From: Candidatus Thorarchaeota archaeon
GTDB lineage: Archaea; Asgardarchaeota; Thorarchaeia; Thorarchaeales; Thorarchaeaceae
Assembly (NCBI GenBank): GCA_008080745.1
Contig: SHMX01000004.1
Span: 60,001 to 92,000 of the forward strand
Length of the DNA stretch: 32,000 bases
Direction of reading: 5' to 3'
Part shown: piece by piece, positions 1 to 32,000 of the stretch
Numbering within the stretch: the first letter of the stretch is position 1
Layout of the letters: each line of letters begins with the position of its first letter
Position numbers and translations under genes: made by a program
Notes under the pieces: generated by a model
Database searches by the model: none
What the model was told of the DNA's origin: nothing
The model's input: the letters and a program-made list of their open reading frames with translations, nothing else

Positions 1-735
1 GATGATAACTTTGCCACTATTGTCGATGCTGTGGAAAAAGGAAGAGAGATCTATTCCAATATCCGTAAGTTTGTAAGGTTTCTTTTGGCTGCAAACTTTG
101 ATGAAATATTTCTTATCTTCACTATTATCATGATTGGGTTACCTCTACCTATCACCGCCATCCAGATTCTGTGGTTGAACCTTGCAACAGACGGTTTTCC
201 AGCTCTTGCTCTGGGTGTAGATCCACCAGAAGAAGGTGTTATGACTAGACCCCCAAGAGAACCTGGCAAGAAAATGATGGACCGTGGTATGATATCGTTT
301 GTTGTGATAGCAGGATTCATAGCTTTCTTGGCATCTGCATTTGTGTTTCTGTGGAGTCTTAATACCTATGGTGGATGGATTCCAGGAGTTAATGGTCCAC
401 TTGTCGATTGGGACACTCCAACATGGGATTATGCTCTGAAACACGCCCGAACGGCAGCTTTTGCAGGAGTGGTGACATTTGAACTGCTATTTGTGTGGAA
501 TTGCCGTGATGAATATCATCCTGTCTGGAGAACTCATATTACACAATCTCGTGCATTAATCGGTGCAGTTATTCTTTCAATTGTTCTTACTTTAGCAACT
601 ATCTATGTACCGTTCATGCAACCCTTATTCCAGACAATGCCACTCAATCCGATTGACTGGGTAATAATAATAACAACATGTCTTCCTGGGCTATTCATCC
701 CACCACATATCATCTTTGGACATGACAAGGAATAA
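1..735 (+). CDS. Cation-transporting P-type ATPase (type IIA / Ca2+-ATPase-like), C-terminal part, 5'-truncated by the window
   Basis: The frame is open from base 1 (DDNFATIVDAVEKGREIYSNIRKF). It contains the TM5 LAANFDEI, TM6 LWLNLATDGFPALALGVDP and TM8 FELLFVWNCR motifs of SERCA-type ATPases. Confidence 0.93.
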   Translation, partial: DDNFATIVDAVEKGREIYSNIRKFVRFLLAANFDEIFLIFTIIMIGLPLPITAIQILWLNLATDGFPALALGVDPPEEGVMTRPPREPGKKMMDRGMISFVVIAGFIAFLASAFVFLWSLNTYGGWIPGVNGPLVDWDTPTWDYALKHARTAAFAGVVTFELLFVWNCRDEYHPVWRTHITQSRALIGAVILSIVLTLATIYVPFMQPLFQTMPLNPIDWVIIITTCLPGLFIPPHIIFGHDKE

Positions 736-741
736 CTGGAA

Positions 742-1584
742 CTAGACGGGCAGACGCTTCTCAAGCCAAGCGTTCATGTCCGCTAGCACTTTTTCTTTTT
801 CTATTTCTGAGTGTAATTCATGATATAGTCCTTCATAAAGCTTGAATGTTTTATCAGGAGAAGCAAGATTGTCGAAAAATTCCTTTGTTTTTTCGGAATC
901 TACCAATTTATCATCCCCACCTTGTTGTATAAGGGTGGGTAAGGTAATCTTATCCGCTGATTTGAAAGCACGTTCCTTAGCTCTGAGTGCAGATATACCA
1001 AATCTGGGTGTAACCTTATCGAATCGGAGTGGATCGTTTTTATGGGCCGTTACCACTTCAGAATCGTGTGAGGAATATTCGTGATTCACTTCATTTTCGA
1101 AGTATTTCTTCACGTTTAGTAACGATAGAAACCAACCGATGATTCTAGTACTTCTAGAGATTGGAAGAGTCTCTGAAACTGCTGGACACGAAAGTATCAT
1201 ACCATCAACCTCGTTTGGATAAAAATCAATATAGCGAAGAATATGAACTGCTCCTAATGAATGGCCGAAGAGATAGGTCAATCGATTTAGGAATCTGTCT
1301 TTTGCTTGCATTACGATATTATGCATGTCCTCTATATACTCTTTATAGCTCATGACATGACCCTTTAGACCTGAATAGCTTCCAAACCCTCTCATATCTG
1401 GAGCAAAGACCGCAAAGCCTTTTTCACCAAAATACTCTCCGATATTTTTTAGTGAGTAACCATAGCTTCCTAAACCGTGAATTGCAATCAGTATTGCTCT
1501 TGGTCTCTCATCATCTGGCATCCATAGATTGGTGTGCATTCTCAAACCGTCATAACCAATATACTGGCTCTCTTCAAACTTCAT
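742..1584 (-). CDS. Alpha/beta hydrolase, lysophospholipase/monoacylglycerol lipase family
   Basis: HGLG oxyanion motif, DMRGFG, nucleophile elbow GHSLG, Asp in GGDDKLV, His in YHEL. Confidence 0.9.
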   Translation of the reverse strand: MKFEESQYIGYDGLRMHTNLWMPDDERPRAILIAIHGLGSYGYSLKNIGEYFGEKGFAVFAPDMRGFGSYSGLKGHVMSYKEYIEDMHNIVMQAKDRFLNRLTYLFGHSLGAVHILRYIDFYPNEVDGMILSCPAVSETLPISRSTRIIGWFLSLLNVKKYFENEVNHEYSSHDSEVVTAHKNDPLRFDKVTPRFGISALRAKERAFKSADKITLPTLIQQGGDDKLVDSEKTKEFFDNLASPDKTFKLYEGLYHELHSEIEKEKVLADMNAWLEKRLPV

Positions 1585-1663
1585 GATACTTTCATCAGTC
1601 CTTTGGTATCTACACTTATATTTTAGTTGACATTTTACTTGATACCTAATTGTGGTGTAGTCA

Positions 1664-2818
1664 ATGGTGCTAATGATATCCGCAGCTATTATTCTTATTC
1701 TGAGACTTGTTTCATTGATAGTTTCCTTTCTATTAGCTTATACATTGATTATCCGCTGGCTCGAATCAGGAATTCGTGTTGTGTTCCTTTTCATGATTGC
1801 AAATCTAGTGTCTTCATTCTCAAATATTACCAGTGTTATCGAGGTCTTATTCTTCTTTGAGGAATTCAATGTGACCAATTTGCTTTCTACTGTGATCCTT
1901 TCGTTTTTCGGGATTCTTATTGCTAGTACCTATCTACTGTTCATTGACTATTTCGAGAATGAGCATATGTCCCCTGAGAAGGTAGCTCTTGCAGTGGCAC
2001 CAATCTCTGCGTATACTATAGGCATTTTGGCGGTTTTCCTTTTTAGTTCATCAAATTATATGGATACAAACTTTCTCATCTTTCTGAATATTGTTCTCCT
2101 TCTAGTCCCGGTATTTATGATTTTGATTGGAACCACTAGTTATCGCGCTCTTGAGAACTGCAAGGAATTTGCTTATGATAGCGAGCATATGAAACAGCTT
2201 CAGAATATGCAACTAGGAATAGTATCCCTTTTTATTTTCACACCAGTCTCAATTACTATTGTTAATATTCTCATCGGCTTAGTGCAGCCAATTAGTGATT
2301 TAAGACAAATTGTGTATTATACGCCTCAAGAAATATTTCTTATTCTTGGAGTATTTCTGATGTGGAAGGCATATGCAAGATCTCGGAGAATTGCCTTTCT
2401 ACAACCTCAGAGAATTTACAAGCTAATTGTTGTAAATAATGCAGGATTACCGGTATATTCCTATAACTTTCTAAAATCAAGTAAGCAAATAGACGAATCC
2501 CTTGTTTCAGGTGGCGTCTCTGCAGTCAGTTCTATGTTAGGAGAAGTTTTGGGGGCTTCAGGCATTCAATCAATTTCATTCGAATCTCACAAGATGATGA
2601 TACGTACTTATCCAAAATTTAATGCAATATTGTTCGCAGAGCGTGAATCGAGCTTTTTACGTGGTGCACTAGCGGATTTCTCCGCACAGTTTAACACCTA
2701 TTATGGAGAAGAAGTCAAAGATGGTGTGATAGCTGAGGATTTCAGAGATGCAGAAAATTTTGTACTTAGAGCATTTGGTTTAGCTATCGAAGAAGAAGTG
2801 AAAGGTGTGCCCAATTAG
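1664..2818 (+). CDS. Multi-pass membrane protein (about 7 TM) with a C-terminal longin-like domain
   Basis: About seven hydrophobic segments in the first ~240 aa. A soluble domain follows from ~2411 (IYKLIVVNNAGLPVYSYNF...DESLVSGGVSAVSSML...LADFSAQFNTYY) with the beta-beta-alpha-beta-beta-beta-alpha pattern of archaeal longin domains. Confidence 0.7.
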   Translation: MVLMISAAIILILRLVSLIVSFLLAYTLIIRWLESGIRVVFLFMIANLVSSFSNITSVIEVLFFFEEFNVTNLLSTVILSFFGILIASTYLLFIDYFENEHMSPEKVALAVAPISAYTIGILAVFLFSSSNYMDTNFLIFLNIVLLLVPVFMILIGTTSYRALENCKEFAYDSEHMKQLQNMQLGIVSLFIFTPVSITIVNILIGLVQPISDLRQIVYYTPQEIFLILGVFLMWKAYARSRRIAFLQPQRIYKLIVVNNAGLPVYSYNFLKSSKQIDESLVSGGVSAVSSMLGEVLGASGIQSISFESHKMMIRTYPKFNAILFAERESSFLRGALADFSAQFNTYYGEEVKDGVIAEDFRDAENFVLRAFGLAIEEEVKGVPN

Positions 2819-2827
2819 GCACACCTT
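2802..2827. terminator. Perfect 10-bp hairpin overlapping the stop codon of 1664..2818 at a convergent junction
   Basis: AAGGTGTGCC-caatta-GGCACACCTT, with TAG at 2816-2818. The terminator role is inferred from position. Confidence 0.5.
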
Positions 2828-2838
2828 CTCTGGTTAAT

Positions 2839-3720
2839 CTAGAATCTCATTGGTTTAGGTTCGTCACCACTATAGTCGTAGAAACCTTTACCTGCTTTTC
2901 TACCAACCCATCCAGCCCGTACCATTTTACGCAGAAGAGCAGGAGCTCGATATTTGCTGTCTTTGAATTCTTCAACAAAATAATCTGAGATGTATAATAG
3001 CGTATCTAGACCCACGAAATCAGCTAAAGTGAGGGGGCCCATTGGCCAATTGAGTCCCAATTTAATTGCGAGGTCCATATCTTCTACCGTCGCAACTCCT
3101 TCTTGGATCGCAAAAACTGCTTCATTGATGGCTGGAACCAACAGTCTGTTAACTGCAAATCCTGGTGCTTCGTTGACTAAAACTGTCTTTTTCCCAACTT
3201 TATGTGATACTTCTTCGATTACTTTAACAGTTTCATCATCAGTTGCTTGTCCCTTGATGATTTCAACAAGCCCCATTACAGGTACAGGATTGAAAAAGTG
3301 CATACCTATGAATTTCTCAGGACGTTTAGTAACCGCAGCCATCTGGGTTATACTTATACTCGATGTATTCGAGGCTAGGATGGCGTGTTCCGGAGCAAAA
3401 TTATCCACTTCTCTCCATGTGTCAAGTTTCAATTTCACGATCTCTGGAATTGCCTCAATTACAAGATCAACATCCTTGACAGCCGCTTTTAGATCCAACT
3501 CACCTGTAATTCTGGCTAGAGTTGCATCTACTTCGTCCTGTGTAATTCTATCTTTTTTGAGACCTCTCTCTAGATTTTTCTTTATGGTTTCCATACCCTT
3601 GTCAACGAATCTCTGTTCGATATCTCTCATTATGACTTCGTAACCGGCCTGCGCGCACACGTGAGCAATTCCATTACCCATCTGACCGGCACCAAGTACT
3701 GCAATCTTCTTGATTTCCAC
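2839..3720 (-). CDS. hbd: 3-hydroxybutyryl-CoA / 3-hydroxyacyl-CoA dehydrogenase
   Basis: Rossmann motif GAGQMGNG, EAIPE, ASNTSS, GMHFFNP catalytic His, PMGPLTLAD, GRKAGKGFYDY. Confidence 0.95.
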   Translation of the reverse strand: MEIKKIAVLGAGQMGNGIAHVCAQAGYEVIMRDIEQRFVDKGMETIKKNLERGLKKDRITQDEVDATLARITGELDLKAAVKDVDLVIEAIPEIVKLKLDTWREVDNFAPEHAILASNTSSISITQMAAVTKRPEKFIGMHFFNPVPVMGLVEIIKGQATDDETVKVIEEVSHKVGKKTVLVNEAPGFAVNRLLVPAINEAVFAIQEGVATVEDMDLAIKLGLNWPMGPLTLADFVGLDTLLYISDYFVEEFKDSKYRAPALLRKMVRAGWVGRKAGKGFYDYSGDEPKPMRF

Positions 3721-3906
3721 TATTATGGTCCTCCAGTGTTTTCAACTGTGTTTTGCTTCACAGGAGCTCCGTAATATGTTTGACTATTTTACTGTTGGAT
3801 AGATTATCATCTCTCTATGAGTATTATTCAAGACAATACCTACCATTAAAACAATATAAGTTTGTGAAGCAAACCTTTTTATACAAAACTAATACACAAC
3901 ATAATA

Positions 3907-3970
3907 GTTTGCAATGCAAACCATTTAACAGGGTAAACAACAGTCACAATTTGTGACCTTCGATTGTGAC
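3907..3970. promoter_or_regulatory. Operator-like inverted repeats in the divergent hbd/MFS intergenic region
   Basis: GTTTGCA-a-TGCAAAC (3907-3921), GTCACAA-t-TTGTGAC (3943-3957) and an extra TTGTGAC half-site (3964-3970). Confidence 0.3.
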
Positions 3971-4275
3971 CCTCTGTTGTGGCTTTGCATTATATACTCT
4001 AGCATCGATAAACATGTGAGAAACGTGAGAATCATGAAACCTGTCATCAAAAAAACAACCGATCATTCTCTCTCAAGTCCTCGGGAATCACCTCGCCGAG
4101 AGAATCTTTACTATGAATATCGATGGGGGGTCTAGTGGAATGAATAGACGATATCAGATGAATCTAGGTTTTGAGCTATCCGAAAACATGATCAAGGTCT
4201 GGTCAGGATGTGGTCAGAAAGGCCCATCAACAACATATGCTGTGACCAGACAAATAGAGTAATGAGGTAAGAAAA

Positions 4276-5715
4276 TTGAGTAAAGTTGCTACCTTCTTTG
4301 GTTTGAAACAAGCCAATGAAGATATCCTACAACTAGCCGGTAGACTAGCCATTTTGCTACCAATCGTATCAGCTACAATACAGCTATCCACGACATTCTT
4401 CATGATATTCGTTGCTGAAGCTCTGGGCGGAGGTTCCTATATTGAAGGACTTGCATTAGTCGGAGTTTTAGTAGTGATTCAGATGGGAATACAGACAATC
4501 CTAGACTATCCCACAGGAGCTCTGGGAGATTATATTGGTCAAAGATATGTGATTACGGGTGCATTCCTTTCCTTTGCATTAGGGTTCTATCTTGTGTCCT
4601 TTGTTAACACATCCACACCATTTCTCTATCTAGTATTGATCTATGCATTAATGGGACTTGGAAATTCCCAAATGAGTGGCTCATTCAATGCATGGTTTGA
4701 TAATAACTATCGTGCAGCTATGCCTGGGGACACGGAGAGAAAACAATATGGCGTATTTTGGGGAAAGGTGGGCATGTTATTTCAAGTTGTTGCGACAGCC
4801 TCTCTGATTCCCGGGGGAATCCTTGCTGTTGTTCTCGGTAGATCTTGGGTGTTTCAGCTTCAAGCCATTCTCTGTGTCGTTATTGCCATTGTGGTGATGT
4901 TTGTGGTACAAGACTTTCCTGAAGTTGCAGCAATGAGAACCGAGAGACCATCAATGAGTGAATATAAGAATCTACTCGGTTCTGGTGTTCGATTTCTCTT
5001 CAGTAGCAAATTCGTCAAACATCTTGTCATCGGTGGTTGTGTTTTGATGTCTGCGACCATGGTATGGGGGAACTTGATTCTCTTTCCAATGTATTTCAGC
5101 TATCTCCTTACTGATGTAGCAGTATCGAGTTTCAGAACAGTTCTCTTTCTTCCTGGGGTAGTTACATCAGAGCGGTCTGGTGTTTGGGCAAAACGTTTTG
5201 AACCACAGAAGTGGATTCCGCGTTTCAGAGCTTTACAATCTGGTGGATTCATCTTTTACTTATCTTTCGCTTTCATAATGCTAGCCTTTCCACCTGCTGA
5301 TACTGGAGTAATGATGCAGGTAATGATTCCCTTTACCCAGATAATATTTCTTGAGCTTCCTGCCTCTAACGTATTACCGATTTTGTTCATGACTGCAACT
5401 TTTGTGTTTACTGGCTTATTTGGTGGAATAGCCGAGATACTTACTCAGAGAGAGCTACTTGATGTAATCCCAAATGAGATCCGTAATAGCATGTATTCTC
5501 TCGCTCCCACCATTGGTACAATCATTGCAATCCCTCAGATAGCACTCTTCGGATGGTTGATATCAGTGGTAGGTTTTCCCTTCACTCTCATGATTGTAAG
5601 CATAGTATCATTGTGTGGAATGATGTTAGTGAGAGATGGGTTAAGACATCCAAAACCAGTTCTTGAGGACAAATCAGAAACTTCTCTTATCTCCAAAGAG
5701 GTAGCAGCAGATTAA
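4276..5715 (+). CDS. MFS transporter
   Basis: About 12 hydrophobic segments; motif-A-like LDYPTGALGDYIGQRY; SGSFNAW; second-half RELLDVIPNEIRNSMYS. TTG start is uncertain. Confidence 0.85.
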   Translation: MSKVATFFGLKQANEDILQLAGRLAILLPIVSATIQLSTTFFMIFVAEALGGGSYIEGLALVGVLVVIQMGIQTILDYPTGALGDYIGQRYVITGAFLSFALGFYLVSFVNTSTPFLYLVLIYALMGLGNSQMSGSFNAWFDNNYRAAMPGDTERKQYGVFWGKVGMLFQVVATASLIPGGILAVVLGRSWVFQLQAILCVVIAIVVMFVVQDFPEVAAMRTERPSMSEYKNLLGSGVRFLFSSKFVKHLVIGGCVLMSATMVWGNLILFPMYFSYLLTDVAVSSFRTVLFLPGVVTSERSGVWAKRFEPQKWIPRFRALQSGGFIFYLSFAFIMLAFPPADTGVMMQVMIPFTQIIFLELPASNVLPILFMTATFVFTGLFGGIAEILTQRELLDVIPNEIRNSMYSLAPTIGTIIAIPQIALFGWLISVVGFPFTLMIVSIVSLCGMMLVRDGLRHPKPVLEDKSETSLISKEVAAD

Positions 5716-5730
5716 TTTGCTGCTACCTCT
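5697..5730. terminator. Near-perfect 34-bp palindrome centred on the MFS stop codon at a convergent junction
   Basis: AGAGGTAGCAGCA-gattaatt-TGCTGCTACCTCT with 13-bp arms and TAA at 5713-5715. It is followed by AAAAA, a U-tract on the minus strand. Confidence 0.6.
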
Positions 5731-5754
5731 AAAAAGCCATAAGGGAGAACAATC

Positions 5755-6420
5755 TCACTCGATTGAGCTCAGATTGCTTCTCCACCTCTCTTCTTTCCCT
5801 TCGACAATTCCGAAGTATCCATTCATTGCTGGACCAGGATTAACTACCAATGTGTTTCCGATATAATCAGAATTTCTGCTCTCATGGATATGACCACACA
5901 AAAATGCTACAGGTTCATATTCTTCTACAATAGTTCGCATAGTTTTGCTACCTACTTTTATTCCCGAGTAAAGAACATCAGTTGAAGTATTATAAGGTGG
6001 AACATGTGATACTACTACAATTTTCTTGGAAGTATCTATTTTTTCAAAAGTATCTTTAGCTTTCTTCATGTATTCCTCTTCAGTAAACTCATACATTCCA
6101 GGAAATGGTGTGGGTGTAGAACCTCCAAATCCTAGAAAGACAGTATCGTTGATTTCTGTTGATGAGAAATGGATTGATAGTTGGGGCATACTGCTATGAC
6201 TAATCATCTCTTTTGGATCACAGTTTCCAGGAATCCATAGTGTTGGAACACCAACTACTAAGAGTCCTCTTACTATTTGTGAAGCTGTGGATATTGGGCC
6301 AAAATTGGTAATATCTCCTGCAATCACTATGGCATCAACGCTCTCTTGTTGAGCTATTCTAGCCAATTTTGGTATAACCGCATATGTTCCATGAAAATCG
6401 GTCAAGGTCATAATTTTCAT
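5755..6420 (-). CDS. Metallophosphoesterase (calcineurin-like)
   Basis: DFHG, GDI, GNCD, SHVPP and GHIHE metal-binding motifs. Confidence 0.92.
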   Translation of the reverse strand: MKIMTLTDFHGTYAVIPKLARIAQQESVDAIVIAGDITNFGPISTASQIVRGLLVVGVPTLWIPGNCDPKEMISHSSMPQLSIHFSSTEINDTVFLGFGGSTPTPFPGMYEFTEEEYMKKAKDTFEKIDTSKKIVVVSHVPPYNTSTDVLYSGIKVGSKTMRTIVEEYEPVAFLCGHIHESRNSDYIGNTLVVNPGPAMNGYFGIVEGKEERWRSNLSSIE

Positions 6421-6476
6421 TTGGATTCGGTATGAAGCTCAATATCCTGAGTTATAAGATAAATGGCGATATGATA

Positions 6477-7250
6477 TTAGCGGAAAAGGTCTTCTTTTTC
6501 ATCTCTGGGTACGTCAGAAGCAGATTCACAGTGTTCAGAATCATATTGAACCCCTCGAACAATAATTACTGGATATCCCTCTGAACCTTGTCCCATCATA
6601 TGTTCGGCTGCAGCTGCAATCTCATCAATCTGACATATTGTGGATCTCTTCAGCTCTCTACCATAGAGGTCTTGTCTTCCTTTGTTATACCGGAATGCAT
6701 CAACTCCTGAACTTCCAATCGCAATATTCATCCCTCCTCTTCTCCAGGGGCGTCCTTGCGTATCTGATATTATTACAGCAATTTTCTTTCCGGTTTCTTT
6801 TTCTAAGAATTCACGGATTCTCTGAGCGCTGTAGTCAGGATTCTCAGGTAGGAGTACATAGTATCCTTCTAGGATATTCGATTTGTCTACTCCTGAGAAA
6901 TTACAGACCATTCCGTTTTTTGTCACGGTAATTAGTACTCGATCAGTTCGAAGTATCTTTGTACTCTCTCTTATTGCTAGTTGAACTTGAATTGGATCGA
7001 ATCCATTTCTAATGGCAATTTCCAAAGCAACTGATGATACATCCACTGATTTTCCATCTACTATTCTTCCTTCCGACTTAGATACGATTTTCTGAGCAAT
7101 AACAAAAATATCACGATCTTTTATGGCGATTTTTGATTTTTCAAGAGCAAGAATAATATTATTCTCTATACAGTTTTTTTCTGTGAAAAGAGGATAATTA
7201 TAGAGCGGAAATATCGCAATACTTGATTTTGTAGCTCTTTTTTCTTCCAT
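6477..7250 (-). CDS. cofE: Coenzyme F420-0:L-glutamate ligase
   Basis: VIAQKIVSKSEGRIV, ISDTQGRPWRRG, DEIAAAAEHMMGQGSEGYPVIIVRG. Confidence 0.9.
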   Translation of the reverse strand: MEEKRATKSSIAIFPLYNYPLFTEKNCIENNIILALEKSKIAIKDRDIFVIAQKIVSKSEGRIVDGKSVDVSSVALEIAIRNGFDPIQVQLAIRESTKILRTDRVLITVTKNGMVCNFSGVDKSNILEGYYVLLPENPDYSAQRIREFLEKETGKKIAVIISDTQGRPWRRGGMNIAIGSSGVDAFRYNKGRQDLYGRELKRSTICQIDEIAAAAEHMMGQGSEGYPVIIVRGVQYDSEHCESASDVPRDEKEDLFR

Positions 7251-7450
7251 TTATGTCACCAGTACTTACCAAATGGGTTTTTTACCTTAGAATCGCTAAA
7301 AAAACGTGCGTAGATACCTAATCGCACGGGAAATACTAAATAAGATAGCTATTGAAACATAGACTGCGATAGTACAGTATTGCGCATTAGATTAATAATC
7401 TCTGGGACTATAAATCTCAGACTAGATAAATACTTACTACCACATTTGGA

Positions 7451-9397
7451 GTGCAAAAAAAATTGAGCGGATCCGGTTCAGGCGATATCAAGCAGGGAAC
7501 TATTGCTAAATTCATGAGAAAAAGGACTCAACTAGTTGGTTTTGAAACTGGTTTAAACAAACATACACAATATGCAATCGAGTTTCTTGATAATGCTATC
7601 GACGCATTGGAAAGTTGGTGGTGGAAGACTAAGAAGAGACCACGATTACCGGATCAATTAGAAGAGAAGTATGTCGAGGAAATTCGTGAGAAACTAAAAG
7701 ATGAAGTCTATGATTCAATATCTCTGAGTAAGAAATTGGAGAAGAAAGTTCGCGCTGGAAAACCAGTTGATATCCCCGTTAGGAAAAAAGAATCTCTTGA
7801 TGACCGAGTTACACGATTTCGAAAATTCCTGATGCCCTTTAGGGGGATGATTAACCGACGAGAACCCCTTGTTGTAATTCAATTAACTGAAGTTTTCATG
7901 CCCGATCTGATTCCACTTGATGATGAAGAAGGATTCAAAGTCTACGAGTTTACCTGTTTTGATAATGGCGTTGGAATGGTTCCCTCTGATTTGGAAAAGT
8001 TTGGAATATATCTGGCGTCAAGCAAATCAGAAAAATTACGTCAAACAAGAGGTAGTCAAGGATTTGGCTCACCGTCTGCATTCAGTGACGCACAAAATAC
8101 TACGGGAAAACCAATTTTTACAATCTCACAACGGTTTACCGCGAAAAAAGCATCTGTTGCTGATTTTTACACTACTACTTCGAATACGAAGGATTATGTG
8201 GCTGGACCTATTCAGATGGAGTTACCTTTCAAACATGGTACATACATCCGTTTGAATTATCTAAATATCCAATACCGTCGAGGATATGCTGACACATATG
8301 CCGAGATGGCGTCTCTATTGAATTCTCATGTAACTATAGTGTTCATAGATCCTTATGGCGATGTGCATATCTATCCTCGGAGAGTCAACAAATTTCCTGA
8401 AGAGCCCAAGTATGCCCAACCCCATCCTGCTAGCATTCGTATTGGAGAATTTCAAGATCTATTACGTGAAACGACCGAAGACTCACTCTATGGTTTTCTA
8501 ACAAAAGCATTTACCCGACTAAGTGCAGCAAAGGCAAAATCAATCATAAAAGCGACAAATAAGGAACTTCGAAAACGCCACCAAGACACAATATCAACAA
8601 GAACTCCAACAGAATCACTTTCGAAACTTGAGGTAGAATTACTTTACAAGAACTTCTCAAGTGAAGATTATATTGCACCCCCAACTGATACTGTTGTACC
8701 CGTTGGAGAGGAGGTTTTCGAGCAAACAATCCAGATGGCATATAATCCCGAATTTGTCTGTGCTGTAACGAGAAAACCAACTTCCGGGAAGGGGTTGTCT
8801 TTTGCAGTTGAGGTCTGCATTGCATATGGTGGAGAAATCAAGCCAGCCACCTCTGCGACTATGGTTTTATGGCGTTTTGTTAACCGGGTTCCAAAGCTCA
8901 GGGATAATAGTGATTGTGCAACTTGGAAAGCCAGTACTATGGTGAACTGGCGTAATTACAAAGTGAAAACATTTGACAATGGTATTCCACGAGGTCCGAT
9001 TATGGTTTTCATTCATGTCTGCGGTGCTTATGTTCACGTTATGTTCAAGGGTCAGAGTAAACAAGCTCTAGCAGAAGATGAGGTATTGCTTAAAGAAATC
9101 AAGTTAGCTCTAGAACAAGCCGGTCGAAAATTTAGAAGGTTCATCACCAAGAGAGAACGAGCTAAAAGAAAGGCTAAACGTGCTGGAGTCCTTTCTATGT
9201 ATGCTGATCAGTTTGCAGAGAGTCTAGTTTCAATTGTCAACTCCGCGGACTCAAAGTCAAATTATGATGCTGAAATAGTGGCAAGCCGATTGAGAAGCTC
9301 GATTGCTGGATATGATAGTCACGTTGAGGACGATGATGAAGAAGAGGAGGAAGAAGCAGAAGACGAAAAAGAACTAATTGGAGATGATTCCGATTAG
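7451..9397 (+). CDS. top6B: DNA topoisomerase VI subunit B, with a GHKL-domain insertion and acidic C-tail
   Basis: N-box EFLDNAIDA, G1 DNGVG, RGSQGFG lid, HGT, H2TH region, RFVNRVP, transducer lysine in GQSKQA. Confidence 0.93.
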   Translation: MQKKLSGSGSGDIKQGTIAKFMRKRTQLVGFETGLNKHTQYAIEFLDNAIDALESWWWKTKKRPRLPDQLEEKYVEEIREKLKDEVYDSISLSKKLEKKVRAGKPVDIPVRKKESLDDRVTRFRKFLMPFRGMINRREPLVVIQLTEVFMPDLIPLDDEEGFKVYEFTCFDNGVGMVPSDLEKFGIYLASSKSEKLRQTRGSQGFGSPSAFSDAQNTTGKPIFTISQRFTAKKASVADFYTTTSNTKDYVAGPIQMELPFKHGTYIRLNYLNIQYRRGYADTYAEMASLLNSHVTIVFIDPYGDVHIYPRRVNKFPEEPKYAQPHPASIRIGEFQDLLRETTEDSLYGFLTKAFTRLSAAKAKSIIKATNKELRKRHQDTISTRTPTESLSKLEVELLYKNFSSEDYIAPPTDTVVPVGEEVFEQTIQMAYNPEFVCAVTRKPTSGKGLSFAVEVCIAYGGEIKPATSATMVLWRFVNRVPKLRDNSDCATWKASTMVNWRNYKVKTFDNGIPRGPIMVFIHVCGAYVHVMFKGQSKQALAEDEVLLKEIKLALEQAGRKFRRFITKRERAKRKAKRAGVLSMYADQFAESLVSIVNSADSKSNYDAEIVASRLRSSIAGYDSHVEDDDEEEEEEAEDEKELIGDDSD

Positions 9398-9411
9398 GAG
9401 GATGCCCTATC

Positions 9412-11979
9412 GTGGCCAGGAAAACGAAATCAAAGACCGTTCAATCTACACTTGGAGATTTGGTAGAAACCGAGTCTAAAACAGATTCAAAGAAGGGAAA
9501 AAAAACCATGAGTCGAAAAAAAGCAACTAAATCAGAGAAAACCACCTCCAAGCTTGACATGAAGAAACTACCTGGAGTTGGGGCAAAAACGCGAGATAGT
9601 CTCATTGAATCTGGTTATAGTACTGTTGAAAAGATAGCGAAATCTAAACCTGCCACCATCTCCAAGAAGGTTGATGGCATAGGAGAATCTACTGCTGAAA
9701 AAATAGTCACAGCAGCTAAAGATATGATCAAGGCAAGTAAACCCGACAAGAAAACCAAAAGGAAGAAACCATCCAAATCAAAGAAAACCACCTCCAAGTT
9801 CGATATGAAGAAACTACCTGGAGTTGGAGAAAAGACTCGTGATAGCCTCATTGAATCTGGTTATAGTACTGTTGAAAAGATAGCTAAAACAAAACCTGCC
9901 ACCATTTCCAAGAAGGTTGATGGCATAGGGGAATCTACTGCTGAAAAAATAGTCACAGCAGCTAAAGATATGATTAAAGCAAGTAAATCCACTAAGAAAA
10001 CTACCAAAAGTAAAAAATCCACTAAATCCAAACCTTCTTCGAAAGTAGATATCAGTCTGGATGAGTTACCTGGGATTGGTTCCAGCACGAAAGAAAAGCT
10101 AATCGAAGCTGGTTATGATTCTATTGATAAAATCGCTTCCGCTGAAACTAGCACTCTTGCTAAAAAAGTTGAAGGGGTAGGCAAAAAAACCGCTACAGAT
10201 GCTATTGCTGAAGCCAAGAAATTAATGAAGACAGACAAACCCCAACCAAGTAGAAAGAAGAAGACAAAGCCAAAGGAATCAGCATCCAAACCCTCACCTG
10301 ATAAGAAATTACTTTTGAAAGATTTACCAGGAATAGGAAAGAAGACTGCTGAAAAGATGGAGGAATCAGGATATGATTCCGTGGTAAGAGTTGCACGTGC
10401 AACACCGGAATCAATTGCCAAACGCGTCAGTGGTATAAGCACTTCAATGGCACAGGATATTGTTGAGGTAGCAAAGGAGCTCGTCAAAAAACAACAAATG
10501 GATGAGATGGCCCAATCAACTAGTACAGAAACCGTACCCGAAGACAAAGCTGAAATGGAAACTGAAGAAGAATCGAAGAAAGAGAAGAAAACACCAAAGT
10601 CTCGAAAGAGCAAGAAAACAAAGAAAGAGAAAACAAAAGAACCCGAGAGTGATAAATCCAAAGTGACTCCCAAAAAGACCTCAAAGAAGCGAACTAGGAA
10701 AAAGCGGACACATAAAACCCCGCAACAAATCCTCGAAGAAAAGAGATCAAAAATCGTCAAGAAGAAATCAGGATTACCCGTGCCAAAAACCATCGTAGCA
10801 CTTACGAAAGAAATGAAAGACAAATGGGCTGTTGCAGAAGCACGAGAGGCTGCCTTTCAGGCTGGGGAACTTTCTGATGAAGAAATGGCTGGAATAGAAG
10901 AAACAATAGAGGTTCTAGACCTGACTCGCAATGAAACAAAGCAGAAGGTAGTAGAGGTTGCCAGGGAGATTCTTCAAGAAACTATGGTGACTGGTCGTCC
11001 AGCTTTTGAAATTCCGAAGAGGTCATCAAGCAATATAGTTTGGGATGAAATACGAGACCTCCTTCTTCTAGGCATGGATACTGTTTCTCGACCATACCAT
11101 TCTCTTGGGAGTGTTGTTGATGCCACTCGTACTGCGAGAGTAATGGAAATAGTCTTTCAGCTTCTAGAGTCCAACCTTCATGCAACGAAACGAGAAGTAT
11201 TCTATAGTGATGTGAATCTCTTTAGAGATCAGAAATATAGTGATAGAATTCTGGAAGATGTTGCATCAATGCTTCACACAACTCGTGATAGTATACATGT
11301 TGTAGCATCTGCTAGGGGCTCTGCTATGGGTCGAGTAGTAATTAGAGATGGTGGTGATCTCATTGACCTGACAAAAATGGGTACTGGAGGATGGGCAATC
11401 ACTCCTTTCCTTGATCAGGTTGAGATTGTGGAAAGCGATGCTGAATATATTCTACTATCTGAGAAGGACGCCGCTGTAATGCGTCTGGCTGAAGCAAAAT
11501 ATTGGAATCGTGAACCCTGTATTGTATTAACTGGAAAGGGTTCAGGAGATATTGCAACGCGTGCATTTCTTAAGAAGTTAGTTAAGGAGCTTGAAATACC
11601 TGCCTTTGCCCTGGTGGATTCGGATCCTTATGGACACTATATCTATTCCGTTTTCCTTCGTGGAAGTAAAAGATTAAGCTACGAATCTCCTTTTATTGCT
11701 ACTCCTGAATTGAAACTACTTGGTGTGCTTTCAAGAGATCTCGATGAATACAGTATCCCAAAGGCTGTCAGGATACCCATGGAGGCAACTGACATTAAAC
11801 GTGTAAAGGATATGATTGATGAGCCATTTGTAAAGTCCAACAAGGAGTGGGTAAAGGATCTCAAACTCATGCTTAAAATTAAAGAAAAAGCAGAGATACA
11901 AGCTTTTGCCAGTCACTCTTTCAGTTACCTTACAGATGAATATATACCTACCAAGCTTGAAACTGGTGACTGGATTTAG
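9412..11979 (+). CDS. top6A: DNA topoisomerase VI subunit A (Spo11 homologue) with an N-terminal arm of four (HhH)2 modules
   Basis: The C-terminal ~355 aa carry catalytic TKREVFY (Tyr at 11203-11205), TOPRIM EKDA, TGKG, DSDPYG and KAEIQA. The N-terminal ~500 aa carry four LPG(V/I)G...G(I/V)(G/S) repeats and Lys-rich linkers. GGAGG lies upstream of the GTG start. Confidence 0.93.
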   Translation: MARKTKSKTVQSTLGDLVETESKTDSKKGKKTMSRKKATKSEKTTSKLDMKKLPGVGAKTRDSLIESGYSTVEKIAKSKPATISKKVDGIGESTAEKIVTAAKDMIKASKPDKKTKRKKPSKSKKTTSKFDMKKLPGVGEKTRDSLIESGYSTVEKIAKTKPATISKKVDGIGESTAEKIVTAAKDMIKASKSTKKTTKSKKSTKSKPSSKVDISLDELPGIGSSTKEKLIEAGYDSIDKIASAETSTLAKKVEGVGKKTATDAIAEAKKLMKTDKPQPSRKKKTKPKESASKPSPDKKLLLKDLPGIGKKTAEKMEESGYDSVVRVARATPESIAKRVSGISTSMAQDIVEVAKELVKKQQMDEMAQSTSTETVPEDKAEMETEEESKKEKKTPKSRKSKKTKKEKTKEPESDKSKVTPKKTSKKRTRKKRTHKTPQQILEEKRSKIVKKKSGLPVPKTIVALTKEMKDKWAVAEAREAAFQAGELSDEEMAGIEETIEVLDLTRNETKQKVVEVAREILQETMVTGRPAFEIPKRSSSNIVWDEIRDLLLLGMDTVSRPYHSLGSVVDATRTARVMEIVFQLLESNLHATKREVFYSDVNLFRDQKYSDRILEDVASMLHTTRDSIHVVASARGSAMGRVVIRDGGDLIDLTKMGTGGWAITPFLDQVEIVESDAEYILLSEKDAAVMRLAEAKYWNREPCIVLTGKGSGDIATRAFLKKLVKELEIPAFALVDSDPYGHYIYSVFLRGSKRLSYESPFIATPELKLLGVLSRDLDEYSIPKAVRIPMEATDIKRVKDMIDEPFVKSNKEWVKDLKLMLKIKEKAEIQAFASHSFSYLTDEYIPTKLETGDWI
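9538..9987 (+). repeat. In-frame direct repeat: two 204-bp copies (9538-9741 and 9784-9987), period 246 bp = 82 codons
   Basis: The copies are nearly identical at DNA level, e.g. ATTGAATCTGGTTATAGTACTGTTGAAAAGATAGC and GAATCTACTGCTGAAAAAATAGTCACAGCAGCTAAAGATATGAT occur in both. Confidence 0.97.
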
Positions 11980-11990
11980 TTCCAGTCACC
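11965..11990. terminator. Perfect 10-bp hairpin with the top6A stop codon in the loop, followed by a pyrimidine tract
   Basis: GGTGACTGGA-tttagt-TCCAGTCACC then CTCTCTCTTTTTTC; TAG at 11977-11979. Confidence 0.6.
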
Positions 11991-12105
11991 CTCTCTCTTT
12001 TTTCATCTATTAAATACCTGTTCAGAAAATGATTCTAATTCCTTTTTGGATAAAGTGATAAGCAGATTCTCTAATACATAAACAATAGTTAAACGGGGTT
12101 GAATT

Positions 12106-13026
12106 ATGCCAGTAGAAGAGCTAGATAATTTGGAAGTCATTGATGCCCATGCCCACTTTTTCACCTATTCGATGCTGAAGGAATGGTTTTCAGATCCTAA
12201 GAATGTTGAGCGAATGAAAGCTCGAGTCAAATATCAGACTGATGTAGGAAAATTTGAGTTACCAGATGAAGAGTGGGATATAGGACAGATGTGGATTGAT
12301 GAAATGGATAGGTATGGTATATCTGCAATGGGTATGATGATTAGTCCTCAGGCTTGGGATGAATTCAATGAGGCAAGGAAAAAATTTCCTGGGCGATTTC
12401 TTGGATATGCTCAAATAGATCCAGATCAAGATCCTGTTGAAACTGTGAAACGAGCGGGGAGGGATGGATTTCAAGGCATTAAGCTATATCCAAGCTCGGG
12501 GAAACACCATGTATATGAGAGAGACCTTTTCTACCCAATCTATGAGGAGGCAAAGAAAAATAACTTGTTGGTCATTATCCATTTTGGAATAACAATTGGA
12601 AATGAAGCAAATTTACGGTATGGAAATCCTTTGGACATCCAAAGACCTGCTCTTGATTTTCCAGAACTTAATTTCATGATTGCCCATTTTGGTGCTGGAT
12701 TCTTTCGAGAGGTACTAATGTTAATGTATCAGACAGAGAATGTTGTCATGGATAGCAGTGGAAGTAATAGCTGGATGACATATCTTCCATATGATTTGAC
12801 AATTCAAAAAATATTCGAGAAGGCTCTTCGAGCAGGTGCCTCCTGTCGCATTGTTTTTGGGACCGATTCTTCCTTTTTCCCCCGTGGCTTTAGGTACAAC
12901 ATTCTTGAGGAGCAATATCAGGCAGTTAAAGCATTATGTCCCCAGCTTTGTTATTCAGATGAAGACATTTCTCTGATCTTTAAGGAGAATATACTGCGGC
13001 TTACTGATTTTCAGCTTGACATCTGA
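12106..13026 (+). CDS. Amidohydrolase superfamily protein (Amidohydro_2-like)
   Basis: DAHAH, GIKLYP, IHFG, IAHFG and FGTDS motifs. Confidence 0.9.
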   Translation: MPVEELDNLEVIDAHAHFFTYSMLKEWFSDPKNVERMKARVKYQTDVGKFELPDEEWDIGQMWIDEMDRYGISAMGMMISPQAWDEFNEARKKFPGRFLGYAQIDPDQDPVETVKRAGRDGFQGIKLYPSSGKHHVYERDLFYPIYEEAKKNNLLVIIHFGITIGNEANLRYGNPLDIQRPALDFPELNFMIAHFGAGFFREVLMLMYQTENVVMDSSGSNSWMTYLPYDLTIQKIFEKALRAGASCRIVFGTDSSFFPRGFRYNILEEQYQAVKALCPQLCYSDEDISLIFKENILRLTDFQLDI

Positions 13027-13028
13027 TT

Positions 13029-14315
13029 TCATGCACGCATAATTTTCTTCTCAAGCTTGCCAAGCCGTTTATGCTCATCACCAAGTTTGTACTTCTCTGC
13101 AGCTTGTTTATATTTCTTTAAAGCTCCCCTACTATCTCCCTTTTTGGAAAAGGTATCCCCTTCGGATTCTAATTCTTTACCCCAGTCTCTGTAGCTCTCT
13201 CTAACTTTCTCAGCACATTTCGCTCTCTTTTTTGCGTCTGTAGTGAACATAAAAATTTCTCTAGCTTTTCGATATTGTACAATAGCCCATTCATATTCAC
13301 CAGATTTCTGGTGTCTCTCTGCAAGGTCATAATGGTCTTGAGCCATCTCTCCATAACCTTTGTCGATAAGCTGGGTACAATCTTCAATCATCTTTTCGTT
13401 ATTAGCTCGTTCATAGAGTTTCTTGGCTTTTTCGAATGATTCTATACTTTCTTCGTATTCTCTTTCTTCAAGATGTCTTTCTCCAGCCTCTATTCTTGCT
13501 TGACCCATTGCCTCATAAACATAAGGAGGATATTCGAATTCATCACCCGTAAGAGATATTCCACAGTTTGGACATGATGGAGTATCCAATTCTTTCATCG
13601 GTTCTTCAATTCTAACTCTATCAGGTTTTCCCACTACTACATCTATAAAATCTCTACTTACACCTCTACCCTCGGGGAAAAGATGGGCTACAGCATCTCG
13701 TGTCTTGTCCTCTTCTTTATCCGTAAACAAATGAGATGGAGTGGCCTCTGGGACATCAACTACTTTTGGAGGTTCTACCTCATCAAAGGGCATACCTTCC
13801 TTTACATCGGACTCGACCTCATCCCATGTCATATCCGCAGGTGATTCCTCATATTCTTTAACAACAAAATCCGGGGGTGTATCTGATACTCTAGGTGGTT
13901 CAATTTCTTTTAGCCCTCCTAACTCTTCAACACTGTCTTCGACTTCCCATTTCAGTTCATCTGCAGTTGCAGGAGTTGTGGGTTCATCTAATGGAATATC
14001 ATCTGGCAAATCTGATTCCTCTTCAATACCTAAAAGGTCATCTGGAATCTCTGGAAGTTCTGCTCCTGAATCCATCTTTTCTTCTGTTGGTGAGCTTGTT
14101 GGATCATCCTCAAAAAATGCCAAAGCCTCTGCCATCAGTTCCTCGTCCTGTTCATCAAATTCAATTTCTTCATTTGATAATTCTGGTTCTTCATATGGTT
14201 TGGTATCAGCTACTGGTTCGACATCTTCTGGGATTCGTGCACCACATTTTATGCAAAATGTCGAACCCATTCCTATTTTTTGACCACATTCTGGACATAT
14301 TATTGATGGAGACAT
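13029..14315 (-). CDS. Zinc-ribbon / acidic low-complexity / TPR-like repeat protein
   Basis: N-terminal CPECG...CIKCG, a ~200-aa D/E/P-rich region, an internal CPNCG, and three helical repeats of the G/A-x6-(Y/S)-x2-A/S-x3-Y/F-x2-A type. Confidence 0.65.
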   Translation of the reverse strand: MSPSIICPECGQKIGMGSTFCIKCGARIPEDVEPVADTKPYEEPELSNEEIEFDEQDEELMAEALAFFEDDPTSSPTEEKMDSGAELPEIPDDLLGIEEESDLPDDIPLDEPTTPATADELKWEVEDSVEELGGLKEIEPPRVSDTPPDFVVKEYEESPADMTWDEVESDVKEGMPFDEVEPPKVVDVPEATPSHLFTDKEEDKTRDAVAHLFPEGRGVSRDFIDVVVGKPDRVRIEEPMKELDTPSCPNCGISLTGDEFEYPPYVYEAMGQARIEAGERHLEEREYEESIESFEKAKKLYERANNEKMIEDCTQLIDKGYGEMAQDHYDLAERHQKSGEYEWAIVQYRKAREIFMFTTDAKKRAKCAEKVRESYRDWGKELESEGDTFSKKGDSRGALKKYKQAAEKYKLGDEHKRLGKLEKKIMRA

Positions 14316-14396
14316 TCTTTGACCTACCTAGGCTATACACTTAGAGCTATGCTAAAGCGCATATGAACAATTTTGGTATCATTGTACCAGTTCTCG

Positions 14397-15032
14397 TTAC
14401 AAATACACAATTGGAACATATAGGATTGTGTATGTGGCTATAGTAATCAATACACCCATAGTGACTCCCATTATTGATTGGATGAGGGTATGTTGCTTAA
14501 GATATGTTCTGGACCAAACCACTCCAATCCAAAGAAGCACCACTGGTAGTGCTAGTATTCCGTATATGAATATGAGTGCTGTTCCAGGTCCACCAACTCC
14601 AGCTCCATGAACCGATACTTTTGAAACCTGATTGGCGATCAGCACTCCAGTTGTTACTGTAATATATGCCGCTGAGAGCACTCGCATGACATCACACTGT
14701 AATAATCCATAGATGATATACGCAAGCATGTACCATAAAATAGCATTCAAGAAGAATTTCGGTCTATTTGCACGTTCTGATACATCTAAATCAACACTTC
14801 CTTTCCATGCCGCAAGGATTATGGGTACAACTGGTAAAATCACCATGAACATTATGCAGATTAGAATCACTTCTACATATCCGAGAATCGGGCCAAGACC
14901 AATTGGTGAAGTTAGTGCAATGATAATCCCTACATAGAGGTTGATTAGCGGTGCCGGTGTTAATCTTGATACTGTTCGTGCTACAGTTAATCTATCACCC
15001 TCTAGATCAATTAACTCATCGTTGTATTGCAT
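14397..15032 (-). CDS. PAP2-superfamily-related membrane protein
   Basis: About 6 TM segments; KVSVHG and WSRTYLKQHT-x2-Q resemble PAP2 C2/C3 motifs. Confidence 0.65.
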   Translation of the reverse strand: MQYNDELIDLEGDRLTVARTVSRLTPAPLINLYVGIIIALTSPIGLGPILGYVEVILICIMFMVILPVVPIILAAWKGSVDLDVSERANRPKFFLNAILWYMLAYIIYGLLQCDVMRVLSAAYITVTTGVLIANQVSKVSVHGAGVGGPGTALIFIYGILALPVVLLWIGVVWSRTYLKQHTLIQSIMGVTMGVLITIATYTILYVPIVYL

Positions 15033-15185
15033 TTCTTCTCAATCCAATTATTTCATGGTATTCTTCTCTATTCAGTTCCATATCTGTTAAAAGGAATCCC
15101 CATTTTCCGATAGGTGTTTATTACAGTAAACCTTTTCTTACCGAAATCACCAGTTGACTAGACGGGGTTTTACAAAAAGAACCCG

Positions 15186-15512
15186 TTGGGGATGTGCAAA
15201 AACATGCCAGCAATGCCAAAACGCGAGATCTTTGAACAAATAATTCAGAACATTACGAGCAAATATCCTGACGTGTATGCTGCGTTGTTTATCAGCCCTG
15301 AAGGATTTCCAATCAACTCTTGGGGTCTATCAATGGAGCGAGCAGAGGAGGTATCAGCACTGCTAAGTTCTCTGATAGGAAAAACGAAAGAAATTATCTT
15401 CCAAGTGAAGGAAGGAGCAGATATGCAATTTATAGATGTCCAGACAACCCAAGGTCGAATACGAATTGCTCCACAACCTGAATACATCCTTGTGACCATG
15501 GCACACGCATAG
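15186..15512 (+). CDS. Roadblock/LC7 domain protein
   Basis: alpha-beta-beta-alpha-beta-beta-beta pattern (YPDVYAALFISPEGFPI...EEVSALLSSLIG...FIDVQTTQGRIRIAP..EYILVTM). The true start may be one of the downstream ATGs. Confidence 0.85.
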   Translation: MGMCKNMPAMPKREIFEQIIQNITSKYPDVYAALFISPEGFPINSWGLSMERAEEVSALLSSLIGKTKEIIFQVKEGADMQFIDVQTTQGRIRIAPQPEYILVTMAHA

Positions 15513-15601
15513 ACAAATTAGCAATAAGTAAGATATGGCATTCAATGAACGCCATCTCCTCTTGTGTCAAACTTTATAGGCTTTGATAGTGAGCTCCATA
15601 T

Positions 15602-16543
15602 TTGGGGAATGTATTGGCCGATATTGCTTTCTCTACTACCAATCTAACAAAATTATATGGACTGACTACTGCACTGGATAGAGTTGATGCTGAAGCACCT
15701 CTAAGGTCCGTTGGTCTTCTGGGCCCTAATGGTGCAGGGAAAACCACTCTAATTCGAATATTATTAGGTCTTATTTCTCCAACTTCGGGCTCCTTCAAAG
15801 TATTGGGTTTGGATGCTTCAGAATCGATGAATGAGATACGTGATAGGATTGGGTATTCTCCTGAGTTTTCACCCATGATTCCTGAAGTAAGTGCTATGAA
15901 GTATGTGGCTTTCATGGGACAACTTTCGGGGCTTAAATCAGTAGAGGCTTCACAACGAGCACATGACACACTCCATTATGTTGGTCTAGGTGAGGAAAGG
16001 TATCGTCCCTTGCGTGAATTTAGTACTGGCATGATGCAGAAATGCAAACTTGCGGCTGCGCTGGTACATGATCCTGATTTTGTTATATTGGACGAACCGA
16101 CGGATGGACTTGACCCAAAAGGAAGAAAACAGATGCTTGATCTAATCAAGCGTTTATATACCGAGGAAGGAAAGAGCGTAATGGTATCATCTCATCTTCT
16201 CTTTGATGTTGAGAAGGTTTGCGATTATGTACTTGTATTAGGCCAGGGCAAGCTGATATCTGCTGGTAGTATTTCTGAACTTCTCATGAGTGACTCGGAT
16301 GTTATCCGTGTTCGCATAAAAGGTGATTCCAGTCGTTTTGCAGAATTATTACGTAATAAAAATCTGGAAGTCACACTCGATGATGGTTACCTCGATGTTG
16401 CACGTGTTGATAACATCGAGATGATTTTACTTGAGGAGATTCATCGAGACCCAAATGTGAGTCTCCGATATATGGGACGAAGAAAACAAACCCTTGAGGA
16501 CGTATTTGTTTCTATTGTTGAAGGGAGAAGTGATATGGAATGA
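15602..16543 (+). CDS. ABC transporter ATP-binding protein (ABC-2 exporter type)
   Basis: Walker A GPNGAGKTT, signature FSTGMMQK, Walker B ILDEPTDGLDP, SSH switch. Confidence 0.95.
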   Translation: MGNVLADIAFSTTNLTKLYGLTTALDRVDAEAPLRSVGLLGPNGAGKTTLIRILLGLISPTSGSFKVLGLDASESMNEIRDRIGYSPEFSPMIPEVSAMKYVAFMGQLSGLKSVEASQRAHDTLHYVGLGEERYRPLREFSTGMMQKCKLAAALVHDPDFVILDEPTDGLDPKGRKQMLDLIKRLYTEEGKSVMVSSHLLFDVEKVCDYVLVLGQGKLISAGSISELLMSDSDVIRVRIKGDSSRFAELLRNKNLEVTLDDGYLDVARVDNIEMILLEEIHRDPNVSLRYMGRRKQTLEDVFVSIVEGRSDME

Positions 16544-17529
16544 GTGATGAGAAAAAGACAGATGATACCTATGTTCGAAAATTTGGATTTCGTCGTTTTT
16601 CTGGTGTCCGTGAGAATCGTATCAACCGGGTTATTACTGTTGCTTGGTTCAATCTTATTGAATCAATAAAGCAGTCTGGATTAACTAAGTTGCTACTTAT
16701 TTTCATGTTCTTTTCGTTACTAATTCAAGATGCCCTTCTTATCGTTTTAAGCACGTTTCTTCCCTTTGGAATTATTGGGGACATTACAATCACCGAATTA
16801 TTTCGGGGTGCATACATCGATTCGGTTCTTGGTATGGTTTCTCTTACCAATCGAATTACAACTCCATTAACGGCATCCATGAGCTTTTTTACATCCTTTA
16901 CCTCTGTGACAACGAGTTTTATCTGGTTACTTCTTTTAGTAAGAATCGGGGGCGGGCTAATTGCTGATGATCGTCTCTATAGAACGACAGAGATGTATTT
17001 ATCCAGAATATCAAGGATTGAATATCTGATTGGCAAATTAGGAAGTCTCGTCATTTTCTCATGCATTATCGTGGTACTTCCCGCACTGATTCAATTCTTC
17101 TTGTTAGGAGCTGGTCTTCAAATCGATTTATTATTTCATCTTGACCTCCTGTTCTGGGCATTCGGTTTTACCTTTACTGCGGCAGTAATTTTGAGTTTCT
17201 TTGTTTTATCAATCTCCAGTCTTACTGAGCGTAGAAACGTTGCAACATTAGCCTCGTTTATACTAGCTCTCTCATTGTCGATTCTTCCTACGGCGATAGG
17301 TGGAGCTTTTGCAACCGGTACAGCGTTTCTTGCCTTAGATTTTGTAGGATGCATTGCTGTTTCTGCTCTAGTTATCCTAGGTTTTGATTCCATTTTGGTG
17401 AATTTTCAGACTGTTGATTTGTTCGATAACGCTGGTTTTGAGGCATATATGAGCTTTGCAAGTACTTTGGTTGTAGTTCTTATTTGTGGCGTAATTATGG
17501 TGAATTTTATGTATCGGGAGGGCAGCTAA
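16540..17529 (+). CDS. ABC-2 type permease
   Basis: ATGA overlap with the upstream ATPase; about 6 TM segments; GGGLIADD...EMYLSRISRIEYLIGKL motif. Confidence 0.85.
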   Translation: MSDEKKTDDTYVRKFGFRRFSGVRENRINRVITVAWFNLIESIKQSGLTKLLLIFMFFSLLIQDALLIVLSTFLPFGIIGDITITELFRGAYIDSVLGMVSLTNRITTPLTASMSFFTSFTSVTTSFIWLLLLVRIGGGLIADDRLYRTTEMYLSRISRIEYLIGKLGSLVIFSCIIVVLPALIQFFLLGAGLQIDLLFHLDLLFWAFGFTFTAAVILSFFVLSISSLTERRNVATLASFILALSLSILPTAIGGAFATGTAFLALDFVGCIAVSALVILGFDSILVNFQTVDLFDNAGFEAYMSFASTLVVVLICGVIMVNFMYREGS

Positions 17530-18473
17530 TGGTTGTTATCGAACTGAAAGATATCTCAAAGTCGTACGATGAAATCGTAGCACTGAGTCGTTTCAATATG
17601 CGCGTTAAGACTGGCTCTATTACTGGTTTCGTTGGCCCCAATGGTGCTGGAAAGTCAACGACACTACGTATCATCACCGGACTTGCCCGGACTGATGAAG
17701 GAACCGCTAGACTATTCGGAATAGATCCCTATGACAATCCAAGAGTTAAAGCACGTTTTGGTTTTGTTTCAGAGCATGATGATCTCTATACCTGGGCAAG
17801 TGTAGAAGAATCCGTAAAACTACTTTCACGTCTTTCTCGTCCACTCAAAAGAGGAATCACTTCAGACGTTGATATGGCAATTTCATCAGTAGGCATGTCA
17901 AAATTCAAAGAACGTCTCGTATCACAGCTCTCCAAGGGTATGCGTCAACGAGTCAAGATTGCTGCTGCTCTGGTACATAATCCAGAACTTCTAATTTTGG
18001 ACGAACCTATGGGTGGTCTGGATCCACTTGGTCGGCGTACAATCATGAACCTATTGAAACAACTGAATCGAGAAGAGGGTGTAACTGTCCTTGTTTCCAG
18101 TCATGTTCTGGAGGAATTGGAAAATTATGTCGACCGGGTCACATTGATTCACAGGGGTCAAACCTTAGCAGAAGGTAACCCTGACAAAATTCGTAGTTTT
18201 ATCTATACCTATCCTCATGAGATTATTTACCGGGCAAGAAAGCCCGCAATGGCAAAAATAAACAGTCAAGTTGTGAAGCATGAGGATTTATTGCGTAGTC
18301 TATCTCTACATATTATAGATGATGATATTTTGGAATGTCGCATAGTAACACAGAATCCTGAGAGGTTCTATGATGAATTAGTAAGAATATCTGTTGAGGA
18401 GAACTCTCCTATCCTTTCTGTTGACACCCAATCTGAGAGTGTTGAAAAATTATTCGAATTTCTTGTTTCCTAA
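17529..18473 (+). CDS. ABC transporter ATP-binding protein (second)
   Basis: GPNGAGKST, LSKGMRQR, LDEPMGGLDP, SSH. The start is moved from 17484 to the ATG at 17529, which forms a TAATG overlap with the permease stop. Confidence 0.93.
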   Translation: MVVIELKDISKSYDEIVALSRFNMRVKTGSITGFVGPNGAGKSTTLRIITGLARTDEGTARLFGIDPYDNPRVKARFGFVSEHDDLYTWASVEESVKLLSRLSRPLKRGITSDVDMAISSVGMSKFKERLVSQLSKGMRQRVKIAAALVHNPELLILDEPMGGLDPLGRRTIMNLLKQLNREEGVTVLVSSHVLEELENYVDRVTLIHRGQTLAEGNPDKIRSFIYTYPHEIIYRARKPAMAKINSQVVKHEDLLRSLSLHIIDDDILECRIVTQNPERFYDELVRISVEENSPILSVDTQSESVEKLFEFLVS

Positions 18474-18485
18474 GGTGGAATAGAA

Positions 18486-19307
18486 TTGACGGAGTTTGAA
18501 AAAGTGCCAAAACTGAAGCAATCATCTACTCATTTGGTAAAGCATGTCATTGCACGAGGGTTAGTGCTTGTCTACATTTTCGTGATGGGCTTTCTAAAGG
18601 ATCGAAAGAGCCAAGTTCTTATTCTCCTGGGCATTCTACCATCAATTGTCCTAGTTTTTTCAGGAACCACATTTCCGGGATTTTATGTTGCTGCCCTCTT
18701 CTTTACAAATACTATACAAACACTCTATATCGCCCTTCTATTACCTTTATTCGGATTATTACTAGGCACAGCAGCTCTTACCGAAGAAATCGAGTCTCAT
18801 ACTATAATTCAATTAGTTACTCGCCCCATTCGTCGCATTGAGATTATTTTATGGCGATTCATAGCAACTGTATTTGCAAGTTTGATTGTTGCTATGGTTT
18901 CAATCAGTATATTCTTTGTAGTGGTTGGGTTGGGTGTACCAGGAGATGCTAGTCCACATGAATATTGGGGCATTCATCTAATAATAGGAGGTTGGGTATT
19001 ATCATTGATTTGCAGCTCTGTTTATTGCGCTATTTTTTCATTACTCGGTGTTGCACTAGAAAAACCACTATTCTGGGGTGTAGTTATAACCCTCTATGAG
19101 CAATTACTTGGAGTTCTATTCAGTGTCTTTGGTGGGGGTCTCTTCTCATTGAGCGGTCACATATTCTTTGTTGGTGAAAATCTTTTACCCTATACCTATA
19201 ATATCCCTGATTGGCCTGTTGAAGGGTCTATTATGTTACTTTTTACTCTCTCATTGTTGTCGATTGTAATTTCGATCATCACATTTCAAGAAAAAGACCT
19301 ATCATAG
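18486..19307 (+). CDS. ABC-2 type permease (second)
   Basis: About 6 TM segments; LTEEIESHTIIQLVTRPIRRIEIILWRF motif. Confidence 0.87.
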   Translation: MTEFEKVPKLKQSSTHLVKHVIARGLVLVYIFVMGFLKDRKSQVLILLGILPSIVLVFSGTTFPGFYVAALFFTNTIQTLYIALLLPLFGLLLGTAALTEEIESHTIIQLVTRPIRRIEIILWRFIATVFASLIVAMVSISIFFVVVGLGVPGDASPHEYWGIHLIIGGWVLSLICSSVYCAIFSLLGVALEKPLFWGVVITLYEQLLGVLFSVFGGGLFSLSGHIFFVGENLLPYTYNIPDWPVEGSIMLLFTLSLLSIVISIITFQEKDLS

Positions 19308-19370
19308 TGATTGAGATAAATCAAACTATCCTACACCAAAAGTATATCGTTGGAACACTCGGAATTTTCC

Positions 19371-19404
19371 TTAGTGTCATTTTTATATCTTCGAATGTCA
19401 CTAA
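19371..19404. promoter_or_regulatory. Imperfect inverted repeat flanking a TATA-like box upstream of radA
   Basis: TTAGTGTCAT-ttttatatcttcga-ATGTCACTAA (9/10 arm match). Confidence 0.35.
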
Positions 19405-19459
19405 AACTTGCCTTAGGCATGGTAATAAGTGAGCGATACTCCATGCAAAGAGGGAGGTC

Positions 19460-20494
<1,035 letters not shown>

Positions 20495-20502
20495 AATCAA
20501 AA

Positions 20503-20523
20503 TAGCCGGGAATTTCCCGGCTA
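20503..20523. terminator. GC-rich inverted repeat between convergent radA and GGR
   Basis: TAGCCGGGAA-t-TTCCCGGCTA, flanked by A-rich (left) and T-rich (right) sequence, consistent with bidirectional use. Confidence 0.6.
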
Positions 20524-20533
20524 AGTCTTTTGT

Positions 20534-21886
20534 TCATCTGAATACAGCTTGATTTACTATTTCTAGAATTTGATTATTCCACTCATCAAGTCCGGATAGA
20601 TGCGATGGATAGTTTTTGTATGCAGCACTCATCTTTTTCATTAGCGTGGCAGCACTTTGCAGCTTCCGCAACAGGCCGATTTTTCCAATCCCTCTCTTTA
20701 CACGCTTTAATTTATCAAGAGGGCTTAGTGATAATCCATCTCCTCTGTTTGCGGCCATAAGGTCATCTGCTTCCAGCAGTCGTTTTTCGAATCCGAAATC
20801 CATCTCCTCATCGGTTACGTCTTGTAATAACCTCTTGAAAATCTCTAGAGATGCTAATCGTTGACCAAAGCCTGATTGAAATCTCATATTATAGTGCCAT
20901 AGCCCTTTTGCTGTTAATTCACGTCGTGCTATAGCGCGTTTCGCAACTTCACCAAGTATAATCCCAGCTCTCATTCCCGCTCCAATACCTCCTCCATGGA
21001 TCGGATTTACTTGTAGAGCTGCATCCCCTACAAATGCGATACCATCAGCTACTAAACTTTTGATAGGTCTACGTACTGGGACTGCTCCTCCGCCAGAGTC
21101 AAGTACTTCGGAATCAAATAAGAGAGGATATTCATCTCTGAATTTGAAGTAGTATGATTTGGGAGAACCTTTTCCTTGCCCTCCAGTGATTCCAACTCCC
21201 ACATTTACTTCCTGTTCTCCTTTTGGAAAAACCCAGGCATATCCAGAGGGAGCATATTTACCCCCTAGTAAAACTCGGGCAACCTCAGGCTCTGCAAGCG
21301 GCGACTTTAGTCGAATAATTTCTCGATAGCAGAGAGCTACATCTTCTTTCTCAATTGAAGCTTCAATCAAGTCGTTGTCTATTTTACTTCTAAATACTCC
21401 AGCAAACCCACTTGCGTCAACGACCAATTTACTCGATATACTCAATTCTTCTTTATTGCTTAGATCTTTGTATTCTACACCAACTACTTGTTCTCCACGC
21501 ATTATTGGTCTTGTGACATGACAGTCAGAATGAAACTCAACTCCAGATCTCATTGCATCATTCAATAGTCTTTGACCAAAGTTTAATCGATGGACTGTCC
21601 ATCCATCAAATTCTGCCCATCCTCTTACTCTTAATTCATTCTCAAGATTTGGTGGATAAACATCTGCTCCAGATATACTAGATGATATCTCATCATATTG
21701 AGGATAATCAATTCCGGTGGCATCAAAATGTGATCTACTAATTTCATCTCCACATACTTTTTGCCCTATAAGAAATCGTGGCTTTCTATCCAACAGAACA
21801 GTCTTCAGTCCCATCTCTGAACAACGTCTTGCGGTCACTGATCCTGCAGATCCTGCTCCAATTACAACTACATCGGCTCGTTTCAA
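20534..21886 (-). CDS. Geranylgeranyl reductase family (digeranylgeranylglycerophospholipid reductase-like)
   Basis: GAGSAG, KVCGD, VVDASG, GYAWVFPKG (YxWxFP) and GDAALQVNPIHGGG. TTG start. Confidence 0.92.
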   Translation of the reverse strand: MKRADVVVIGAGSAGSVTARRCSEMGLKTVLLDRKPRFLIGQKVCGDEISRSHFDATGIDYPQYDEISSSISGADVYPPNLENELRVRGWAEFDGWTVHRLNFGQRLLNDAMRSGVEFHSDCHVTRPIMRGEQVVGVEYKDLSNKEELSISSKLVVDASGFAGVFRSKIDNDLIEASIEKEDVALCYREIIRLKSPLAEPEVARVLLGGKYAPSGYAWVFPKGEQEVNVGVGITGGQGKGSPKSYYFKFRDEYPLLFDSEVLDSGGGAVPVRRPIKSLVADGIAFVGDAALQVNPIHGGGIGAGMRAGIILGEVAKRAIARRELTAKGLWHYNMRFQSGFGQRLASLEIFKRLLQDVTDEEMDFGFEKRLLEADDLMAANRGDGLSLSPLDKLKRVKRGIGKIGLLRKLQSAATLMKKMSAAYKNYPSHLSGLDEWNNQILEIVNQAVFR

Positions 21887-21995
21887 GGTGGGTCATTCTG
21901 TGAATGGGTTTCCACAATATAAACTCAAGCCTAACCCATATGGTTCACAGTCGTAATGGTTATCAATGTTCTAAGATGGCTTCACTTGTGATAGT

Positions 21996-23315
21996 ATGAG
22001 CTCATTAATCGTAACTGGTCTGCAATGGGGCGATGAAGGAAAAGGCAAAGTCGTTGATTTTTTATCAGGTAGATTCGATATAGTGACACGGTTCCAAGGT
22101 GGTAGTAATGCTGGACATACGGTTAAGGTCGGTGATCAAGTATTCAAATTCCGTCTTATCCCAACAGGAGCGGTTCGAGGAAAGAAGGCTGTCATAGGTA
22201 ATGGCGTCGTTATCGATTTAGAGATATTGGATAAGGAGATTGAGGACCTACGTAGAACAGGTATTAGTCCAGATTTCATGATAAGCAATCGAGCTCATAT
22301 CATTACTCCGTATCATATACAAATCGATGGGCTTCAAGAGGCGATGAAAGGCAAGGGAAAAGTCGGAACAACAAAACGTGGGATAGGACCAACCTATGCT
22401 GATAAAATCTCAAGATTTGGTATCCGTGTTCAAGACCTTTTAGATGCTCAAGATACGGATGCTTGGAATCGCTTGATTCAGTATACTACAGATAAGATTC
22501 AAAACCTCTATGAATCAGAACCTGGTGTACCATCTTTTGAAGCGCTTTCAACATTGAGAAAGCTGATTGAGAAGTATTCTTCCTTTATTGGTGACTCTGG
22601 AGAATATCTCTCAGAGGCTTTATCTTCTGGTAAGAACATTCTTTTCGAAGGAGCTCAAGGTACTCTATTAGATATTGACCATGGAACCTATCCATTCGTG
22701 ACTAGTTCTAATTGTATATCAAGTGCTGCTGCAATAGGTACGGGGGTTTCATTCAAATCGCTTGGTCCTGTTCTTGGCATTTGTAAGGCTTATCTAACTA
22801 GAGTGGGCGAAGGACCATTCCCCTCCGAATTGGATGATGAAATTGGTGTGCAAATGCTGGAGCGTGGAGGTGAATATGGCACCGTCACCGGACGTGCGAG
22901 AAGATGTGGCTGGTTAGACCTAGTAGCTCTACGTTATGCAGTTCGACTAAATAGTGCGAAATACCTTGCTTTGACAAAGATTGATGTTCTCTCAGGAATA
23001 GATTCACTCAAACTCTGTATTGCTTATGAGATTGATGGAAAAGAATCACTTACAATGCCTGCAAGTTCTTACCAATTTGAAAAAGTAAAACCAATCTATC
23101 GTGAATTTAATGGATGGGATGATATGGCTAACGAAGATTGGACAGTTGTGAATACTGAGGGTATTTCAGCACTTGACTCAAGAATCAGAGAATATATCCG
23201 ATTTATCGAGAACTTTACCAAAACAAAGGTAGTAATTCTATCTTATGGACCTGACCGAAAGGAAACGTCTATTCTAAACGATGAGTTTCTTCCTAAATAT
23301 GACGAAACTCGATGA
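21996..23315 (+). CDS. purA: Adenylosuccinate synthetase
   Basis: QWGDEGKGK, GGSNAGHT, GTTKRGIGP, EGAQG, GTYPFVTSS, GTVTGRARRCGWLD, TKIDVL. Confidence 0.97.
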   Translation: MSSLIVTGLQWGDEGKGKVVDFLSGRFDIVTRFQGGSNAGHTVKVGDQVFKFRLIPTGAVRGKKAVIGNGVVIDLEILDKEIEDLRRTGISPDFMISNRAHIITPYHIQIDGLQEAMKGKGKVGTTKRGIGPTYADKISRFGIRVQDLLDAQDTDAWNRLIQYTTDKIQNLYESEPGVPSFEALSTLRKLIEKYSSFIGDSGEYLSEALSSGKNILFEGAQGTLLDIDHGTYPFVTSSNCISSAAAIGTGVSFKSLGPVLGICKAYLTRVGEGPFPSELDDEIGVQMLERGGEYGTVTGRARRCGWLDLVALRYAVRLNSAKYLALTKIDVLSGIDSLKLCIAYEIDGKESLTMPASSYQFEKVKPIYREFNGWDDMANEDWTVVNTEGISALDSRIREYIRFIENFTKTKVVILSYGPDRKETSILNDEFLPKYDETR

Positions 23316-23829
23316 TGATAATCGAGATAATGATGAAAAGAATAATGATTCCGATGAATGGTGGCATCCAATTGAGAAAGATGCCAAAATACTCAGTGAT
23401 GATCTGTGGTGTGAGAACAACTGCGATTAGATGTGCATAAACGGCAAAAAAGCCATAGATGGCAAATATAGGATAGATAAGGGGACCACCACCAATTACC
23501 AGCAGGAGTGTTATTACTGCCAGTTTGCTCTTAGTAGGGTCTAACAACGGGATTGGAATTGCTTCTTCGTCATCTATTCTGAAATAATAATAGGGGAGAA
23601 CTGTTGGCAACCTAATACGAATTAATTCTAATATTTGCACACCTAACTGAACGGAAAGTAGGAGTAGTGTATGTCCTATCATATATCCCAAAATAAACAA
23701 ATTAAGGATTGGAATATTATCAAATGGCACTTGAAGGCTCTCGATGACACCAACTAATACACAGAAATTAACAAAAAATAGCACTAAGTGACCAAGAAAT
23801 CCCTTGAAAATTTGGTTTTTAGTGACCAT
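23293..23829 (-). CDS. Hypothetical membrane protein (about 4 TM)
   Basis: Hydrophobic segments around a polar loop (RIRLPTVLPYYYFRIDDEEAIPIPLLDPTKSK). It follows the Rab-like gene after a 27-bp gap, and its 3' end overlaps the purA 3' end by 23 bp. Confidence 0.65.
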   Translation of the reverse strand: MVTKNQIFKGFLGHLVLFFVNFCVLVGVIESLQVPFDNIPILNLFILGYMIGHTLLLLSVQLGVQILELIRIRLPTVLPYYYFRIDDEEAIPIPLLDPTKSKLAVITLLLVIGGGPLIYPIFAIYGFFAVYAHLIAVVLTPQIITEYFGIFLNWMPPFIGIIILFIIISIIIIEFRHI

Positions 23830-23856
23830 ATGATTCCATCCCAGCTAAGGAGAAAC

Positions 23857-24501
23857 CTATGTCATCTTAAAGGGTTTGGATGATGTACGAGTTGTACCAG
23901 TATCAAGACCTAGTTGTTTCTGTTTCTCAATTGTCCGGCTTACGAGGTCTGTGAATAGTTCAGTTATATTTTCACCTGTTTTTGCTGAAGTTTCATAATG
24001 CTTGACGCCTAACCAGTTACTAATCATCTCTCCAGCTTCAGGCGGGACCAATCGATCTGGGCGGTCAATCTTATTGGCAACAACTGATACCGCCGCATTC
24101 GGACAGACCGTGATAAATTTTGTATACCATTCTCCAAGGTCAAGAAAAGTCTGGGGTCTTGTCACATCATAGACTATTATTGCCATCGTAGCTCCTGCCA
24201 TGTATCTGCGACGTAATTCATTATAGGTTGGCTGTCCTGCAAGGTCCCATAAGACGATTCTAGCAGCGACTCTACTGCCATCCGCCATTTCTACATCGAC
24301 ATTCTTCACTGCAAAAGTAGTTCCAATAGTCATTATATATCGTTCACTAAAACTGTCTTCAGTATAGCGTTTTATACAGGAAGTTTTACCTACAGCGCCA
24401 TCTCCTAGAGCTACTAATTTGAACATGTGGGAGATTTGTTCTGTTGACACGGCAATATCAATCCTGTATTCAGTCAATGCTAATAGAGCAGTAAAGACCA
24501 T
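23857..24501 (-). CDS. Rab-like small GTPase (paralogue 1)
   Basis: G1 GDGAVGKT, G2 TIG, G3 WDLAGQ, G4 NKID, G5 ETSAK. The real start may be GTG 24450 or ATG 24426. Confidence 0.93.
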   Translation of the reverse strand: MVFTALLALTEYRIDIAVSTEQISHMFKLVALGDGAVGKTSCIKRYTEDSFSERYIMTIGTTFAVKNVDVEMADGSRVAARIVLWDLAGQPTYNELRRRYMAGATMAIIVYDVTRPQTFLDLGEWYTKFITVCPNAAVSVVANKIDRPDRLVPPEAGEMISNWLGVKHYETSAKTGENITELFTDLVSRTIEKQKQLGLDTGTTRTSSKPFKMT

Positions 24502-24671
24502 TTAATCATTCTGGATATTGTATCATAACTATATGAATATTCATTGGCTAAGTCTTATCAGTAGCTTTCGATTATTCAAGACCAATATTTAATTGACATC
24601 GTGAGTTAAAGCACCAAAGCCTTTTCTTTACGATAGTCTAAAATAACTTGAATAGATTATTGGTGATAACT

Positions 24672-25337
24672 ATGGCCGAAGAATTTCTAGGGCGACTAAC
24701 AGAAATCGAAAAGAGCATTCAGGGACTTGGAGAAACTCTGAAGCGAATGGTGACTATTCTTACCACGGTCACTGAAGTGAAGACAGAACTACGGGTTGCA
24801 AAGAGTGAAATCATTGATGCAATTAGCTCTATTACCAGTATAGAATCCACACCAGCACCCCCCATTGAGTCGATAAGTCCAGAGGATATCAAACTAATAG
24901 TAAAGGGTGAGTTGGATGAACTTCATTCATTTATCGAAACGTCTATGGAGAGTCTAAAAGAAGAGATATTTGAAGAGATTCAAAATATGCCGGCTCCGGT
25001 CGTTGCAGCACCAGCAGCAGCTACTAGTACAGGTGCTCCTGCTCCCACCCCTGCAGGTGTGAGTACACCTCCCGATAAGGCTATGAAAATCGCAGATTTA
25101 CTGGATAATATTATCGATTCTTTGAAAATGGGATGTGTTGCAGGTGAAGTCCTTGATATTATGAATGAAACAAAAGCTGAGATTCAAAAGCTGGTTGAGA
25201 GTGATCCCATTACGGTTAAGATTGACAAATGGGCAGGCATCATAAGTGGATATAGTAAACGTCATGAAGTCAAAGCGCGTGATGTATTAGCAGTCAAAAA
25301 GGAACTTCGTGAAGAAATAAAGAAGTATCGTCCATAG
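24672..25337 (+). CDS. Hypothetical protein: coiled coil, Pro/Ala linker, C-terminal helical bundle
   Basis: The start is moved to ATG 24672, preceded by SD-like GGTGAT (24662-24667). Amphipathic helices flank APVVAAPAAATSTGAPAPTPAG. Confidence 0.7.
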   Translation: MAEEFLGRLTEIEKSIQGLGETLKRMVTILTTVTEVKTELRVAKSEIIDAISSITSIESTPAPPIESISPEDIKLIVKGELDELHSFIETSMESLKEEIFEEIQNMPAPVVAAPAAATSTGAPAPTPAGVSTPPDKAMKIADLLDNIIDSLKMGCVAGEVLDIMNETKAEIQKLVESDPITVKIDKWAGIISGYSKRHEVKARDVLAVKKELREEIKKYRP

Positions 25338-25361
25338 ACAGTACCTATCTACAACTTCTAT

Positions 25362-25808
25362 CTATTCCTCAATATCTTCGGGGGAGTCAAACTCCTCCGA
25401 AACTCCATCTACTATCATTTTCATAGTAGCTAAAACACGAATTAAATCTCCAGCTGTTATGATTCCCACCATTACTTCTCCGTCAATCACCGGGATATGT
25501 TTCTTACCTGTATTATCCATAAGTACTATAATCTGACCAAGATCTGCATTGGGTCCAACAGAAACTACTGGGGAGCTCATTATATCTTCTAAACAAAGTG
25601 AGTTGTAGACATCGTCCGACAAAAGTTGAGCAGCTATAATATCTCGTTGTGTGACAATTCCTGTCATAGTTTCATTCTTTGTAACGATAAGACTTCCAAT
25701 ATCCTCTGCAGCCATTAATTTTGCTGCTTTGATTACTGGAGTGTTCAGTTCTGCCGTAATGATTACTGATGTCATGAAATCTTGAGCTCTCATTCGGGAT
25801 ATCTCCAT
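25362..25808 (-). CDS. CBS-pair domain protein
   Basis: Two CBS repeats (AQDFMT...IGSLIV...GIVTQRDI; LEDIMSSPVVSV...HIPVI...GIITAGDL). Confidence 0.92.
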   Translation of the reverse strand: MEISRMRAQDFMTSVIITAELNTPVIKAAKLMAAEDIGSLIVTKNETMTGIVTQRDIIAAQLLSDDVYNSLCLEDIMSSPVVSVGPNADLGQIIVLMDNTGKKHIPVIDGEVMVGIITAGDLIRVLATMKMIVDGVSEEFDSPEDIEE

Positions 25809-25822
25809 GGAAACTGACTAGA

Positions 25823-26425
25823 TTACATCTGTAAGCTTGCTTTATCTTCTAAGGTTCTTGTTAAAATCATTTCAGCAAGGTTTCTAAAGACTGTATCTAC
25901 AGACTTACCAGATTTCGCAGAGGTTTCGTAATATTTTGCTTGGAACCAATCGCGAAGCATAACTCCTGGTTCAACTGGTACCATCCTCTTTTCTTCAAGG
26001 TCTATTTTATTGGCACAAATTGCAACATCTGCATCGGGGCATGCTTCTCTAAACGATTCGAACCAATTGTTCATGGCCATAAATGTTTCCGGCCTTGTGA
26101 CATCATAGACAATAACAGCTCCTGCTGCCCCATTCATAAATTGTCTTCTTAACTCTCTATATGTTGCTTGGCCCCCCATATCCCATAGAACTAACCTTAC
26201 ATTTCTAGTTTCACCAGATTCATCCTCGACTTTTTCATCATTAGTGGCAAAGGTCGTTCCAATGGTCTGTTTATATTCCTCATCGAATACATTTTCAGTG
26301 TATCTTCGGATTAGGGCGGTCTTCCCTACAGCGGCTTCTCCTAATAGGACTATTCGAAACTTGTATCCTTCAAAACCCTCTCCAAACGTAACACCTCTTC
26401 CTGATTCTCCTTCTTTCTCCGACAA
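25823..26425 (-). CDS. Rab-like small GTPase (paralogue 2)
   Basis: G1 GEAAVGKT, G2 TIG, G3 WDMGGQ, G4 NKID, G5 ETSAK. Confidence 0.93.
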   Translation of the reverse strand: MSEKEGESGRGVTFGEGFEGYKFRIVLLGEAAVGKTALIRRYTENVFDEEYKQTIGTTFATNDEKVEDESGETRNVRLVLWDMGGQATYRELRRQFMNGAAGAVIVYDVTRPETFMAMNNWFESFREACPDADVAICANKIDLEEKRMVPVEPGVMLRDWFQAKYYETSAKSGKSVDTVFRNLAEMILTRTLEDKASLQM

Positions 26426-26532
26426 GATACCTTCTTCCTATTCTTTCGTTAGATTTCTGTTTTGGATAGCGCTTAATATTTCTATTTAATAGTAAACTCG
26501 TTATTAGGTAAATCAATTGAAATATCATGTAT

Positions 26533-26571
26533 CTATCCTAAAAAGGATAGTTGGGAGAGATGTACTCTCCC
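26533..26571. terminator. Two adjacent 7-bp hairpins just downstream of pheT
   Basis: CTATCCT-aaaa-AGGATAG (26533-26550) and GGGAGAG-atgta-CTCTCCC (26553-26571). Confidence 0.35.
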
Positions 26572-26581
26572 TTCTGGAATA

Positions 26582-28246
26582 CTACCATTGACAATCTCTG
26601 GGTAAATCCAATTCGAAAGATACTACTGGCATACCTATCTTGAATGCTTTGAGCACTTCTGGTGAAATTTCACCTAGGATTCCTCTAGTCTTATTCTTGA
26701 CTATAATCTCAGCACAACGTCCAGTAATAAATGAGGAATCCTCTTTTCTTCTAAATTCGAATTCCTCTTCAAGACCGAGATTTCTTAGGATAAATCCCAC
26801 CTCATTAATCATGTCAGTCACATTCACAGTAGTATCGCTAGTGAGTCCACATAAGGCTGGTATCTGACGGCAACGAGTTTCTGCCTTTTGGTCGGGAACT
26901 ACAATGTCACCAACCTCGAAGATTTGTTGAGGATAATCAGCATGCTGATTTTGTGATGTAAAATCTAGTAGAACAGGAAGCAAAGAATTTCGTAGAATTG
27001 AGTATTCTCTACTTTTAGGATTAGCAGTTTCAACCAACTCTCTATCACGATTCATCCGATTATTCATGATCTCTGGTGAGCTCATGATGAAACTGATAAT
27101 CTCTTGATAACCAACTCCTATCATAAGATCTCGTATTTTATCCTTAAGACGTGTTATCGGAAGCAATTTTCCAGTTGTCATAGTTTCCGGCATTGTGGGT
27201 TCTATATTATCAAATCCATAGCCTATAGCAATGTCCTCGATGATGTCCACGTTATGCAGAATATCCGTTCTAAAGGCTGGAACGGAAACCTCAATCTTTC
27301 CCTTTCCTTCGGATTTAGCACCATAACACATACGCTTTAGCGCTTTTATTATATGGGTGGGTTTAAGGTCCAAGCCTAGTAAATCCTTTACCTGGGTACA
27401 GTTCACAGCTCGGATAGATGGGGTTAAGTCTGGAGTTTCCCATATTCCTCCATCTGGATATTTGATGGTTACAGATTGTATTTTTCCTCCCCTCTCTGCA
27501 ATTGACGCTGTCATAATGTTTAATGCTTGTAGGACGGTGGGAACATGAGTTCCTGTAACTTCAACAAAGATATCGCTTGTATCTCCAGTAATTCTTCCTA
27601 AGTTATTACTGTTAATTATCGGAGGGAGACTCAAAATCGCGTCAGCAGAGTCTATCAATAAAGGCCATTTCCTAAATTTGGAAATAATCGGTCCAAATAT
27701 CTGACCTTTTTCGTGTTCCTTTATGATCGTTGGTCCATCCATAATTTCTTCATAACCCAGGGGAATGAATTCGATATCGTCTGGATTTTCTAATCTATAA
27801 TGAATAGGGAATTTGATATCTTTGTATACATAGAGCCCAATGCTTGCTTTCTTTCGATTTCTCCCATGGGTTGCTGTCAGGCTCTCTTGCAGATGCATGT
27901 ATTCTTTAACAAGTTCTTCGTTTATTTTTGCACCTCTAATTATACTACATGCAATATAGGGACGAATTTTTTCAAGTCCCTTTCCCACAATAATCTCTTT
28001 TCCTGACTTTCTAACGGGCATCTTTGGTAGACCTGATGATAGTCCAAGAAACGCCCTAACAGCACGAGCAATGCCTTCTGCAGATAGCATATCTTGTCGG
28101 TCCGGGTTGACCTCAATCTCAATATCATTGCCATCTACCTTCTCAATCTCAGCCTTTAGAAGGAATAGAGTTTCCTCTAATTTTTCTAATGTGATATCTT
28201 TTCCAATGAGTTCGAGGAGGCTATCTAATCTACATTCTACAATCAT
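26582..28246 (-). CDS. pheT: Phenylalanine--tRNA ligase beta subunit (archaeal type)
   Basis: NPDRQDMLSAEGIARA, RPYIAC, GRNRKKASIG, PPIINS, DIIEDIAIGYG, LRNSLLP, FEVGDIV. The start is set to ATG 28246 because AGGTGA overlapping the pheS stop lies 5 nt upstream; the ORF track gives GTG 28255. Confidence 0.96.
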   Translation of the reverse strand: MIVECRLDSLLELIGKDITLEKLEETLFLLKAEIEKVDGNDIEIEVNPDRQDMLSAEGIARAVRAFLGLSSGLPKMPVRKSGKEIIVGKGLEKIRPYIACSIIRGAKINEELVKEYMHLQESLTATHGRNRKKASIGLYVYKDIKFPIHYRLENPDDIEFIPLGYEEIMDGPTIIKEHEKGQIFGPIISKFRKWPLLIDSADAILSLPPIINSNNLGRITGDTSDIFVEVTGTHVPTVLQALNIMTASIAERGGKIQSVTIKYPDGGIWETPDLTPSIRAVNCTQVKDLLGLDLKPTHIIKALKRMCYGAKSEGKGKIEVSVPAFRTDILHNVDIIEDIAIGYGFDNIEPTMPETMTTGKLLPITRLKDKIRDLMIGVGYQEIISFIMSSPEIMNNRMNRDRELVETANPKSREYSILRNSLLPVLLDFTSQNQHADYPQQIFEVGDIVVPDQKAETRCRQIPALCGLTSDTTVNVTDMINEVGFILRNLGLEEEFEFRRKEDSSFITGRCAEIIVKNKTRGILGEISPEVLKAFKIGMPVVSFELDLPRDCQW

Positions 28247-28255
28247 TGTAATCAC

Positions 28256-29761
28256 CTATGTTATGAAATACTTCCTCCGAATCCAACTCAAGTCTCTTGA
28301 GTAGAGTTCTCTAATATCGTCTATACCCATTGCTGCCATGTATAGTCTACCGGAACCAATTCCCCAAGCCAATACCGAATCCTTGATTCCTAAGGGGTAT
28401 GTAACTTCTGGTCTGAAAACACCTCCCGGAGCAACTTCAATCCAACCAAGCTTTTCATGTTTGGCAAAACCCTCGATACTTGGCTCTGTAAAAGGGAATT
28501 GACCGGGTTTGAATTTCATCTTTTTAATTCCGACTCGCGTGCATATCTCTCTGATATAACCCATGAGGTCTCGAAGAGTGAGTCCCTTATCCATGATGAT
28601 TCCTTCACACTGGTTGAATTCCTGTGCATGTCGGGCACTAAGAGTTTCTGACCTGAAATTCCGTTCGATGATAAACATCTTTTGAGGTGATTCTCGATGT
28701 TCGGACAGGTATCTAAGGGATACGGGTGTAGTATGGGATCGCAAACAAAGGCGGGTGGTTACTTCTTTACTAAAAGGAGCTTCCCATCCAATCGAACCTG
28801 TATCTCCGCCATCTTCATGTACTTTTTTGACCTTTTTGTAGTGCTTCTGATCAATGATATCGCCATGTGTGTGAGGTTTATGAACCCTAAACTGGTCCTG
28901 TTCTTCTCTTGCTACATGATCTTGTGGTACGAATAAAACGTCATTGTTCCAGAACTCGGTTTCAACATATGGCCCAAACCACTCAGTGAAACCAAGGCCT
29001 ATCAATATCTCTCTCAACCAATCGTTGAATTCTGCATATGGGTGTTTTCTACCATAGTGAATGTATGGTGGGTCAATTTCGACATTAAATGGTTTGAAAT
29101 CCTGTTCCTTCCATTTATCCGATTTCAATATTTCCGCCGTGAGATCTGCAATTCCATCTATAGTTTCCTCAAGTAGTTCTGAGATTTCTTTTTTCTTTTC
29201 TGATACTATCTCTGCTTCAAATTTCCTTGTGATACTTGATTTGATGAGCTTTCTATCCTCAGCAACCTTGACTATTTTTGATAGGGATTTTGGAATATCC
29301 TCGTTGGAACGAATCTTCTCTAAAAGCTCCTCCAACTCCGCATCGACTTTTTCCCTCTTTGCCTCTAAAACGGTCTTTTTGTCAACCTTTTTTATTCCCA
29401 GCCAACCATTTTTCCTAGACCAACTAATTGCAATACCTTTTTCTTGAGGTTCTAGGCCTGCTTTAGTAACTGCTTCATCCATCGAAGCTTTTCCACTTAG
29501 CTTTATTACCGCATCAAAGAGCCTTTTTTCAGGTAGTCCTTTTTCAGCGTATTTTTTCCCTTCTTCTGTTAAAGAATAGGATACTATTTCTATGATGTCG
29601 AGTTTTACTAGATTTCTTTGAGCAAGTGAGTTTAAAATTGATACAACTCGTTCCTCATTCTGCTCAAGCTGTTCAGCTAGTACTGAAGACTGAACCCTCT
29701 TACCCATTTCAGCAAGACCTCTCAGAACAGTCCTCTCTCCTTCTGTCAGCTGTTCATTCAT
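28256..29761 (-). CDS. pheS: Phenylalanine--tRNA ligase alpha subunit (archaeal/eukaryotic type with N-terminal winged-helix domains)
   Basis: YGRKHP, FWNNDVLFVPQDHVARE, LRSHTT, FRSETLSARH..EFNQCEG, FPFTEPS, GVFRPEV, LAWGIG. Confidence 0.96.
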   Translation of the reverse strand: MNEQLTEGERTVLRGLAEMGKRVQSSVLAEQLEQNEERVVSILNSLAQRNLVKLDIIEIVSYSLTEEGKKYAEKGLPEKRLFDAVIKLSGKASMDEAVTKAGLEPQEKGIAISWSRKNGWLGIKKVDKKTVLEAKREKVDAELEELLEKIRSNEDIPKSLSKIVKVAEDRKLIKSSITRKFEAEIVSEKKKEISELLEETIDGIADLTAEILKSDKWKEQDFKPFNVEIDPPYIHYGRKHPYAEFNDWLREILIGLGFTEWFGPYVETEFWNNDVLFVPQDHVAREEQDQFRVHKPHTHGDIIDQKHYKKVKKVHEDGGDTGSIGWEAPFSKEVTTRLCLRSHTTPVSLRYLSEHRESPQKMFIIERNFRSETLSARHAQEFNQCEGIIMDKGLTLRDLMGYIREICTRVGIKKMKFKPGQFPFTEPSIEGFAKHEKLGWIEVAPGGVFRPEVTYPLGIKDSVLAWGIGSGRLYMAAMGIDDIRELYSRDLSWIRRKYFIT

Positions 29762-30052
29762 ATGTCACTCAAAACTCCTGTTAATCTGAATTGGTGTTTG
29801 GGAATTGCCCCGTCTGGCATCTCAACTAGATAGAAAGAATCACTTGCTATAGTGATGTAAATTGGCGGTACATCCCTTCTTCACCTGTTGAATTCAACGA
29901 AGATTATCTCCTTTTAAAAGCTTCTCACAAGGTATTATGAAGCACTGGTAAAGATGAAAGAAATCAATAATATGGAAAATTGTCGTGCTAAAAATAGAGG
30001 TATGCTATTTGTATAGGACATAATGTTAAAATACGGTCGAATAGCTCTCAAT

Positions 30053-30068
30053 TCCGATTATAATCGGA
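30053..30068. promoter_or_regulatory. Perfect 16-bp palindrome containing TTATAA in the pheS/aRF1 divergent region
   Basis: TCCGATTATAATCGGA is its own reverse complement. Confidence 0.4.
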
Positions 30069-30125
30069 GACCTCTTATTCTTGACGTTTTCCGTACTTGA
30101 GCTTTGATAAGACAGGTGAACCATA

Positions 30126-31202
30126 CTGAATATTAGACGGCATCAACTAAAGCGAAAAATTACAAAATTAAAGGATTACAAGGGGCGACACAGCTCATTT
30201 ACCACCCTGTATATTCCCCCGGCAAAGCACTTAGTAGATGTTATTGGTTTTGTTCGTGATGAATTGGCTGGTGCTGAACAAATCAAGAGCAAAACAAATC
30301 GTAAAAATGTACAAGACAACCTTACAGCTATTCTAAGCGAATTGACAATGATCAGTGAACTTCCAGAAAATGGTATTGCTTTCTTCTTTGGTATTATGGA
30401 AGAGGGTGGAACTACAGAAGAGATTCGTGAAATTGTTGTTCCTCCTGCACCTATCTCTCAATTCATCTACCTGTGTGGAAAGGAGTTTATAACAGAAGAA
30501 CTTGAGGATATGGTTCAACCAAAGAGCTTGGTTGTCATTGTCCTTATTGAGGGTGGAAAACTAACTATTGGATATCTCCGAGGAAAGAGCATTGAACTTG
30601 TTCGGGATGATGACTTCTACATCATTGGCAAGACCCGTGCTGGTGGTCAAAGTGCAAAAAGATACCTTCGTCTCAGAGAAGAACGAATGGATGCCTTTTT
30701 CAAACATGTCGCAAAAACCTTGAACGAACTGCTTGTTGAAAATGCGGAAAATGTTGATGCCATAGTTCTAGGTGGCAATACAATTCGAGCACAAGAATTT
30801 CTCGAACGTGGAGATTTGGATTATCGATTGAGAGAAAAGGTCGTCGAGACTATCATCCCTGTAAGTGTAATAGATGAAACTGGCTTATATCAGGCCATGA
30901 AAGAGGCTTCTCGTCTACTTAGAGAAACAGAAATCTACGCGGAACGTGAAATGTGGGAGAGTTTTATGCAGGACCTAATGAAGGGGCATTCCACGGCGGC
31001 TTATGGTGAGAAAGAAGTGATGGAAGCTCTAACCCAAGGTCGTGTTGATACCATCTTGATTTTAGAAGAGGATCCAAGAATCGACAAACTAATTGATGAA
31101 GTGGAACAGTATGGCTCTGAAATCATGATATTTTCTCCTCAGACTGAATCTGGTGCTCAATTGAAATCTTTTGGTGGTATAGCTGCAAAGCTCCGTTGGT
31201 AA
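30126..31202 (+). CDS. prf1: Peptide chain release factor aRF1/eRF1 family protein, non-canonical start (CTG 30126 or ATA 30123)
   Basis: The frame is open from 30120 and encodes the N-domain start (LKRKITKLKDYKGRHSSFTTLYIPP). Also present: QIKS, YLCGKEF, GGQS and C-domain GAQLKSFGGIAAKLRW. SD AGGTGA at 30114-30119. The ORF track start (TTG 30264) truncates the N domain. Confidence 0.85.
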   Translation: MNIRRHQLKRKITKLKDYKGRHSSFTTLYIPPAKHLVDVIGFVRDELAGAEQIKSKTNRKNVQDNLTAILSELTMISELPENGIAFFFGIMEEGGTTEEIREIVVPPAPISQFIYLCGKEFITEELEDMVQPKSLVVIVLIEGGKLTIGYLRGKSIELVRDDDFYIIGKTRAGGQSAKRYLRLREERMDAFFKHVAKTLNELLVENAENVDAIVLGGNTIRAQEFLERGDLDYRLREKVVETIIPVSVIDETGLYQAMKEASRLLRETEIYAEREMWESFMQDLMKGHSTAAYGEKEVMEALTQGRVDTILILEEDPRIDKLIDEVEQYGSEIMIFSPQTESGAQLKSFGGIAAKLRW

Positions 31203-31204
31203 TA

Positions 31205-31621
31205 CTATCTATCTTTAGGAACTTTAGGAATATCTTTCAGGGTCTGAATATCTTCAGTCCAACTAACAAGTTCTTCCAAAATGGTATCCATATACTGCAA
31301 AATAGCATCATAGAATTTTCGAAGATGTTCCGAACGTAATTTCTTTGCCTTATCCTTGTAGTCCTTAACCCTTCTTGGAAGGCCTTTTTCCCACTTTTTT
31401 AGCAGAAGTTCAGCCTTTCTATCTTCTAGAAGTTTACGGCCCAAACGGCTCTGGGATGTAAGAGATAACAACTTCTCAATAGATTTCTGTATAGTTATCG
31501 CTTGAACAACTAATTGTTTAGCATCGGCTTTCTTATTTTCCTCTCGCGATGAATAGTAAACATACTTGAGGTCTCTTTTGACCAATAATACCTTATTTAG
31601 GAAACTCCTCAATTCGCGCAT
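31205..31621 (-). CDS. Hypothetical all-helical basic protein
   Basis: 138-aa ORF with amphipathic helices, filling the space between convergent aRF1 and the co-directional nuclease gene. No family recognised. Confidence 0.6.
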   Translation of the reverse strand: MRELRSFLNKVLLVKRDLKYVYYSSREENKKADAKQLVVQAITIQKSIEKLLSLTSQSRLGRKLLEDRKAELLLKKWEKGLPRRVKDYKDKAKKLRSEHLRKFYDAILQYMDTILEELVSWTEDIQTLKDIPKVPKDR

Positions 31622-31657
31622 GAGATATCATCTACATACATTGACATTATTCTTTTG

Positions 31658-32000
31658 CTAATAGATTGAATATTGACATTTACCATTTTTGGAGTATGGA
31701 CAAGCTCGACATTTTTCGTCAGGATTAGCAATAGGTTTCCGTGAATGAAACCAGATTTCATCTAGTATTTCTAGGTCTTTTAACACACTTTTTTGTTTGT
31801 ATTTTCTAGTAAACACTTTACCAAGATTGCACTTTACACAATCCGTTGTATTTCTTTTCTTAGCACATGTCATTGCATTGTCCTGAAGACAATAGACAGT
31901 TACTAATCTCGTGTTTGAACAAGATACTCCGCTCTCTTGAATTGCCAAAGCATACAGACCTGCTTGGAACATATCTTCCTCTCTTATTTTACTTGGAAGG
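31658..32000 (-). CDS. Cas4/RecB-like PD-(D/E)xK nuclease, C-terminal part, truncated by the window end
   Basis: The frame is open to the window edge (LPSKIREEDMFQAGLYALA). It has a QxxxY motif and C-terminal CRAC-x7-C resembling the Fe-S ligands of Cas4/AddB-like nucleases. Confidence 0.6.
   Translation of the reverse strand, partial: LPSKIREEDMFQAGLYALAIQESGVSCSNTRLVTVYCLQDNAMTCAKKRNTTDCVKCNLGKVFTRKYKQKSVLKDLEILDEIWFHSRKPIANPDEKCRACPYSKNGKCQYSIY

Follow-up and report, generated by a model that had tools for sequence, protein, structure and literature searches.

The gene top6A at positions 9412-11979 on the forward strand of the window (the whole analysed stretch of 32,000 nucleotides from contig SHMX01000004.1 of a Candidatus Thorarchaeota archaeon) encodes what is almost certainly a real and intact topoisomerase subunit. 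Judged by its sequence, the product is probably the A subunit of an A2B2 topoisomerase VI (Topo VI), extended at its N-terminus by an arm that would serve as a flexible, multivalent DNA tether and that is possibly clamp-coupled. Among archaea, Topo VI is the principal type II topoisomerase, and Spo11 descends from it; its activity in vitro is weak and distributive. (HhH)2 modules, of which the arm holds four, are classic non-specific DNA binders. The features of the catalytic core and of the partner gene are as follows.

7451-9397, forward strand: top6B, the partner ATPase subunit (648 aa; Pfam PF09239, Topo-VIb_trans, E 3e-43; NCBIfam PRK04184, E 4e-103)
9396-9402, forward strand: Shine-Dalgarno-like AGGAGGA, read from the sequence, overlapping the top6B stop codon
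9412-11979, forward strand: top6A, 855 aa, N-terminal arm plus Top6A/Spo11 core, the N-terminus agreeing with homologues
10720-10992, forward strand: helical N-terminal extension of the core (residues 437-527; AlphaFold2 model and 2zbk_A alignment)
11125-11301, forward strand: 5Y-CAP (TP6A_N) domain (residues 572-630; Pfam PF04406, E 3.6e-19)
11446-11958, forward strand: Toprim domain, TOP6A-Spo11 (residues 679-849; Pfam PF21180, E 1.8e-53), with Glu684 and Asp736-x-Asp738

The description of the product in the initial annotation as an 855-aa Top6A with an intact catalytic core is upheld by the Pfam matches, to which an NCBIfam match can be added, and by the catalytic residues. Tyr598 (nt 11203-11205) lies within the motif KREVFYSDVNLF, corresponds in alignments to the region around the catalytic Tyr in 2zbk, 1d3y and 2q2e, and is invariant, together with R594, Glu684, Asp736 and Asp738, in an alignment of 48 sequences that includes diatom Top6A. 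A whole-genome search found the Toprim domain at identical coordinates. The features by which membership of the Top6A/Spo11 family is judged, i.e. a 5Y-CAP domain, a Toprim domain and an adjacent cognate Top6B, are all present. The closest solved relative of the core is S. shibatae Top6A (E 3e-57), and the alignment of the armed protein with 2zbk_A starts near residue 507. In the AlphaFold2 model the core extension consists of helices 437-444, 459-483, 489-496 and 506-527, the second and third of which lie N-terminal to the part that can be aligned with S. shibatae Top6A, as judged from the model and the alignment.

The start codon is a GTG, 9 nt 3' of the AGGAGGA sequence, and top6A and its own top6B would form a two-gene operon and be co-translated. 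This Top6B retains the N-box Asn, the G1 and G2 boxes, the KxxxK switch region and the transducer; when aligned with the two other Top6B paralogues of the genome it displays an insert of about 90 aa between the N-box and the G1 box, as well as an acidic C-terminal tail (net charge -15 over the final 40 aa). Since these paralogues belong to two further Topo VI B-A operons in the same genome, both unarmed, the armed enzyme is not the only Topo VI of the cell. GyrA was not found in the genome, which is 98% complete. The flanking genes (F420 ligase, amidohydrolase, zinc-ribbon/TPR protein) offered no functional link to top6A.

The part of the protein that precedes the core is made up of the following elements.

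9436-9465, forward strand: PIP-box-like motif TVQSTLGDLV (residues 9-18) in a disordered, Lys-flanked N-terminus
9517-10008, forward strand: a tandem pair of 246-nt units (9517-9762 and 9763-10008), with one (HhH)2 module and a linker in each
9559-9726, forward strand: (HhH)2 module 1 (residues 50-105; Pfam HHH_5, HMM, five helices with pLDDT >90)
9805-9972, forward strand: (HhH)2 module 2 (residues 132-187; Pfam HHH_5, HMM, model; 96% protein identity to module 1)
10057-10224, forward strand: (HhH)2 module 3 (residues 216-271; Pfam HHH_5, HMM, model)
10315-10482, forward strand: (HhH)2 module 4 (residues 302-357; Pfam HHH_5, HMM, model), with G-I-S in the second hairpin
10483-10719, forward strand: Lys/Glu-rich disordered linker (residues 358-436; 30% Lys, 15% Glu; pLDDT <50 over 371-434)

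Pfam recognizes four HHH_5 stretches in the arm (E 7e-44, cut-off 27 bits), and an HMM made from the four repeats, from which the module coordinates were taken, places them exactly where the initial annotation had put them; the Lys-rich linkers that it described between the repeats are, by composition, 33-42% Lys. AlphaFold2 models all four modules, each of five helices, and the core with pLDDT values above 90, whereas every linker is below 50, as are residues 1-46. In (HhH)2 domains a connector helix links two helix-hairpin-helix motifs, giving five helices, and the G-h-G hairpins touch the phosphates of DNA. Both hairpins of modules 1-3 read G-[VI]-G, and in module 4 a G-I-G is followed by G-I-S; in most two-module relatives, too, the second hairpin misses the second Gly. 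The net charge is +53 over residues 1-500 versus -9 for the core, modules 3 and 4 themselves not being basic (net -1 and 0). The top PDB sequence matches of the arm are the HhH repeats of Topo V (8df7, 1.4e-8) and the N-terminal domain of RadA/Rad51 (2.4e-8).

The 246-nt duplication is a point that was absent from the initial annotation. The two units are 88% identical in DNA without gaps, and Tandem Repeats Finder reports a period of 246, 1.9 copies and 91% matches. With a dN/dS of 0.14, and with only 2 of the 10 amino-acid differences inside the 56-aa module and the rest in linkers, the sequences indicate that modules 1 and 2 arose by tandem duplication and are kept under purifying selection.

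A long reading frame of this composition could be an artefact of assembly or gene calling, by which an HhH gene became joined to top6A, and indeed the short-read contigs end inside the tandem duplication. The copy number therefore rests on the assembly, on pieces that bridge the junction and on the four-module proteins of close relatives. One contig piece (9699-9876) crosses the junction between the two copies, an independent 9.6-kb contig covers modules 3-4, the linker and the core, and positions 9945-12200 are covered without differences by one contig in each of two runs. Independent contigs thus run through the 10500-10950 region for which a check of continuity had been advised, and a mis-assembly was not borne out. 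Moreover, more than 200 homologous proteins from independent assemblies have the same architecture, and among the orthologues in the family survey 74 have an open frame of more than 600 aa, most of the shorter ones abutting a contig end. We consider an artefact hardly conceivable.

The domain survey of Top6A that had been suggested found the arm fixed in one Thorarchaeota family. A single-copy orthologue occurs in 79 of the 85 genomes of this family, which span 16 genera, and in all 24 of its high-quality genomes. Module number among armed relatives ranges from two, which is the norm, up to seven, so that four is a minority state. The armed clade is monophyletic (SH-aLRT 100) and is sister to the unarmed orthologue of the sister family, which is 75% identical and has a Lys-rich tail only, with no modules. 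By these sequences the arm was gained once, in the ancestor of one Thorarchaeota family, and the module count varied afterwards. The single-copy Top6A of Asgard archaea, diatom Top6A and armed Top6A form one clade (SH-aLRT 99; IQ-TREE, 75 rows), outside which the genome's own paralogues A1 and A2 fall. The armed core matches other Asgard orthologues with about 500-620 bits versus 117 bits for the canonical-type paralogue of the genome. The phylogeny indicates that the armed gene is a vertically inherited Top6A of the Asgard/eukaryote type that is single-copy in most Asgard genomes. Neither the nearest non-Thorarchaeota relatives of the armed core nor the long non-Thorarchaeota Top6A proteins that were scanned (833-947 aa) were found to carry an HhH arm, and the long proteins include intein carriers, as both of those scanned turned out to be.

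The module itself is not restricted to this enzyme. In the same genome, a module with a Lys-rich linker is also attached to L32e, an S25e-like protein, Rpo6 and HEAT-repeat proteins, and the modules nearest to those of the arm are in the L32e fusion and a HEAT-repeat protein (34-51% identity). The N-terminal domain of RadA was considered as the source of the module and rejected, as it is not among the seven best genome matches of any arm module. Because ribosomal proteins and Rpo6 carry it as well, the module looks like a general nucleic-acid tether and not like a topoisomerase-specific domain, and its presence on ribosomal proteins implies that RNA or proteins may serve as ligands just as well as DNA. 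Thus, of the earlier picture of a type IIB topoisomerase with built-in tethering arms, the A subunit with a built-in (HhH)2 array stands, whereas a specific tie of the module to topoisomerases does not. Likewise, the suggestion of an undescribed system gives way to that of a lineage-specific domain addition to a vertically inherited Topo VI of the Asgard type. The possibility, raised in the initial annotation, that the arms wrap, bridge or compact DNA also goes further than the sequences support.

The tip of the arm deserves separate attention. Residues Q11, T13 and L14 are invariant among 37 aligned N-termini, and by a strict pattern the PIP-like motif is present in 86 of 121 homologues. The PIP-box consensus is Q-x-x-[LIM]-x-x-[FYW]-[FYW]; the tip reads Q-S-T-L-G-D-L-V and departs from the full consensus in that Leu-Val replaces the aromatic pair. 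The genuine PIP boxes of this genome, QSSLTDFF and QATLDQWI, end in an aromatic/hydrophobic pair, and the deep-branching forms with 4, 5 and 7 modules lack even an aliphatic pair of the Leu-Val type. The motif was not found in the N-terminal 160 residues of the unarmed Asgard orthologues. In a modelled complex with the genome's own PCNA, encoded at 446424-447173 of its contig 2, the tip occupies the canonical PIP site with an ipSAE of 0.74 versus 0.00 for the best control, the runs sharing at least 77% of contacts at a partner pLDDT of at least 50; the interface is formed by PCNA residues 40, 43-47, 123-128 and 242-249 and Top6A residues 7-20. Of 80 solved complexes 58 attain this ipSAE mark, as do 2 of 110 mismatched pairs; since PCNA-peptide structures are abundant among solved complexes, the score may mirror likeness to these. 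On the basis of this model, binding of the arm tip to PCNA can be put forward only tentatively. We know of no Topo VI that is a PIP client. The literature on topoisomerase VI and PCNA/PIP yielded no description of a PCNA link for the arm, and the only such link found for Topo VI is the co-purification of its subunits with NucS and PCNA in P. abyssi (PMC4929162).

We propose that the gene product serves as the A subunit in a functional A2B2 topoisomerase VI of the Asgard/eukaryote type, in which an arm of some 300-500 residues was placed N-terminal of the Top6B-contacting helices in the ancestor of the family. Starting from its tip, the arm in this genome consists of the PIP-like peptide (9-18), Lys-rich disorder, four independently folded (HhH)2 beads and a 79-residue charged linker, and the heterotetramer would present eight modules on two long flexible arms. 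Each module and each Lys tract would grip the sugar-phosphate backbone of a duplex with no sequence preference; DNA binding by the modules is predicted purely from their family membership. An arm of this kind would hold the enzyme to DNA from one catalytic cycle to the next and in the presence of salt, and it may assist in capture of a second duplex, by which crossings and catenanes would be favoured. More speculatively, the tip may dock on PCNA and so draw Topo VI towards replication forks. That the genome also encodes two unarmed Topo VI paralogues suggests that labour is divided among them. A bolder proposal, in which a replisome-coupled type IIB topoisomerase, held on DNA by its arm and docked on PCNA through a non-canonical PIP motif, would travel with the fork and clear positive supercoils or precatenanes while the two unarmed paralogues take other jobs, seems to us rather unlikely.

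That the arm works chiefly as a non-specific DNA tether is, on its sequence features, a reasonably probable reading, but other roles have to be weighed against it. The arm could mainly be a device for recruitment or localisation, by way of PCNA, chromatin proteins or condensate-forming Lys-rich disorder, with DNA handling by the enzyme unchanged. A short linear motif that is invariant, lies at the very tip of a disordered region and is modelled in the peptide site of PCNA would fit such a role, as would the adaptor-like modules on other Asgard Topo VI enzymes (a ubiquitin-like N-domain on Top6A in another lineage; SAP/HeH/Rho_N on Top6B). The classical non-specific DNA binding of (HhH)2 modules argues against it, however, and a module number of 2-7 fits avidity tuning better than a single docking role, so that recruitment as the main role is unlikely, even though the tether and recruitment readings are compatible with each other. 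It is also conceivable that a promiscuous mobile module was added in this lineage almost neutrally and that the arm has little effect. The occurrence of module plus Lys linker on five or more other, unrelated proteins of the genome, the unstable copy number with a tandem duplication in this very gene, and an unarmed orthologue that evidently suffices in the sister family all point in this direction. Yet the arm has been kept across 79 of 85 genomes, the duplicated units have diverged with changes concentrated in the linkers, and the tip motif is invariant, which makes near-neutrality quite improbable.

The non-specific tether is proposed for a topoisomerase, whereas the core could also be thought of as a Spo11-like enzyme that makes double-strand breaks for recombination. 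The Tyr motif FYSDVNLF presumably resembles the eukaryotic Spo11/TOP6A motif, the nearest non-Thorarchaeota relatives of the core include diatom Top6A, and radA lies 7.5 kb downstream. Against this, the adjacent Top6B has all ATP-binding motifs and the transducer, whereas the TopoVIB-like partners of Spo11 are degenerate (PMC9665070), and the gene is the single-copy, vertically inherited Top6A of most Asgard genomes; a dedicated break-making function is very improbable.

No description of an HhH arm on Top6A was found in the searchable literature on Topo VI, on Asgard archaea and Thorarchaeota, and on HhH proteins. The public databases already contain the armed proteins, often only under the name 'helix-hairpin-helix domain-containing protein', an uninformative label that hides a core replication enzyme. 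New here is the invariant Q-x-T-L PIP-like motif at the arm tip, with its place in the peptide site of PCNA as predicted in silico. One lineage offers a natural series of unarmed, 2-, 3-, 4-, 5- and 7-module versions of one eukaryote-type enzyme, which together with the two unarmed paralogues in the same cell is well suited for studying tethering domains in a type IIB enzyme, with processivity, salt tolerance and substrate choice as the effects at stake. A tip that binds the clamp, if real, would for the first time tie Topo VI directly to the replisome. If the replisome reading were true, the arm would have a role comparable to that which Topo II alpha gives to its C-terminal region, and tethering of a type II topoisomerase to chromatin or the replisome would have arisen in the archaeal relatives of eukaryotes, as independent HhH, SAP and ubiquitin-like additions to other Asgard Topo VI enzymes would also suggest. 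The paralogy of Top6A complicates its use as a phylogenetic marker, a problem that has been noted (PMC12411855).

It is useful to compare the armed enzyme with known systems. With the canonical archaeal Top6A of S. shibatae (2ZBK_A), M. jannaschii (1D3Y) and M. mazei (2Q2E_A) it shares the 5Y-CAP Tyr, the Toprim Glu and DxD and an adjacent top6B, at about 30-35% identity between the core and the solved proteins. The 2ZBK and 2Q2E chains, however, have no N-terminal arm, and their lengths of 369 and 389 aa agree with the 350-400 aa given for canonical Top6A in the initial annotation; 1D3Y is a truncated chain of 301 residues. Topo V of Methanopyrus kandleri, which gave the best sequence match to the arm, is likewise a topoisomerase fused to a tandem (HhH)2 array, and its (HhH)2 domains confer processivity and salt tolerance. 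Topo V is of type IC, with 12 C-terminal (HhH)2 domains, whereas in armed Top6A a type IIB core is preceded at the N-terminus by 2-7 modules, with long Lys-rich disordered linkers between them. The armed enzyme would work in a manner similar to Topo V, but membership of the Topo V family was rejected, as the type IC catalytic domain is absent and only the HhH repeats match.

Closer to the core is the Asgard/eukaryote-type TopoVIA (plant TOP6A/SPO11-3): the armed core is 43-48% identical to its Asgard and diatom relatives and, in the model, shows additional helices N-terminal to the CAP domain. TopoVIA of this type was described to have an additional N-terminal helix ahead of the Top6B-interacting helix, in a study that leaves helix-hairpin-helix domains unmentioned (Brinkmeier et al. 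2022; PMC9665070). The plant proteins RHL1 and BIN4/MIDGET, named in the same paper, also add DNA-binding capacity to a eukaryote-type Topo VI, but they are separate subunits without HhH, and no homology to the arm was seen. Repeats of a DNA-binding type have also been added to Topo VI in the enlarged Top6B proteins of the same phylum. In one Asgard family Top6B measures 2311-2342 aa and bears a RAD51D_N/HHH_5-like array, and in another family examined it has only about 1140-1300 aa; the Loki-, Hel- and Sigyn-type proteins measure 1135-1400 aa, some with SAP/HeH/Rho_N motifs. A protein search with a 1408-aa Top6B query found no relatives of 2465-5000 aa, which is weak evidence. These additions are on the other subunit and the other terminus, and their repeats are divergent, the Thorarchaeota module HMM giving no match to those of the giant Top6B, which points to independent gains. 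Finally, the PIP-box clients FEN1, the RFC large subunit and PolB resemble the arm tip in their Q-x-x-L core, disordered terminus and basic flanks. The arm motif has Leu-Val where these clients have an aromatic pair; in the model, its peptide lies on the interdomain connector loop, the hydrophobic pocket and the C-tail of PCNA.

In the window, a Top6A with an N-terminal arm of four (HhH)2 modules is encoded directly downstream of top6B, in an Asgard genome of 3.16 Mb and 98% completeness; of the close protein matches that are named, most bear the label Thorarchaeota. Since the genes are only 14 nt apart and the Shine-Dalgarno sequence of top6A (AGGAGGA) overlaps the stop codon of top6B, they form one operon, the flanking genes of which bear no relation to Topo VI.

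Features of the top6B-top6A operon
7451-9397, plus strand: top6B, directly 5' of top6A
7592-7963 and 9278-9397: insert and acidic tail of Top6B
9412-11979, plus strand: top6A, ORF of 855 residues
Top6A residues 50-105, 132-187, 216-271 and 302-357: (HhH)2 modules 1-4 (HMM made from the repeats)
Top6A residues 572-630: TP6A_N (Pfam)
Top6A residues 679-849: Top6A/Spo11 Toprim domain (Pfam)

The type IIB core is intact and has its cognate ATPase subunit. Residues 503-855 also match the NCBIfam Top6A models, among solved structures S. shibatae Top6A is the closest relative of the core (E 3e-57), and Tyr598, Arg594, Glu684, Asp736 and Asp738 do not vary across an alignment of 48 sequences, a diatom protein included, which bears out the initial annotation on this point. 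Top6B retains the ATP-binding boxes and transducer. Between its N-box and G1 box it carries a charged insert of about 90 aa that starts with WWWKTKKRP and is also present in Top6B of the sister family (P0288), and its C-terminal tail is acidic (net -15 over the last 40 residues), opposite in charge to the arm of Top6A (residues 1-500, +53; core, -9).

Pfam recognizes four HHH_5 (HhH)2 stretches in the arm (E 7e-44), and the repeat HMM placed the modules at exactly the nucleotide positions proposed in the initial annotation. An AlphaFold2 model built from the 48-sequence alignment (mean pLDDT 79.9) gave values above 90 for the core and for the four modules, each of five helices, and below 50 for residues 1-46, 371-434 and all linkers between modules, in which Lys makes up 33-42% of the residues. 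In the predicted layout the modules line up like beads on a string, with additional helices (437-527) between them and the CAP domain. Among solved structures, the arm is closest in sequence to M. kandleri Topo V, in its HhH repeats (1.4e-8), and to the N-terminal domain of Rad51/RadA (2.4e-8). Modules 1 and 2 are comprised in a 246-nt tandem duplication, the units of which differ at 30 nucleotides and only 10 residues, eight of these in linkers. The resulting dN/dS of 0.14 indicates that purifying selection has held on both copies.

At the tip of the arm (residues 9-18), a PIP-box-like peptide lies between Lys runs. The motif V-Q-x-T-L-[GDN]-[DE]-h-h occurs in all 37 aligned N-termini, mostly 10-19 residues from the N-terminus (29 in one at most), with Q11, T13 and L14 invariant; it is absent from unarmed orthologues, and the hydrophobic pair is missing in deep-branching 4-, 5- and 7-module forms. 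The tip has the Q-x-[ST]-L-x-[DE] half in common with the genuine PIP boxes of the genome (QSSLTDFF of FEN1, QTSLTDFF, QTVLTDFF and QATLDQWI), whereas Leu-Val replaces their aromatic pair. QSSLTDFF ends the canonical FEN1 on contig 2, and QATLDQWI is the C-terminal box of a second, divergent FEN1/XPG-family gene (contig 4, 154460-155488, plus strand). A complex predicted for Top6A residues 1-45 (alignment of 37) with the PCNA encoded in this genome (alignment of 18) scored 0.74 against 0.00 for the best control, a mark attained by 58 of 80 solved complexes and 2 of 110 mismatched pairs, with at least 77% contact agreement between runs and partner pLDDT of at least 50. The modelled contacts of Top6A 7-20 with PCNA 40, 43-47, 123-128 and 242-249 correspond to the canonical peptide site. 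Because solved PCNA-peptide complexes are plentiful, the model speaks for likeness and not for binding, and docking of the tip on PCNA is a tentative suggestion, less likely than not.

Among 121 homologues, 108 have two modules, two have three, seven have four, one has five and three have seven, the last form being confirmed by Pfam. The orthologous operon in the single sister-family genome encodes a 75% identical Top6A of only 420 aa, with a Lys-rich N-tail of about 60 residues and no HhH module. In a tree inferred by maximum likelihood from 75 rows and 365 columns, the armed proteins form a single clade (SH-aLRT 100) with this unarmed protein as sister (100), nested among single-copy Top6A of other Asgard families within a clade (99) to which a diatom Top6A belongs as well. 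When 1.84 billion representatives were searched exhaustively, armed proteins made up just two clusters; the relatives that follow, Thalassiosira KAL7535636.1 among them, are 42-48% identical. No HhH module was found in the extended non-Thorarchaeota Top6A scanned, and both such forms of about 840-900 aa contain inteins. The arm was therefore gained once, on a vertically inherited enzyme of Asgard/eukaryote type, and the sister-family orthologue dates this gain.

Topo VI is encoded three times in the genome of the window, each time as a complete B-A operon; GyrA was not found in this genome at 98% completeness, and most other Asgard families possess just one Top6A. Of the A subunits, the two without an arm match the armed core with just 117 and 40 bits and fall outside the Asgard/eukaryote clade; that on contig 3 has a very long branch and D-M-S where the Toprim DxD is expected, and its catalysis may be altered. 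The (HhH)2 module with Lys linker recurs on L32e (two modules), an S25e-like protein, Rpo6 and two HEAT-repeat proteins, and the arm modules resemble these more than the RadA N-terminal domain. In this lineage it is a promiscuous module and a putative tether to nucleic acids. The N-terminal 'helix-loop-helix' fragment described for Thorarchaeota Rpo6 (PMC13257274) is probably the same module.

Unarmed operons and module-fusion genes in the genome of the window
Contig 2, L007:6421-8989, minus strand: unarmed B-A operon (503 + 363 aa)
Contig 3, L008:4147-6832, plus strand: unarmed B-A operon (509 + 390 aa)
Contig 12, 15136-16188, minus strand: module-fusion gene
Contig 1, 72325-73209, minus strand: module-fusion gene
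Contig 3, 136973-137635, plus strand: module-fusion gene
Contig 2, 208487-209173, plus strand: module-fusion gene
Contig 1, 140523-142151, plus strand: module-fusion gene

Other Asgard lineages carry additions of their own. In several families Top6A is 469-506 aa long, with a conserved N-terminal domain of about 110 residues that gives a weak Pfam ubiquitin-family match under the cut-off (P0123, E 0.0023). Top6B of Loki-, Hel- and Sigyn-type reaches 1135-1400 aa, in some with SAP/HeH/Rho_N motifs (P0290-P0390), and in one family 2311-2342 aa, with a long C-terminal array of RAD51D_N/HHH_5-like repeats. In one other family, a contig encodes two Top6A of 391 and 472 aa, both on one strand and 11 kb apart; the arrangement in G305 is repeated in genomes G308 and G309.

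Topo VI additions in other Asgard families
L010, L011, L016, L018, L020, L022, L024, L026, L027; P0123, P0130: Top6A with N-terminal domain of about 110 residues
L064:1794-8729, minus strand: giant Top6B, directly 5' of a 470-aa Top6A
L016, G305 contig 125, 2988-3500 and 14343-14855: paired Top6A genes

The long ORF is no artefact, and the chance that it is one is negligible. Protein searches gave 235 relatives of 600-953 aa from many independent assemblies; HHH_5 and Top6A domains occur together in 119 of the 120 listed (precomputed domain lists), the exception being an N-terminally cut 601-aa protein without an HHH_5 entry. A single-copy orthologue with a core 80-97% identical is present in 79 of the family's 85 genomes and in every one of the 24 high-quality genomes that the order has, its open frame usually 700-790 aa and at the longest 954 aa. 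Independent contigs of two marine-sediment DNA runs, which may be the source sample, cover 9000-12200 without differences, and continuity across 10500-10950, for which the initial annotation had asked for read support, is borne out by a single 9.6-kb contig spanning 9945-12200. The run contigs break nowhere but within the tandem duplication, and there a short piece links the two copies across their junction.

The arm, in which disordered basic linkers join four folded (HhH)2 modules, is strongly conserved and under purifying selection. Modules and Lys tracts would bind duplex DNA irrespective of its sequence; with eight modules in all, both arms of a tetramer would hold the enzyme on DNA, and a second duplex may be captured. 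The tip may dock on PCNA, and a possible role of the acidic Top6B tail is to mask the basic arm. That the arm is purely a recruitment device, with which the PIP-like tip would agree, is rather unlikely. A near-neutral addition, as the unarmed sister-family orthologue and the varying module number might suggest, is still less probable next to the low dN/dS. A Spo11-like break-maker is very improbable beside the cognate ATPase subunit in the operon. The interpretation given in the initial annotation is supported in part, the observation of the arm itself in full.

Extra helices in Asgard TopoVIA were reported by Brinkmeier et al. (2022; PMC9665070), who did not describe HhH domains; the arm is likewise unmentioned in Allen and Maxwell (2024), reviews and Villain et al. 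(2022), and Top6A orthologues are mixed among Asgard archaea (PMC12411855). New are the four-module state with a tandem duplication maintained by selection, the sister-family orthologue that lacks the arm, the promiscuity of the module within the genome and the PIP-like tip. The product of 9412-11979 belongs to the Top6A family, within its Asgard/eukaryote branch. With Topo V, outside whose family it falls, it has in common a tandem (HhH)2 array on a topoisomerase, and it is a putative functional analogue of plant RHL1/BIN4.
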